Position numbers and translations under genes: made by a program. Shown one piece after another: positions 1-64,000 of a stretch of 64,000 nucleotides of DNA. Below the pieces are notes generated by a model, which was not told the origin of the DNA, did no database searches, and was given only the letters and a program-made list of their open reading frames with translations. The first letter of the stretch is position 1, and every line of letters starts with the position of its first letter. The stretch is taken from NCBI GenBank assembly GCA_035473395.1, contig DATIOF010000088.1:196-64195 (forward strand), in the 5' to 3' direction. The stretch is from Gaiellaceae bacterium. GTDB lineage: Bacteria > Actinomycetota > Thermoleophilia > Gaiellales > Gaiellaceae.

Positions 1-1281
1 CTCGGTTCCGTCCTCATCGAGGAACGTCGCCTCCAGCGGAGCCGAGTACTTCGTCTCCAGCTTGAAAATATGTCCAACCTCGATCGCCACCTGTAGGTGT
101 AGATGCCCGCCGCAGCCAGGACATGCGTCTCCTTCGCGAATTTCTCGAAGATCGACGAAGCGGGGCTCGTAATCGCGGCCGGCCTGCACGCCGCGCAGGT
201 GCACGTCGTCGCGGTTTGCGCCCACGACGTACTGGCCCTCGTGCAGGGCCTCGTCGGCGAGCACGTCGACCTTGACGCCGACCGGGCCGATCGAGCCGCC
301 TGCTGCGCCGAACGCCTCGCGGATCTCCTCCTGCTCGGCCGCCCGAAAATCGTCGCCGAGGGCCTGAAGGAGTTTCATCTCGTTGAGCCGGTCGTCGCCG
401 CGCACCAGGGCGAGGACGACCCGGCCGTCGACCACGACCGGCATGGCCTTCGCGGTCGCACGGGGGTCGACGCCGAGGAACGCGGAGACGTCCTCGATCG
501 TCCGCTGCCCGGGCGTCTCGACCTCCTCCGGCTGCGGCAGCTCGTCGGGAAAGTCGGCCGGCGACGGGCGGCCCTCCGCGATCTCGAGGTCGGCCGCGTA
601 GTCGCCGTTCTCGCACGTGACGAGCGTGTTCTCGCCCGATCCGGACGGCGCCAGGAAGTCCTGGCTGCCGCTCCCGCCCATCATCCCGGACTCCGCCGCC
701 ACCTCGACGGCCTCGATCCCGCAGCGCTCGAAGATCCGCTTGTAGGCGACTGAGTGCTTGCCGAAGCTCTCGTCGAGGCCGGCCTCGTCGCGGTCGAACG
801 AGTACCCGTCTTTCATGATGAACTCGCGGACCCTGAGGAGTCCACCGCGGGGCCGCGGCTCGTCGCGGTCCTTCGTCTGGAAGTGGTACCAGATCTGCGG
901 CAGCTCTTTGTACGACTGAATCTCACGCGCGTGGAAGGTCACGGTCTCCTCGTGCGTGAGCGGCAGGACGTAGTCGCGGCCGGTGCGGTCCTTGAGCCTG
1001 AAGAGCTCGGGAATGCCGATCCGGCCTGTCGCCTCCCAGAGCTCCGCCGGAGTGAGCACCGGCATCAGCACTTCCTGCGCGCCGAATGCGTCGAGCTCCT
1101 CTCGGATGATCTGCTCGACCTTTCGGTGGACGCGCCAGCCGAGCGGCAAGTAGGTCCAGAGCCCGGCGCTGAGCTGGCGGATGAAGCCGCCGCGCACGAG
1201 CAGCTTGTGGCTGACGGCCTCGGCGTCGGCCGGGTCGTCACGCAGGGTTGGTACGAAAAGCTGAGAAGCCCGGGCGATCAT
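1..1281 (-). CDS. proS: Proline--tRNA ligase, N-terminal 427 codons (3' end runs off the left edge)
   Basis: Not in the ORF track. The minus frame from ATG 1281-1279 reads MIARASQLFVPTLRDDPADAEAVSHKLLVRGGFIRQLSAGLWTYLPLGW...HEETVTFHAREIQSYKELPQIWYHFQTKDRDEPRPRGGLLRVREFIMKDGYSFD. It stays open to position 1. This is a bacterial class II ProRS pattern. Confidence 0.9.
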   Translation of the reverse strand, partial: MIARASQLFVPTLRDDPADAEAVSHKLLVRGGFIRQLSAGLWTYLPLGWRVHRKVEQIIREELDAFGAQEVLMPVLTPAELWEATGRIGIPELFRLKDRTGRDYVLPLTHEETVTFHAREIQSYKELPQIWYHFQTKDRDEPRPRGGLLRVREFIMKDGYSFDRDEAGLDESFGKHSVAYKRIFERCGIEAVEVAAESGMMGGSGSQDFLAPSGSGENTLVTCENGDYAADLEIAEGRPSPADFPDELPQPEEVETPGQRTIEDVSAFLGVDPRATAKAMPVVVDGRVVLALVRGDDRLNEMKLLQALGDDFRAAEQEEIREAFGAAGGSIGPVGVKVDVLADEALHEGQYVVGANRDDVHLRGVQAGRDYEPRFVDLREIREGDACPGCGGHLHLQVAIEVGHIFKLETKYSAPLEATFLDEDGTE

Positions 1282-1296
1282 CGTTGCCGGAGGAGG

Positions 1297-2430
1297 CTAC
1301 TCCAGAGGGATCATCGAGGCTTCTGCCATCGCCAGGGCGGCCGGCTTGGCCATCTTCAAGCGCTTCGGGCGGTGCATGCCGTCGGCGATCCACTTGTCGA
1401 TCTCGTGGAAGAGCTCGTCGACGAGGATGTCGGAGGAGACCTTCTTCAGCACGAGGCCGTGGGCGTAAACGAAGCCGACGTCACGGCCGCCGGCGATCCC
1501 GAAGTCGGCGTCGCCGGCCTCCCCCGGTCCGTTCACCGCGCAGCCGAGCACGGCGACCTCGAAGTGCTGGGGGTAGGTGTGCAGCCGTTCCTCGACCACC
1601 TCGGCCAGCTGCTGGACCCCAACGTTGTCGCGGCCGCAGCTCGGGCAGGCGATCATGATCGGGCCGCGCTCGCGCAGCCCGAGCGCCTTGAGGATCTCGA
1701 AGGCGGTCTTGACCTCCTCGACCGGGTCGGCGGTCAGCGAGACGCGCATCGTGTCGCCGATCCCGTCCGCGAGCAGCGCGCCCATGCCGACGGCGCTCTT
1801 GATCGAGCCCGAGAACGGCGTCCCCGCCTCGGTCACGCCGAGGTGGAGCGGGTACGGAACCTTCGAGGAGAGCAGCCGGTAGGCGCGGATCATCGTCGGC
1901 ACGTGGCTCGACTTGACCGAGATCTTGAAGTCGTAGAAGCCGAGACTCTCGAGCAGCCGCACTTCCTCGAGTGCCGCCTCGACCAGCGCCTCCGCCTGAT
2001 CCTGCTGGGCCAGTTCGGCCAGGTGCTTCGGCAGCGAGCCGGAGTTGGCCCCGATCCGCATCGGCGTGCCGGCCTGCTGCGCGGCGCGGACGACCTCGGC
2101 GACCTTGTCGGGCCCGCCGATGTTGCCCGGGTTGATGCGCACCGCGGCCACGCCCGCTTCGATCGCTCGCAGCGCCAGGCTCGCGTTGAAGTGGATGTCT
2201 GCGATCACCGGCAGCGGCGAAAGGCGGACGATCTTCGGCAGCGCGTCGGCGTCCTCGCTCTTCGGCACCGCCACCCGCACGAGCTCGCAGCCCGCGGACG
2301 CAAGAGCGGCGACCTGCGCGGTCGTCGCCTCGACGTCGTGCGTCTTCGTCAGGGTCATCGACTGCACGACGACGGGCGCACCGCCGCCGATCTGGACGCC
2401 GCCTACGTGGATGGAGCGTTCGCTCGCCAC
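1297..2430 (-). CDS. ispG: 4-hydroxy-3-methylbut-2-enyl diphosphate synthase (IspG/GcpE)
   Basis: 377 aa ORF: VQIGGGAPVVVQSMT...RINPGNIG...ACPSCGR. Full-length IspG pattern, next to dxr and rseP as in many bacteria. Confidence 0.95.
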   Translation of the reverse strand: MASERSIHVGGVQIGGGAPVVVQSMTLTKTHDVEATTAQVAALASAGCELVRVAVPKSEDADALPKIVRLSPLPVIADIHFNASLALRAIEAGVAAVRINPGNIGGPDKVAEVVRAAQQAGTPMRIGANSGSLPKHLAELAQQDQAEALVEAALEEVRLLESLGFYDFKISVKSSHVPTMIRAYRLLSSKVPYPLHLGVTEAGTPFSGSIKSAVGMGALLADGIGDTMRVSLTADPVEEVKTAFEILKALGLRERGPIMIACPSCGRDNVGVQQLAEVVEERLHTYPQHFEVAVLGCAVNGPGEAGDADFGIAGGRDVGFVYAHGLVLKKVSSDILVDELFHEIDKWIADGMHRPKRLKMAKPAALAMAEASMIPLE

Positions 2431-2439
2431 CCTCCGAGT

Positions 2440-3669
2440 CTAGCCCCCGCGGATGTTTCCGATGTCGTTCGAGAGCCCTACGAAGAAGAGGAGCAGCACG
2501 AGCGCGATGCCGACGGCGGAGACCCGTTCGTAGACCGAGCGCTGAATCGCTCGGCCGCGGATCCCCTCGACGATCGAGAACACCATGTGCCCGCCGTCCA
2601 GGGGCAGCAGCGGTAGTAGGTTCAGGAGCGCGAGCGAGAGGCTGATGATCGCCAGCACCTGCAGGTACTCGCGGTAGCCGAGCTGAACCGCCTTGCTCGA
2701 CTGCTGCACGATCCCGACGGGCGTCGAGACGTCCTTGCGGCCGGAGCCGTTCGCGATATGGCCGAGCCAGGTCCCCATCGCCTTCGTCACGAGCCAGGTG
2801 TCCTCGGCGGCGAGCGCGAACGCTCTCGGCGGGCTATAGCTCGTGTAGCGCACCGCGGCCGGATGGAACCCGAGCGTGTAGACCCCGTTCGTCTTGCTGG
2901 GCTTCACCGCGGGCAGCTCGACGTAGCGGCCGTGACGGACGACCGAGATCACGAGCGCCTTGCCCTGGCTGTTGTGGATCGCGTTGCGAACGTCGGTGAA
3001 GTCGTAGGCGGGAACGCGGTTAACGCCGACGATCCGGTCGCCGGCGTGCAGTCCCGCGACCGCCGCGGGCGACTTCGGGATCACGTCCTGGACGCGACGC
3101 GAGGCGTCCGAGGGAATCCCGAGCATGTAGACGGTGGCGAGCAGGACGACCGCGAACAGGAGATTCGTCCCCGGCCCGGCAGCGATCACTGCCAGGCGCT
3201 TCCAGGTGCGCTGCCGCCAGTAGGCGTCCGGGCCCAGCGCGTCGTCGAGCTCGCTCAAACCGCGATCGGCGGCTCGACGGGCCTTGGGCGTGAGCTTGGC
3301 GCTCGTGATTGCCTGTCCGAGCGTCGCCACGGCGGCGCGCGCCTCGTCGAAGGCGCCGCGGGCCACGAGCCGCTTCGCGCGCTCCACGTCGGTCAGCAGG
3401 CGCGGCTCCTCGTACAGCGCGGGCCCGAAGTGCACGTCCAGGTCAGACGGCGCGGGCCGGTGCATCCCGGGGATCTTCACGTAGCCGCCGAACGGGATCA
3501 CGCCCAGGCCGTACTCGATCCCGTTGCGCTTCCACTTGACCGCCGCCGGCGGGAACCCGATGTAGAACTTCCGCGGTCGCATCCCGACCCCGCGCGCCGT
3601 GAAGAAGTGACCCATCTCGTGGATCAGGATCAGCAGGGCGAGCCCGAAGATGGCGACGAGGATGCTCAC
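2440..3669 (-). CDS. rseP: RIP site-2 zinc metalloprotease (M50, RseP-like, PDZ-containing)
   Basis: HEMGHFF (HExxH) and NLLPLLPLDGGH motifs with a PDZ-like middle. The N-terminal 226 aa of track ORF 2440..4350 are Arg-rich read-through. The GTG at 3669 overlaps the dxr stop as GTGA. Confidence 0.85.
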   Translation of the reverse strand: MSILVAIFGLALLILIHEMGHFFTARGVGMRPRKFYIGFPPAAVKWKRNGIEYGLGVIPFGGYVKIPGMHRPAPSDLDVHFGPALYEEPRLLTDVERAKRLVARGAFDEARAAVATLGQAITSAKLTPKARRAADRGLSELDDALGPDAYWRQRTWKRLAVIAAGPGTNLLFAVVLLATVYMLGIPSDASRRVQDVIPKSPAAVAGLHAGDRIVGVNRVPAYDFTDVRNAIHNSQGKALVISVVRHGRYVELPAVKPSKTNGVYTLGFHPAAVRYTSYSPPRAFALAAEDTWLVTKAMGTWLGHIANGSGRKDVSTPVGIVQQSSKAVQLGYREYLQVLAIISLSLALLNLLPLLPLDGGHMVFSIVEGIRGRAIQRSVYERVSAVGIALVLLLFFVGLSNDIGNIRGG

Positions 3670-4724
3670 GCGACGGATGCTCTTTCCGCGAGGCGGCGCG
3701 CTTCCCTGTCGGCTTCGAGGAGCTCGTCGAGATCGCGCGCGGGTGCGCCGTCCACCTCCGCCAGTGTCTCTTCGACGGTCGCAGCGACCGCGAGGAACGA
3801 CAGGCGTCCCTCGAGAAACGCGGCGACGGCAACCTCGTTGGCGGCATTGAAGGCGCACGGGAAGGTGCCGCCCCGCTCGCCGGCCTGGCGCGCGAGCGCG
3901 AGCAGCGGGAACGTCTCCAGGTCTGGCGGCTCGAACTCGAGCACGAGGCCCTGGGAGAAGTCGAGCGCCGGCACCGGCGTCGCCGCGCGCGCGGGATAGG
4001 TGAGCGCGAAGGCGATCGGGACGCGCATGTCCGGGTAGCCGAGATGCGCCAGCGAGGCGCCGTCGCGGAAGCGGACGAGCGCATGGACGACGGAGGTCGG
4101 CTGCAGCACCACCTCGATCCGGGCGTACGGGATGCCGAAGAGGAAGTGCGCCTCGATCAGCTCGAGGCCCTTGTTGGCGAGCGTGGCCGAGTCGATCGTG
4201 ATCTTCGGGCCCATGCTCCAGGTCGGGTGCGCAAGCGCCTCCTCCGGCGCGACGTCCTCGAGCTCCTCGCGCGTGCGCCGGCGGAACGGGCCGCCCGAGC
4301 CGGTGAGCACGAGTGAGTCGACCTGTTCGGGCGCGCGCCCCTCGAGGCACTGGAACGCCGCCGAGTGCTCGCTGTCGACCGGAAGCAGCAAACCGCCGCC
4401 GCGCTGCTGCGCCGCCAGCGCCAGCTCACCGGCAGCGACGAGGCTCTCCTTGTTGGCGAGGGCGAGCGTGACGCCGTGCTCGAGCGCCCAGAGCGTGGCG
4501 GGCAGGCCGGCGAAGCCGACGACCGCGTTCAGCACCACGTCCGGCTCGGCGCGGTCGAGCAGCTCGGTGAGGTCGCCGCCGACCTGGGTCAGCGGGGCTA
4601 GCCCGTCGATCGGTTGCGAACCCGAGGCAGCCGCCACCAGCTCGAGCTCGGGGTGGGCGCCGACGATCTCGAGCGCCTGGCGGCCGATGGAGCCGGTGGC
4701 CCCCAGGAGGGCGATTCTCGTCAT
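3666..4724 (-). CDS. dxr: 1-deoxy-D-xylulose 5-phosphate reductoisomerase
   Basis: MTRIALLGATGSIGRQALEIV...NKGLELIEAHFLF. The start is placed at Met106 of track ORF 3666..5039, because upstream residues are Arg-rich. Confidence 0.92.
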   Translation of the reverse strand: MTRIALLGATGSIGRQALEIVGAHPELELVAAASGSQPIDGLAPLTQVGGDLTELLDRAEPDVVLNAVVGFAGLPATLWALEHGVTLALANKESLVAAGELALAAQQRGGGLLLPVDSEHSAAFQCLEGRAPEQVDSLVLTGSGGPFRRRTREELEDVAPEEALAHPTWSMGPKITIDSATLANKGLELIEAHFLFGIPYARIEVVLQPTSVVHALVRFRDGASLAHLGYPDMRVPIAFALTYPARAATPVPALDFSQGLVLEFEPPDLETFPLLALARQAGERGGTFPCAFNAANEVAVAAFLEGRLSFLAVAATVEETLAEVDGAPARDLDELLEADREARRLAERASVA

Positions 4725-4759
4725 CTGCTCAAAGTGTACGACCGGAGCCCGGTTCCGGA

Positions 4760-5557
4760 TCAGTGCAGTGCCAGGATCGTGTAGTAGGCGGCCACTGCGG
4801 CGAACAGGTGCGAGTCGAGCCGGTCGAGCATGCCGCCGTGCCCCGCGAGCAAGCGGCCGCTGTCCTTGACGTTCAGGTCGCGCTTGACCGCCGACTCGAA
4901 CAGGTCGCCCAGCGGCGCCGCAACCGCGATCACGCCGCCGAGCACGAGCGATTGCCAGACGTTCATGAAGTCCGAGTTGTAGAGCGCGAAGAACGGCACG
5001 AGCACCGCGACCACGGTCCCGGCGGCGAGGCCCTCCCACGTCTTGCCCGGCGAGATCGTCGGCGCCATCCGGTGTCGCCCGAGCAGCCGGCCGGCGAAGT
5101 AGGCGATGGCGTCCGAGGCGAACACCGCCAGCAGCACGGTGAAGACCGCGAGCCGCCCGTCCTTCGCGGGCTCGAGCTCGCGGATGAGCTGGACGTGCGC
5201 GAGGCCGAGACCGACCCAGGCCGCTCCGAAGACGGTCGTCGCCACCGCGACCGTCAGCGACTGCCGCGTCTGCGAGATCCCCTTCAGCACGAAGGCGAGC
5301 GGGAGCGTGATGAGGAAGCCGGCGGTCATCCAGAGCGGGCCGCCGAGCCAGGCGCCGAGCAGCGCGAGCGAGGCGCCCGAGTAGCCGGCGAGCACGAGCG
5401 GCCGCAGCGGCCGCGCAATCCCGAAGAACTCGTGCAGCGCGAGCGTGGCCGCGACAACGGCGAGCGCGAACAGCCAGCCGCCGCCCAGCCAGACGACGTA
5501 GAGGACGAGCGGCAGCCCGACGACCGCCACCACGATGCGCGACCAGAACTGGCTCAA
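4760..5557 (-). CDS. cdsA: Phosphatidate cytidylyltransferase
   Basis: Multi-TM protein carrying the CDS signature SAVKRDLNVKDSGRLLAGHGGMLDRLDS. Confidence 0.9.
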   Translation of the reverse strand: MSQFWSRIVVAVVGLPLVLYVVWLGGGWLFALAVVAATLALHEFFGIARPLRPLVLAGYSGASLALLGAWLGGPLWMTAGFLITLPLAFVLKGISQTRQSLTVAVATTVFGAAWVGLGLAHVQLIRELEPAKDGRLAVFTVLLAVFASDAIAYFAGRLLGRHRMAPTISPGKTWEGLAAGTVVAVLVPFFALYNSDFMNVWQSLVLGGVIAVAAPLGDLFESAVKRDLNVKDSGRLLAGHGGMLDRLDSHLFAAVAAYYTILALH

Positions 5558-5560
5558 CCG

Positions 5561-6256
5561 CTACCTGCCGCCGAAGCGGCGGCGTCGCTGGGCGTAGGCC
5601 GCGAGCGCGTCCTCGAGCTCGCGGCTGCCGAAGTCGGGCCAGAGCACGTCGAGGAAGACAAGCTCCGAGTAGGCCAGCTGCCAGAGCAGGAAGTTCGAGA
5701 TGCGAAGCTCGCCGCTCGTCCGGATCAGCAGGTCCGGGTCGGGCAGCTCGGGCTCGTAGAGATTCGCCCGCAGCGACTCCTCGTCGGGCTCGACCCCGGC
5801 TTCGACGAGTCGCCGCGCCGCTTCGACCAGCTCCGCTCGCCCGCCGTAGTCGAACGCGATCCAGAGGTTGAGCCGTTCGTTGTTGGCAGTCTCCGCCTCG
5901 AGGCCGTCCATCTGCGCGCGCAACTCCTTGGGCGCACGGTCGCGGCGGCCGAGGAAGCGGGCGCGAACGCCTTGCCGGGCGAGGTCGGGGAGCTCGCGCT
6001 CGATCGTCTCGCCGAAGATCTCCATCAGGTCCTCGACCTCGGCCTCGGGCCGCGACCAGTTCTCGGTCGAGAAGGCGTAGACGATCAGCGTCTCGACGCC
6101 GAGGTCGATCGCCGCCTCGACCGTCCGGCGCAGCGCCTTCGTGCCGGCACGATGGCCTTCGGCGACGGGCAGGCCGCGCCGCTCGGCCCAGCGGCCGTTG
6201 CCGTCCATGATGATCGCGACGGTGCGGGCGCTGTCCTCTTGCGCTCCGCGTTCCAC
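5561..6256 (-). CDS. uppS: Undecaprenyl (isoprenyl) diphosphate synthase
   Basis: VAIIMDGNGRWA...YAFSTENWSRP...RTSGELRISNFLLWQLAYSE. Confidence 0.95.
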   Translation of the reverse strand: MERGAQEDSARTVAIIMDGNGRWAERRGLPVAEGHRAGTKALRRTVEAAIDLGVETLIVYAFSTENWSRPEAEVEDLMEIFGETIERELPDLARQGVRARFLGRRDRAPKELRAQMDGLEAETANNERLNLWIAFDYGGRAELVEAARRLVEAGVEPDEESLRANLYEPELPDPDLLIRTSGELRISNFLLWQLAYSELVFLDVLWPDFGSRELEDALAAYAQRRRRFGGR

Positions 6257-6283
6257 GGTGAGGGGGTTCGGCGCCTTCAGCGC

Positions 6284-6844
6284 CTAGACCTCCATGATCT
6301 CCGCTTCCTTCTTCTTCAGCAGCTCGTCGATCTCGTGGACGTGGTCGTCCGTGAGCTTCTGGACGCGCTCCTCGGCCCGGTGCTCCTCGTCGCTGCCGGC
6401 CTCGCCCTTGTCGACCAGCTCCTTCAGGTGGTGGATCGCGTCGCGGCGGACGTTGCGCACGGCGACCCTCCCCTCCTCCGCCATGTTCCGCACGACCTTG
6501 ACGAGCTCCTTGCGCCGCTCCTCGGTCAGCTGCGGGATCGGTAGTCGGATCAGCTTGCCGTCATTCGAGGGCGTGAGACCGAGGTCGGACTCCTGGATCG
6601 CGCGCTCGATGGTCGCGACCGAGCCCGGGTCGAACGGCTGGATCGTCAGCAGGCGCGGCTCCGGCGCCCCGATCGTCGCCAGCTGCTTGAGGGGCGTCTG
6701 CTGGCCGTAGTAGTCGATCTGCACGCGATCGAGAAGCGCCGGCGAGGCACGTCCGGTGCGCAACGTCGAGAACTCGTTCTGCGCGGCCTCGACGGACTTG
6801 TCCATCCGCCTCGTCGCGTCCTGAATCAGGTCATCGATCGCCAT
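6284..6844 (-). CDS. frr: Ribosome recycling factor
   Basis: 186 aa: FSTLRTGRASPALLDRVQIDYYG...LPIPQLTEERRKELVK. GAGGAGG lies 5 nt upstream of the ATG. Confidence 0.95.
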   Translation of the reverse strand: MAIDDLIQDATRRMDKSVEAAQNEFSTLRTGRASPALLDRVQIDYYGQQTPLKQLATIGAPEPRLLTIQPFDPGSVATIERAIQESDLGLTPSNDGKLIRLPIPQLTEERRKELVKVVRNMAEEGRVAVRNVRRDAIHHLKELVDKGEAGSDEEHRAEERVQKLTDDHVHEIDELLKKKEAEIMEV

Positions 6845-6969
6845 CTGGCCTCCTCGTTAGAGCCTAACTCGCCTGAAGAATGCAGACCGTTTCTTTCCAA
6901 GTAGCTGTGTTGGACGGCCGAGCGGGCGACGCCCGCACGGCCTCTCTGGTCGGCGCCGCAAGACGGCGC

Positions 6970-7725
6970 CTAGGGGGTCGAGACGATGGTGCCGACCCGC
7001 TCGCCATGCACGACTCTACGGATGTTTCCAGGTTCCAGGGCGAAGACGTAGATCGGCAGCCGGTTGTCCATGCAGAGAGACAGCGCGGTCGTATCCATCA
7101 CCTTCAGGCCGCGCTCGATCGCCTGCAGATGGGTGATCTCGGGCAGCAGCGTCGCATTTGGGTCGACGCGGGGATCGCCGTCGAGCACGCCCGCAACCGC
7201 GTGTTTGGCCATCAGAATCGCCTCCGCGCCGATCTCGAGCGCTCGCAAGGCGGCCGCGGTGTCGGTGGTGAAGTACGGGTTGCCTGTGCCGGCCGCGAAG
7301 ATCACGATGCGCTTCTTCTCGAGATGGCGGATCGCGCGGCGGCGGATGTACGGCTCGGCCACCTCCGCGGCGGCGAGCGCGGACATGACGCGCGTGTGAG
7401 CGCCGCGCCGCTCGAGCGCGTCCTGGAGCGGCAGCGCGTTCAGGAGCGTCGCCAGCATGCCGGCGTAGTCGGCGGTGGCGCGGTCGATCCCCTGCGCCGA
7501 TGCCTCGAGCCCGCGGTAGATGTTCCCGGCCCCGACAACGATCGCCAGCTCGGGACCGTCCTGCTGCACCTCGACGATCTCGCCCGCGAGCGCCTCGATC
7601 CGCTCGGGATCGATGCCGTACGCCCGGTCGCCCATCAACGCCTCGCCCGAGAGCTTCAGCAGCACGCGGTGAAAAGCGGTTCCCGCCTCGCCGGCGGACT
7701 GCTCCGGAGACGCGGTCTCGGTCAC
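6970..7725 (-). CDS. pyrH: UMP kinase
   Basis: [15 protein letters not shown]...[10 protein letters not shown]...[21 protein letters not shown]. The GTG at 7725 overlaps the tsf stop (GTGA). The longer track start lies inside tsf. Confidence 0.9.
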
Positions 7726-8525
7726 TCGGCCAGCGCGTAGCGGACGAACTCGAGCACCTCGAGCCCGGCCTCCTCGAGCGCCTTGCCGGCCGTGAGGGAC
7801 GGGTCGTGGATCCACGACTGCTCGCTCAGCGCGATGGCCGAGAGGAACTCCTTGCGCAGGCGGCCCTCGACGATCTTCGCCCGCACCTCCTCCGGCTTCG
7901 ACTGGACGTCGGCCTGGTTCTCGTAGATCGAGCGCTCGTTGGCCAGCTCCTCGGCAGGCACCTCGTCGACGCTGCGATAGCGCGGCGCGGCGAACGAGAT
8001 GTGCATCGCGAGCCTGCGCGCGGCAGTGCCGTCCGAGCCCTTGACGCGGACGAGCACGCCGATCTTGTTCGCCGGCGGATGCACGTACTCGGCCAGCAGC
8101 TCGCCCTCGCCGGCCTCCATGCGCGTCCCGCCGACGAGCTCGACGTTCTCGCCGATCTTGGCGATCAGCTCGAGCCGGCGCTCTTCGAGGCCTACGAGCC
8201 CATCCGGGCCTTCCGTCTCGACCGCCTCGAGCGCGGCTTCCGCGAAGGAGAGGAACTCGTCGTTCTTGGAGACGGGCTCGGTCTCACAGCCGACGGCGAC
8301 GATCGCGCCGACGGTGCCGGAGACGGTGGCCAGGACCTCGCCCTCGGTTGTCGCGCGGCCCGCCTTCTTGCCGGCGGCGGCCATGCCCTGCTCGCGCAGG
8401 AGCCGCTGGGCAGCCTCGACGTCGCCGGCGGTCTCCTCGAGCGCCCGCTTGGCGTCCATCATTCCGGCGCCCGTTCGGTCGCGAAGCTCCTTGACGAGGC
8501 TCGCTGAGATCTGCACCTGGCTCAC
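7722..8525 (-). CDS. tsf: Translation elongation factor Ts
   Basis: [31 protein letters not shown]... The GTG at 8525 overlaps the rpsB stop (GTGA). Upstream track residues are Arg/Gly junk. Confidence 0.92.
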
Positions 8526-9385
8526 GAGCCCTCCTCCGGCGCGTCGGGGACGGGAACGGGCTCCGGCTCCGCCGCCGGCTCGGGCGGCGCTTCGGCCTCG
8601 GGCTCCGCGGGAGCTTCCGGCTCCGCGGGAGCTTCGGGCTCCGCGGCAGCCTCGGGCTCGGGCTGCGTCTCCTCGGCCGGCGCGGGCTCGAAGTCGGCGG
8701 GCTTGGCGCGCTGCTTGCCCTCCGCGATCGAGTCGCCGAGCGCGTGCACGATCAGGCTGCACGAGCGGATCGCGTCGTCATTGCCCGGGATCACGAAGTC
8801 GGCCTCGTCCGGGTCGCAGTTGGTGTCGACGAGCGCGATCACCGGCATCCCCAGTCGGCGCGCTTCCTTCACGGCGAGCTGCTCCTTGCGCAGGTCGACG
8901 ATGAAGATCGCGTCGGGCTGCTTGCGCATGTCCGCGACGCCGCCGAGGTTCGCCTCGAGCTTCTCGAGCTCGGCCTGCATCGAGATCCGCTCCTTGGGCG
9001 GCAGCAGGTCGAGCTGGCCCTCGTCACGCAGCCGCCGCAGCTCGTGCAGGTGCTCGATGCGCTCCGAGATCGTGCGCCAGTTGGTGAGCAGGCCGCCGAG
9101 CCAGCGGTGATTCACATACGGCATACCGGTGCGCTTGGCCTCTTCCGCGACCGAGTCCTGGGCCTGCTTCTTGGTGCCGACGAAGAGCACGGTGCCGCCC
9201 CGCTCGGCGAGGTTGCGGACGAAGCTCTGCGCCTCCTCGAGGCTCTCGAGCGTCTTCTGCAGGTCAATGATGTAGATCCCGCCGCGCTCGCCGAAGATGA
9301 AACGCCGCATCTTCGGGTTCCAGCGGCGCGTCTGGTGGCCGAAATGGACGCCGGCCTCCAGGAGCTCTCGCATGCTGACTGCCAT
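8522..9385 (-). CDS. rpsB: 30S ribosomal protein S2 with an acidic Pro/Glu/Ala-rich C-terminal extension
   Basis: [45 protein letters not shown]. The tail reads ...[23 protein letters not shown]. Confidence 0.95.
8601..8654. repeat. Three tandem 18-bp units (ggctccgcgggagcttcc and variants) inside the rpsB 3' end
   Basis: Read directly: 8601-8618, 8619-8636 and 8637-8654. On the minus strand they encode repeated (E)APAEP units. Confidence 0.8.
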
Positions 9386-9435
9386 GGATCGTTCCTTCCT
9401 GGTGGTTTTGGGTGTAGATCGCCGACGGGAGTCGG

Positions 9436-10509
9436 GTGGAACCGGCGCACAGACGCCGGCACCGCCACCCGCCCGGATCGCCGGGTTGGGGACGAAAACG
9501 TTCGGAAAGTGTAGCGATCGCTCAGGTTTGGCCCTTTGCGGTCGATCACATCACCAGCGTCGTGGAAAACCGTCCGTCCCCACCTGCCTTGGAGGAGTTG
9601 GCCGCCGAGATCGAGGCCTCGGCCTGGGAGCTCGCGCTCGCAGTCGTCGAGGAAGGCCTGGTCGACGACCAGATACCGGCGTTGCAGCGGCTCGGTCGTC
9701 TCGGTCAGCTCGGCGACATGCCCACCTTCATCTGCGAGCTCTCGCGGGAGCTCGTCGATCCGCAGCCGGAGCGGATGCGCCGCGGCAGTCCGCTCGCCGC
9801 CCAGGTGCGTGAGCATGCCCGCCAGCGCGAGGCGCTCGGCTTCGACCCACGCGGGATCGTGACCGAGTTCCTGCTCCTGCGACGCGTTCTCTGGTCGTTC
9901 GTCGCCCGGCGCTCGACGGAGCTCGGTCCCGGCGAGATGCTCGCCGTCGAGGAGCGCCTGAACGCGACGATCGACCGGCTGGTGACGGAGTGCGTGGTCG
10001 CGTACTTCGACCGCGCGACCTCCGAGCTCGCCTACCAAGCCCGGCACGACCAGCTGACGGGACTGCTGCGCCACCAGGCGTTCGTCCACGAGCTGGAGCT
10101 CGAGCTGGAGCGCGCGACCCGGTACGGCCACGGCCTTTCGCTCGTCTTTCTCGACCTCGACTGCTTCAAGGAGATCAACGACACGCTCGGCCACCCCGCC
10201 GGCGACCAGGTCCTGCAGCGGCTCGGCAGGCTCCTGCGCGAGTCCCTGCGCGGCTCCGACCTGGCCGGGCGGATGGGCGGCGACGAGTTCGCCGCGTACC
10301 TCGTCGAGGCCGCCGACGAGGCCGGCTCGCTGTTGATCGCCCGCTTGAACGAACGCGTGCACGAGCTGTTCGCCAACGACGAGCTGCCGGTCGCGTGCTC
10401 CTTCAGCGCCGGAACCGCTCACTTCCCGGTCGAGGCTGCCGACGCCGACGCGCTCTTCCGGCTGGCCGACCGTCGGCTCTACGAGTCGAAGCGCGCCAGC
10501 GCGGCCTGA
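9436..10509 (+). CDS. Diguanylate cyclase (GGDEF domain) with an uncharacterised helical N-terminal sensor region
   Basis: [13 protein letters not shown]...[25 protein letters not shown]...[12 protein letters not shown]...RLYESKR. The start is uncertain. GTG 9436 lies only 50 nt from the divergent rpsB start, so an internal GTG near 9566 is possible. Confidence 0.85.
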
Positions 10510-11366
10510 AGGTCGGCCGGTAGCGGCGACTCCACCTCGACGCGCTCGCCGCTGAGCGGATGCGGGAACGCGAGCCGCCAGGCATGCAGGAACTGGCGCT
10601 TGAGCCGCTCGTCGGGGACGCCGTAGACCGGGTCGCCCACGACCGGAAGCCCGATCGCCGCCAGGTGGACACGGATCTGGTGTGTACGGCCGGTCTCGAG
10701 CCGGACGTCGAGCAGCGCGTGCCGGTCGAGCAATCGTTCGACCTCGAAGTGCGTGATCGCCTCGCGCGGAGTGTCGGTGTCGAGCGAGTGGCGCGTCGGC
10801 TCGCGCCGGTCGCGGCCGATCGGCGCCTCGATTCGTCCGGTCCAGGAGCGCGGCCGCCCGCGGACGAGCGCCTTGTAGCGCCGCTCGAGCTCCCGCGCTC
10901 GCACCAGCTCCTGCAGCTTCACGTAGGCGTCCTCGCTGCGGGCGACGACGAGCAGGCCCGAGGTGTCGCGGTCGAGCCGGTGGACGATGCCCGGCCGCTC
11001 TTCGTCCTCCCCACCCGCGGCCAGGCCGACGAGCCCGTGCACGAGTGTGCCGCTCGCGTGGCCCGGCGACGGATGGACGACGACGCCGGCCGGCTTGTCG
11101 ACGACCAGGAGGTGCTCGTCCTCCCAGGCGATTCCGAGCGGCACGTCTTCGCGCTCGAGCTCGTGGGAAACGGGCTCCGGAACGGTCAGCTCCACCTGCT
11201 CCCCACCCTCGAGCCGGAACGACTTCGGCCGGCGCTCGCCGTCCACGACCGCCGCGCCGTCCTCCACGAGCCGCTCGGCCGCGGCGCGCGAGCCCACCGC
11301 CGGCAGCGAGGCGAGGAAGCGATCGAGCCGCTCCCCTGCGGCCTCGGCGGGAACGGAGACTCTCAG
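10479..11366 (-). CDS. rluD: 23S rRNA pseudouridine synthase (RluA/RluD family, S4 domain N-terminus)
   Basis: GERLDRFLA...VVDKPAGVVVHPS...HRLDRDTSGLLVVA...GRTHQIRVHLA. The 5' end is placed at a CTG that overlaps the lspA stop (CTGA). No ATG, GTG or TTG lies close upstream of the S4 domain. Confidence 0.85.
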   Translation of the reverse strand: MRVSVPAEAAGERLDRFLASLPAVGSRAAAERLVEDGAAVVDGERRPKSFRLEGGEQVELTVPEPVSHELEREDVPLGIAWEDEHLLVVDKPAGVVVHPSPGHASGTLVHGLVGLAAGGEDEERPGIVHRLDRDTSGLLVVARSEDAYVKLQELVRARELERRYKALVRGRPRSWTGRIEAPIGRDRREPTRHSLDTDTPREAITHFEVERLLDRHALLDVRLETGRTHQIRVHLAAIGLPVVGDPVYGVPDERLKRQFLHAWRLAFPHPLSGERVEVESPLPADLQAALARFDS

Positions 11367-11908
11367 CGTGTCTCGCCGCTCAGCAACGCGAGGAACAGGA
11401 TCGCGACGCCGACGACGATGAAGCTGTCTGCGAGGTTGAAGGCCGGCCAGTACTTGAGGTCGAGGAAGTCCGTCACGTGCCCGAGCCGGATGCGGTCGAT
11501 CAGGTTCGAAGTAGAGCCGCCGATCAGCAGGCCGAGCGCGACCGGCAAGACCGGGTGCCGCGCGCCCGACCGCGCGAAGTAGACGAGCATCCAGCCGACC
11601 GCGAGCGCCGTCAGCGCGGTCACCACGGGCGTCGCGCTCGAGAAGAGCCCGAAGGCGATGCCGGAGTTCTGGACGTGGTGGATCGCGAAGGGCCCGAGCA
11701 CGTGCAGCGACTCGTCGAAGGCGAGCTGCGTCGAGACGATCAGCTTCGTCAGCTGGTCGGCCGCGATCGCGGCAAGCACGACCGCTCCGAGGCCGGCCCA
11801 TTGAGGGGCACGCGCCGCGAGCGAGCGCTCGGCGACGGAGACCGGCGTCAGCGCGTCCGTGCTGGAGCCGACGCGGACGTCGTAGGTCCGCGGCGCGGAC
11901 TCGTTCAA
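11363..11908 (-). CDS. lspA: Lipoprotein signal peptidase II
   Basis: AADQLTKLIV...IHHVQNSGIAFG...GGSTSNLIDRIRLGHVTDFLD...FNLADSFI. The start is tentatively TTG 11908, which overlaps the upstream stop (TTGA). The ATG at 11953 is the alternative. Confidence 0.8.
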   Translation of the reverse strand: MNESAPRTYDVRVGSSTDALTPVSVAERSLAARAPQWAGLGAVVLAAIAADQLTKLIVSTQLAFDESLHVLGPFAIHHVQNSGIAFGLFSSATPVVTALTALAVGWMLVYFARSGARHPVLPVALGLLIGGSTSNLIDRIRLGHVTDFLDLKYWPAFNLADSFIVVGVAILFLALLSGETR

Positions 11909-12273
11909 CTCCGCTCCTCCTTGCGCTTGCAGTCGATGCACTGGGTCGTCCACGGCACCGCCTCGAGCCGCTCCTCCCCGATGGCCTCACCGCGTGTGCT
12001 GCAGATGCCGTAGGCGCCCTCCTCGATGCGCTTCAGGGCCGCGTCGATCGCGTCGAGCATCCGCTCCTCGTTGTCCTCGAGCGTCGCATCGAGCTCGCGG
12101 TCGTAGGTCGAGGTGGCGTCGTCGGCGAGGTGGTTGTCGCTCTGGATCTCCTCGCGCTCGTCCTGGAGCAGGCCTTGGTCGTCCTTCTTCAGATACTCGA
12201 GCGCGTCCTGCACGCGCTTGCGCTCCTCGAGAAGCCGGTCGCGGAAATGGTCGAGATCGAGGGCCGCGCTCAC
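11905..12273 (-). CDS. DksA/TraR-family zinc-finger-like protein
   Basis: ...LEDNEERMLDAIDAALKRIEEGAYGICSTRGEAIGEERLEAVPWTTQCIDC. The fold is DksA-like, but the first CxxC is CSTR. GTG start at 12273. Confidence 0.7.
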   Translation of the reverse strand: MSAALDLDHFRDRLLEERKRVQDALEYLKKDDQGLLQDEREEIQSDNHLADDATSTYDRELDATLEDNEERMLDAIDAALKRIEEGAYGICSTRGEAIGEERLEAVPWTTQCIDCKRKEERS

Positions 12274-12304
12274 TGCGACCCAGTATAGGTTCGGGGACTC
12301 GGGG

Positions 12305-12733
12305 TCAGGCGGCCTGCGCGTCGCCCTCTGCGTCCTCGACCGCGTCGAGGGCGGCTTCCAGCAGCGCGCGCACCTTGCGCGCGTCGGCGAGCAGCCGCGC
12401 ACGCTCGGCGGCCGCTGCACGCGTGACTTCTCGCGCTTCGGCGTGTGCCTCGCCGACGACCAGCTCGGCCTCGCGCTTCGCCTGGTCCTTCAGCTCGTGG
12501 GCGGATTTCTCGGCCGAGACGAGTGTCGTGCGCAGCAGCGACTCGAGGTCGCGGTGACGCGAGAGCTCGCCCTCGAGCTGCTCGATCTTGTCGGCGTAGT
12601 CGGCGCGCTGCCGCCAGACCTCCTCGAACGAGTCGGCGATCTCGAGGATCAGCTCGTCGACGGGCCCGCGACGGTAGCCGAGCAGGCCCCGCTTGAGGCG
12701 TATGTGGTGAAGCTCCACCGGCGTGATGGTCAT
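12305..12733 (-). CDS. divIVA: DivIVA-domain cell-division/polar growth protein
   Basis: MTITPVELHHIRLKRGLLGYRRGPVDELILEIA followed by coiled coil. GGAGGA lies upstream of ATG 12733. Position after yggT is typical. Confidence 0.88.
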   Translation of the reverse strand: MTITPVELHHIRLKRGLLGYRRGPVDELILEIADSFEEVWRQRADYADKIEQLEGELSRHRDLESLLRTTLVSAEKSAHELKDQAKREAELVVGEAHAEAREVTRAAAAERARLLADARKVRALLEAALDAVEDAEGDAQAA

Positions 12734-12743
12734 GACGTCCTCC

Positions 12744-13046
12744 TCAGGAGTAGTGGGCGAAGAGCGCGTCGACAACGCGCATCAGCGCGACCAACGCGAG
12801 CAGGGCCACGACCGGCGAGAGATCGAGCGGGCCGAACGGCGGCAGGATCCGCCGGAAGATCCGCAGGTACGGCTCGCAGACGTCCCGCAGGAACTCCGTC
12901 ACCCGCCGCACCCAGACCGTGTACGGCAGCCGCACCCACGAGAGGAGCACGTACACGAACAGCAGCAGGATGTAGACCCACAGGAACGTGTCGATCAGCG
13001 TGTTCGCCGTCGAGGCGGCGTCAGCGAGCAGCGCAAGCGTGGCCAT
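12744..13046 (-). CDS. yggT: YggT-family membrane protein
   Basis: 100 aa with two TM segments: ...YILLLFVYVLLSWV...LDLSPVVALLAL. Conserved sepF-yggT-divIVA order. Confidence 0.85.
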   Translation of the reverse strand: MATLALLADAASTANTLIDTFLWVYILLLFVYVLLSWVRLPYTVWVRRVTEFLRDVCEPYLRIFRRILPPFGPLDLSPVVALLALVALMRVVDALFAHYS

Positions 13047-13085
13047 CAGACCTGAGTTCGGGTCGGCACGCGCGAATCCTGGCCG

Positions 13086-13652
13086 TTAGGCCTGGTTGAA
13101 AAACCCGCGCTCCAACAGGCGTGCTCGTTCCTCGGCCGAGACCTGCACGTTGCGCGGCGTGAGCAAGAAGACCTTGTCGGCGACGCGCTGCATGCCGCCG
13201 TCGAGGGCGTAGGTGAGGCCGCTCGTGAAGTCGATCAGGCGCTTCGACAGCTCCGAGTCGGCTCCCTGGAGGTTGAGGATCACCGGGATCCCGTCCTTGA
13301 ACTTGTCCGCGATCTGTTGCGCGTCGTTGAAGCTGCGCGGCACGACGAGATGCACCTGCACCGACGGGATCGCGCCGATCGGCCCGGGCGACGGGGCGGC
13401 CTGCGCGGAGCGGCGGTTGTTCCGCGGGCGCAGCACGGCCGTGGCCGGCGCGGCCTCCTCGGGATCCGGGTCGGTCCAGTCGTCGAAATCGCGCTGGCGG
13501 CCCCTCGGCGTGAGCCGGCGGACGTTCGGGCGCTCGCTATAGGTGCGCTCGAGGTCCTCCTCGGTCAGGTACCCGTCCTCGTCCCACTCGTCGTCCTCCT
13601 CGGCGATCCCGAAGTAGACGAGCGTGCGGTTCCAAACGTCTGCAAATCCCAT
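13086..13652 (-). CDS. sepF: Cell division protein SepF
   Basis: MGFADVWNRTLVYFGIAEEDD...VVPRSFNDAQQIADKFKDGIPVILNLQ...DFTSGLTYALDGGMQRVADKVFLLTP. Confidence 0.92.
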   Translation of the reverse strand: MGFADVWNRTLVYFGIAEEDDEWDEDGYLTEEDLERTYSERPNVRRLTPRGRQRDFDDWTDPDPEEAAPATAVLRPRNNRRSAQAAPSPGPIGAIPSVQVHLVVPRSFNDAQQIADKFKDGIPVILNLQGADSELSKRLIDFTSGLTYALDGGMQRVADKVFLLTPRNVQVSAEERARLLERGFFNQA

Positions 13653-13664
13653 GATTTCCGGATG

Positions 13665-14264
13665 TTACCCCTCGTACAGAACGGATCCCAGCCGGACCAT
13701 GGTCGCCCCTTCGTCGGCTGCCACGCGGTAGTCCTGGCTCGTACCCATCGACAGCTCGCGCAGGCCGTGACGCTCCGCCAGCTCGCGCAGGCGGCGGAAG
13801 TACGGGCGTGACCCCTCGGGGTCGTTCGTGGCCGGCGGCATCGTCATCAGGCCGACCACGTTTCCGTAGACGGACAGAAAGTCCTCCAGCTCGGGCTCCG
13901 GGATCCCCGACTTCGTCTCCTCGCCCGAGAGGTTGACCTCGACGAGGGCGGGGATCGTCAGCCGCTTCGCCGCCGATTCGCTCGCGAGCGAGTGGCAGAG
14001 CTCGCAGAGCTCGTTGACGGTCGCCGCCTTCCGGCTCTGTAGGTGGCCGATGAAGTGCCAGCGGAAGGCGCCGCCGTGCAGGGCGTGCTTGGCGACCAGG
14101 TCCTGCGCGCGGTTCTCGCCGACGACCTCGATCCCGGCCTCCGCGAGCGCGCCGAGGTCCTCGGCTGCGACGTACTTGATCGCGGCGACGATCGTGACCC
14201 CGGGCCCCAGCTCGGCGAGGATGCGCTCGTAGTTCGCGCGGACGGTCTCAGGCGATAAGGCCAA
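13665..14264 (-). CDS. yggS: YggS-family pyridoxal-phosphate homeostasis protein
   Basis: VAAIKYV...GENRAQDL...WHFIGHLQSRK...LSMGTSQDY...VRLGSVLY. Confidence 0.88.
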   Translation of the reverse strand: MALSPETVRANYERILAELGPGVTIVAAIKYVAAEDLGALAEAGIEVVGENRAQDLVAKHALHGGAFRWHFIGHLQSRKAATVNELCELCHSLASESAAKRLTIPALVEVNLSGEETKSGIPEPELEDFLSVYGNVVGLMTMPPATNDPEGSRPYFRRLRELAERHGLRELSMGTSQDYRVAADEGATMVRLGSVLYEG

Positions 14265-14952
14265 TGACTCCCTGCCGCCCCGTCACGCCCTCGTCTCGGC
14301 GATGCGAGAAGAAGCGGTCCGGCGCGCACGCCGTGCAGAGGTCGACGCGGTCGACGCGCACGCAGCCGGCCGCGCGCAACGAGCGCTCGGCGGCGCTCCA
14401 GAGGTCGAGCTTCCCGTCGCGCACCAGCCCGAGCCCGAAGGCCCGGCGAAACTGCGCGGCCACCTCCTCCCCCACCTCGTAGCAGCACGGCCCGATTCCC
14501 GGCCCGACGATCGCCGAGACGAGCCCGCCGCCGAGCGCCTGCACGCCTGACGACGCGATCCCACCGAGCAAGCCGCGCCACCCGGCGTGCAGGACCGCGA
14601 GCGCCGGCGTGCCCCCGTTCGCCCGTGCGAGCGCAATCGGGAGGCAGTCGGCCGCCAGCGCCAGGAGCGGCAGCCCGCGTTCGTCCGTCCAGAGCCCGTC
14701 GCCGCGCTCGCCGCGCGAGCCGGCCTTGCCGCGGAGCACGTCGGTCGAGTGGTGCTGGTAGTTCATCGCCAGCGCGTCCGGGTCGGCACCGACTTCCGCG
14801 CATAGGCGCCGGCGGTTCTCGTCCACCCGCTCGGGCTCGTCGGCGGTCGCGCGGCCGAGGTTCAGCGAGGCGAACGGGCCTTCGCTGACGCCGCCTGCTC
14901 GCGTCGAGAAGACGACCTCGTACGGGCCGGGAGCGTCCTCCCAGCGGATCAC
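14248..14952 (-). CDS. pgeF: YfiH/PgeF-family (DUF152, laccase-domain) protein
   Basis: FSTRAGGVSEGPFASLNLG...ADCLPI...VLHAGWRG...GPGIGPCCYEVG...CTACAPDRFFSHRRD. The GTG at 14952 overlaps the upstream stop (GTGA). Confidence 0.88.
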   Translation of the reverse strand: MIRWEDAPGPYEVVFSTRAGGVSEGPFASLNLGRATADEPERVDENRRRLCAEVGADPDALAMNYQHHSTDVLRGKAGSRGERGDGLWTDERGLPLLALAADCLPIALARANGGTPALAVLHAGWRGLLGGIASSGVQALGGGLVSAIVGPGIGPCCYEVGEEVAAQFRRAFGLGLVRDGKLDLWSAAERSLRAAGCVRVDRVDLCTACAPDRFFSHRRDEGVTGRQGVIGLIA

Positions 14953-16187
14953 TGGGCGATCAGCTCCATCGCCGCAGCGAGCTCCGACTCGCGGCCAGCG
15001 AGCTCGCCGTTCAGCTTCCGCCGGCGCAGCTCCGCCAGCACCTCTCCAACCCGCGGCGACTCGGCGAGGCCCAGCTCGGCCAGGTCGGTTCCGTCGACCT
15101 CGAGCCGCACGTCGCGGAGCCGCTCGAAGTAGTCGCGCAGCGCCGCGGAGTCCTCGAGCCCCAGCGCGAAGAGCGCCGCGTCGGGCGGGTACGGCTCCGC
15201 GAGCGCGACGACCTCGGCGGGCTCGCGTGGCTTGCGCAACTGCTCGGCCAGTTCGGGCCCTGCCGTGATCGCCGCCGCGATCGCCTGCGCGTCCTGCCGT
15301 CGCACCTTCAGGCCGTCGAGCCAGGCGCGCGGCTCGGCGACCCCGCGCGCAAGGGCGGCCAGGCCGAGACGCCACGACGGGATGCCGAGCCCGTAGCCGT
15401 CGCGCAGCTCCCGCAGTCGGTCGAACAGCACGCGCGCCTCGTCGTTCGCGACGAGGTCGGGCCGAATCGCCCGATCCGCGCCGAGCTCCGCTAGACGGTC
15501 GAACGACCGGTCGGCCCGAGGCTCGTCGAGCAGTAGGACGAGCTCGTCGCGCAAGCGCGCGGGTGAGAGCCGGCCGACGAGCCCGGAGCCGGCGGCCTCG
15601 CGGGCGAGCCCGGCCGTGTGCTCGTCCAGCTCGAAGCCGTAGCGGCTCGCGTAGCGAATGGCCCGGAAGAGGCGCGTCGGGTCGTCGATGAACGAGCCGT
15701 CGTGGAGCACGCGGATCGTCCTCGCCTCGAGGTCGCGCCTGCCCTCGTAGGGGTCGACCAGCTGCCCGGCGGCGTCGCCCGTCAGCCCGACGGCCATGGC
15801 GTTGATCGTGAAGTCGCGCCGGAAGAGATCGTCCTGGATCGTCGAGGGCTCGACGCTCGGGAGCGCGGCCGGCGACTCGTAGCGCTCGCTGCGGGCCGTG
15901 ACCACATCGACGTGGTCGCCCTCTCCGTACTCGACGACGGCCGTGCCGAAGGCGTCGTGGGGCCGCACGCTGCCGGCCAGCTTCTGCGCGAGCGCCTGCG
16001 CGAACTCCTGTCCGTCGCCCTCGACGGCGAGGTCGACGTCGAAGCCCGGCTCGCCGAGCAGGATGTCCCGAACCGTGCCGCCGACGAGGTAGATCCCGCT
16101 CGCGCGTCCGACGGCCGAGACCGCGTCGAGCACGGGCCGCAGCCGCTCGTCGCGGCTCAGGGCGTCAGCGATCCGGTCCGCTCCCAT
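14949..16187 (-). CDS. cca: CCA-adding enzyme / poly(A) polymerase-family tRNA nucleotidyltransferase
   Basis: YLVGGTVRDILLGEPGFDVDLAVEG...RDFTINAMAV...DPTRLFRAIRYASR. The start is placed at Met189 of the track ORF. Confidence 0.85.
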   Translation of the reverse strand: MGADRIADALSRDERLRPVLDAVSAVGRASGIYLVGGTVRDILLGEPGFDVDLAVEGDGQEFAQALAQKLAGSVRPHDAFGTAVVEYGEGDHVDVVTARSERYESPAALPSVEPSTIQDDLFRRDFTINAMAVGLTGDAAGQLVDPYEGRRDLEARTIRVLHDGSFIDDPTRLFRAIRYASRYGFELDEHTAGLAREAAGSGLVGRLSPARLRDELVLLLDEPRADRSFDRLAELGADRAIRPDLVANDEARVLFDRLRELRDGYGLGIPSWRLGLAALARGVAEPRAWLDGLKVRRQDAQAIAAAITAGPELAEQLRKPREPAEVVALAEPYPPDAALFALGLEDSAALRDYFERLRDVRLEVDGTDLAELGLAESPRVGEVLAELRRRKLNGELAGRESELAAAMELIAQ

Positions 16188-16222
16188 CCGCCCATTCTGC
16201 CGCCGGCCTGGGGACAAAGCGG

Positions 16223-16305
16223 CGCACTCTCGACGCGCTCCGGTCACTGACACGTGCGAAGTTCCGGCATACGATCGCCTTGGGGAGGAGGCCGGGCGAA
16301 CCGTA
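16223..16305. repeat. Conserved intergenic motif, copy A (bipartite box plus CCUCC-loop hairpin)
   Basis: 16243-16305 matches 49201-49263 at 53/63 positions (hand count), including the identical 23-mer GGGGAGGAGGCCGGGCGAACCGTA. cgcactctc at 16223-16231 matches the third box seen in all three copies. Confidence 0.75.
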
Positions 16306-16324
16306 CTCAGACCCCGTCGGCGGT

Positions 16325-16714
16325 TCAGCCGGCCAGCGCGATCGCCTCGATCTCGAGCTTCGCGCCCGAGGGCAGCGCGGAGACCTCGATCGTCGCGCGG
16401 GCGGGCGGCGTCTCTCCAACGTGCCGCGCGTAGACCTCGTTCATCCCCGCGAAGTCGCCGAGGTCGGTCAGGAAGACGGTCGTCTTGACGAGGCGATCGA
16501 GCCCGCTGCCCGCTTCCTCCAAAATCGCACGCAGGTTCGCGAAGACCTGCTCGGTCTGCTCGGCGATTCCCTCGCCGACGATCTCTGCGTGGTCCGGTCG
16601 CAGCGCGAGCTGGCCCGAGACGAACACGAACCCGTTCGCGCGGATCGCCTGCGAGTACGGAGCGCCCTGAAACGGCGCCGGAGCGGCCTCGGTGCGCACG
16701 ACTTCCTTCTCCAT
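16325..16714 (-). CDS. ridA: RidA/YjgF-family reactive enamine/imine deaminase
   Basis: APYSQAIRANGFVFVSGQLAL...KTTVFLTDLGDFAGMNEVY...PARATIEVSALPSGAKLEI. Confidence 0.92.
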   Translation of the reverse strand: MEKEVVRTEAAPAPFQGAPYSQAIRANGFVFVSGQLALRPDHAEIVGEGIAEQTEQVFANLRAILEEAGSGLDRLVKTTVFLTDLGDFAGMNEVYARHVGETPPARATIEVSALPSGAKLEIEAIALAG

Positions 16715-17256
16715 CAGTCCTCCCTCCGCCGCGGGCGGCAGCTCTGCGCAAGGGCGACGCCCAGCGCCTTGAAGATCGCCTCGAGGACGTGGTCGGGGTC
16801 GCTGCCCTCGATCAGCCTGACGTGCAACGTGAGCCCCGCGCCCTCGGCCAACGCGTTCAGGAACGTCGCCACGATGTCCCGAGCGAGCCCGGCGACGCGC
16901 GCGTCGCTGAGGTCGACGTTCGCAACGACCAGCGGTCGCCCCGACGCCTCGACGACGACATGCGCGAGCGCCTCGTCCGCGGGCACGGCGGCCGAGCCGT
17001 GGCCACGGACGCCCTTCTGCTCCAGCGCGCCGGCGAGCGCCTGGCCGAGCGCCCGGCCCGCTGCGGCGACCTCGGTCTCCGCGTCCCCGGGCGCAATCTC
17101 GAGCATCAGGTCGAACGACGCGTACTCGGCCAGCAGCCCGAGCAGGTGGTCGAGCACCGGCAGCCCGGTGGCGACGTTCGCCTCGCCGGAACCGGCCACG
17201 TCGACCCGCGCGTGCATGCGCCCGGCCTCGTCCGCCTGACCCAACCGGCCGGCCAC
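16714..17256 (-). CDS. Imidazoleglycerol-phosphate dehydratase-like protein with degenerate metal-binding motifs
   Basis: ATGLPVLDHLLGLL...GDAETEVAAAGRALGQAL...GSDPDHVLEAIFKALGVAL aligns to the IGPD fold, but the DxHHxxE motifs are largely lost. The GTG at 17256 abuts the murA stop. ATG 17217 is an alternative start. Confidence 0.7.
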   Translation of the reverse strand: MAGRLGQADEAGRMHARVDVAGSGEANVATGLPVLDHLLGLLAEYASFDLMLEIAPGDAETEVAAAGRALGQALAGALEQKGVRGHGSAAVPADEALAHVVVEASGRPLVVANVDLSDARVAGLARDIVATFLNALAEGAGLTLHVRLIEGSDPDHVLEAIFKALGVALAQSCRPRRRED

Positions 17257-18566
17257 TAGGCCTCGATGCGCTCGATCCGCGCGCCGAGCGAGCGGAGCCG
17301 CTCGTCGATGCGCTCGTAGCCGCGGTCGATCTCGCCGATGTTCCCGATCGTCGACGTGCCCTCGGCGCACAGCGCGGCCAGCAGCATCGCCATCCCGGCG
17401 CGGATGTCCGGGCTCGACATCTGCTGCCCGTAGAGCCTCGTCGGCCCCGTCACGACGGCCCGGTGCGGGTCGCAGAGGATGATCCGCGCCCCCATCGAGA
17501 CCAGCTTGTCGACGAAGAATAGGCGGCTCTCAAACATCTTCTCGAAGATCAGCACGGTGCCTCGCGCCTGCGTGGCGACGATCACCGCGATCGACGTCAG
17601 GTCGGCCGGGAAGGCGGGCCACGGCCCGTCCTCGACCTTCGGGATCTGGCCGCCGAGATCGTCCTGGATCACGAGCTCCTGGTCGGGCGGGACCCGCAGG
17701 CTGTCGCCCTCGATCTCACAGTGAATGCCGAGCCGCTCGAAGATCGGGAGGATCGCCGCCAGGTCCTTCGCGTCGATCCCGTCGATCGTGACGTCGCCAC
17801 CGGTGACCGCGGCGAGGCCGATGAAGCTGCCGACCTCGATGTGCTCCGGGCAGATGCGCCACTCGCCGCCGGAGAGCGAGTCGACGCCCTCGATGCGCAG
17901 CACGTTCGACTCGATGCCCTCGATCCGCGCGCCGAGCGAGACCAGGAACCGGCAGAGGTCCTGGATGTGCGGCTCGCAGGCGGCATTGCCGACCACGGTC
18001 TCACCCGGGGTCAGCACGGCGGCCATGACCGTGTTCTCGGTCGCCATCACGCTCGCTTCGTCGAGGAAGATGTGCTTGCCCCGCAGGCCTGACGTGCGCA
18101 GCTCGAAGCGGTCGCCGATGTCGATCTCCGCGCCCAGCTCGGCCAGGGCGTGGATGTGCGGATCGAGGCGACGCCGGCCGATCACGTCACCGCCCGGAGG
18201 CGGCACGCTCGCCCGGCCGAGGCGCGCGAGCAGCGGGCCGGCGAGCAGGAACGAGGCGCGGATCCGGCGCGCGAGCTCGGGGTCCAGCTCGTGCGAAGAG
18301 ACGTCCGCGGCATGAACACGGACCTCGTTCTCGCCGGTCCACTCCGCCTCGGCGCCCAGCGCCGAGATCAGCGCGATCATCGTCTCGACGTCGCGAATTC
18401 GCGGCATGTTGGATAGCACGACCGGCTCGCTCGTCAGCAGGCAGGCCGCGAGCACCGGCAGGGCGCCGTTCTTGTTCCCGGCAGCGCGAACGCGCCCGCT
18501 CAGGGGCTGCCCGCCCTCGATCACGAAGGACTCGGCGACGGCGTCGGTGACGGCGGTCTGGGCCAT
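17256..18566 (-). CDS. murA: UDP-N-acetylglucosamine 1-carboxyvinyltransferase
   Basis: [30 protein letters not shown]...[17 protein letters not shown]... Full-length MurA. Asp occupies the position of E. coli Cys115. Confidence 0.95.
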
Positions 18567-18590
18567 AAGAGGGCGCTATCGTAGCCCTCC

Positions 18591-19160
18591 TTGGAGCCGA
18601 CCCGTGAGCAGGCCTGGGAGACGCTGAATCGCTACACGAAGAGCGAGGCGCTGCTCCGCCACGCGCTCGCCGTCGAGGCCGCCGTCGGCGCCTACGCGCA
18701 GAAGTTCGGAGAGGACGAGGAGCTCTGGCGGGCGACGGCGCTGCTGCACGACTTCGACTACGAGATGCACCCGACGCTCGACAAGCACCCGCAAGACGGT
18801 GCGCCGATCCTGCGCGAGGAGGGCTGGCCGGACGAGGTCGTCGACGGCGTCCTCTCGCACGCCTCCCACCTCAACCTGCCGCGGGACACCCCGCTGAAGA
18901 AGACCCTCTTCGCCTGCGACGAGCTCGCGGGCTTCATCCACGCCTGCGGGCTCGTGCGGCCCGACGGGATCGCGACGCTCGAGCCGAAGTCGGTCAAGAA
19001 GAAGCTCAAGCAACCGTCCTTCGCGGCGGGCGTCAACCGACAGGACGTCTACGAGGGCGCCGAGGAGCTCGGGGTCGAGCTCGACGACCACATCCGGTTC
19101 GTCACCGAGGCGATGCGGCCGATCGCCGGCGAGCTCGGTCTACGGCAGTCCGCCGACTAG
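18591..19160 (+). CDS. HD-domain metal-dependent phosphohydrolase
   Basis: LRHALAVEAAVGAYA...ALLHDFDYE...HPQDGAPIL. TTG start at 18591. Confidence 0.8.
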   Translation: MEPTREQAWETLNRYTKSEALLRHALAVEAAVGAYAQKFGEDEELWRATALLHDFDYEMHPTLDKHPQDGAPILREEGWPDEVVDGVLSHASHLNLPRDTPLKKTLFACDELAGFIHACGLVRPDGIATLEPKSVKKKLKQPSFAAGVNRQDVYEGAEELGVELDDHIRFVTEAMRPIAGELGLRQSAD

Positions 19161-20213
19161 CCGTTCCAGGTCCTCGTCGCTCGTCCACCAGCCGCAGGAG
19201 ACGCGGATCCAGCCCTGGCCCGGGACGTCGCGGACGATCACGCCCTGCTCGTAGAGCCGGCGCACGAGCTCGGACGAGTCGCCGTCGACGCGAAAGGCGA
19301 CGAGCGTCCCTTGTCCCGGCGCGGTCACGACCCGCTCGGCGAGCAGCTTGCGGCAGCGCGCGGCCATCTCCAGCGCGCGCTCGAAGCGTCCTTCCGGCGC
19401 GAGGTCGAGCGCCGCCGAGAGGCCGGCCAGCGACGGCACGGGCGTCCAGTTCGAGTCGTAGCGGGCGGCGCCCTCACGCGGCGTGAACGCGCCGGTCGGC
19501 TCGTAGGACTGCTGCGAGAGGTAGCTCGGCGCGGTCACGGGGAGCGCCTCGGGGTCGCGGACGACGAGGCCGCCGGTTGCATCGGGCCCGCAAAGCCACT
19601 TCTGGCACGAGAAGGCATAGAAGTCGAAGACCGTCGCGTCGACGTCGAGCGCCCCGGCCGACTGCGCGCCGTCCACCAGCACGGGCACGCCGGTCGCCTG
19701 CTTCAGCTCCTCGACCGGGAAGCGGTTGCCGGTCATCCAGCACACGTGCGAGAGCGCGAACAGCTTGGTGTGCGGCGTCACCAGCCCGAGCAGCACCTCG
19801 AGCGACTCCTCCGGCGGCAGCTCCCGGATCGGCGCGACGCGCACCTGCGCGGGCGAGACGGCGAGCGCGCCGAGCAGGCCGAAGTGCTCGCCGTCGCTCG
19901 TGATCACCTCGTCGTCGGGGCCGAGGTCGAGCCCGGCGAGCACGATGTTGCAGCCGTTCGTGGTCGAGGTCGCCAGCGAGAGCAGCTCGGGCGCCGCGCC
20001 GACCGCTGCCGCCAGCTTGGCCCGTAGCTCGTCGCGCAGCTCGAGCGCCCGCTCGAAGTAGGGCCCGCCGCCGCGGCCGAGCTCGACGTCTTGCCGCTCC
20101 TGCTCGGCCATCGCCTCGCCCGTTGCACGGGCGAGCGGCCCGTTCGTGCCCGCGTTCAAATAGGCGTAGCGCTCGAAGACCGGGAACTGCGCCCGGGCCT
20201 CCTCCCACGTCAT
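19140..20213 (-). CDS. Class V aminotransferase / cysteine desulfurase-like PLP enzyme
   Basis: YLNAGTNGPL...ALSHVCWMTG...VDGAQSAGALDVD...FYAFSCQKWLCGP (PLP Lys). ATG 20213 overlaps the upstream stop (ATGA). Confidence 0.85.
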   Translation of the reverse strand: MTWEEARAQFPVFERYAYLNAGTNGPLARATGEAMAEQERQDVELGRGGGPYFERALELRDELRAKLAAAVGAAPELLSLATSTTNGCNIVLAGLDLGPDDEVITSDGEHFGLLGALAVSPAQVRVAPIRELPPEESLEVLLGLVTPHTKLFALSHVCWMTGNRFPVEELKQATGVPVLVDGAQSAGALDVDATVFDFYAFSCQKWLCGPDATGGLVVRDPEALPVTAPSYLSQQSYEPTGAFTPREGAARYDSNWTPVPSLAGLSAALDLAPEGRFERALEMAARCRKLLAERVVTAPGQGTLVAFRVDGDSSELVRRLYEQGVIVRDVPGQGWIRVSCGWWTSDEDLERLVGGLP

Positions 20214-20989
20214 TCGATCGTCACCTCCACCGGCGCATGGTCGGACAAGAGCTTGCCGTCTACACGACGACGCTCGTCGGGCCAACGGTGCGCCGGCCCG
20301 CTCGGGGCGCCGCGGACGAGCACCTGGTCGATCCACGAGATCGGCTTCGAGAAGCCCCACTCCCCCAGCTCGGCCAGTGTCGTCGAGCGCTCGCGGATCA
20401 GGTTGAAGTCGCCGGCCAGCACGAGCACGTCGCCCGGCTCGGCGACGCTGTCCGCGAAGACGGCCGCGCGCAGCAGCTCCGCGTCGGCGACGAGCCAACC
20501 GGGGAGGCCGGTCGCGTGCAGGTTCGCCACGGTCAGGCCGTCGGTCCGCACGGCCTGGCAGACCCGGCGCTCCTTGGCCCACTTGGCGCGCGTCCGGCGG
20601 GAGAGGTGGAGCTCCCGCGAGATGCGGCGGCGGAAGGCAAGCGGGTTGAGCACGACCGAATCCTCGCCGACCACGCGCAGCTCGGACTGCAGCAAGATCG
20701 CGTTCGCCTGGCCGGTGAGCGCCGAGCGGAACAGCCCCTGGTTGATCGCCGTCGTCAGCCGGCCGAGGGCCACGCTCCGCAGGAGCGGGCGCGCGGCGAT
20801 CGCGCCGAAGGCCTGCATCCCGCTCCACTCCTCGAGCCGCTTCAAAGCCCAGACCGGCAGCTCCTGCAGGCAGAGGACGTCGGGCCGGTCCTCGCTCGCC
20901 AGGCGGATCATCTGCTCCAGAAACCCGTGCCGCTCCGGCGGGCTCGCGTTGCCGTGGAAGACGTTCCAGGTGCGGACGAGCAGGCTCAC
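20210..20989 (-). CDS. Endonuclease/exonuclease/phosphatase (EEP) family protein
   Basis: VRTWNVFHGN...DVLCLQEL...VANLHAT...LAGDFNL...LSDHAPVEVT. Confidence 0.85.
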   Translation of the reverse strand: MSLLVRTWNVFHGNASPPERHGFLEQMIRLASEDRPDVLCLQELPVWALKRLEEWSGMQAFGAIAARPLLRSVALGRLTTAINQGLFRSALTGQANAILLQSELRVVGEDSVVLNPLAFRRRISRELHLSRRTRAKWAKERRVCQAVRTDGLTVANLHATGLPGWLVADAELLRAAVFADSVAEPGDVLVLAGDFNLIRERSTTLAELGEWGFSKPISWIDQVLVRGAPSGPAHRWPDERRRVDGKLLSDHAPVEVTIE

Positions 20990-21115
20990 GGGGGCGGGCT
21001 AGTCTAGAGCGCGTGGTGGATTCGTTCGATCGCAGCGATCGGTCGTTTCAGACGGAGCCGCAAGCAACGCTCGCAGCTCCTGAAGCGGCATCGCAAGCGA
21101 CGCCTTAGACGCGCA

Positions 21116-21424
21116 ATGCGCCGGAGCCGCTTTGCCGAGGTGATTTCGCGACAGCTCGATCTCTTCGTGCGCGACAACCTCGAGCTGCTGGACGCCTGCG
21201 ATGCCGCCGAGCTCGCCTACGACCGGGCCGAGCGCGACGGGGCCGAGGAGCGCTTCGGCGACTACCAGGAGCTCGTCGAAGACGGGACCGAGATCCTCGC
21301 CGGCTTGCGCGACAACTTCGCCTCCACCCTCGACGAGGAGACCGCCGAGGAATACGAGGAAGCGTTCAACCGCGCGGTCGCGAAGCAGCTGCCGCGCTTC
21401 GGGCTCGAGATCGAGGACACCTAG
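21116..21424 (+). CDS. Hypothetical small acidic protein
   Basis: 102 aa with high GC3 and a non-repetitive acidic helical sequence. No family recognised. Confidence 0.5.
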   Translation: MRRSRFAEVISRQLDLFVRDNLELLDACDAAELAYDRAERDGAEERFGDYQELVEDGTEILAGLRDNFASTLDEETAEEYEEAFNRAVAKQLPRFGLEIEDT

Positions 21425-21903
21425 CCGAGATGAGCGGTGAAGCCGCCGACGATCGCGCCGTAGACGACGTGGCCGACCACCGTCCAGATCACCGTCCGCC
21501 GGCCGTAGTTGAGCAGGAGGAACCCGGGCGCCTCGAGCAGCGGGGTCTCCTCCGCATCGGTCCAGGGCGTGCCCATCCTCGGGTGCACGGCCGGCAGTAG
21601 CACCGTCAATAGCACCCCGCCTGCCAGCAACGCGTGGACGAGCCCCAGCACGGCGCCGAAGAGCCACCCGGCATGCCCGACCGCGCGAAAGACCCCGTAG
21701 TAAGCGAGGGCGAAGACGAGCCCGTTGACGAAGTGGATCACGTAGCCGATGGCGCTCGCCTTGCCGCGTCGGTCGGTGAACATCGTGCCGAGCAGCAAGG
21801 GGATGTCCATCCGCGTCACCCCGAGCTCCTGTGCAAGGCGCAGGCCGCTCGTGAGCACGATCGTCCCGACGGCTCCGCCGACGAGCGCGCCCCAGAGCGT
21901 CAC
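21421..21903 (-). CDS. Hypothetical integral membrane protein (about 4 TM)
   Basis: 160 aa of hydrophobic segments ([13 protein letters not shown]..., [11 protein letters not shown]..., [12 protein letters not shown]..., [13 protein letters not shown]). The GTG overlaps the GH15 stop (GTGA). Confidence 0.65.
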
Positions 21904-23699
21904 GCCGCACGCTCCCTGGCCTCGGCCCCGGTGATTGCGACCGCAGCGTTGATCAGCGCGAGGTGCGTCAGCGCCTGGGGGAAGTTGCCCAGGAACGCGC
22001 CCGTCTGCGGGTCGATCTCCTCCGAGTAGAGCCCGACGTCGTTCGCGAGGCCGACGAGGTCGTCCATCAGTGCCCTCGCGTCGTCGAGCCGACCGGTGCG
22101 GGCGTATGCGTCGGCGAGCCAGAACGAGCAGGTGAGGAACGCGCCCTCTTTGCCCGCGAGGCCGTCGTCGCCGCGGTAGCGGTACACGTACGGGCCCTCA
22201 CGCAGCTCGCGGTCGACGGCGGCGATGGTCGCGTCCATCCGCTCGCTCTCGTAGCCGAGCACGGGCAGGGTGAGCATGCTCGCGTCGACCTCACGCAGGT
22301 CCGGCGCGCGCACGTAGCTCTGCAGCTCCTCGTCCCACCCGTGCTCGTCCACCCACGCCTTCAGCTCGTCGGCGGCGGCACGCCAGCGCTCGCTGCGGTC
22401 GGGGATCAGGCCGGCCGCGCCAAGGGCACAGGCGCGGTCGAGCGCGACCCAGCAGAGACCCTTCGACTGGATGTAGTGCGCCCGCTCGGCGCGCACCTCC
22501 CAGATCCCGTTGTCCTTGTCGTGCCAGTGCGTCTCGACGTAGTCGGCGATGCGCGCGACCTCCCTGCCGGTGTCCCCGTCGAGCCGGCCAACCGCGCGCG
22601 CGTAGAGCCAGATCGCCTCCAGCACCGCGCCGTAGACGTCGAGCTGAACCTGGTCACGGGCGCCATTGCCGATTCGCACGGGCCGTGAGCCGCGATAGCC
22701 CGACAGCTCGGACAGCTCGTGCTCGCGGGCCCGCTCGGAGCCGTCGAGGCGATAGAGCACCTCGAGCCTGGGCTGCGTCAGGCGCGACGCGTGCATCAGC
22801 CACCAGAAGAACGCATGGGCCTCGTCGTGGTAGCCGAGCTTGAGCAACGCGTCGAGCGTGAAGCTCGCGTCGCGGAGCCACGTGAAGCGGTAGTCCCAGT
22901 TGCGGCTTCCGCCGATCCACTCCGGCAGCGAGGTCGTCGGCGCGGCGACGATCGCTCCCGACGGCGCGAAGGTGAGCAGCTTGAGCGCCAACGCGCTCCG
23001 GGTGACGGCGTCGCGCCACGCGCCCTCGTAGCGGAGGCGGCCGGCCCACTCGGGCCAGAAACGCTTGGTCAGCTCGAGCCGCCGCTCCGAGTCCTCGCGA
23101 CCGGGGATCACGGCCGGCTCGCGGGAGGCTCCGGCCAGCGAGAGCACCGCGCTCTCGCCGGGCGCCAACGTCAGCTGGCCGCTGATCACACCGTTCTGGA
23201 GGTCGCCCTCGCCGGCGCCGGAAAGACCGAGCACGAGCGCCTCGGCCCCTGCGTGCGCGGACCAGCGGCCTACACGGCGCTCGATGCGCGTCGTTGTACG
23301 TCCGTAGTCGAAGCGTGGCTCGAAGGCCCACCGCAGCGGAACCGTGCCGCCCAGCGCCTCGACCTTCCGCACGAGCTCCCGCATCGGTGAGATCCGCTGG
23401 CTGTCCGAGAGCGTCATCGCGTCGGTCACACGCACGCGTCCCTCGGCGGTCGCGAACGTCGTCTCGAGCACGTTCGAGTTGTCGAGGTAGCGGCGCTCGG
23501 CCTCGAAGGGCGCGACCGGCTGGAGGCGGAACGAGCCACCGCGCTCGGCGTCGAGCAGCCGCGCGAACACCGACGGTGAGTCGGCATTCGGCAGGCAGAG
23601 CCAGTCGACCGAGCCGTCCCTGGCGATCAGCGCGCTCGTTCGCCCGTCGCCGACGAGCGCGTACTCGCGGATCGGCGCGTAGCCGTCGATGCGCTCCAT
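21900..23699 (-). CDS. Glycoside hydrolase family 15 (glucoamylase/trehalase-like)
   Basis: [37 protein letters not shown]...[25 protein letters not shown]...WEVR...[11 protein letters not shown]. The start is placed at Met81 of the track ORF. Confidence 0.88.
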
Positions 23700-23760
23700 C
23701 GTTCGGTGATTCTGTCGGTCGGCGCCGCCATCGTGCCGCGACCGCCGCGGACGAATCGAC

Positions 23761-23797
23761 ACACACTTCGCACGAACCCGTGACAGACACGTGCGCC
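23761..23797. repeat. Conserved intergenic motif, diverged copy C (bipartite box only)
   Basis: acacacttc, then N10, then gtgacagacacgtgcgcc. This matches the box part of copies A and B. It lies 80 nt upstream of the GH15 start. Confidence 0.55.
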
Positions 23798-23837
23798 AAA
23801 ACCGGCTAGCGTCGACCTCGAGGGAGGCGGGTTTCAG

Positions 23838-23860
23838 CCCCACCCTTTGAATGGGTGGGG
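23838..23860 (-). terminator. Stem-loop downstream of dnaE2 (CCCCACCC-AUUCAAA-GGGUGGGG)
   Basis: 8-bp G/C stem 23 nt after the dnaE2 stop. There is no U tract, so it would be an I-shaped terminator if functional. Confidence 0.5.
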
Positions 23861-23883
23861 GTGTCGGTTCATCCGGACCTGGG

Positions 23884-26800
23884 CTAACGGTGGCCGAAGT
23901 GGTGGGCGGCGGGGAGCGAGCCGAAGACGTCGGCTTCATCGGCGCAGCGCCGGGCCAGCGCGCCGAGTGACTCGAGCTCGCGCACGAGCACGTTTCGGTT
24001 TCGGTCGACCCGCTCGAACCGGCCGCGCGCGAGCAGCAGCGGCTCGGATCGCACCAGCGGCCGGAACCGTTCGTACACGCTCGGCGGGACGATCAGGTTC
24101 ACCTGCCCGTGCTCGTCCTCAAGCAGCATGAAGACGACACCGTTCGCCGTCGCCGGGCGCTGCCGCGCGACGGCCATTCCGGCAACCGCCACCGAGCTGC
24201 CCGCCCGCGCCTCCTCCAGCTCGAGGCTCGAGAGCGTCCCCTTGGGCAGGTGCGGGCGCAGCAGCTTCAGTGGGTGCACGCCCACCGACAGGCTCGTCGT
24301 CCGGTAGTCGGCCAGCATCCGCTCCCACGGCGAGTGCTCGCGCAGGGCGGGAGTCGCGGCCGTCGGGTCGAGCGGCAGCGCGAGCTGGCTCTCCTCGCCC
24401 CCGCTCCCCGGAACCGTCTGCGCGCGCGGCGCGAAGCCGAGCTCCCAGAGCAACGCCCGCCGCCGGCCGAGCGAGTCGCACGCCCCGGACGCCACCAGTG
24501 CCTCCAGCCGCGGTGGGTCGAGCCCGGTTCGCTGCGCGAGCTCCCGCACTCCCGCGAACGGCCCTCTGCACTCGCGCTCGCCTGCCACCGCCGCCGCTTC
24601 TTCGTCGCCGAGCGAGCGCACGTACGAGAGCCCGACCCGCACCGCCTCGCCCTCGAGCGCGCAGCGCGCTCCGCTCAGGTTGACGTCCGGCGATCGCACC
24701 TCCACCCCCCGCCGTTGTGCGTCCCGGACGAGCGAGGCCGGCGGATAGAACCCCATCGGCTGTGCGTTCAGGAGCGCGCAGAGGAACTCGGCCGGATAGT
24801 GGTGCCGCAACCACGCCGACTGGTACGCGAGCAGCCCGAACGCGGCCGCGTGCGATTTCGGGAAGCCGAAGCCCGAGAAGCCGACGAGCTTGTCGAAGAC
24901 CGCGTCCGCGACCTCCGGCTTCACGCCTTGTGCGCCCGCGCCCTCGACGAAGCGGCCGCGAAACGCCTCGATCGCCTCGAGCGAGCGCTTCCGGCTCATC
25001 GCCCGCCGCAGCCCCTCGGCCTCGCCGATCGAAAAGCCGGCCAGCGCCGTCGCGACCGCGAGCACCTGGTCCTGGAAGACGATCACCCCGAGCGTCTCAC
25101 GCAGCGGCTCTTCCAGCAGCGGGTGGTGGCTCGGCGGCACGAATCCCGGGTCCTCGCGCAGCCGCTGGCGATTGGCGATGAACGGATGGACGGCGCCGCC
25201 CTGGATCGGGCCCGGCCGCACGAGCGCGACCTGGATCGTCAGGTCGTCCAGGTTCTCGGGACGGGTCTGCAGCAGCGACTGCATCTGCGCCCGGCTCTCG
25301 ATCTGGAAGACGCCGACGGTGTCGGCCGCCTGGATCTCGTCGTAGACGGCCGGGTCGTCCAGCGGCACTCGTGAGAGGTCGACCGTCGTGCCGTGCTCGA
25401 TCGCGATCTGCTCGACGCAGTCCTCGACCGCCGAGAGCATCCCGAGCCCGAGCAGGTCGATCTTGAGGAAGCCGGCGTCCGCGCACGAGTCCTTGTCCCA
25501 CTGGCAGAGCTGCCGGCCTTCCATCGCCGCAGGCTGCACCGGGACGAGCTCGACCAGCGGCCGCGTCGAGATCACCATCCCGCCCGGGTGCTGCGAGATG
25601 TGCCGCGGCAGGCCGCCGATCTCGCCGCAGAGCCGGGCGAACGCCCGCCAGCGCGGCGACGCTCGCTTGGCCTCGGCGTCCGGCAGCTTCGCCAGCTCCT
25701 CGCCGACGCGAGACGGGCTGCCGTCGGTCAGGCGCGCCAGCCGCTCGAGCTCGCCGAAAGGCAGGCCGAGTGCCTTGCCCACGTCGCGGATCGCGCCGCG
25801 CGAGCGGTAGGTCGAGAAGCTCGCGACGAGCGCCGAGTGCTCGCGGCCGTAGCGCTCGCAGACCCCGACGATCAGCTTCTCGCGGATGTCGCGCGGGAAG
25901 TCGAGGTCGATGTCCGGCACCGAGGTGAGCTCGCTGTTGATGAAGCGCCCGAGCGAGAGCCCGGCCCGCACCGGGTCGACGTGCGAGAGGCCGGTCAGGT
26001 AGCAGACGATCGAGCCGACCGAGCTGCCGCGCCCGCGGCCCGGAGGCAGGACGTTGCGCGCGACCGAGCCGCCGCGCACCTCGAGAGCGCACTCCCGCGC
26101 CAGCTCGAGCACCTCCCAGTGGAGCAGGAAGAACCCGGCGAGGCCGAGCTCGTCGATCAGCTTCAGCTCGTCGTCGAGCCGTTGGCGCGCGCGGCGCTTG
26201 TGGCCGTTCGCGTCTGCATACCGCTCGGCGAAGGCGCGATCGCAGACGCGCGCGAGCTGCCGGATCGCCGGCTCGCCGGTGTCGGAGAAGTCCGGGTAGC
26301 GATAGCCGAGGTCCTCGGTCAGGTCGAACTCGAGCCGCTCGGCGAGCTCGGCCGTGCGCGCCACCGCGTCTCGGTCATACGGGAAGCGCTCCTCCCACCG
26401 CGCGGGCTCCAGGAGCACGCTCTCGTGGTTGCCGCGGCGCTCCGGCTCGCAGCCGTCGAGCGAGGTGCGGCAGCGGATTGCGACGAGCACGTCCTGAAGC
26501 TCGGCCCGGCGTGAATGATGCGCATGGGCGTCGCCGGTCGCGACCGTCCGCACGCCGAGCGCCTCGGCGAGGTCGCGCAGCGCGGCGAGCCTCCGAGCGT
26601 CGCCGCGCTCGAACGGGCGCTGCAGCTCGACGAAGAAGCGTTCACGTCCGAACGCCCGTGCCAGTGCCGCCGCGCCGTTCGGGCTTCGCGTCGCAAGCCC
26701 GTGCCGCGCGCAACCGGAGAGGCAGACGAGGCCCTCGTGCAGCTCGGCCACGAGGGCGGCGTCGAGCGACGGCGGCGAAGGCTCGGTCAGGCGGACGCGG

Positions 26801-27093
26801 GTGTGCGCGTGCGCCGCGGTCAGCAGCCGGCAGAGGTTCGCGTAGCCGGTTGCCGACTCGACGAGCAGCGTCACGTGTGAGCCATCCGCCAGCGTCACCT
26901 CGGCGCCGGTGATCGGCCGAACGCCGAACGCCTTCGCCGCGTGCGCGAACTCGAGCGAGCCGTAGACCCCGTCGTGGTCGGTCAGCGCGAGCGCCTCGTA
27001 GCCGAGCTCGGCCGCGCGTGCCGCCAGCTCTTCCGGCAGCGAGGCACCGTCCAGGAACGAATACGCTGAATGGGCGTGCAGCTCGACGACCAA
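23884..27093 (-). CDS. dnaE2: Error-prone DNA polymerase III alpha-like subunit (DnaE2/ImuC)
   Basis: 1069 aa: [42 protein letters not shown] (PHP domain). DnaE2-like length and linkage to imuB. TTG start at 27093. Confidence 0.88.
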
Positions 27094-27852
27094 CGTCCGC
27101 TCCTAACCCGGCCCGGCGAGGGCGAGACCGTCACCGACCGGCCAGAGCGGACGCTCCGCATTCTCGGCGAGCTCGACGAGCTGATCGTGACCTGGTTTCG
27201 CTACGGGCCCGGCGAGAAGGGGCCGGAGGAGCACGTCCACCATCACCACACCGACGCCTTCTACGTGCTCGAGGGCGAGGTTGAGCTCACGCTCGGGGCC
27301 GAGCGGAACGTCGTGACGGCGCTGCCCGGCATGCTCGGGGCCGCGCCGCCGAACACGCTGCACACGTTCCGCAACGCGAGCGACGAGCCGTTCGTCCTCC
27401 TCAATCTCCACGTCCCGTCGTCGGGCTTCGGCGATCACATCCGCGGGCGCAACCCGTCCTTCGATCAGCACGACCCGCCACCCGACGGCGGCCGGCCGTT
27501 CGCCGACGCCGTCTTCGCCCGGCCGGATCAGGCCGAGACGCTCGAGAGCGACGTCAGCACCCACCGAGTCCTCTGCGACCTGCCGCAGCTGACTGCGATC
27601 GACATGACCTTCCAGCCGGAGTTCGAGGGCGTCGACCCGCACACCCACACCGACCACACCGATGCCTTTTACGTGCTCGAGGGCGAGGTCGAGTTCCTCG
27701 TCGGCGACGAGCCGCGCATCGTCGGGCCCGGGACGTTCGTCGCTGCGCCGCCCGAAACCGTGCACGGCTTCCGCCCCGCAGGGCTCGAGCCGATTCGCAT
27801 GCTCAACCTGCATGCCCCGCCCGCCGGCTTCCTCGAGCGCCTGCGCCGTTAG
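27070..27852 (+). CDS. Bicupin protein
   Basis: Two cupin modules, each with HxH..D.FYVLEGEVE...P...H.F.N (HVHHHHTDAFYVLEGEVE and HTHTDHTDAFYVLEGEVE). GC3 is very high. The opposite-strand ORF 27103..27993 is Arg-rich junk. Confidence 0.85.
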   Translation: MGVQLDDQRPLLTRPGEGETVTDRPERTLRILGELDELIVTWFRYGPGEKGPEEHVHHHHTDAFYVLEGEVELTLGAERNVVTALPGMLGAAPPNTLHTFRNASDEPFVLLNLHVPSSGFGDHIRGRNPSFDQHDPPPDGGRPFADAVFARPDQAETLESDVSTHRVLCDLPQLTAIDMTFQPEFEGVDPHTHTDHTDAFYVLEGEVEFLVGDEPRIVGPGTFVAAPPETVHGFRPAGLEPIRMLNLHAPPAGFLERLRR

Positions 27853-27854
27853 CC

Positions 27855-28073
27855 TCACGTCCCGCGCTGGCTGAACCAGCGGCCCACCTCCTCGTCGCGG
27901 AACACGACCGCGCGCTCGCCGCCCGCGAGCACGACGTCGAAGTAGCGTCGGCTGACCGGCTCCTCGGTCCACCAGCGGTCGACCACGCGCCACTCCTCCC
28001 GCACGAGCGCAACCGGCGAGCGGTTCACGCGTTTAGGCGAGCCGTCGACGTGCGCTTCGACGCGCACGACCAC
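27855..28073 (-). CDS. Small Trp-rich protein coupled to imuB (DUF6504-like by recollection)
   Basis: ...VALVREEWRVVDRWWTEEPVSRRYFDVVLAGGERAVVFRDEEVGRWF. GTG 28073 lies 9 nt after the imuB stop. Alternatively, CTG 28085 overlaps that stop (CTGA). Confidence 0.65.
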   Translation of the reverse strand: MVVRVEAHVDGSPKRVNRSPVALVREEWRVVDRWWTEEPVSRRYFDVVLAGGERAVVFRDEEVGRWFSQRGT

Positions 28074-28081
28074 AGGCGCGT

Positions 28082-29266
28082 TCAGTCGTCGCGCGGAACC
28101 AGGAGTGCTCGCTGCTCGGGCAGGCGCGACCATGGCGCGACCTCGACGACGGTGCAGACAGATCCCGAGCCGGTGCCGGCGCGGACCTGGCGCAGGCCCT
28201 CGCTCAGGTGGGCGCGCAGCTCGTCACCCTCGGGACGGACGAGCTCGAGCTGGTTCCCGACCGACTCCGCGAGCACGAGCGCCTCCAGCCGCAGCATCAC
28301 TGCAGGCGCAGGCAGCTCGGACAGCTTCGGCCCGAGCGCGGCGCGCAGGCGGGCGGGATCGGCGGTGGCATCGCGGAGGGTGATCGTCCGCCGCCACGAG
28401 CCGCCGCCGACCAGGCGCCCGGCAAGCGCGAGCTTGCGCAGGGCCCGCCCACCGCGTTCCTGCCGGGCGAGCAGCCGGTCGACGAGCACGCCGAGCGAGC
28501 GCCGCAGCGTGAGCTCATTGCCGACCGCCTCCGGAAACTCGAGCGACTCGACCAGCTCCGCCGGGGGCCTGCGCCCGCGCACGCGCCGCTTCGAGCCGCC
28601 TCTCGCCAGGCCCCAGGCGCGCCGGCCGTCCGGCCCCAGTCGTTCGGCGACGGCGCCACCCGGAAGCCCAGCAAGCTCGCCAAGCCTCTTGACCCCAAGC
28701 TCCTTCAGCTCCTCCTGCCGCTGCGCGCCGAGCGCGAGCAGGTCGATCGGCAGCGGCGCGAGGAACTCCTGCGCCCGCTCGTCGGAGACGACCAGCGCCT
28801 GCCCCGAGCGAGCGACGTTCGCCGCGGCCAGCGCGGTGAACTTCCGCGTTGCTGCGCCCACGCGCGCGTCCCAGCCGGCCCCGGCCGCCATGAGCGCCCG
28901 CTTCAGCGCCGACTCGAGCCCGCCGTAGAGCCGCTCGACCCCGCGCGTCTCGAAGTACGCGCAGCCCGGCGACGCCGAGTCGACCGAGAAACCGGCGTCC
29001 TCGAGCGCGCGGACAATTCCCTCCCACGCCTCCTCGGCGGCCGCGGGATCAGGATCGACGAGCTGGAGCGACGGGCACGTTCCCAGTGCCTCCCCCAGCC
29101 GCATCCCCGGCTTCACGCCCGCGGTCTCGGCGACGGCTGTCACCGGCCCGAGCAGCGCCTCGGCCCCCGGCTCGGGCGCGAGCGCGGCCGGCGCGAGCTG
29201 CAGCCGAGGCCGCTCCCGCAGCGCGACGCGCAGTTCGAACCCGGGGATGACGAGGCAGGCGATCAT
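28082..29266 (-). CDS. imuB: ImuB-like Y-family polymerase homologue (probably catalytically inactive)
   Basis: MIACLVIPGFELRVAL... replaces the catalytic Asp-containing N-terminus of DinB-type enzymes. UmuC/DinB-like core (FLAPLPIDLL...LGVKRLGELA). SOS boxes lie upstream and dnaE2 is linked. Confidence 0.8.
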   Translation of the reverse strand: MIACLVIPGFELRVALRERPRLQLAPAALAPEPGAEALLGPVTAVAETAGVKPGMRLGEALGTCPSLQLVDPDPAAAEEAWEGIVRALEDAGFSVDSASPGCAYFETRGVERLYGGLESALKRALMAAGAGWDARVGAATRKFTALAAANVARSGQALVVSDERAQEFLAPLPIDLLALGAQRQEELKELGVKRLGELAGLPGGAVAERLGPDGRRAWGLARGGSKRRVRGRRPPAELVESLEFPEAVGNELTLRRSLGVLVDRLLARQERGGRALRKLALAGRLVGGGSWRRTITLRDATADPARLRAALGPKLSELPAPAVMLRLEALVLAESVGNQLELVRPEGDELRAHLSEGLRQVRAGTGSGSVCTVVEVAPWSRLPEQRALLVPRDD

Positions 29267-29268
29267 GG

Positions 29269-29306
29269 GAACGTATGTTCTACACGAACACACGTTCCTC
29301 TGTCAA
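29269..29306 (-). promoter_or_regulatory. Two tandem LexA (SOS) boxes overlapping a TTGACA-type promoter for imuB
   Basis: GAAC-GTAT-GTTC at 29269-29280 and CGAAC-ACAC-GTTCC at 29286-29297. These fit the Gram-positive consensus CGAACRNRYGTTYC. On the minus strand TTGACA sits at 29306-29301, followed by 18 nt and then TAGAAC. Confidence 0.8.
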
Positions 29307-29330
29307 GTACGTGCCATCTAAACTGGGAGC

Positions 29331-29522
29331 GTGAAGCAGATCTGGACAGGCAAAGCCGCGCAGGTCGCCGCGAAGTACGGCGAGACCGCGCCGGCCGCCG
29401 TCTGCTGCAACGCCTGCCGCACGTGCGTCACGACCAATCTGCTCGCGCTCGCCACGGCCGCGGCCGGCGCGGTCGGCTACGGCGTCGTGCGCTTTGCACG
29501 CCGGCTCGTAAGGCCCGCCTAG
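29331..29522 (+). CDS. Small Cys-rich membrane protein (CCxxCxxC followed by one TM helix)
   Basis: 63 aa: MKQIWTGKAAQVAAKYGETAPAAVCCNACRTCVTTNLLALATAAAGAVGYGVVRFARRLVRPA. Nearly all codons end in G or C. The antisense ORF is Arg-rich junk. GTG start. Confidence 0.6.
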   Translation: MKQIWTGKAAQVAAKYGETAPAAVCCNACRTCVTTNLLALATAAAGAVGYGVVRFARRLVRPA

Positions 29523-29926
29523 ACCGGCGGGGCCGCCGCGTACTCCTCGTCGGTGACGTGATCGCCCCACGTCGCGGGATGGCCCTCGTCGTCGACCTCG
29601 ACCAGCGCCAGATGCGTCATGAACCGCGTCGCCGCCGCGCCGTGCCAGTGCTCCTCGCCGGGCTCGAAGAAGACGCGGTCGCCGGGGCGGATCACCTCCA
29701 CCTCGCCCCCGCGCCGCTGGCAATGGCCGATCCCTTCCGTGACCCAGATCGTCTGGCCGTTCGGATGCGTGTGCCAGGCGGTGCGCGCGCCGGGCGTGAA
29801 GTGGACGCTGGTCGCGTTCAGCCGGGTCGCTTCCGAGGGAGCTGCGACGGAGTCGAGGAAGACCGCGCCGGTGAACCACTCGCTCGGCCCGGGCATCGTC
29901 TCCAGGCTGTTCCTCGTGATCTGCAT
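29519..29926 (-). CDS. Cupin-domain protein
   Basis: MQITRNSLETMPGPSEWFTGAVFLD...TAWHTHPNGQTIWVTEGIGHCQ...GDRVFFEPGEEHWHGA. GAGAGGAG lies upstream of ATG 29926. The remainder of track ORF 29519..30934 is junk. Confidence 0.85.
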   Translation of the reverse strand: MQITRNSLETMPGPSEWFTGAVFLDSVAAPSEATRLNATSVHFTPGARTAWHTHPNGQTIWVTEGIGHCQRRGGEVEVIRPGDRVFFEPGEEHWHGAAATRFMTHLALVEVDDEGHPATWGDHVTDEEYAAAPPV

Positions 29927-29969
29927 CGTGTCTCCTCTCGACGGGTGAGCCGTGAGGTAAGCAGACCAC

Positions 29970-30001
29970 TTGACATCCGTACCTCGGTACGGGTCCACAA
30001 T
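29970..30001 (+). promoter_or_regulatory. MerR-type promoter: TTGACA, 20-nt spacer containing a perfect 7-2-7 dyad, CACAAT
   Basis: TTGACA at 29970-29975. Dyad CCGTACC-TC-GGTACGG at 29977-29992. CACAAT at 29996-30001. The ATG of the MerR gene is at 30011, so the transcript would be near-leaderless. Confidence 0.7.
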
Positions 30002-30010
30002 GGCGTCAGC

Positions 30011-31360
30011 ATGCGGATCGGAGAGGTCGCCAGACGCGCCGGGGTGAACGTCGAGACCCTGCGCTACTACGAGCGGCGGGGCCTGCTCGACGAGCCGCCG
30101 CGCGGGATCAACGGCCACCGCGAGTACGACGAGGAGACGGTGCGCTTCGTCAAGGCCGTCAAGGAGGCGCAGCGGCTCGGCTTCACGCTCGAGGAGATCG
30201 AAGAGCACTCGCGGTTGACGGGCGGTGGCCGGGCGCACGAAGGCGTGCGGACGCGGGTCGCACAGAAGCTGGACGAGATCGACGAGCGGATCGCGAGCCT
30301 GCGGCGCGTGCGCGAGGAGCTCGCGCGGGTCGTCGGGTGCGCCTGCGACTCGCTCGACCACTGCACCTGCGGCGCGGCCTTCCTCGCGCGCGGCGGGCGC
30401 GACCCGCGGCTCGGGCCGCTGCTCCACGTGACCAACGGCGAGAGCGCCGGCAACACGCTGCGGCAGACGACGCTCGGCGGCGCGGTGCTCTCGTGGCAGG
30501 ACGTGCTCCACGAAGGCCCGGTGCCGGACGTGCCGGCGGCCGAGCTGCGAACGGTGCGGGCACGGTTCCTCAGCGAATGCGGCTGGGGCTCGGAGCGCTC
30601 GCTGCTGGAGTCGTTCGAGCGGCGCGACCGGCTCTTCGAGGCGGCGCTCGAGGGCGAGACCGACGTCGTCCTCTGGTTCGAGCGCGACCTCTACGACCAG
30701 CTGCAGCTGGTGCAGGCGCTGGCGCTCGCAGGCGACTCGCGGCTCGAGCTGATCCAGGCGGACGCCGACCTCGGGCCGCTGCCGCCGGACGGGCTGGAGG
30801 CGCTCTGGCCGCAGCGCCGGCCCGTGACGCTGCACACGCGCGCGCTCGCCCGCGAGGCGTGGGACGCGTTCCGAGCCCCGGAGCCGACTGGTCTCGTCGA
30901 GCTGGCCGGCCGCGACACGCCGGCGCTCCCCCACCTCGGCCCGGCGCTGCTGCGGTTGTTAGCGGAGCTTCCGGACGCCCGCACCGGCCTCTCTCGAACG
31001 GAGCGGCAGCTGCTCGAGCCGCTGCTCGACGGGCCGCAGCGGCCGCTGCAGCTCTTCGTCGCGAGCCAGGCGCGCGAGGAGGCCGCATTCCTGGGCGACG
31101 CGTGGGCGTGGAAGCGATTGGCCGAGCTCGTGCCGCTGGTCGAGGAGCTTCCGGCACCGCCGCCGCTCGGTGAGCCGCGGGAGTTCCTGTCCGAGCAGGT
31201 GACGCTGACGCCGCTCGGCCGCAAGGTGCTGGCGGGCAAGGCCGATCGCGTCGAGGAGGCACCGGTCGACCGCTGGCTCGGCGGAACCCATGTCGACGGG
31301 AGCTGGCGCTGGGATGCGGCTAGGCGACGACTTCTGCGGCCGGGCCGACCATCCGGCTGA
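30011..31360 (+). CDS. MerR-family HTH regulator fused in frame to a DUF1835/DUF3658-like domain
   Basis: MRIGEVARRAGVNVETLRYYERRGLL... coiled coil ... GCACDSLDHCTCG, then LLHVTNGESAGNTLRQ...VLHEGPVP (DUF1835-like) with no intervening stop. Only the last 449 codons of track ORF 28208..31360 look coding. Confidence 0.8.
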   Translation: MRIGEVARRAGVNVETLRYYERRGLLDEPPRGINGHREYDEETVRFVKAVKEAQRLGFTLEEIEEHSRLTGGGRAHEGVRTRVAQKLDEIDERIASLRRVREELARVVGCACDSLDHCTCGAAFLARGGRDPRLGPLLHVTNGESAGNTLRQTTLGGAVLSWQDVLHEGPVPDVPAAELRTVRARFLSECGWGSERSLLESFERRDRLFEAALEGETDVVLWFERDLYDQLQLVQALALAGDSRLELIQADADLGPLPPDGLEALWPQRRPVTLHTRALAREAWDAFRAPEPTGLVELAGRDTPALPHLGPALLRLLAELPDARTGLSRTERQLLEPLLDGPQRPLQLFVASQAREEAAFLGDAWAWKRLAELVPLVEELPAPPPLGEPREFLSEQVTLTPLGRKVLAGKADRVEEAPVDRWLGGTHVDGSWRWDAARRRLLRPGRPSG

Positions 31361-32003
31361 AGCGCGGCACGACGTCGAGGATGCTCTCCTGCGCGCAGAA
31401 GGCGATGTCCTCCTCGAGCCCGGGCGGGCCGTAGGTGCGCGCGTTGATGCCGTCGATCGGATTGGCGAAGCGCTCGGCCACGAGCTCGCACGCGATCGCC
31501 GCGTCGGTTCGCTCCCCGCCGGCGAGGCGGACGATCCGGCCGGCGCAGTAGGCGTCGTCGATCGCGAAGGCGCCCTTGTAGCCGGCGCAGTCCACGGTGT
31601 AGTCCACCCCGCTCTCTCGCGCGTGCGCGGCCACCGCGTCGAGGTTCAGCAGCGCGCCGAGCACGACCTGGTCGCAGGCCTCGGCGGCGGCGACGATCGA
31701 GCGCGTGCCGTTGGTGGTCGAGAGGATCAGCGTCTCCGCCCGCGGCTCGCGGAACTCGCGTGGCGAGGCGCCGGCGTCGAACGCCTCGACGCGCTGCGCT
31801 TCGCGCTCGCCTCCCGTGATCGCCTCGTCGCCGAGCTCGGCCTTCAGCGCGAGCGCGTCCTCGATCTCGGCGCAGCAGAGCACGCGCTGGTACCCGCCCG
31901 CGAGCGCCTGCGCGATCGTCGAGGTGGCCCGCATCACGTCGACGACGATCCCGAGCGGCGCCGCGGCCGCCTCGACGGGGGTGAGAGCGACGTGACAGCG
32001 CAT
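31320..32003 (-). CDS. comB: 2-phosphosulfolactate phosphatase (ComB) family protein
   Basis: IVVDVMRATSTIAQALAGGY...LSTTNGTRSI...CAGYKGAFAIDDAYCAG. Confidence 0.8.
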   Translation of the reverse strand: MRCHVALTPVEAAAAPLGIVVDVMRATSTIAQALAGGYQRVLCCAEIEDALALKAELGDEAITGGEREAQRVEAFDAGASPREFREPRAETLILSTTNGTRSIVAAAEACDQVVLGALLNLDAVAAHARESGVDYTVDCAGYKGAFAIDDAYCAGRIVRLAGGERTDAAIACELVAERFANPIDGINARTYGPPGLEEDIAFCAQESILDVVPRFSRMVGPAAEVVA

Positions 32004-32034
32004 CGCCGCACTACGCTACTTCAGGTCTTCCCCA

Positions 32035-32877
32035 GTGGCCTACTGCTATCGACATCCCAACCGCGAGACGTTCGTCTCCTGCTCGGAGTGCGGCCGTCCG
32101 ATCTGCGCCGAGTGCATGACGCCCGCGCCGGTCGGCCAGCGCTGCCCCGAGCACTCCGGCAAGCCGCAGGGCGCGAGCCGGATCAGCTCGAGCGTCCGGC
32201 GCGGCGCCTTCGAGGGTACGGGCGCGCTCGTGACGAAATCGCTGCTGGCGATCAACATCGCCGTCTACCTGATCACGGCCTTCCAGGGAAACGGGTTGAA
32301 CTCGCCCGGCGGACGACTCTTTTTCAATTGGGAGCTCTTCGGGCCGGCGGTGGCGAACGGCGACTGGTGGCGCCTGTTCACGAGCGCGTTCCTGCACGCG
32401 AACCTGATCCACATCGCCTTCAACATGTACTTCCTCTGGTTCGTCGGCACCGCGGTCGAGCAGGCGCTCGGACGTGGCCGCTTCTTGCTGCTCTACATCG
32501 TCTCTGCGCTCGCAGGCTCGGCCGGTGCGCTCGTCTGGACGCCGCTCGCGCCGACCGTCGGCGCTTCGGGTGCGCTCTTCGGTCTGCTCGGGGCGGCGCT
32601 GATCCTCGAGCGCCAGCGGAACTACGTGCTCGGCGGCTCGGCGATGGGCCTGATCCTGATCAACCTGGTGCTCAGCTTCGCGATCTCCGGCATCTCGATC
32701 GGCGGCCACATTGGAGGCCTGATCGGCGGGATCCTCTGCACGCTGATCTTCTCGAAGTTCGGCCGCAGCCACGCCGCCTACAGCCGCGTCGGGCTGTGGG
32801 GGATCGCCGGCGTGCTAGGGGTCGGCCTCGCGAGCATCGCCGTCGCGTACTTCAAGGTCCGCGGCTACGCGGCCTAG
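32035..32877 (+). CDS. Rhomboid-family intramembrane serine protease with an N-terminal zinc-ribbon
   Basis: [24 protein letters not shown]...[25 protein letters not shown]...[12 protein letters not shown]...[10 protein letters not shown]. Confidence 0.9.
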
Positions 32878-33332
32878 CCAGAGCGCTCGACCGAGTACAC
32901 ATGGTCGAGCTTGTCCCTGAAGGCCTTGTCCGTCCCGAGGCCGCCGTCGACGACATCGGCGAAGCCGTCCCAGGCGAAGATCGTGTCGTTGCCGGCGCCG
33001 CCGTAGACCCGGTCGCGGCCAGTGTCGCCCTGGAGCTTGTCGTCGCCCGCCCCGCCGAAGAGGACGTCGCTGCCGTCGCCGCCGTTCAGTAGATCGGCTC
33101 CGGGGCCGCCCTTGAGCACGTCGTTGCCGCCGGCGCCGTCGAGCACGTCGTTGCCGCCGAGCCCACAGATCACGTCGTGGCGAGGCGTTCCGAAGAGCAG
33201 GTCCGCCCCCGGCGTGCCGACGATCGTGCACGCGCCGGCCGGCGGAGCCGCGTGCGCGCCGCGGACGAGGAAGAGCGAGACGGTCAGGAACAGCGCGGCG
33301 GTGGCCTTGATGCGGGACTCTTGAGGATTCAC
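32874..33332 (-). CDS. Secreted calcium-binding protein with hemolysin-type (GGxGxD) repeats
   Basis: Signal-like [19 protein letters not shown], then [49 protein letters not shown] 33332 is preceded by AGGAGG. Confidence 0.8.
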
Positions 33333-33494
33333 GAGAGCGGCACCTCCTAAGCGAGTGGCGTGCCGCACCACCGTGTTGCGACTGAAATCGGCGCAAACGG
33401 CACGAGCCGCGATCCCTCGACAGGGGAATCGCGGCTCGAGCTGAGCAGCCAGTTTGCGTCGCGGCCAAGGCGTCGCTTGCGACGCCGACCGAGA

Positions 33495-33521
33495 GGCCGT
33501 GCCGGCTCTGCCGGCACGGCC
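33495..33521 (-). terminator. Perfect 11-bp G/C stem-loop 3 nt after the lipoprotein stop, followed by a second hairpin at 33469-33486
   Basis: ggccgtgccgg-ctctg-ccggcacggcc read directly. There is no U tract. Confidence 0.55.
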
Positions 33522-33524
33522 GTC

Positions 33525-33965
33525 TTACGCCGGCCGGTTCGTGATGTGCACGTAGATCTTGCCGCCGCCACAGTCGTTCCGAAGCGCGACCTGGCCGGAC
33601 CGTCCCTCGCCCTTCCAGGAGATCTCCGAGTCGTTCGGAGCCTCGACCTCCTCGAACAGGATCTTGTAGCCCGCAGCCTTGAGCTCCTTCAGGTACTCGT
33701 CGTGGGCCTCCTGGACATCGCCCGTCCAGTACCCCTCGACGAGCTCCGTGGGACCCTGCTTCGACTGCTTCGTGAGCGTCGTCTTCTCGACCATCGGGAA
33801 GCTCGGTGGCAGGTTTGGCGCGCCGGAGAGCGGCGAGCCGTCACAGGCCGCCTTCGCCTGCGGGTTTGCTGCCCGTGTTTCCGAGCTCTTGTTGCCCCCG
33901 CCTCCGCATCCGGCGACGCCGAGCGCGAGCGCCGCAAGCAGGCAAATGAATGCCGCTCGCTTCAT
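33525..33965 (-). CDS. Hypothetical lipoprotein
   Basis: MKRAAFICLLAALALGVAGCGGG. This is a signal peptide plus lipobox (LGVAGC). Confidence 0.75.
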   Translation of the reverse strand: MKRAAFICLLAALALGVAGCGGGGNKSSETRAANPQAKAACDGSPLSGAPNLPPSFPMVEKTTLTKQSKQGPTELVEGYWTGDVQEAHDEYLKELKAAGYKILFEEVEAPNDSEISWKGEGRSGQVALRNDCGGGKIYVHITNRPA

Positions 33966-34009
33966 GTGACCTACCTTTCGCGGATCCCCCGCGCGGGAGC
34001 CTAACCGGC

Positions 34010-36622
34010 TTACCCGCCGGCCGCGACCGCCTCGATCCCGGACTCCTTCAGCGACGCCTGGGCCGCGGCGAGGCGCGCGAGCGGCACGCGGTAGGGCGAG
34101 CAGCTCACGTAGTCGAGCCCCAGGCGGTGGCAGAAGGCGACCGAGTCCGGCTCGCCGCCGTGCTCGCCGCAGATGCCGAGCTTCAGGTCCTCCTTGGCGC
34201 CGCGGCCGCGCTCGACCGCGATCCGCATCAAGTCGCCGACGCCCTCCTGGTCGAGGAACTCGAACGGGTTGCGCGAGAGCACGCCGTCCTCGAGGTAGCG
34301 CGTCAGGAACTTCCCTTCCGCGTCATCGCGGGAGAAGCCGAGCGCGGTCTGGGTGAGATCGTTCGTGCCGAACGAGAAGAAGTCGGCGTACTCGGCGATC
34401 TCGTCCGCGCGGATGCACGCGCGCGGTAGCTCGATCATCGTGCCGACGAGGTACTCGACCGTGTCGCTCTCCTCGCTGGCAGTCGCGACGGTGATCGCCC
34501 GCAGCCGGTGCAGCTCCTCGGCGAACCCGACGAGCGGATGCATGATCTCGACCAGCGGCGCGTCGCCCGTGCGCTCCTCGACGGCGGCAGCGGCGCGGAT
34601 GATCGCGCGCACCTGCATCTCGTAGATCTCCGGCCAGAGCAGGCCGAGGCGGCACCCGCGCGTGCCGAGCATCGGGTTCGACTCCTGCAGCGCCTTGATC
34701 CGCTCGCGCATCCGCTCGTCCGTCGCCTCCTCGAGCGGCGGCAGGAACTCGTGCAGCGGCGGGTCGAGCAGCCGGATCGTGACCGGCAGGCCCGCCATCG
34801 CCTCGAAGATCCCCTCGAAGTCGGCCTGCTGGTGCGGCAGCAGCTTGTCGAGCGCGGTGCGGCGCTCGTCCTCGCCCGAGGCCATGATCATCTCGCGCAC
34901 GACCGGCAGCCGGTCGTCGGCCATGAACATGTGCTCGGTGCGGCAGAGGCCGATCCCCTGAGCGCCGAAGTCGCGGGCCTTGGCGGCGTCCTCGGGCGTG
35001 TCCGCATTGGCGCGCACCTTCATCCGGCGCAGCTCGTCGGCCCAGCCCAGGATCGTCTCGAAGTCCTCGTTGATCTGCGGCGGCACGAGCGGGACGGCGC
35101 CGACGATCACGCGGCCGGTGCCGCCGTCGATCGTAAGCGTCTCGCCCTCGGCGAGGGTCTGTCCCCCGACCGTGATCGTCCGTTGCTCGATGTCGATCGT
35201 CAGGTCGTCGCAGCCGGCGACACAAGGCTTGCCCATCCCGCGCGCGACGACGGCCGCGTGGGAGGTCATGCCGCCGTGAGCGGTCAGGATCCCGGCCGCC
35301 TGGATCAGGCCGTGGATGTCGTCGGGGGTCGTCTCCCAGCGGACGAGGATCACGCTCTCCCCCGCCTTGCCGCGCTGCTCGGCCAGGTCGGCGTCGAGCA
35401 CGATCGCGCCACAGGCCGCGCCGGGCGACGCGTTCAGTCCCCGCGCGGCGACCTCGAGCTGCGCGGAGGGGTCGATCATCGGGTGCAGCAGCTGGTCGAG
35501 CTGCGCGGGGTCGATCCGCGCCACCGCCTCCTCGCGGGAGATCAGGCCCTCGTCGACCATCGTCACCGCGGCCTTCAGCGCCGCGGCGGCCGTGCGCTTG
35601 GCCGAGCGGGTCTGCAGCAGGTAGAGCCGGCCCTCCTCGACCGTGAACTCGATGTCCTGGACGTCCTTGTAGTGCCGCTCGAGGCGGCTCATCGTCTCGG
35701 TCAGCTGCTCGAACGCCTCCGGCAGCCGCTGTTCCATGTTCGCCAGCGGCTCGGGCGTGCGGATCCCCGCGACCACGTCCTCGCCCTGCGCGTCGGCGAG
35801 GAACTCGCCGTAGAGGCCCGACTCGCCGGTCGACGGGTCGCGTGTGAAGGCGACGCCGGTGCCTGACCCTTCGCCCTTGTTGCCGAAGACCATCTGGACG
35901 ACGTTGACCGCGGTGCCGAGGTCGTCCGGGATCCGGTGCGCGCGGCGGTAGACCTGGGCCCGCGGCGTGTCCCACGAGTCGAAGACGGCGCGCACCGCGC
36001 GGGCGAGCTGATCGCGTGCGTCCTGCGGGAACGGCGCGCCGGTCTCGTCCTCATAGATCTGCTTGTACGTGCCGACGAGCTCGCGCAGGTCGTTCGCGTC
36101 GAGCTCGACGTCCTGCTGTGCGCCGCGCTCGGTCTTGAGATCGCTGAGCGCCTGCTCGAAGCGGTGCGCGTCGACGCCCTCGACGACCTCGCCGTACATC
36201 TGGATCAGGCGCCGGTACGAGTCGTAGGCGAAGCGCGGGTTGCCCGTCGTCGCGCCGAGGCCCTCGACCGCATCGTCGTTCAGGCCGAGGTTGAGGATCG
36301 TGTCCATCATCCCGGGCATCGAGACCGCCGCGCCCGAGCGGACGGAGACGAGCAGCGGATCCTGCGGGTCGCCGAAGCGCTTGCCGGTCTGCCCCTCGAG
36401 CGTGTCGATGTGCCGCTCGATCTCCTCGGGCAGCCCGGCGGGGAGCTGCTGGCCGTTGGCCATGTAGGCCCGGCAGGCGTCGGTCGTGATCGTGAAGCCG
36501 GATGGCACGGGCACGCCGAGCTGCGTCATCTCGGCCAGGCCGACGCCCTTGCCGCCGAGCAGCTCGCGGCCGCCCTCGGAAGGCTCGTCGAAGCCATAGA
36601 CGTAACGCCCGTTCCCTCGCAT
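34010..36622 (-). CDS. ppdK: Pyruvate, phosphate dikinase
   Basis: LLGGKGVGLAEM...GGMTSHAAVVARGMGKPCV...CGEHGGEP. ATG 36622 gives MRGNGRYVYGFDE. GTG 36640 is the longer alternative. Confidence 0.95.
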   Translation of the reverse strand: MRGNGRYVYGFDEPSEGGRELLGGKGVGLAEMTQLGVPVPSGFTITTDACRAYMANGQQLPAGLPEEIERHIDTLEGQTGKRFGDPQDPLLVSVRSGAAVSMPGMMDTILNLGLNDDAVEGLGATTGNPRFAYDSYRRLIQMYGEVVEGVDAHRFEQALSDLKTERGAQQDVELDANDLRELVGTYKQIYEDETGAPFPQDARDQLARAVRAVFDSWDTPRAQVYRRAHRIPDDLGTAVNVVQMVFGNKGEGSGTGVAFTRDPSTGESGLYGEFLADAQGEDVVAGIRTPEPLANMEQRLPEAFEQLTETMSRLERHYKDVQDIEFTVEEGRLYLLQTRSAKRTAAAALKAAVTMVDEGLISREEAVARIDPAQLDQLLHPMIDPSAQLEVAARGLNASPGAACGAIVLDADLAEQRGKAGESVILVRWETTPDDIHGLIQAAGILTAHGGMTSHAAVVARGMGKPCVAGCDDLTIDIEQRTITVGGQTLAEGETLTIDGGTGRVIVGAVPLVPPQINEDFETILGWADELRRMKVRANADTPEDAAKARDFGAQGIGLCRTEHMFMADDRLPVVREMIMASGEDERRTALDKLLPHQQADFEGIFEAMAGLPVTIRLLDPPLHEFLPPLEEATDERMRERIKALQESNPMLGTRGCRLGLLWPEIYEMQVRAIIRAAAAVEERTGDAPLVEIMHPLVGFAEELHRLRAITVATASEESDTVEYLVGTMIELPRACIRADEIAEYADFFSFGTNDLTQTALGFSRDDAEGKFLTRYLEDGVLSRNPFEFLDQEGVGDLMRIAVERGRGAKEDLKLGICGEHGGEPDSVAFCHRLGLDYVSCSPYRVPLARLAAAQASLKESGIEAVAAGG

Positions 36623-36665
36623 TGCGAGAAATCTTCCCACAGGTGCTTCGGCGTAAGCTCAACTG

Positions 36666-37643
36666 ATGAAGCGCCTGCTGCTAGCGATCCTCGCAGCGTG
36701 CCTCGTGAGCGCGCCGGCGGGCGCGGGCGGCACGGCCCCGTGGAGCAGGATCGCCTTCGGACGCGACCTCGGCGGGGTGAGCGGCGATCTGACGAGCCTC
36801 TACACCGTCCGGCCCGACGGCGGCGGCCTGCAGCGGCTGACGGTGCCGCCGACCAGGCAGGCGCTCGGCGGCGACTCCGGGCCCGTCTGGGCGCCCGGCG
36901 GCCGGAGCCTCGTCTTCGAGCGGAACCTGCCCTACTGGGGGACGGACCGGATGCGACTGATGGCGGTCTCCGCGCGCGGCGGAGCGGCGCGACAGCTGAC
37001 CAGCGGCCCGTTCGATGCGATGCCCTCGTTCTCGCCGGACGGCAAGCGGATCGCCTTCACGCGCGTCGTGCAGTCGGTCGTCGCCCCGACGGCCTCGCTC
37101 TTCACGATGGACGGCGCGGGCCGGCACCTCGAGCCGCTGCTCGCCGACGGGATCGACCTCTCGGCCGCCTGGTCGCCGGACGGATCGACGATCGCGTTCT
37201 CGCGGCTCGAGTCGGTCAGCCGCCCGCTCGCCGAGGCGACGCTCTACCTGGCCGACAAGGACGGCTCGCACGTGCGCAGCCTCGGGCTGCACGGCCTCTC
37301 GGCGGCGTGGTCGCCCGACGGCAAGCGGCTCGCCTTCGTCTCCTTCGACGACGCCAACGCGCCCGCCTGCTCGGCCGCCTCGTGCCCGCCGAGCGGCGAG
37401 CTTTACGTCGTCGGCGCCGATGGAAGCGGGCTCAGGCGCCTGACCCGCAGCAAGGCCGACGACGAGCATCCGAGCTGGTCGCCGGACGGCTCGCGGATCG
37501 CCTTCGCGAGCGGCTTCGACGTGCGCAGCCAGGGCCATGCGCCCTGGCTGATGGTGATGCGAGCCTTCGGCGGCAAGCCGGTGCGGATCGGCCACGTGAG
37601 CGGCGTGATCGACCCGTCCTGGAGCCCGGCAGGCGTTCGGTAG
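36666..37643 (+). CDS. Secreted TolB-like beta-propeller (PD40/WD40-like repeat) protein
   Basis: Signal peptide MKRLLLAILAACLVSAPAGA. Repeated SPDGKRIAF, WSPDGSTIAF, WSPDGKRLAF and WSPDGSRIAF units. Confidence 0.85.
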   Translation: MKRLLLAILAACLVSAPAGAGGTAPWSRIAFGRDLGGVSGDLTSLYTVRPDGGGLQRLTVPPTRQALGGDSGPVWAPGGRSLVFERNLPYWGTDRMRLMAVSARGGAARQLTSGPFDAMPSFSPDGKRIAFTRVVQSVVAPTASLFTMDGAGRHLEPLLADGIDLSAAWSPDGSTIAFSRLESVSRPLAEATLYLADKDGSHVRSLGLHGLSAAWSPDGKRLAFVSFDDANAPACSAASCPPSGELYVVGADGSGLRRLTRSKADDEHPSWSPDGSRIAFASGFDVRSQGHAPWLMVMRAFGGKPVRIGHVSGVIDPSWSPAGVR

Positions 37644-37652
37644 GCTGGCCGC

Positions 37653-38579
37653 ATGAAGCTCGAGGGCGTGCACCACGTCACCGCGATCACCGGCGACGCT
37701 CCGCGCAACGTCGACTTCTACGCCCGAGTCCTGGGCCTGCGCCTGGTCAAGAAGAGCGTCAACCAGGACGACCCGACCGTCTACCACCTCTTCTACGGCG
37801 ACGAGGAGGGCGCGCCGGGCAACGACGTCACCTTCTTCGAGTACCCGGGCGCGAGGCAGGGCACGGCCGGCGCCGGAATGGTGCACACGATCGGCTGGCG
37901 CGTCGCCTCGCCCGAGGCCGTCGACTTCTGGGAAAGCCGCCTGGCCGACGAGGGGATCGCGGGCGAGCGCTACCCCGACGGCAGCTTCGCCTTCCGCGAC
38001 CCCGAGGGCCTGCGGCACGCGCTGATTCCCGGCGAGAGCCCCGACGAGCCGCTGATCGCCGACCATCCCGAGGTGCCGAAGGAGTTCGCGCTGCAGGGCT
38101 TCCACGGCGTCCGTGCCTACGCGCACGACCCGGAGCAGAGCCGGCGCTTCCTCGAGGAGACGCTCGAATTCGACCCACAGGGCGAGATCGGCTGGGAGGT
38201 GCGCGGCGAGCACCGCGGCGGCCTCTACCTCTACGACCAGAGCGACGAGGTCGGCGTCCCCGGCGCGGGCACCGTGCACCACGTGGCCTGGGCCTCACCG
38301 ACCGAGGAGCAGGAGGCCTGGCAGCATCGCGTCGCCGAGAGCGGCGCTCACCCGACGCCCGTCATCGACCGTTACTACTTCAAGTCGGTCTACTTCCGCG
38401 AGCCGAGCGGCGTCCTCTTCGAGATCGCCACGATCGGCCCGGGGTTCACGGCCGACGAGCCGCTGGAGTCGCTCGGCGAGCACCTCTCGCTGCCGCCGAA
38501 CTACGAGCATCTGCGCGACCGGCTCGACGACGTGCTGACGCCGCTGCCGGATCCGCGCGCGCTTCGCTCCGGTAAATGA
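37653..38579 (+). CDS. Ring-cleaving dioxygenase / glyoxalase (VOC) family protein, two-module
   Basis: GVHHVTAITGDAPRNVDFYARVLGLRLVKKSVNQDDPTVYHLFYGD...GTVHHVAW...YFKSVYFREPSGVLFEIAT (MhqO/YfiE-like). Confidence 0.85.
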   Translation: MKLEGVHHVTAITGDAPRNVDFYARVLGLRLVKKSVNQDDPTVYHLFYGDEEGAPGNDVTFFEYPGARQGTAGAGMVHTIGWRVASPEAVDFWESRLADEGIAGERYPDGSFAFRDPEGLRHALIPGESPDEPLIADHPEVPKEFALQGFHGVRAYAHDPEQSRRFLEETLEFDPQGEIGWEVRGEHRGGLYLYDQSDEVGVPGAGTVHHVAWASPTEEQEAWQHRVAESGAHPTPVIDRYYFKSVYFREPSGVLFEIATIGPGFTADEPLESLGEHLSLPPNYEHLRDRLDDVLTPLPDPRALRSGK

Positions 38580-39193
38580 CGATCGCCCACCTGGAGCGGC
38601 CCGCCGAGGGAGAGCCGGCCGGCCTGCTCGTTCTCTTCCACGGCCGCGGCTCCGACGAGCGCGACCTCTTTCCGCTGCTCGACGAGCTCGACCCGCAACG
38701 GCGTCTGCTCGGCGTCACTCCGCGTGGCCCGCTTTCGCTGCCGCCGGGCGGCGCGCACTGGTACGCCTTTCAGGAGGTCGGCTATCCGGATCCGGCCACG
38801 TTCCGCGAGACCTACGCGGCGGTGGCGGAGTGGCTCGACGGCTTCGACTTCGAGCACCTTGTGCTGGGCGGCTTCTCGCAGGGCGCGGTGATGACTTACG
38901 CGCTCGGGCTCGGCGAAGGCCGTCCCCGGCCCGATGCGCTCGTCCCGCTGAGCGGCTTCATGCCGACCGTGCCCGGCTTCGAGCTCTCGCTGGAACCGCC
39001 CTTGCCGCCCGTCGCGATCGGCCACGGCACCTACGACCCGGTGATCTCGGTCGAGTTCAGCCGCACTGCGCGCGACCTGCTCGAGGCCGCCGGCGGCGAG
39101 GTGCTCTACCGCGAGTACCCGCTTCCCCACGCCGTCGACCCCGGTTTCCTTAGCGAGCTCGCGCCGTGGCTCGCCTCGAAGCTGCCTACCTGA
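38576..39193 (+). CDS. Phospholipase/carboxylesterase-family alpha/beta hydrolase
   Basis: LVLFHGRGSDERDL...LGGFSQGAVMTY...GHGTYDPVI. The ATG overlaps the upstream stop (ATGA). Confidence 0.85.
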   Translation: MTIAHLERPAEGEPAGLLVLFHGRGSDERDLFPLLDELDPQRRLLGVTPRGPLSLPPGGAHWYAFQEVGYPDPATFRETYAAVAEWLDGFDFEHLVLGGFSQGAVMTYALGLGEGRPRPDALVPLSGFMPTVPGFELSLEPPLPPVAIGHGTYDPVISVEFSRTARDLLEAAGGEVLYREYPLPHAVDPGFLSELAPWLASKLPT

Positions 39194-39365
39194 CGGGCGG
39201 CGCGTAGTCCGGCCGCCGCCGCGCGCGAAAGTCCGCCAGCCACGCGAGCGCTCGCAGGCCCATCCAGATCGGGGTCAGCAGGACGTAGAAGACGACGACG
39301 GCTGCGGCGAGGATCGACCACCACAGCGCCCAGCGCCAGATCGGTACCGGCGGCTTCGGCCTCAC
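39186..39365 (-). CDS. Unlisted 59-aa Trp-rich single-TM protein, translationally coupled to the PPDK regulatory protein gene
   Basis: Hand translation: (M)RPKPPVPIWRWALWWSILAAAVVVFYVLLTPIWMGLRALAWLADFRARRRPDYAPPVR. The GTG at 39365 overlaps the upstream stop (GTGA). GC3 is high. It falls below the ORF-track length cutoff. Confidence 0.55.
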   Translation of the reverse strand: MRPKPPVPIWRWALWWSILAAAVVVFYVLLTPIWMGLRALAWLADFRARRRPDYAPPVR

Positions 39366-40204
39366 GGGACGGGAGCTTGCTCCCGCGTCCCGGCCTCGGC
39401 GCGGCGCCGCTCGACGAGCCGGATCACGCGCGCGGCCGTTTCCTCGATCGAGAGGTCCGAGATCTCGATCACCGGGCAGCCGAGCCGGCGGTGGAGCGTC
39501 TCGGCCTCCTCCAGCTCGGCGTAGATCTCGAGCAGCTCGGCGTAGGCACGCTCGCCGCCGCCGAGTCGCCGCGCGCGCTGCTTCCGGATCTCGCGCAGCC
39601 GCTCCGCGTCGATCGTCAGGCCGACGATCTTGGTCGGGTCGATCGTGAACAGCGCCGAGGGCGGCTCGATCCCCTTCACGACCGGCACGTTCGCGGTCTT
39701 GTAGCCGAGGTAGCCGAGGTACATCGAGAGCGGCGTCTTCGAGGTGCGCGAGACGCCGACGAGCACCAGGTCCGCATCGTGCAGGCCCGCGCCGACGCCG
39801 TCGTCGTACTTGACCGCGAACTCGATCGCCGCGATCCGCTTGAAGTAGGCGGTATCCAGCGGCGGCCGCGCGCCGGGCGTCATCTTCGCGGCGACGCCGG
39901 CGACCCGCGCGACGGCCTCGATCGGATGGCCGAGCAGGTCGCAGTAGTGGAGCTTGTAGCGCCGGCAGATCGTGCGCGCCGCCTCGCGCAGCTCCGGGTG
40001 GACGAGCGTGTAGACGATCACGGCCGGCCGCCCCTTCGCGCGGTTGAGCGCCAGGTGCAGGTCGTCCACCGTCTCGACGCGCGGGTGGCGGATCTCCTCG
40101 AACTCCTGGTCCGGGAACTGGGCCTCGAGCGCGTGCACGAGCCGCACCGCCGTCTCGCCGGTGGAGTCGGAGATCACATGCAGCTCGACGGGAGGGCTGT
40201 TCAC
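39362..40204 (-). CDS. Pyruvate, phosphate dikinase regulatory protein (bifunctional kinase/pyrophosphorylase, DUF299)
   Basis: LHVISDSTGETA...YTLV...LVGVSRTSKTPLSMYLGYLGYKTANVP. Confidence 0.9.
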   Translation of the reverse strand: MNSPPVELHVISDSTGETAVRLVHALEAQFPDQEFEEIRHPRVETVDDLHLALNRAKGRPAVIVYTLVHPELREAARTICRRYKLHYCDLLGHPIEAVARVAGVAAKMTPGARPPLDTAYFKRIAAIEFAVKYDDGVGAGLHDADLVLVGVSRTSKTPLSMYLGYLGYKTANVPVVKGIEPPSALFTIDPTKIVGLTIDAERLREIRKQRARRLGGGERAYAELLEIYAELEEAETLHRRLGCPVIEISDLSIEETAARVIRLVERRRAEAGTREQAPVP

Positions 40205-40238
40205 CGGCAGGGAGGCTACCGCCGGGGCGCTTTCGGCC

Positions 40239-40853
40239 TCAGCGGCTGGCGCTGCCGACGATCAACGGGCGCTCGACCTTGGGCGCCTTCGGAACCTCGC
40301 CGTGCCTGACCGTTTCGATCCCGAGGGCAGACGCCTCGATCGCGGCGAGGGTCTCGCGGTTCGGGTTGCAGCCGACGAGGTTGTAGAGCGGCCTGACGCG
40401 ATCCTGCCACTTCGCGACGCCCGGGTCGTCGGAGCGGACGTGCTCGAGGAAGAGCAGCCGGCCGCTCGGCTTCAGGACGCGCGTGATCTCCTCCAGCGCG
40501 GCTTTCTGGTCGGGGACGCTGCAGAGCACGAAGGTCACGACGGCGGTGTCGAACGTCGCATCCGGGAAGGGAAGCCGCTCGGCGCCGGCGTCGACGATCT
40601 CCGCAGCCGGGACCACCTCTCCAGCGCGCCGTTCGAGCCGGCGGCGCATGTGCTCGTCGGGCTCGGCCAGCACCAGCCGCGTCACCGCCTCGGGGTAGTG
40701 CTCCAGATTGAGCCCGGTTCCTGCGCCGATCTCGAGCGTCACCCCTTCGGCGGAGGCCAGCAGCTTGCGTCGCTCCTCGCGCAGCCCGGCCTCCTCGGAC
40801 CCCTTGCTGACGGTGTCGTAAAAGGCCGCAAACAGACGTCGCCTGATCGCCAT
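40239..40853 (-). CDS. Class I SAM-dependent methyltransferase
   Basis: VTLEIGAGTGLNL...LPFPDATFDTAV...LKPSGRLLFLEH. ATG 40853 is preceded by GGAGG. Confidence 0.85.
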   Translation of the reverse strand: MAIRRRLFAAFYDTVSKGSEEAGLREERRKLLASAEGVTLEIGAGTGLNLEHYPEAVTRLVLAEPDEHMRRRLERRAGEVVPAAEIVDAGAERLPFPDATFDTAVVTFVLCSVPDQKAALEEITRVLKPSGRLLFLEHVRSDDPGVAKWQDRVRPLYNLVGCNPNRETLAAIEASALGIETVRHGEVPKAPKVERPLIVGSASR

Positions 40854-40917
40854 TCCGCCTCCGATGCTCGTCAGGAGGTCGGTGGCTGTCAAGCGGGACC
40901 CCGATAACGTAGAGCGC

Positions 40918-42267
40918 ATGTCGACCGACGTCGTCACGATGGACAAGATCGTCTCGCTCTGCCGGCGGCGCGGCTTCGTCTTCCCCTCTTCCGAGATCTA
41001 CGGCGGGCTCGGCTCGACGTACGACTACGGCCACTACGGCGTCCTGACGAAGAACAACATCCGCTCGCGCTGGTTCGACTCGATGGTGCAGGAGCGCGAC
41101 GACATCGTGGCGCTCGACTCCGCGGTGATCCTGAACCCGCTGGTCTGGGAGGCCTCGGGCCACGTCGAGGGGTTCACCGACCCGCTCGTCGACTGCCGCA
41201 CCTGCAAGCTGCGGTTTCGCGCCGACCGGCTGGAGGACTCGCACTGCGGCCGCAAGCCGAGCAAGAAGCCCGGCGAGACGCCGGACTGCGACCTGACCGA
41301 GGCGCGGCAGTTCAACCTGATGTTCGAGACGTCGGTCGGCGCGCTCACCGAGGAAGGCTCGAAGGCGTACCTGCGACCCGAGACGGCGCAGGGGATCTTC
41401 ATCAACTTCAAGAACGTCCTCCAGCTCGCGCGCCGGCGGCCGCCGTTCGGAATCGCCCAGGTCGGCAAGTCGTTCCGCAACGAGATCACGCCCGGGAACT
41501 TTCTCTTCCGGCTGCGCGAGTTCGAGCAGATGGAGATGGAGTTCTTCGTCCCGCCCGACGACGCCGAGCGCTGGCACGCCTACTGGATCGACGCGCGGCT
41601 CGCCTGGTACCACGGGCTCGGCCTGCGCGAGTCGCACCTGCGGGTGCGCGAGCACGGGCCGGAGGAGCGCTCGCACTACTCGCTCGCCACGAGCGACATC
41701 GAGTACCTCTACCCGATCGGCTGGTCGGAGCTCGAGGGCGTCGCGAACCGCGGCGACTACGACCTTCGCCAGCACACCGAGGCGTCGGGCACCAAGCTCG
41801 AGTACGTCGATCAGGACGGCTCGCGCTACACGCCGTTCGTGATCGAGCCGGCGGTGTCGATCGACCGGATTCTGCTCGCGCTGCTCGTGGACGCCTACGA
41901 CGAGGAGGTCGTCGAGGAGCGCGAGCGCACGGTGCTGCGATTCCATCCGGTCGTCGCGCCGGTGAAGGCCGCGATCCTGCCGCTGATCTCGAAGGAGGCC
42001 GCGGGGATGGTCGAGCCGGCGCGCAAGCTCTACGAGGAGCTCCGCCGTCACCACCTGGTCGAGTACGACGACGCCGGCAACATCGGGCGCCGCTACCGCC
42101 GGCAAGACGAGATCGGGACGCCGTGGGCGTTCACGATCGACGACGTGACGCTCGAGGACGGGACGGTCACGGTGCGCGACCGCGACTCGCTCGCGCAGGA
42201 GCGGCTGCCGCTCGAGGGCGTGCGCGCCTGGCTCGACGACGCGCTCGAGCGTCCCTGGTCTCGCTAG
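40918..42267 (+). CDS. glyQS: Glycine--tRNA ligase (dimeric GlyQS type)
   Basis: MDKIVSLCRRRGFVFPSSEIYGGLGSTYDYGHYG...LRPETAQGIFINF...FRNEITPGNFLFRLREFEQMEMEFF. Confidence 0.95.
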   Translation: MSTDVVTMDKIVSLCRRRGFVFPSSEIYGGLGSTYDYGHYGVLTKNNIRSRWFDSMVQERDDIVALDSAVILNPLVWEASGHVEGFTDPLVDCRTCKLRFRADRLEDSHCGRKPSKKPGETPDCDLTEARQFNLMFETSVGALTEEGSKAYLRPETAQGIFINFKNVLQLARRRPPFGIAQVGKSFRNEITPGNFLFRLREFEQMEMEFFVPPDDAERWHAYWIDARLAWYHGLGLRESHLRVREHGPEERSHYSLATSDIEYLYPIGWSELEGVANRGDYDLRQHTEASGTKLEYVDQDGSRYTPFVIEPAVSIDRILLALLVDAYDEEVVEERERTVLRFHPVVAPVKAAILPLISKEAAGMVEPARKLYEELRRHHLVEYDDAGNIGRRYRRQDEIGTPWAFTIDDVTLEDGTVTVRDRDSLAQERLPLEGVRAWLDDALERPWSR

Positions 42268-42334
42268 GCCCGGAAGAAATCCAGCGGCCGAGCCGTCCTG
42301 TTGGTGTCCTTTCCGTGGACGCCTGTCCGAGACA

Positions 42335-42356
42335 GCGGGCCCCTGGCCGGGCCCGC
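42335..42356. terminator. G/C hairpin between convergent glyQS and recO
   Basis: gcgggccc-ctggcc-gggcccgc read directly. Confidence 0.45.
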
Positions 42357-42365
42357 TCGTCTATT

Positions 42366-43106
42366 TCAGGAGGCGAGCGTCCGGAGGCGGAAGCCGCCGT
42401 GGTACTCGTACGACGCGGTGATCACGCCGAGCGCCTCGCGCGCCGCGCGTTCGCTCAGGCCGGCTTCGTGCGCCTCGGCAAGCGGCCGCTGCAGGAGGCC
42501 TTCGATCCCGAGCAGCCCCTCGTGCGAAAGCGGTAGCGCCCCGTTCGCGCAATCGGCGCAGACCGCACCGCCGGCGCGCGGCGAGTAGCCCGCGAGCCCG
42601 GTGTCGGCGCCGCAGTCGGCGCAGCTGGTCACGTGCGGCAGGTAGCCGGAGAGCCATAGCAGCTTGAGCTGGAACGAGAGCGCCAGCGGGTCCGCCTGCG
42701 GCCTCGCGTCGGCCGGCTCGAGCTCGTCGAGCAGCTCGAGGAAGCGCGCCAGCGCCCGGAAGGCGCGCTCGTTCGCCTCCTGCTCGGGAAACAGGCGCAA
42801 CATCGCCTCCGCCGCGACGAGCCCGACGTTGAGGCGGTACGGCTGCTCGCGCGCGGCATGGTGCGAGGCGAGCAGCGAGACGCCGGTGACCGTCTGCAGG
42901 TCGCCGCTGCCCTGGTGGAGCTGCAGCTCGACATGGCTGAGCGGCTCGAGGCGCGCGCCGAAGCGGGACTTCGTCTTGCGGACGCCCTTGGCGACCGCAC
43001 CCACGCGCCCGCGGTCGAGCGTGTAGACGTGCAGCACCCGGTCCGCCTCGCCGAGGCGAAACGAGCGCAGCACCACCGCCTCGGTGGAATAGGAGCGGCC
43101 GGCCAT
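42366..43106 (-). CDS. recO: DNA repair protein RecO
   Basis: STEAVVLRSFRLGEADRVLHVYTLDRGRVGAVAKGVRKTKSRFGARLEP...CADCG...CADC. The start is placed at Met24 of the track ORF. Confidence 0.92.
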   Translation of the reverse strand: MAGRSYSTEAVVLRSFRLGEADRVLHVYTLDRGRVGAVAKGVRKTKSRFGARLEPLSHVELQLHQGSGDLQTVTGVSLLASHHAAREQPYRLNVGLVAAEAMLRLFPEQEANERAFRALARFLELLDELEPADARPQADPLALSFQLKLLWLSGYLPHVTSCADCGADTGLAGYSPRAGGAVCADCANGALPLSHEGLLGIEGLLQRPLAEAHEAGLSERAAREALGVITASYEYHGGFRLRTLAS

Positions 43107-43152
43107 CCCGCGCTCAAGTGTAGATCCGGCCCAGGCCGGGGAACTCGCTCGC

Positions 43153-43404
43153 ATGGCCACGGTGCAGATGTACACGACCCGCTGGTGCGGCTACTGCGTC
43201 CGCGCGAAGACCTTGCTCGAGGCGCGCGGGATCGCGTTCGAGGAGATCTCGCTGGACGACGACCCCGCCTTTCGACGCCGCCTGCTCGACCTCACCGGCG
43301 GTTGGACCGTGCCGCAGATCCTGATCGACGGCCGGCCGGTGGGCGGCTACACCGAGCTCTGGCAGCTCGACCGCAGCGGCGAGCTCGAGCGTCTCGCCGC
43401 ATAG
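43153..43404 (+). CDS. Glutaredoxin
   Basis: 83 aa: VQMYTTRWCGYCVRAKTLLE...TVPQILIDGRPVGGYTEL. Confidence 0.9.
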   Translation: MATVQMYTTRWCGYCVRAKTLLEARGIAFEEISLDDDPAFRRRLLDLTGGWTVPQILIDGRPVGGYTELWQLDRSGELERLAA

Positions 43405-43407
43405 CGT

Positions 43408-43431
43408 GAGCGGGGCGCTTCCGCCCCGCTC
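43408..43431. terminator. 10-bp G/C hairpin after the glutaredoxin gene
   Basis: gagcggggcg-cttc-cgccccgctc, 4 nt after the stop. Confidence 0.5.
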
Positions 43432-43506
43432 GCCGCGTCGACCCCCACTCGTCCCCGACGCAATCAGCTATCGCCGCTCGCGTCCTCTCCGAAACGCGTA
43501 CGCGTA

Positions 43507-44340
43507 TCAGTTGTTCGCAACGTGCTGACAACCTGGACAGAACCAGGTGCCGCGGCCGGCGGCGCGGATCTTCTCGATCGGCCGCCCGCAGCGTTCGCAC
43601 GGCTCCCCCTCGCGCCCGTAGACCTTGAACTCGTGCTGCATCCGGCCGGAGCCGCCGTCCGGCGTGCGGTAGTCGCGCAGCGTCGCGCCCTGGCGCGCGA
43701 TCCCCGCGTTGAGCGCCGCGCGGATGCCTCGGTGGAGCGCGCGCAGCTCGTGCTCGCCGAGCTCGCCCGCCGGGCGTTGGGGGTGGATCCGCGCCCGCCA
43801 GAGCGCTTCGTCGGCGTAGATGTTCCCGACTCCGGCGAGCCGGCGCTGATCGAGGATCGCTGCCTTCACCGGCGCCCGGCGGCCGGCCAGCGTCTCACCC
43901 AGACGCTTGGTCGTGAACGCCTGCGCGAGCGGCTCTCGGCCCAGTCGCGCGTCGAGGTACGGCTCGGCCTCGCCAGGCTCGGCGAGCAGCCAGGTGCCGA
44001 AACGGCGGACGTCGCGATAGACCAGGGTCGTATCGTCGTCGAGCTCGACCACCGCACGCCGGTGCGGGTCGTCCTCGGAGACCTCGCCGACGTGCAGCAG
44101 ACTCCCGGTCATGCGCAGGTGCACGAGGAGGGCGCGGCCGGACTCAAAGCGGATGACTAGATACTTCCCGCGGCGCGCGACGGCCTCGACCCGCTCGCCC
44201 ACGAGCTCGGCGGCTACCTCGAGCGGGTCCTCAGGCCGCGTCAGGCGCGGGTCGAGGATCTCGACTCCGTCGAAGCGACGGCCGACGAGCACGGGCTCGA
44301 GGCGGCGGCGAACGGTCTCGACTTCGGGCAGCTCGGGCAC
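43507..44340 (-). CDS. mutM: Formamidopyrimidine-DNA glycosylase
   Basis: (M)PELPEVETVRRRL... from GTG 44340. C-terminal zinc finger CERCGRPI...FCPGCQ. The rest of track ORF 43507..44958 is junk. Confidence 0.93.
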   Translation of the reverse strand: MPELPEVETVRRRLEPVLVGRRFDGVEILDPRLTRPEDPLEVAAELVGERVEAVARRGKYLVIRFESGRALLVHLRMTGSLLHVGEVSEDDPHRRAVVELDDDTTLVYRDVRRFGTWLLAEPGEAEPYLDARLGREPLAQAFTTKRLGETLAGRRAPVKAAILDQRRLAGVGNIYADEALWRARIHPQRPAGELGEHELRALHRGIRAALNAGIARQGATLRDYRTPDGGSGRMQHEFKVYGREGEPCERCGRPIEKIRAAGRGTWFCPGCQHVANN

Positions 44341-44363
44341 GCCGCCAGCGTAATCCGGGCGGC

Positions 44364-45658
<1,295 letters not shown>

Positions 45659-45662
<4 letters not shown>

Positions 45663-46372
45663 GGGCGGGCGACGAACACGGTCGTCCTCGTCCGGGAACG
45701 GAAGGGGGCCTCGACGCTCGGCAGGGGCCGCGCCACAGCGTCGGCGAAGTACGTCGACTCGACGTAGCCGTGCACGTCGGTTTCGTCGGGGAAGACGAGG
45801 GCCGCATCGACGTCCTGCCGCTCGACCGTCGCAAAGTGGCGGCGTAGGAGCTGCTCGCCGTTCTCGCGCGAGAACTCGCGTAGCGGCAAGCCGAAGCCGA
45901 CGAGCTCCCAGACGTCCGCCATGTGCTCCGCGCCGATCGTCGTGGCGACGAGCGTCCCGTCGTCTTCGAGGACGCGCCGGAGCTCGCCGAGCGCCCGGTC
46001 GACATCGGGCACGTGGTAGAGCATCCAGTTTGCAGCCACGCAGTCGAACTCCGCGTCGGCGAACGCCAGCGCTTCCACATCGGCGACGCGCGCGTCCAGG
46101 CCACGTGCCAACGCAAGCTCGACCATGCGCGGCGAGAGGTCGGTCGCCACGACTTCGGCATTCGTCCGTTCGGCGACCGCCGCGGCGAACTCGCCCATGC
46201 CGCACCCGACCTCGAGCAGCCTGCGCGGCCGTGCCTGGACCACCGCCTCCACCGCAATATCGAAGGCGTTCGTGCCCTCGAGGAACCGGGCCTGCGCATC
46301 GCGCCGGGTCGCCAGCCCGTCTTCGGTCGCGTACTGCCGCTGCACCAGCTCGGGATCGTTGAGTCGCATCAT
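45659..46372 (-). CDS. Class I SAM-dependent methyltransferase
   Basis: LLEVGCGMGEFA...DAEFDCVAANWMLYHV...LEDDGTLV. The ATG overlaps the upstream stop (ATGA). Confidence 0.8.
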
Positions 46373-46707
46373 TTCGCTTCGAAGAGCTCGATCGGGTTGC
46401 CCCACGGATCTTCGACGAGGCGCCAGCTTCCCGCCGGCCCATCGACCCGCTCGCCACGCGCGGTCAGCCCTGCGGCCGCCTCCTCCAGCTCCGGCACGTC
46501 GAGCACGATCCTGTTCCAACCGCCCGGCACGGCTCCTGCCTGCCCCCTGCCCGAGCTGCCCGGCCCGCTCAGCCAGAGCTCGAGATCGCCGCGGTGCATG
46601 GTCGTCACCGGGCCGAAGGTCTTCCCCACGCCAAAGCCCAGCCGCTCGCTGTAGAAGCGGACGGCCTCGTCGAGATCGTCCACGAGATACCGAGCGACCG
46701 CGCTCAC
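46369..46707 (-). CDS. Glyoxalase/bleomycin-resistance (VOC) family protein
   Basis: 112 aa: [17 protein letters not shown]...[13 protein letters not shown]. The GTG overlaps the deoB stop (GTGA). Confidence 0.8.
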
Positions 46708-47870
46708 GGCTCGAGAATCGGCTCCCCGGGCAGCCCGCGCCCGGGCTTGTCGCCGAGCCAGGCGTTGACCGTCGCGCCGACGTCCGAGAACACGCCGTCC
46801 TCGTAGATCCGCCCTGCCGCGTTGCGACCGTGGACGTAGGCGAGCAGGAGCGCGTGCTCGCGCGAGTGGTCGGTGGACGGCGTGGTCGGGTCGCAGCCGT
46901 GGTCGGAGGTGAGGATCAGGAGATCGCCGTCGCGCAAGACGTCGAGCAGGTCGGGCAGGCGGCGGTCGAAGTCCTGCAGGCAGCGGTGGAAGTTGACCGG
47001 GTCGTTTCGATGGCCCCAGAGCATGTCGGTCTCGACGAGGTTCACGAAGATCAGCCCCTCGTCGACCTCGCGCAGCAGCGCCTCGGTCTGCACGATCCCG
47101 TCGATGTTCGACTGCGTCGGCTGGGACGTGTCGATGTCCTGGCCGGCGAAGATGTCGCCGATCTTGCCGACGCCGTGAACGGTCTTGCCGGAGTCGCGCA
47201 CCAGCGTCAGGTAGTTCGGGCGCTTCGGCTGCAGCGAGAAGTCGTGCCGGTTCGCCGTCCGCTCATAGTGGCCGGGCTCGCCGACGAACGGCCGCGCGAT
47301 CACACGCCCCACCCCGTGCTTGCCGGTCAGGATCTGGCGCGCGATCCGGCAGCCCTCGTACAGCTCCTCGAGCGGGATCGTCTCCTCGTGCGCTGCAATC
47401 TGGAAGACGGAATCCGCCGACGTGTAGACGATCCACTTGCCCGTACGCTGATGCTCCTCGCCGAGCTCCTGGATGATCTCCGTGCCCGAGGCCGCCTTGT
47501 TGCCGAGCACGCCGCGGCCGGTGCGGTGCATGAACGGGTCGATCACGTCGTGCGGGAAGCCCTGCGGGTAGGTCGGGAACGCCGTCTCCGTGACGACGCC
47601 CATCAGCTCCCAGTGGCCCGCTGTCGTGTCCTTGCCCTTCGAGCGCTCCAGCAGGCGGCCCGCGACGGCCGGGGCGCCCGGCTGGGGAGGGCAGCCCTCG
47701 AGCGGCTCGATGTTCCCGAGCCCGAGCGCCTCGAGGTTTGGCAGGTCGAGACCGCCCACGGCGCGCGCGACATTGCCGAGCGTGTCGGAGCCCTCGTCAC
47801 CGTATGCAGCGGCATCCGGAAGCGCTCCCGCGCCCACGGCGTCCAGCACGATCACGCAAGCGCGCGGCAC
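46704..47870 (-). CDS. deoB: Phosphopentomutase
   Basis: [28 protein letters not shown]...[12 protein letters not shown]...[15 protein letters not shown]...[14 protein letters not shown]...LTSDHGCDP. Confidence 0.95.
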
Positions 47871-47890
47871 GCGGCTATTCTAGGGCGGTA

Positions 47891-47998
47891 ATGGACGTCG
47901 TCCTCGGACTGCTCGGCCTGCTGGTCTTCATCGTGTGCGTGATCGCACTCGCCGCCGCGACGACCTGGGTCGTCGTGCGCATCAGCCCGGCCAAGTAG
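47891..47998 (+). CDS. Possible 35-aa hydrophobic peptide
   Basis: MDVVLGLLGLLVFIVCVIALAAATTWVVVRISPAK. GC3 is high. This is the last part of track ORF 47738..47998. It lies in the deoB/ald gap. The SD is weak. Confidence 0.35.
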   Translation: MDVVLGLLGLLVFIVCVIALAAATTWVVVRISPAK

Positions 47999-48004
47999 CC
48001 CGCC

Positions 48005-49129
<1,125 letters not shown>

Positions 49130-49180
49130 CGAGGCGAAAACCCTAGCTTCTCGGCGGCCGCACAAGCTGTGGAAGAACCG

Positions 49181-49263
49181 GCACACCTCCGGCACGGAGC
49201 GTCACAGACACGCGCGCCGACCCTGGATACGCTCGCCTCGGGGAGGAGGCCGGGCGAACCGTA
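49181..49263. repeat. Conserved intergenic motif, copy B
   Basis: gcacacctc, N11, gtcacagacacgcgcg, then the hairpin block with GGGGAGGAGGCCGGGCGAACCGTA. It lies between the DUF3866 stop and the ald start. Confidence 0.75.
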
Positions 49264-49269
49264 GTACGG

Positions 49270-50208
49270 CTAGGCGTCGCCCGCGAGCTTGCGAGCGGCC
49301 ACGCCTGCGGCGTAGGCCGCGGCGAAGAATGCCGGGTCTTCGTCGGGCCCACGACCCATGTGCGACAGCGGCAGGCCGGCGGTGGCGTCGCGCCAGCCGT
49401 CTCCGTCCTCGCCCACGACCGCGTCGCCCCGGACGAGCGCGAGCACCGCCTCGGTGTGATGACTAACGCCACGGTGCCGCTCACGCTCGTCGGCGCCGGA
49501 CGCGCGCACCGCGATCACCGGCAGGCCCCCAAGCGCGAGCGCGGCGTTCGCGGCCTCCGCGGCAGCGAGCCCGCCATGCCCGAAGCGACTGCCGGTGCCG
49601 ACGATCCCGGGCCCGATCGCGCAGACCGCCACGTCGTGCTCCAGCCGCGCCCACGCGAGCGCCGACGCGACGGAGACGCTCTGCGCGTCGGCGTCGAAGC
49701 ACGGCGCGACCGCGATGGTGGACGCCACGAGCCCGCGCTTCTGCAACGCTCGAACCGCATCCGAGAGCGAGACGGGCAGCGCGCCCCCGCCCAGCTGGAC
49801 GTACGCGACGCGCAGACCGTCGAGCGCGGCGCAGACGGGTACGACCTGGCTGTGCAGCGAACAGCAGACGACGGGCATGCCGCCGAGCCCGTCGGCGAGC
49901 TCACCCGCCTCCTCCACGTGAACACGAGCGTGTTGCACCGGCGTGTACGGCAGCGCCATCACGTGCGCGCCCTCCTCGGCCGCTAGCTCGAGCCCTCGCG
50001 TCAGGTTCGCGTAGAGCACGTCGAAGCCGCCGGAGCCGAGCTCCAGCTCGCGCGCCTGCACGTTGACGAGCACCTCGTCGTCGAGCTCGACCGGCCCGGT
50101 CAGCGAGGGGTAGGCGACGCACGCGACTCCGTCCACCTCGAGCCTGACGAGCGCGTCGTCCCGCTCGGTGATCGCCGTCACCCGCCCGCGGCGCAGGCTA
50201 AGCGGCAT
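49270..50208 (-). CDS. DUF3866-family protein
   Basis: VACVAYPSLTGPVELDDEVLVNVQARELELGSGGFDVLYANL...PYTPVQH...GMPVVCCSLHSQ matches my recollection of DUF3866 proteins. Function unknown. Confidence 0.7.
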   Translation of the reverse strand: MPLSLRRGRVTAITERDDALVRLEVDGVACVAYPSLTGPVELDDEVLVNVQARELELGSGGFDVLYANLTRGLELAAEEGAHVMALPYTPVQHARVHVEEAGELADGLGGMPVVCCSLHSQVVPVCAALDGLRVAYVQLGGGALPVSLSDAVRALQKRGLVASTIAVAPCFDADAQSVSVASALAWARLEHDVAVCAIGPGIVGTGSRFGHGGLAAAEAANAALALGGLPVIAVRASGADERERHRGVSHHTEAVLALVRGDAVVGEDGDGWRDATAGLPLSHMGRGPDEDPAFFAAAYAAGVAARKLAGDA

Positions 50209-51331
50209 CGCCCGCCGCCGCGACGAGGGCCAGCGTCACGTCGACCATCTCGTGCAGGTCGGCGACCGCGATCCGCTCGTCCGGCGTGTGGATGTCGGTC
50301 ATGCCGTTGGCGAGGTTGACGCACTGCAGGCCTCGTTCGTTGAAGACGTTCGCATCCGCGCCACCGCCCGAGAAGATGTACGCCGGTTCGCGTCCCACGC
50401 GCTCGAGCGCCGAGGCCGCGAGTCGAACGGCGAGGTCGTCCTGGCGGAAGCGGTAACCGCGCGAGAGGCCCGAGACCTGCGTCTCGACCTCGCTTTCCTC
50501 GAGGCTCGCGGCGAAGGTGACCGTGTCGACCATCTCGCGGATCAGGTCGGCCAGCTTGCGCTCGTCGTGGCTGCGTGCCTCGGCGGCGAACTCGCACCAC
50601 TCGGGCACCACGTTCCGGGCCGTGCCTCCCGAGATCCGGCCGACGTTGGCCGAGGTCTCCTCGTCGAGCCGGCCGAGCCGAAGATCCGCGATCGCGCGCG
50701 CCGCGGCCGCGATCGCGGAGCGGCCCTCCTCCGGATACATGCCCGCGTGCGCCGCGCGGCCGTGGAAACGAACGTCGAGCTTCTGCTGGTGCGGCGCGCC
50801 GAGGACGATCTCGCCGATGGGGCCCGCGTGGTCGTAGACGTAGCCGACCTTCGCCGCGAGCCGCGACTCGTCGAACGCCGCCGCGCCGAGCAGGCCGACC
50901 TCCTCCTTCGGCGTGAAGAGCAGCTCCACGCCGGCATGCTCCCGGCCTTCCTCGACGAGGCGAGCCGTCGCCTCGAGCATCGCCGCCACCGCCGACTTGT
51001 CGTCGGCGCCGAGGATCGTGCCCGCGCCGTTGCGAACGACCTCGTCCTCGCCGACAACCGGCTCGATCGCCGCCTCGGGCGGGACGGTGTCGAGGTGGGC
51101 GCAGAAGAACACCCGCTCGCCCTCAGCCGAGCCCTCGAGCCGGCAATAGATGTTCCCCATCGTCGAGCCGACCACGGCCCCCGCCCCGTCTTCATCGGCC
51201 TCGAGCCCGAGCGCCGAGAGGTAGTCGTGCACCCGGTCGGCGACCGCCCGTTCCTCGCCCGGCGGGCTCGGCAGCGCCGCCAGCTCGACGAAGAGCGCGA
51301 GGACGTCTGGTGCCCACTCCGGCCTGGCCAC
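50198..51331 (-). CDS. M20-family metallopeptidase (PepT/tripeptidase-like)
   Basis: FFCAHLDTV...GADDKSAVAAMLEA...LFTPKEEVGLLGA...GGTARNVVPE...GGGADAN. Confidence 0.88.
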   Translation of the reverse strand: MARPEWAPDVLALFVELAALPSPPGEERAVADRVHDYLSALGLEADEDGAGAVVGSTMGNIYCRLEGSAEGERVFFCAHLDTVPPEAAIEPVVGEDEVVRNGAGTILGADDKSAVAAMLEATARLVEEGREHAGVELLFTPKEEVGLLGAAAFDESRLAAKVGYVYDHAGPIGEIVLGAPHQQKLDVRFHGRAAHAGMYPEEGRSAIAAAARAIADLRLGRLDEETSANVGRISGGTARNVVPEWCEFAAEARSHDERKLADLIREMVDTVTFAASLEESEVETQVSGLSRGYRFRQDDLAVRLAASALERVGREPAYIFSGGGADANVFNERGLQCVNLANGMTDIHTPDERIAVADLHEMVDVTLALVAAAGDAA

Positions 51332-51366
51332 TAGGCGATCGTAGACGGGCGCGGTACATTCACCGC

Positions 51367-54599
<3,233 letters not shown>

Positions 54600-54607
<8 letters not shown>

Positions 54608-55496
54608 CCGCAGTAGCGGCTGTGGCCGGCAGCGGCGGCAAGGCTCCGTCCGAGGCCGAGTCCTTGACGCCGTAATGGCCTGCGGGCTGCCCGGCGAGCA
54701 GCAGCATCAGGGCGAGCCGTCCGACCGACGTGTCCACGTCGTCCACGGTCGAGAGACCCGCCTGCCGGTAGACCGCCGTAGCCGAATCGGCCGCGTCCGT
54801 CTGCTCGGCGCCGACGGCAGGTACGCCGTTGGACCCGAGGCCTTCGTACAGCCCGAGCAGGAACTTCGTCGTCCCGCCGTGTTGTGGGGCGACGGTGCGC
54901 ACCACGACCACGCCGTCCGCCGGCATCTTGTTGCCCCCGTGCTGCTCCTCGACGAGGGACGCACCGTTGGCAAGCGAGTCGAGCAGCGGCGTGTCGCCGC
55001 CGACCACGAGCTCCTGACCGAGTGACTGGCCCAGGCGCTCCAGGTTCGCCTTGCCCCGCAGCCCCCTCGCCGCCGGCTGGCCTTTGAGCGCGGTCTCGAA
55101 CTGCTTGACGTCGATCGGCACCTTCAGCGCCCGCAGACGCACCTGCTGCGCGCCCGCGTCGGTCAGGGCCTGGGTGACCGACGAGCGGGTGCCACGGTCG
55201 ACCGAGCCGACGAAGACCACGGCGACCTGCTTGCCCTTCAGCCGGTTGTGCGCGAGCGTCGGGTACGTCTCGTTGATGAAGGTCTGGGCAGCCACGCGCT
55301 CGCGCGCCCGGTCGGCCGACTGGGTTGACCTGTTGTCGAGGCGGCGCTGCAGGCTCGCGACTTCGTCCTGCAGGAATTTCGTCTTCGCGCTGTCGACGAC
55401 GCCGCTGTCGGAGATGCCGACGCCGACCAGGATCCCGATGATCAGCGCGAGGAAGACGGCCGCCAGCGAGGCGACGTGGTAGCGGAGGTCGAACAT
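54600..55496 (-). CDS. MctB/SteB-like membrane-anchored protein (copper transporter family DUF3186)
   Basis: MFDLRYHVASLAAVFLALIIGILVGVG...coiled coil...VVFVG. Its position between steA and pyrG matches actinobacterial steB/mctB. The start is placed at Met22 of the track ORF. Confidence 0.75.
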
Positions 55497-55659
55497 CAGT
55501 GCCCTTTCAGGTAGTGCCGTCCACCCTCTGGGTCGCGAGCACCAAGCCAGGGGCCGCACTCGTCCGCAGCCGAGGCTGACTGCCTCGGCAAGGGCGAGGG
55601 TGGTTCCTGGCGCAGCGTGATCGCGGGCCAGAGGCGGACATGTGCTGCCTGGAAGGGCA
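55497..55659 (-). ncRNA. Candidate structured cis-regulatory leader RNA, copy 1 (upstream of the steB-like gene)
   Basis: 163-nt spacer that aligns ungapped with 62234-62396 at 128/163 positions (hand count). The outer helices covary around an invariant core. The 3' strand of the closing helix ends 2 nt before the AUG. Confidence 0.6.
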
Positions 55660-56082
55660 CTAGAGCTCGGCGGCAGTCTGGCACAGGGCGTAGAGGCGAT
55701 TGAGCGCGGTCCGCGGGAACGAACGGCGCAGTCCGACTAGGAACGGCCCGCTGACCGTCAGCTCGACGTTCGTGTGATGGTTGCCTGCGTCCTCGAGCGC
55801 GATCTCGACATCCAGGCGCTCGGTGGTCATGTACCAGGTGGCGCGCATCGGCGGCTCGACCTCGATCACTTGCAGCATGGACTCGGAGGCGGGCCGGCGC
55901 AGCAGCGAGGGCCGCATCGGGGCGTGCAGCTTCCAGCGCGCGCCGGGGGCAAGGCCGCGGCGGTCGGGCGTGACGGCGGCGACCCCAGGCCACCAGTCGG
56001 ACAGATGCCGTGGCTCGGCCAGGAAGAGCCAGACGTCCTCCAGCGGGGCGAGGAGCTCCTTGCGGGCGGTGTAGCTCGGCAT
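55660..56082 (-). CDS. SRPBCC (START/polyketide cyclase-like) family protein
   Basis: 140 aa: ...APLEDVWLFLAEPRHLSDWWPGV... Typical SRPBCC N-terminal pattern. Confidence 0.7.
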   Translation of the reverse strand: MPSYTARKELLAPLEDVWLFLAEPRHLSDWWPGVAAVTPDRRGLAPGARWKLHAPMRPSLLRRPASESMLQVIEVEPPMRATWYMTTERLDVEIALEDAGNHHTNVELTVSGPFLVGLRRSFPRTALNRLYALCQTAAEL

Positions 56083-56094
56083 GGCGGCTCGACG

Positions 56095-57228
56095 CTACCC
56101 GAGGCCGAGCAGGTCACGGATCCGCTGGCTGAGCAGTCCGATGAAGTGCCGCAGGCCGGGCGAGGCGACGATCGCCACCACGACCGCCCCGAGCCCGGCG
56201 GCGGCGAACAGGATCAGCGGCCAGAGCCCGACCTGGCGGCTGACCAGGCGGGAGACGCCCTTCGCGTCGATCAGGATCTCCCCCACCTTGAGCCGCGTGA
56301 CGAACGTCGAGGACATGCCCGCGCGGTCGCGCTCGAGGAACTCGGTCAGGTTGAAGTGCGTGCCGACGGCGACGATCAGCTCGGCGCCCTTCTCGAAGGC
56401 GAGCAGCAGCGCAATGTCCTCGCTGATCCCGGGCGCCGAGACCGACGAGTACCGCAAGCCGAGCCGCTCGAGCCGCGGCGCGCCGGGCGCTTCGCCGTCA
56501 CGGTACGCGTGAACCATCAGCTCAGCTCCGCAGCGCAGGGCGCCGTCGGAGACCGAGTCCATGTCGCCGACGATCACGTTCGGCGTCATCCCGCCTGCCA
56601 GCAGCGCGTCGGCGCCACCGTCGACGCCGATGAGCACCGGCTTGAAGTCCCGCACGTAGGGCCGGACGATCGCGAGATCGCGCTTGTAGCCCGGGCCGCG
56701 CGCGACGACGAGCGCGTGCCGGTCGCGGAAGCGCGTCTCGAGCGCTGGAAACTCGACGCCCTCGGCGAGCAGCCGCCCCTCGTCGAGCAGGTAGCGGAGC
56801 GTGTTCTCCGCGAAGCCCTCGAGCGCCTCGGTCACCCGGCCCTGCTGCTCGGCCAGCGCCCGGGCGAGCTCTTCGGCCTCGAGCGTCCGCCCGTTCACCA
56901 GGCAGCTGCCGTTCCGGAAGACGCTGGCGCCGCGAACGCTGACGTCCTCCCCGTCGCTGAGCTCGTCGAACAGCGGCGCACCGGGCGCGTCGATCAGCCG
57001 AACACCGCCTCGCACGAGCAGGAGCGGCCCCGGGTTCGGGAAGCGCCCGGTCTGGGAGCGCGCGACATTCACGACCACGCGCACGCCGGACTCGAGCAGC
57101 TCTTCGGCCGAGACGCGGTCGATGTCCTGGTGGTCGATGATCGCGACGTCGCCCGGCCCGAGACGGCCGACGAGGTTCTTGGTGCGGCGGCCGAGGCGCG
57201 CCCGGCCAGTGAACTCGACGAAGCTCAT
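56095..57228 (-). CDS. steA: SteA-family putative cytokinetic ring protein
   Basis: GRARLGRRTKNLVGRLGPGDVAIIDHQDIDRVSAEEL...VIVGDMDSV...C-terminal TM. Conserved recN-steA order. Confidence 0.85.
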   Translation of the reverse strand: MSFVEFTGRARLGRRTKNLVGRLGPGDVAIIDHQDIDRVSAEELLESGVRVVVNVARSQTGRFPNPGPLLLVRGGVRLIDAPGAPLFDELSDGEDVSVRGASVFRNGSCLVNGRTLEAEELARALAEQQGRVTEALEGFAENTLRYLLDEGRLLAEGVEFPALETRFRDRHALVVARGPGYKRDLAIVRPYVRDFKPVLIGVDGGADALLAGGMTPNVIVGDMDSVSDGALRCGAELMVHAYRDGEAPGAPRLERLGLRYSSVSAPGISEDIALLLAFEKGAELIVAVGTHFNLTEFLERDRAGMSSTFVTRLKVGEILIDAKGVSRLVSRQVGLWPLILFAAAGLGAVVVAIVASPGLRHFIGLLSQRIRDLLGLG

Positions 57229-58859
57229 CGTTCCTGCTGGACGGCCGCGATGAACTGCTCGCCGCCGAGCATCCGCTGCAGCTCCTCGCGCCGCTCGTCG
57301 TCGCCGAGCTCCGTGATGGTCGTGTGCGTCGGGTCGCCGGGAACCTTCTCGACGCGGAAGTGGCGCTCGGCCAGCGATGCAATTTGCGGCAGGTGCGTGA
57401 TCGTCACGACCTGGGCGCGCTCGGCCAGACGGCGCAGCGTCTCGCCGACGGCGTGCGCGGTCTCGCCTCCGATGCCGGCGTCGATCTCGTCGAAGACCAT
57501 CGTCTCCCCGCCGCCGACCGCTGCGATCGCGAGCGCGATCCGCGAGAGCTCGCCGCCGGAGGCCGTCTCGGCAACTGGGGCGAACGGGAGCCCTTCGTTT
57601 GGCCGGATCAGGAACGAGACCTCGTCGGCTCCGCCAGCTGACGGCTCGCGCTCGCGCAGCTCGACGCGGAACTCGCCCTCGCCGAGGCCGATCCCCCGTA
57701 GCTCCTTGGCAACCGCTGCCGCGAACGGCTCGGCCGCTGCTCGGCGGGCGGTGCGCAGCTCGTCGGCGAGACCGGCGACCTTGGCCTCCGCCTCGGCAAG
57801 CGCCTGCGCAGCGGCGGCGGCAGGGTCGGTCCCGCCCTCCAGCGCCCCGAGCTCGGCTCGCGCCTCGGCCGCCCGCGCCAGCAGCTCCTCGTAGCGCTCG
57901 CAGCGGAAGCGACGCCTCGTCTCGGCAATCCGGTCGAGCTCCGACTCGATCTGCTCGAGCCGGTCCGGCTCGGCCTCGAGCGAGGCGAGGAAGGCGCGGA
58001 GCTCCGAAGCCGTCTCGCGCAGCCGCAGCTCGACGTCGCGTAGCTCGTTCCCGGCCCGCTCGAGCTCCGGGGCGAGCCGCTCGAGCGGCGCGATCGCCCG
58101 CTCGGCGTGTGCGACGAGGCCCGAAGCGCCCTCGCCGTCCTCAGGCGCGAGCGACTCACCGGCCGCGGCGACGCCTTCCGCAAGCTCGGTGACGTGGCGA
58201 AGCCGCTCGCGCTCGGCGCGGAGGCTCGTTTCGGTCCCGGGCTCGAGCCCTTCGGTGTCCTCGACGAGCGCCCGCAGCTCGGCGAGCCGAGCCTCCACCG
58301 CAGCCGCGTCGCGGGTCAGCTCGTCGTGCCGCCGTCGCGCGCCGCCAAGCTCGCGCCAGGCTGCTCGTAGCGCGGCGCGGCGCCTGAGCTGGTCGTCGCC
58401 CGCGAACCCGTCGAGCAGGTCGAGCTGGTACGCGGGGCGCGCGAGGCGGCGCTGCTCGAACTGCCCCGACATCGCCACGAGCCGTTCGGCCGCGGCAGCC
58501 ACGTCCTCGCGTGCGGCGCTCCGGCCCCAGGCGTAGGCGCGTGTGCGGCCGTCCGGGAAGACGCGCCGCGCGAGCACGAGCCCTTCCTCGTCCTCGGGCC
58601 GTAGCTCGGCCAGCGTGGCGGTTTCCTCGTCGTCGAAGAAGCCCGCCGGGGGCTCGAGCTCGACCTCGACATAGGCCTCGTCGCCGTCCGGGCCAACGAG
58701 GGCCATGTCGCCGCGCGCGCCGAGCAGGAGGCCGATCGCCTGCGCGAGGATCGTCTTGCCGGCGCCGGTCTCGCCGGTGATCGCGTTCAGCCCCGGCGCG
58801 AGCACGAGCTCGGCCTCGCGGATCAGGACGAGATTCTCGATACGGAGCCGGCGAAGCAC
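57225..58859 (-). CDS. recN: DNA repair protein RecN
   Basis: LRRLRIENLVLIREAELVLAPGLNAITGETGAGKTIL...LSGGELSRIALA...FDEIDAGIGG. GTG start. Confidence 0.95.
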   Translation of the reverse strand: MLRRLRIENLVLIREAELVLAPGLNAITGETGAGKTILAQAIGLLLGARGDMALVGPDGDEAYVEVELEPPAGFFDDEETATLAELRPEDEEGLVLARRVFPDGRTRAYAWGRSAAREDVAAAAERLVAMSGQFEQRRLARPAYQLDLLDGFAGDDQLRRRAALRAAWRELGGARRRHDELTRDAAAVEARLAELRALVEDTEGLEPGTETSLRAERERLRHVTELAEGVAAAGESLAPEDGEGASGLVAHAERAIAPLERLAPELERAGNELRDVELRLRETASELRAFLASLEAEPDRLEQIESELDRIAETRRRFRCERYEELLARAAEARAELGALEGGTDPAAAAAQALAEAEAKVAGLADELRTARRAAAEPFAAAVAKELRGIGLGEGEFRVELREREPSAGGADEVSFLIRPNEGLPFAPVAETASGGELSRIALAIAAVGGGETMVFDEIDAGIGGETAHAVGETLRRLAERAQVVTITHLPQIASLAERHFRVEKVPGDPTHTTITELGDDERREELQRMLGGEQFIAAVQQER

Positions 58860-59023
58860 GCCTGGATGCTACGTTCGCCGGCCGCGGGCGGCGACCCGCC
58901 CAAACCGCCACGCCGCGCCGGGTTTATGTTCACGCGCGCCCCCGGGTGGGAGGGGGTTAGGGACGGTACCGGTCCGATGCGCGCGTAGGTGTGACGGGAT
59001 CGTGCCGATTGTGTGCCGATCCG

Positions 59024-59881
59024 TTACTCGGAGACGAACGTCCGCCGGTAGCGGCTTAAGAACGTGCTCTCCGGGAGCGTCGCCAGCAGGCTCCGCTCTT
59101 CCGAGAGCCTCGCCTCGACCTGGGCGCCGGGCACCAGCTCATGCACCTGCTGGCCGTCGGCGAGCACTGTCGCGCTCACGTCGGGCGTGCCGTTGGTGAC
59201 GGTCAGCGCGCGGCCGTGCGGCACCACCAGCGGCCGCGCGTGCAGCGAGTGCGGCGCGACGAAGGTGATCGCCATCGCGTCCAGCCCCCACACGAGCACG
59301 GGGCCGCCGTTCGAGAGGTTGTAGGCCGTCGAGCCGGAGGGAGTCGAGCAGATCAACCCGTCGCAGGGCTGCAGGCCGAGGTCCTCGCCTCCGATCGCCC
59401 AGCCGAGCTCGATCATGCGGCCGATCGTCGAGCTGGCCACGACCATGTCGTTGACCGCCAGCCACCGTTCGCCTTCGGCCGCCACCTCCAACGCGGGCAG
59501 CTCGACCAGCTCGAGCTCGCCGGCGAAGGCGCGGCGAAGACCTTCGTCGATCGAGCCGGCCTCGATCGAAGTGAGGAAGCCGACGCGCCCGAGGTTGACG
59601 CCGAGCACGGGCACGCCGGTGCCGAGGAAGCGCCTCAGCGCCCGCAGCATCGTCCCGTCCCCGCCGAGCACGACCGCGAGGTCCGCCGTCGCGATGTCGG
59701 CGCCGCCGCCGTCGCCGTGCTTGGCGGCCTCCTCTTCCGGCAGCAGCAGCTCGATCTGATCCTCGGCGAGCGCGCGCAGCTGCTCGAGCGCCTCACCGCT
59801 CGTCTCCGGCCGGCCGTGCGTGATCACGGCGACCCGCTTGATCTCAGGCAGTGGCGTCGGCGATCCAGTCTTCGAGCTCAT
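59024..59881 (-). CDS. nadK: NAD kinase
   Basis: VLGGDGTMLRA...GVNLGRVGFLT...NDMVV...DGLICSTPSGSTAYNLS. Confidence 0.93.
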   Translation of the reverse strand: MSSKTGSPTPLPEIKRVAVITHGRPETSGEALEQLRALAEDQIELLLPEEEAAKHGDGGGADIATADLAVVLGGDGTMLRALRRFLGTGVPVLGVNLGRVGFLTSIEAGSIDEGLRRAFAGELELVELPALEVAAEGERWLAVNDMVVASSTIGRMIELGWAIGGEDLGLQPCDGLICSTPSGSTAYNLSNGGPVLVWGLDAMAITFVAPHSLHARPLVVPHGRALTVTNGTPDVSATVLADGQQVHELVPGAQVEARLSEERSLLATLPESTFLSRYRRTFVSE

Positions 59882-60605
59882 CGGGATTCTCCGGCCGCTC
59901 GCGCTGGACGAGATGCAGGAAGAACTCGCGGTTCCCCTTCGGGCCGGGCAGGCCGGAGTCTACGACGCCGGCTACCTGCGACCCCCACGTCGGCGCGTCG
60001 GCGGCGACCTCGAGCAGCACGCGCCTCCAGACGCCAGGGTCGCGGACGACGCCGCGGGGAGCCTCGGCGCGACTAGCCTCGAACTGCGGCTTTACGAGCA
60101 CGACCGCCTCCCAGCCCGTAGCGGCCAGGGCCAGCGCCGGCCCCAGTGCCTTGCGCACGCTGATGAACGAGACGTCGCAGACGACGAGCTGCGGCGCGAA
60201 CGGCAACTCAGTGATCTCGCGCACGTTCGTCCGCTCGAGCACGGTCACCCGCAGGTCGGCGCGGATGCGCGGATGCAGCTGTCCGTAGCCGACGTCCAGC
60301 GCGACCACGCGGGCGGCGCCGCGCTGGAGCAGCACGTCGGTGAAGCCGCCGGTCGACGCGCCGACGTCCAGGGCGTCGCGGCCGGCCACGTCGACCGCGA
60401 ACGCCTCCAGCGCGTGGTCGAGCTTCTCGCCCCCGCGCGAGACGAAGCGCGGCGCCTCGGTCACGGTCAGCTCGGCCGTCTCCTCGACCTGCTGGCCGGC
60501 CTTCTCGTAGCCCGGCACACGTCCGGCCAGCACCATTGCCTGCGCCTGAGTGCGGCTCTCTGCGAGCCCGCGCTCGACGAGCAGGACGTCGAGCCGTTTC
60601 TTCAG
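59844..60605 (-). CDS. tlyA: TlyA-family rRNA 2'-O-methyltransferase (S4 domain plus FtsJ-like domain)
   Basis: The track ORF starts at Met 60536. The same frame upstream encodes the S4 N-terminus (L)KKRLDVLLVERGLAESRTQAQA with no ATG, GTG or TTG. The CTG at 60605-60603 overlaps the upstream stop (CTGA). FtsJ part: DVGASTGGFTDVLL...DVSFIS. Confidence 0.85.
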   Translation of the reverse strand: MKKRLDVLLVERGLAESRTQAQAMVLAGRVPGYEKAGQQVEETAELTVTEAPRFVSRGGEKLDHALEAFAVDVAGRDALDVGASTGGFTDVLLQRGAARVVALDVGYGQLHPRIRADLRVTVLERTNVREITELPFAPQLVVCDVSFISVRKALGPALALAATGWEAVVLVKPQFEASRAEAPRGVVRDPGVWRRVLLEVAADAPTWGSQVAGVVDSGLPGPKGNREFFLHLVQRERPENPDELEDWIADATA

Positions 60606-61372
60606 GAGGTTCGGACCGCGAGGTCGTCGACGATGCCTTCGAGCACGGTCGTGTCGGCGTCGACCTCCGTCAGGGCGGCGCGAGCCCGCTCGGCGGTCTC
60701 GTCCGCCAGGACGCGTGCCCCGTCGGCGCCGTGCTCGAGCACGTAGCCGTCCTCGTCGAGGATGTCGTCCACGATCTGGAACAAGAGGCCAACCTCATTC
60801 GCGAAGGCACGCCAGGGCTTCTGCTCGGACTCCGGCACCTCGGCCACCCAGAGCGCGCACGCGACGGACGCCGAGAAGAGACAGCCCGTCTTCAGCCGGT
60901 GCAGCGCAGCGAGGTCGTCACCGCCGCCGGTGATGTCGAGGTACTGCCCGCCGATCATCCCGAGCGTCGCCTGCACGAGCTCGCGCGCGACCGCCGGCGA
61001 GGGGTACGAGAGCGCGAGTCGCAGCGCCTCGGCGAGCAGGGCGTCGCCGGCGAGCACCGCGACCGCCTCGCCGTAGGCCGCCCAGGTACTCGGCCGGCCG
61101 CGGCGCTGCTCGTCGTTGTCGAGGGCCGGCAGGTCGTCGTGGACGAGCGAGAAGTTGTGCACGAGCTCGAGCGCCGCCGCCGCCGGCAGCGCCGCCTCCG
61201 GCTCGGCACCCGCCGCCTCGGCGGTCGCAAGGCAGAGCACCGGCCGGACGCGCTTGCCGCCTCCCGCCAGCGCGTGCCGCATCGACTCCTCGAGCCCGCC
61301 GAGCTCCGGGGTCAGCGCCAGCTCACCGAGGTACGACTCGACGATCCCGCGCAGCTCGTCGGAAGAGGTCAC
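60602..61372 (-). CDS. Polyprenyl (farnesyl/geranylgeranyl) diphosphate synthase
   Basis: GGKRVRPVLCL...LVHDDLPALDNDEQRRG...FQIVDDILD. The GTG at 61372 overlaps the xseB stop (GTGA). Confidence 0.9.
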   Translation of the reverse strand: MTSSDELRGIVESYLGELALTPELGGLEESMRHALAGGGKRVRPVLCLATAEAAGAEPEAALPAAAALELVHNFSLVHDDLPALDNDEQRRGRPSTWAAYGEAVAVLAGDALLAEALRLALSYPSPAVARELVQATLGMIGGQYLDITGGGDDLAALHRLKTGCLFSASVACALWVAEVPESEQKPWRAFANEVGLLFQIVDDILDEDGYVLEHGADGARVLADETAERARAALTEVDADTTVLEGIVDDLAVRTS

Positions 61373-61557
61373 GACTCCGCCGCCCGCTTGGCCTGCTGCA
61401 GCTGCGCCTCGACCTCCTTGGCGATCTCCGCCAGCTCGGAGAGGATCTCGATCGCCTCGTCCGGGTCCTTCGTCTCCTCCAGCTTGGCGCGCGTGCGCTC
61501 GAGCCGGTCGAGCAGCTCCTCTGCGCTCCGCAGTCGCTCCTCTGCGGCGTCGCTCAT
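61369..61557 (-). CDS. xseB: Exodeoxyribonuclease VII small subunit
   Basis: 62 aa helical: ...LRSAEELLDRLERTRAKLEETKDPDEAIEILSELAEIAKEVEAQL. The ATG overlaps the nusB stop (ATGA). Confidence 0.8.
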   Translation of the reverse strand: MSDAAEERLRSAEELLDRLERTRAKLEETKDPDEAIEILSELAEIAKEVEAQLQQAKRAAES

Positions 61558-61928
61558 GCAGCCTCCTTGACGATTCTTCCCAGTATTCCGTTGACCAGTC
61601 TTCCAGCATCCTCCGACGAGTAGCGCTTGGCCAGTGTGACCGCCTCGTCGATCGCGACCTCGGGCGGCACCTCGCCGCGGTCGAGCTCGACGATCGACAT
61701 GCGCAGGATGTTCCGCTCGAGCGCGCCAAGCCGGTCGGCCGTCCACTCGTCGGCGGCCGCGGTGATTCGGATGTCCAGCTGCTCGTGCTGGGCGACCACT
61801 GCCTCGGCCAGCTCCTGTGAGAACGGGTCGATCTCGCCCTCGAACAGCGATGCCAGCTCCTGCCCGGTGACGTCCCACTGGTAGAGCAGGACGAGCGCGG
61901 TGCGGCGCGCAGCCCGGCGGCCGGCCAT
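61554..61928 (-). CDS. nusB: Transcription antitermination factor NusB
   Basis: RRAARRTALVLLYQWDV...WTADRLGALERNILRMSIVEL...VAIDEAVTLAKRYSSEDAGRLVNGILG. Confidence 0.93.
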   Translation of the reverse strand: MAGRRAARRTALVLLYQWDVTGQELASLFEGEIDPFSQELAEAVVAQHEQLDIRITAAADEWTADRLGALERNILRMSIVELDRGEVPPEVAIDEAVTLAKRYSSEDAGRLVNGILGRIVKEAA

Positions 61929-62233
61929 CAGCTGATCTCCGCGATCTCGACGTCCACGCGCTCGACCTCGAGGCCGGTGACCTGCGCCACCGCCTCACCC
62001 ACGCGCTCCTGCACGGCGCGGGCGAGCCCGGGCAGTGGCTCTGTGGACGTGGCGCCCAGCTCCAGCGAGACCGACGCGCGACCGTCGGCGTGGCGGACCT
62101 CGACCGCCCGCCGCGGCCTGCGCAGGCGTACGCCGTCGACGCTGCGCGCAGCGCCCGCCACGAGCTCGGTGAGCGCGGCCGCGGTCAGCGTGATCGACCC
62201 CTCCGGCCCGCGGAAGACGAGCGGCTCGGTCAC
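61928..62233 (-). CDS. Asp23/Gls24-family (alkaline shock protein-like) protein
   Basis: 101 aa: ...ITLTAAALTELVAGAARSVDGV...VQERVGEAVAQVTGLEVERVDVEI. Its position between accC and nusB matches Bacillus yqhY. Confidence 0.85.
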   Translation of the reverse strand: MTEPLVFRGPEGSITLTAAALTELVAGAARSVDGVRLRRPRRAVEVRHADGRASVSLELGATSTEPLPGLARAVQERVGEAVAQVTGLEVERVDVEIAEIS

Positions 62234-62396
62234 CTGTGCTCCTCCAGGTGATGCAGCCCGGATTCTGGGTCGCGAGCATCAAGCCAGGGGCCACGATCGT
62301 CTGCGGCCAAGGCTGGTTGCCTTCGCAAGGGCGAGCGTGGTTCCTGGCGCCGCATGATCGCGGGCCAGAACCGGGTATGCGCCGCCTGGGGGAGCA
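62234..62396 (-). ncRNA. Candidate structured cis-regulatory leader RNA, copy 2 (upstream of asp23)
   Basis: 163-nt spacer, paralogous to 55497-55659. The 3' strand of the closing helix, CCUGGAGGAGCAC, contains the GGAGGAG ribosome-binding site of asp23. Confidence 0.6.
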
Positions 62397-63751
<1,355 letters not shown>

Positions 63752-63752
<1 letters not shown>

Positions 63753-64000
63753 CAGAGCGCGTCGAGCGGCGGCGGTCCGACCGGCTCGAGCTCGAACAGC
63801 AGCTGGCCGAACTCGACCGGCTCGGCGTTGCCGACGTTGATCGTGCGAACGATCCCGGCCGCGTCGGCCTTGATCTCGTTCATCAGTTTCATCGCCTCGA
63901 GGATGCAGAGCGTCTGGCCCTGCGCGACCGTGTCGCCCTCCTGGACGAACGGCGGCGCACCGGGCTGCGGCGCGCGGTAGAAGACGCCGACCATCGGAGC
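63752..64000 (-). CDS. accB: Biotin carboxyl carrier protein, C-terminal part (5' end beyond the right edge)
   Basis: ...GQTLCILEAMKLMNEIKADAAGIV (biotinyl-Lys motif EAMKLMN). The frame is open to position 64000. Confidence 0.9.

Follow-up and report, generated by a model that had tools for sequence, protein, structure and literature searches.

A probable mobile palindrome at operon junctions of Gaiellales, inferred to preserve translational coupling

TA-flanked bacterial MITEs that fold into long RNA hairpins include the Correia elements of Neisseria, ERIC/YPAL of enterobacteria, RUP of pneumococcus and Nezha of cyanobacteria, and TA/CTAG flanks classically mark DDE elements of the IS630/Tc1 type. 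The attC sites of integrons are imperfect palindromes located right after an ORF, and their functional fold forms on one DNA strand, antisense to the cassette genes. To our knowledge, REPINs are not known for bridging stop and start codons. Bacterial MITEs as a general class have been reviewed (PMC3184786), and in the account given in that review, the MIRUs of mycobacteria contain a small ORF that overlaps the stop and start codons of its neighbours, by which coupling is kept (Supply et al. 1997, via PMC3184786). Translational coupling by RNA unfolding is described for phage f1 genes VII/IX, MS2 coat-lysis and E. coli rpmI-rplT (PMC12548453).

In the window analyzed here (the whole stretch of 64,000 nucleotides from a Gaiellaceae bacterium), two spacers between minus-strand genes have the same length. 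The accC stop codon TAG is located at 62397-62399 and the asp23 start codon GTG at 62231-62233, which leaves a spacer of 163 nt (62234-62396), and the spacer at 55497-55659 likewise measures 163 nt. These coordinates confirm the equal lengths given in an earlier note on this DNA, and its count of 128 identical positions out of 163 without gaps is exact; transitions make up 26 of the 35 differences. The Pfam-checked gene order is accB-accC-element-asp23-nusB for copy 2 and SRPBCC-element-MctB for copy 1. The repeat unit, whose ends were set where conservation starts and stops in a 109-copy alignment, comprises 162 nt, its first base being the G of the upstream gene's TAG. According to these alignment limits and the hairpin fold, copy 2 is a GTG...CAC palindrome at 62236-62397 (minus strand) in the accC/asp23 junction. 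Copy 1, defined by fold, alignment and Pfam, lies at 55499-55660 (minus strand) between an SRPBCC/polyketide-cyclase-like gene and mctB. Within the window, the core halves were found at these two sites only, with 0 expected by chance. An inverted repeat around copy 2 (62202-62226 and 62416-62440; 76% over 25 nt) was taken as a chance match.

We propose, with a probability of about 75%, that both spacers are Gaiellales-specific, dispersed, TA-flanked repeats of approximately 162 nt that are palindromic over their whole length, and that they belong to the MITE/REPIN kind of small noncoding mobile element. Indeed, a genome scan with the core 3' arm as the query detected at least 110 exact-core sites, every one in Gaiellales-type MAGs (1 to 7 per assembly), and a metagenome scan with the core 5' arm added more than 120 further soil-metagenome contigs among the matches listed. 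Many dispersed copies were what the earlier note itself had named as the mark of a mobile repeat. Complete chromosomes of 2.8 to 3.0 Mb harbor 1 or 2 exact-core copies each, fewer than is usual in a classical MITE. The loci around copies contain approximately 1 extra copy per 120 kb, and diverged and variant extra copies were also present there. Genome-specific subfamilies of the repeat were seen, and apart from one tandem pair (in locus L054), in which two units share one TA, the copies are single 162-nt palindromic units. A scan of viral contigs gave 0 hits, and nothing was found in the literature on Gaiella repeats.

The junctions hit are many and unrelated. They include accB/accC, accC/asp23, SRPBCC/mctB and sites beside ABC permease genes, and the genes directly downstream of copies include rpsC, rplP and rpsM (S3, L16 and S13; Pfam confirmed). 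With the coding strand called by the GC3>GC1>GC2 rule, the flanking genes have the same direction as the element in 56+27 copies and are reversed in 17+4, the reversed orientation thereby amounting to 21 of 104 co-directional contexts (83:21). Among the 109 genome copies, 5 are located between convergent and 3 between divergent genes. Nearly all copies are situated between genes of one direction and occupy precisely the stop codon of the upstream gene.

Presence of the element also varies at corresponding sites, since the orthologous junction pairs among the loci comprised 23 empty and 44 filled ones. The accB/accC junction is empty in the window (TGATG at 63752) but filled in loci L012 and L018, where the insertion points differ by a few nucleotides, and the SRPBCC/mctB junction is also filled in L102, L105 and L110. 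Conservation starts at the G of (C)TA/GTG and stops at CAC/TA(G), with the ends reading (C)TA/GTGCCCC...GGGGCAC/TA(G). The ends GTGCCCCTCCAGG and CCTGRAGGGGCAC of this short element are mutually paired and constitute terminal inverted repeats, and no transposase is encoded. TA is strongly enriched on both sides, flanking the left end in 62/93 copies, the right end in 52/93 and both ends in 38/93. Where the flanks are not TA, the two sides do not agree, and the TA may be a duplication or part of the element; the empty and filled orthologous pairs are too diverged for any duplication to be read. An nhmmer search for an autonomous partner or cognate IS revealed no isolated terminal repeat in approximately 0.85 Mb of flanks. 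When the 551 ORFs adjoining copies were clustered, no recurrent family and no Y1/HUH or RAYT neighbor emerged; the sole element-linked ORF cluster was an artifact of ORFs reading through the repeat. We suggest that insertion would occur at TA with a preference for a CTAG-like context, and that in a genome with 71% G+C such sites would persist chiefly within stop codons.

On the gene-sense strand, each window copy folds into one long, rod-like imperfect hairpin (-98.1 and -102.7 kcal/mol; z = -7.6 and -7.8), and 0 of 200 shuffles folded equally well. All helices described by eye in the earlier note (P1, P2, the core and the apical hairpin) recur in the computed sense folds of both copies. In copy 2 (all positions on the minus strand), the 5' strand of the terminal helix, GUGCUCCCCCAGG (62385-62397), begins within the upstream stop codon, and its 3' strand, CCUGGAGGAGCAC (62236-62248), holds the SD-like GGAGGAG. 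This helix is supported by covariation between alignment columns 1-19 and 172-190. The burial of an SD-like run in P1 just ahead of the start codon, noted previously for asp23, is a family-wide feature of the terminal helix. Further inward are the 5' arm of the conserved core, TCTGGCCCGCGATCAYGCNGCGCCAGGAACCAC (62337-62369), the pairs of which are nearly invariant, and its 3' arm, GGCCCCTGGCTTGRTGCTCGCGACCCAGA (62264-62292). The apical hairpin GCGAAGGC-AACCA-GCCUUGGC (62306-62326; helix 4 of the covariation analysis) is the most variable portion of the element.

The family architecture is a single rod-like hairpin of 66 pairs with a variable 5-nt loop. Neither a junction of several helices nor a conserved pocket of unpaired residues was detected in the family alignment or structure. 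Conservation is highest in the internal helical core with its fixed internal loops and not at the termini, which vary and covary around it. Among 107 copies, 39 of the 66 pairs showed changes on both sides and 95% of the cells were paired, values that were reached in 0 of 500 shuffles. Covariation was scored on a merged structure, as RNAalifold with a gapless alignment misfolded the inner half. Furthermore, 42 double compensatory changes were counted between copies at orthologous sites. The hairpin pairing is maintained by selection and is not drifting, as the earlier note had argued from two copies; the covariation check in a wider alignment that it had called for gave a very strong signal. 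The core, which the note could not assign by eye to a familiar class, also matched no Rfam family, with 0 hits at the gathering score for the whole window and, at E-value thresholds, weak matches of the spacer to miRNA precursors only (generic long hairpins). Indel lengths were dropped as evidence of frame maintenance, since the copies of 165 nt form a single subfamily in which the loop is 3 nt longer.

The fold has a strand preference. The strand opposite to the gene-sense strand is more stable (-119.1 kcal/mol), and the strand antisense to the genes of the window folds better in 164 of 164 copies with RNA parameters; DNA parameters agreed on the better-folding strand for 109/109 genome copies. 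This strand contains 881 G.T(U) cells versus 71 A.C cells, while the window's mRNA strand has 881 A.C mismatch cells that read G.U solely on the other strand. The polarity is identical in both gene-orientation classes and between copies at orthologous sites, and it is predicted neither by double-stranded cut-and-paste nor by mRNA-level function. An mRNA-level cause was rejected because the strand and orientation dependence that it predicts is absent, and transcription- or replication-linked deamination was rejected because its predicted dependence is absent as well. Flank GC skew, analyzed to tie orientation to replication, gave no signal.

These data bear on the proposal that the spacer is a novel riboswitch- or thermosensor-like leader, in which a ligand or temperature controls asp23 (and mctB) through the SD sequestered in P1. 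The pairing of the SD-like run within the terminal helix, the strong covariation and the lack of a matching Rfam family are in line with it, but a sequestered SD alone does not define a class. Moreover, the proposal conflicts with the occurrence of the element at dozens of unrelated junctions in both orientations, with orthologous junctions that are either empty or filled, and with a pocketless single rod closed by a variable loop. The A.C mismatches on the mRNA strand also speak against it, since a wobble polarity on the strand antisense to asp23 argues that selection does not act on the mRNA leader as a sensor. We therefore consider such a leader extremely improbable and infer that the element senses neither ligand nor temperature for asp23. 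Thus, of the earlier interpretation, the structured, covarying element with a masked SD stands, whereas the gene- or regulon-specific leader does not.

A fixed strand that folds better whatever the gene orientation, and also between orthologous-site copies, would be compatible with a fold adopted in a single-stranded DNA intermediate. The element would then be REPIN-, IS200/IS605- or attC-like and depend on a putative strand-specific enzyme of the HUH or tyrosine recombinase type, instead of being a DDE (IS630/Tc1-type) MITE, and its effects on translation would be secondary adaptations. A most-conserved internal core with fixed loops, as for the site of a structure-specific protein, agrees with this. 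The TA/CTAG flanks do not, being typical of IS630/Tc1-type DDE elements, nor does the lack of a Y1/HUH or other recurrent gene adjoining the copies. In addition, the majority orientation would place the well-folding strand on the presumed leading-strand template for co-directional genes, opposite to the IS608 paradigm. REPINs, which are long hairpins with proposed single-strand movement (PMC3116915), offer a precedent, but the ends of the element have no GTAG or CGTC tag of the REP classes (PMC3733652). Taken together, a single-stranded intermediate is possible but somewhat unlikely.

Another explanation for the polarity would be independent transcription of the better-folding strand, giving a family of cis-antisense hairpin RNAs over the stop/start junctions. 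Although the wobble polarity favors the strand antisense to most host genes and the orientation is biased accordingly (83:21), the scan for promoter-like or terminator-like sites in or next to the window copies found none, 21 copies carry the well-folding strand within the mRNA, and nothing else points to independent transcription. We regard an antisense RNA family as very unlikely. Because the signal scan was empty, the readings of the element as a terminator or as the bearer of its own promoter were also rejected; the hairpin runs straight into the start codon, with no U tract as in an intrinsic terminator.

Returning to the dispersed repeat, its position relative to the flanking codons is precise. 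In copy 2, as read directly from the sequence, the accC stop codon (62397-62399, minus strand) consists of the flanking TA and the first G of the element and overlaps a frame-0 GTG (TAGTG). Translation from this GTG yields a bridging mini-ORF (62230-62397, minus strand) of 55 sense codons, the TGA of which overlaps the asp23 start codon (GTGA); the GGAGGAG at 62239-62245 lies 5 nt ahead of this start. Likewise, the mini-ORF of copy 1 (55496-55660, minus strand; 54 codons in total) starts with a GTG overlapping the upstream TAG and ends with a TGA overlapping the mctB ATG (TGATG). Its SD-like GAAAGGG (55502-55508, minus strand), identified by sequence and fold, is part of the terminal helix, on its 3' strand, 5 nt ahead of the ATG at 55494-55496.

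This layout recurs in the family, in which the element gives the G of the TAG stop and the GTG overlapping that stop. Of the 73 co-directional copies, 42 have the upstream stop at offset -2, 63 have the frame-0 stop at +1 or +4, 49 have the downstream start at +3 or +4, and 54 show an SD-like purine run within the final 14 nt of their sense strand. The run is located 5 to 6 nt ahead of the downstream start and is paired to the first nucleotides of the element, and the stop/start overlaps at the 3' end are of the types TAATG, TGATG, TAGTG and GTGA. A 54-codon frame is kept free of stops on the transcribed strand. Among the 162-nt genome copies, 40/40 and 14/15 have an open sense frame 0, compared to 25.7 and 8.6 expected by permutation, in counts whose copies are related and not mutually independent; the openness of the antisense frames of these copies is near expectation. 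Of 26 metagenome copies, 24 have an open frame 0 on the sense strand versus 7 on the antisense strand. Frame 0 is broken in approximately 6 of the 73 co-directional copies, showing that the bridge ORF is not indispensable.

Two routes to coupling can be envisaged, and either or both may operate. A ribosome that ends at the UAG could melt the first ~8 bp of the terminal helix and thereby free the SD, or it could reinitiate at the GUG that overlaps this stop, read across the hairpin and end at a codon overlapping the next start. The element thus appears to be a mobile palindrome that preserves translational coupling. Its own stop codon, ORF and ribosome-binding site suggest an insertion made tolerable, not a sensor RNA of asp23, and the presumed retention of coupling would explain why it is tolerated in operons, including those for ribosomal proteins.

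Coupling could also mean that the host has domesticated the element, the hairpin being selected at each locus to tune expression (for example by enforcing translational coupling strictly, by giving the cistrons different mRNA stability or by RNase III/E processing between them) and only rarely spreading. Orthologous-site copies are 79 to 97% identical, compared to 70 to 87% for the coding flanks, and were the more conserved part in 15 of 16 scorable different-genome pairs, which points to in situ constraint, homogenization or reinsertion and not to neutral decay. Domestication is also favored by the compensatory changes between these copies, the low copy number, the presence in essential, highly expressed operons and a layout that matches the RNA-unfolding model of translational coupling (PMC12548453). 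However, sites differ almost wholly between species (only 13 groups among the 109 copies share an orthologous site), the same junction is empty in relatives with no evident substitute, and the polarity stays on a fixed strand even where this strand is not transcribed as mRNA. Genome-specific subfamilies, furthermore, suggest proliferation or homogenization within genomes. In view of this, domestication is considered unlikely.

A joint reading, which we offer tentatively and would not expect to hold as a whole, combines these aspects. It describes an undescribed strand-specific hairpin element, the internal core of which is the site of a putative trans-acting enzyme on one single strand (DNA or the element's own RNA). 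At the same time, the element would bring a portable "coupling cassette" into essential operons, which may consist of the stop, the bridge ORF, the masked SD and the stop/start overlap, and some copies would perhaps be kept by dependence of the host on coupling.

The analysis removes a false riboswitch candidate and illustrates that a covariation signal from two copies can stem from a repeat family instead of a sensor RNA. For Gaiellales, an abundant group of soil Actinomycetota with hardly any cultured members, a recognizable 162-nt element is now defined for annotation; at operon junctions, it accounts for odd spacers of 163 nt as well as for small ORFs that are spurious and ORF calls that are extended. 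As a natural insertion carrying the full coupling set, it makes models of RNA unfolding and reinitiation testable in a single portable module, and the strict one-strand wobble polarity provides a lead toward a putative single-strand-specific mechanism of mobilization or maintenance.

In comparison with the known systems, the element resembles the Correia, ERIC/YPAL, RUP and Nezha MITEs, which measure 100 to 170 bp, encode no transposase themselves, have inverted repeats along their whole length or at their termini, carry TA on either side, occur as dispersed copies between genes, are cotranscribed with their neighbors as hairpins able to affect mRNA, and are present or absent at orthologous sites. 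Unlike them, it has variable, covarying termini around a nearly invariant core, a low copy number, an almost exclusive location on stop codons between co-directional genes, wobble pairs limited to one strand, and no cognate IS in the flanks searched. Like attC, it is an imperfect palindrome directly after an ORF with a one-strand fold antisense to the genes, but it has no integron context or R/L box consensus and is flanked by core housekeeping genes. With REPINs and their RAYTs (PMC3116915), it shares long imperfect extragenic hairpins, evidence of maintained pairing, suspected single-strand handling and long persistence at modest copy number. It differs from REPINs in lacking a GTAG or CGTC tag at its ends (tag classes in PMC3733652) and an adjoining RAYT gene at any copy, and in REPINs the ends are conserved and the middle varies, which is the reverse of the pattern in the Gaiellales element. 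As far as MIRUs are portrayed in the review cited above (PMC3184786), they too are actinobacterial intergenic operon repeats with a small ORF overlapping the flanking stop and start codons. In that portrayal, they are direct tandem units of 40 to 100 bp (VNTRs), in contrast to the 162-nt whole-length palindrome, with which they have no sequence similarity and in whose family L054 is the single tandem pair. Finally, as in RNA-unfolding coupling (PMC12548453), the downstream SD is masked by a sequence that the upstream ribosome must enter, the masking strand here beginning within the upstream stop codon; those systems are fixed and gene specific, whereas the predicted coupling device of the element would be portable and arrive with the insertion.

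Two intergenic spacers of the window are each 163 nt long: the accC-asp23 spacer (minus strand, 62234-62396), which lies between the accC stop codon TAG (62397-62399) and the asp23 start codon GTG (62231-62233), and the spacer between an SRPBCC/polyketide-cyclase-like gene and mctB (55497-55659). Pfam confirmed the gene orders accB-accC-spacer-asp23-nusB and SRPBCC-spacer-MctB. An exact count agreed with the gapless identity of 128/163 given in the earlier note; transitions account for 26 of the 35 differences. The gene-sense strand of each spacer was predicted to fold into a single long imperfect hairpin (-98.1 and -102.7 kcal/mol; z of about -7.7), in which the previously proposed helices were recovered for both copies; the fold of the complementary strand was stronger (-119.1 kcal/mol). 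The SD-like sequence GGAGGAG (62239-62245) was indeed found in the closing helix, on its 3' strand, and lies 5 nt ahead of the asp23 GTG.

The Rfam search suggested in the earlier note yielded no match at the gathering score, and at E-value thresholds gave weak matches solely to generic long-hairpin (miRNA precursor) models. We found no description of the element in a literature search. An exact scan with the 3' core CCCTGGCTTGNTGCTCGCGACCC, using one genome per species, revealed 110 sites (1 to 7 per assembly), every one in a MAG that carries the label Gaiellales, Gaiellaceae or unclassified Actinomycetota. When metagenomes were scanned with the 5' core, at least 120 rows were returned. Among the matches listed were 55 full copies, most of them members of a subfamily marked by the compensatory change CCAGAG/CTCTGG, and only 3 of the 55 carried the exact 3' core. 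Therefore, the family exceeds what either scan shows. Furthermore, nhmmer detected approximately 7 additional copies in 0.85 Mb of flanks (about 1 per 120 kb), along with diverged relatives sharing a central motif. The viral contigs scanned contained no copies. More distant hairpin elements with CTAG-like flanks (L038:~6560-6750, L070:~100-290 and L020:7495-7620, loci from other assemblies) share with the family no more than its central motif, GCGCCAG...CTGGCTTGGT with the apical hairpin, which suggests a wider superfamily.

In an alignment of 109 genome copies, conservation begins at (C)TA/GTGCCCC and ends at GGGGCAC/TA(G), and the distance from GTG to CAC is 162 nt in 76 of them. In the window, these units span 62236-62397 and 55499-55660, and the first base of each is the upstream TAG's G. 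TA flanked the unit on its left side in 62 of 93 copies and on its right side in 52; 38 copies had it at both ends. The G+C content of the genome is 71%. At another locus (L054:642-973), two copies stand head to tail with a single TA common to both, which could reflect insertion beside an existing copy or tandem duplication.

The window contains other repeats as well. An 18-nt tandem repeat, GGAGCTTCCGGCTCCGCG, is present in about 4 copies at 8592-8667 (repeat family D11) and may encode a short peptide repeat. An 84-nt direct repeat with 76% identity (27231-27314 and 27639-27722, 408 nt apart; family D17) has the look of a duplicated protein domain, or of neighbouring genes that are paralogs. 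At 37032-37512, a repeat of about 34 nt (TCGCCGGACGGCAAGCGGATCGCCTTC, encoding SPDGKRIAF) occurs four times at a spacing of about 140 nt; we take these units to resemble TolB/PD40-type beta-propeller repeats.

To assign the coding strand of the flanks, the GC3>GC1>GC2 frame rule was used. Both neighbours were co-directional with the element in 56 of the 109 genome copies and both opposed in 17, while convergent (5) and divergent (3) genes were rare; among the metagenome matches listed, 27 copies were co-directional and 4 opposed. Thus, the element resides within operon-like strings of genes and can face either way, with a bias of about 4:1. The genes flanking different copies are unrelated to one another, and those directly downstream include the genes for ribosomal proteins S3, L16 and S13 (Pfam). 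In one ribosomal-protein operon (L024), copies of a diverged subfamily with GTGGATC...GATCCAC ends (6456-6617 and 7708-7869) lie directly upstream of the S3 and L16 genes, with TAGTG/TAATG overlaps in each.

When the flanks of each copy were blasted against all loci, the orthologous junction pairs comprised 44 filled and 23 empty ones. The window itself provides an empty site, the accB/accC junction (63740-63770; TGATG stop/start overlap at 63752), whose orthologs in L012 and L018 are filled at insertion points a few nucleotides apart (after TAA-TA and TAAG-TA, respectively). Upstream of the S13 gene, L020 has a copy at the junction that is empty in L091. Many dispersed copies were the earlier note's own sign of a mobile repeat and ground for refutation, and these copies and empty/filled junctions accordingly contradict its proposal of a sensor RNA for asp23. 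Orthologous-site copies are 79-97% conserved versus 70-87% for the coding flanks, and the copies scored higher in 15 of 16 scorable pairs from different genomes; therefore, constraint in situ, homogenisation or repeated re-insertion is at work.

Variation and covariation mark the outer half of the hairpin; the internal helical core, whose small internal loops are fixed, hardly varies; the apical hairpin is variable. For 107 distinct copies and a 66-pair structure, standard pairs occupied 95.1% of the cells (one pair position in one copy), and both-sided changes occurred at 39 pairs (431 cells). None of 500 shuffles equalled the observed values, and slid controls showed just 38-47% pairing.

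The pairing is strongly polarized. In every copy examined, the better fold was that of the strand running antisense to the genes of the window. With RNA parameters, its margin was about 26 kcal/mol in 109/109 genome copies and about 23 kcal/mol in 55/55 full copies among the metagenome matches listed; DNA parameters gave it a margin of about 14 kcal/mol, again in 109/109 genome copies. On the consensus structure, this strand has 881 G.U and 71 A.C cells; on the gene-sense strand the counts are reversed and pairing is only 83.6%. Between orthologous-site copies, single changes connecting Watson-Crick and G.U pairs numbered 74 on the better-folding strand versus 11 on the other (52:7 and 22:4 by site class), next to 42 double compensatory changes. 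Since the polarity is the same for either direction of the neighbouring genes, pairing must be maintained on one fixed strand of the element and not on the host mRNA. Selection on pairing, as claimed earlier, is borne out by the covariation, but the fixed antisense polarity argues against a function as leader RNA. Given the dispersed unrelated junctions, the empty/filled sites and this polarity, we dropped the riboswitch candidacy.

A single fixed strand suggests one of three explanations: a stage as single-stranded DNA, following REPIN/RAYT-, IS200/IS605- or attC-like logic, a transcript of the element's own, or a strand-asymmetric repair process. No partner gene was found beside the copies, no promoter or terminator within them, and no relation to GC skew. 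Simple deamination models were rejected, because either the strand they predict is wrong or they call for a dependence on orientation that the data do not show.

Junction geometry was counted over the 73 genome copies whose two neighbouring genes are co-directional. In 42 of them, the upstream stop is the TAG formed by the flanking TA and the first G of the element, and in the remainder it lies mostly within a few codons of this position. Frame 0, opened by the element's GTG in a TAGTG overlap, stops at +1 or +4 past the element in 63/73 copies, and the downstream gene starts at +3 or +4 in 49/73, with TAATG, TGATG, TAGTG or GTGA overlaps. An SD-like purine run is present within the final 14 nt of the sense strand (the transcribed strand) in 54/73. 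Both window copies display the complete pattern: the asp23 copy has a bridge ORF of GTG plus 55 sense codons whose TGA overlaps the asp23 GTG, and in the mctB copy a bridge ORF of 54 codons closes with a TGA that overlaps the mctB ATG.

When the substitutions of each 162-nt genome copy were redistributed over variable sites, sense frame 0 was open in 40/40 gene-co-directional copies (25.7 expected; P<0.002) and in 14/15 gene-opposed copies (8.6 expected; P=0.004), while antisense openness was near expectation. Among the metagenome matches listed, the frame was open in 24/26 copies in sense and 7/26 in antisense. Over such related copies, this test is indicative, not conclusive. The frame is broken in about 6/73 copies, and therefore the bridge ORF is not indispensable. 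Long ORF calls run through the element in another frame at L037:5852-7012 and L080:3492-4286 and cluster solely via the repeat; such calls probably give rise to protein predictions that are spurious or extended in Gaiellales MAGs.

Because the unit length is a multiple of three, TA insertion into a stop codon recreates the stop of the upstream gene, and the original stop falls in frame 0 with its relation to the next start kept. We infer that insertion occurs at TA sites, which in a high-G+C genome would persist mainly in stop codons, and that the element is tolerated because it preserves translational coupling. In the terminal helix, the 5' strand starts within the stop codon and is paired with the 3' strand that carries the SD. 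When a ribosome terminates, it melts several nucleotides beyond its A site; therefore, the SD at the hairpin base, beside the downstream start, should be exposed. Coupling models based on RNA unfolding have been reviewed (PMC12548453). Additionally or alternatively, re-initiation at the overlapping GUG could carry translating ribosomes across the hairpin as far as the stop codon that overlaps the next start, where they would terminate, a bridging arrangement described for MIRUs (PMC3184786). Blocking of initiation by the closing helix, as the earlier note had it, is plausible, but the trigger that opens it is likely the upstream ribosome rather than a ligand or heat.

In summary, the element is probably a small palindromic mobile repeat of an under-studied order, unusual as a putative portable coupling cassette and in its strict one-strand wobble polarity. 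That it is a strand-specific hairpin element served by a putative enzyme and partly domesticated as an operon coupler is a tentative reading, to which we assign a probability of roughly one in four. It behaves like the small palindromic mobile repeats Correia, ERIC, RUP and the Nezha MITEs, which have TA flanks, and like REPINs, and it bridges stop and start codons as MIRUs do. However, its sequence matches none of these, and it lacks both the defining tags of REP and the tandem structure of MIRU.
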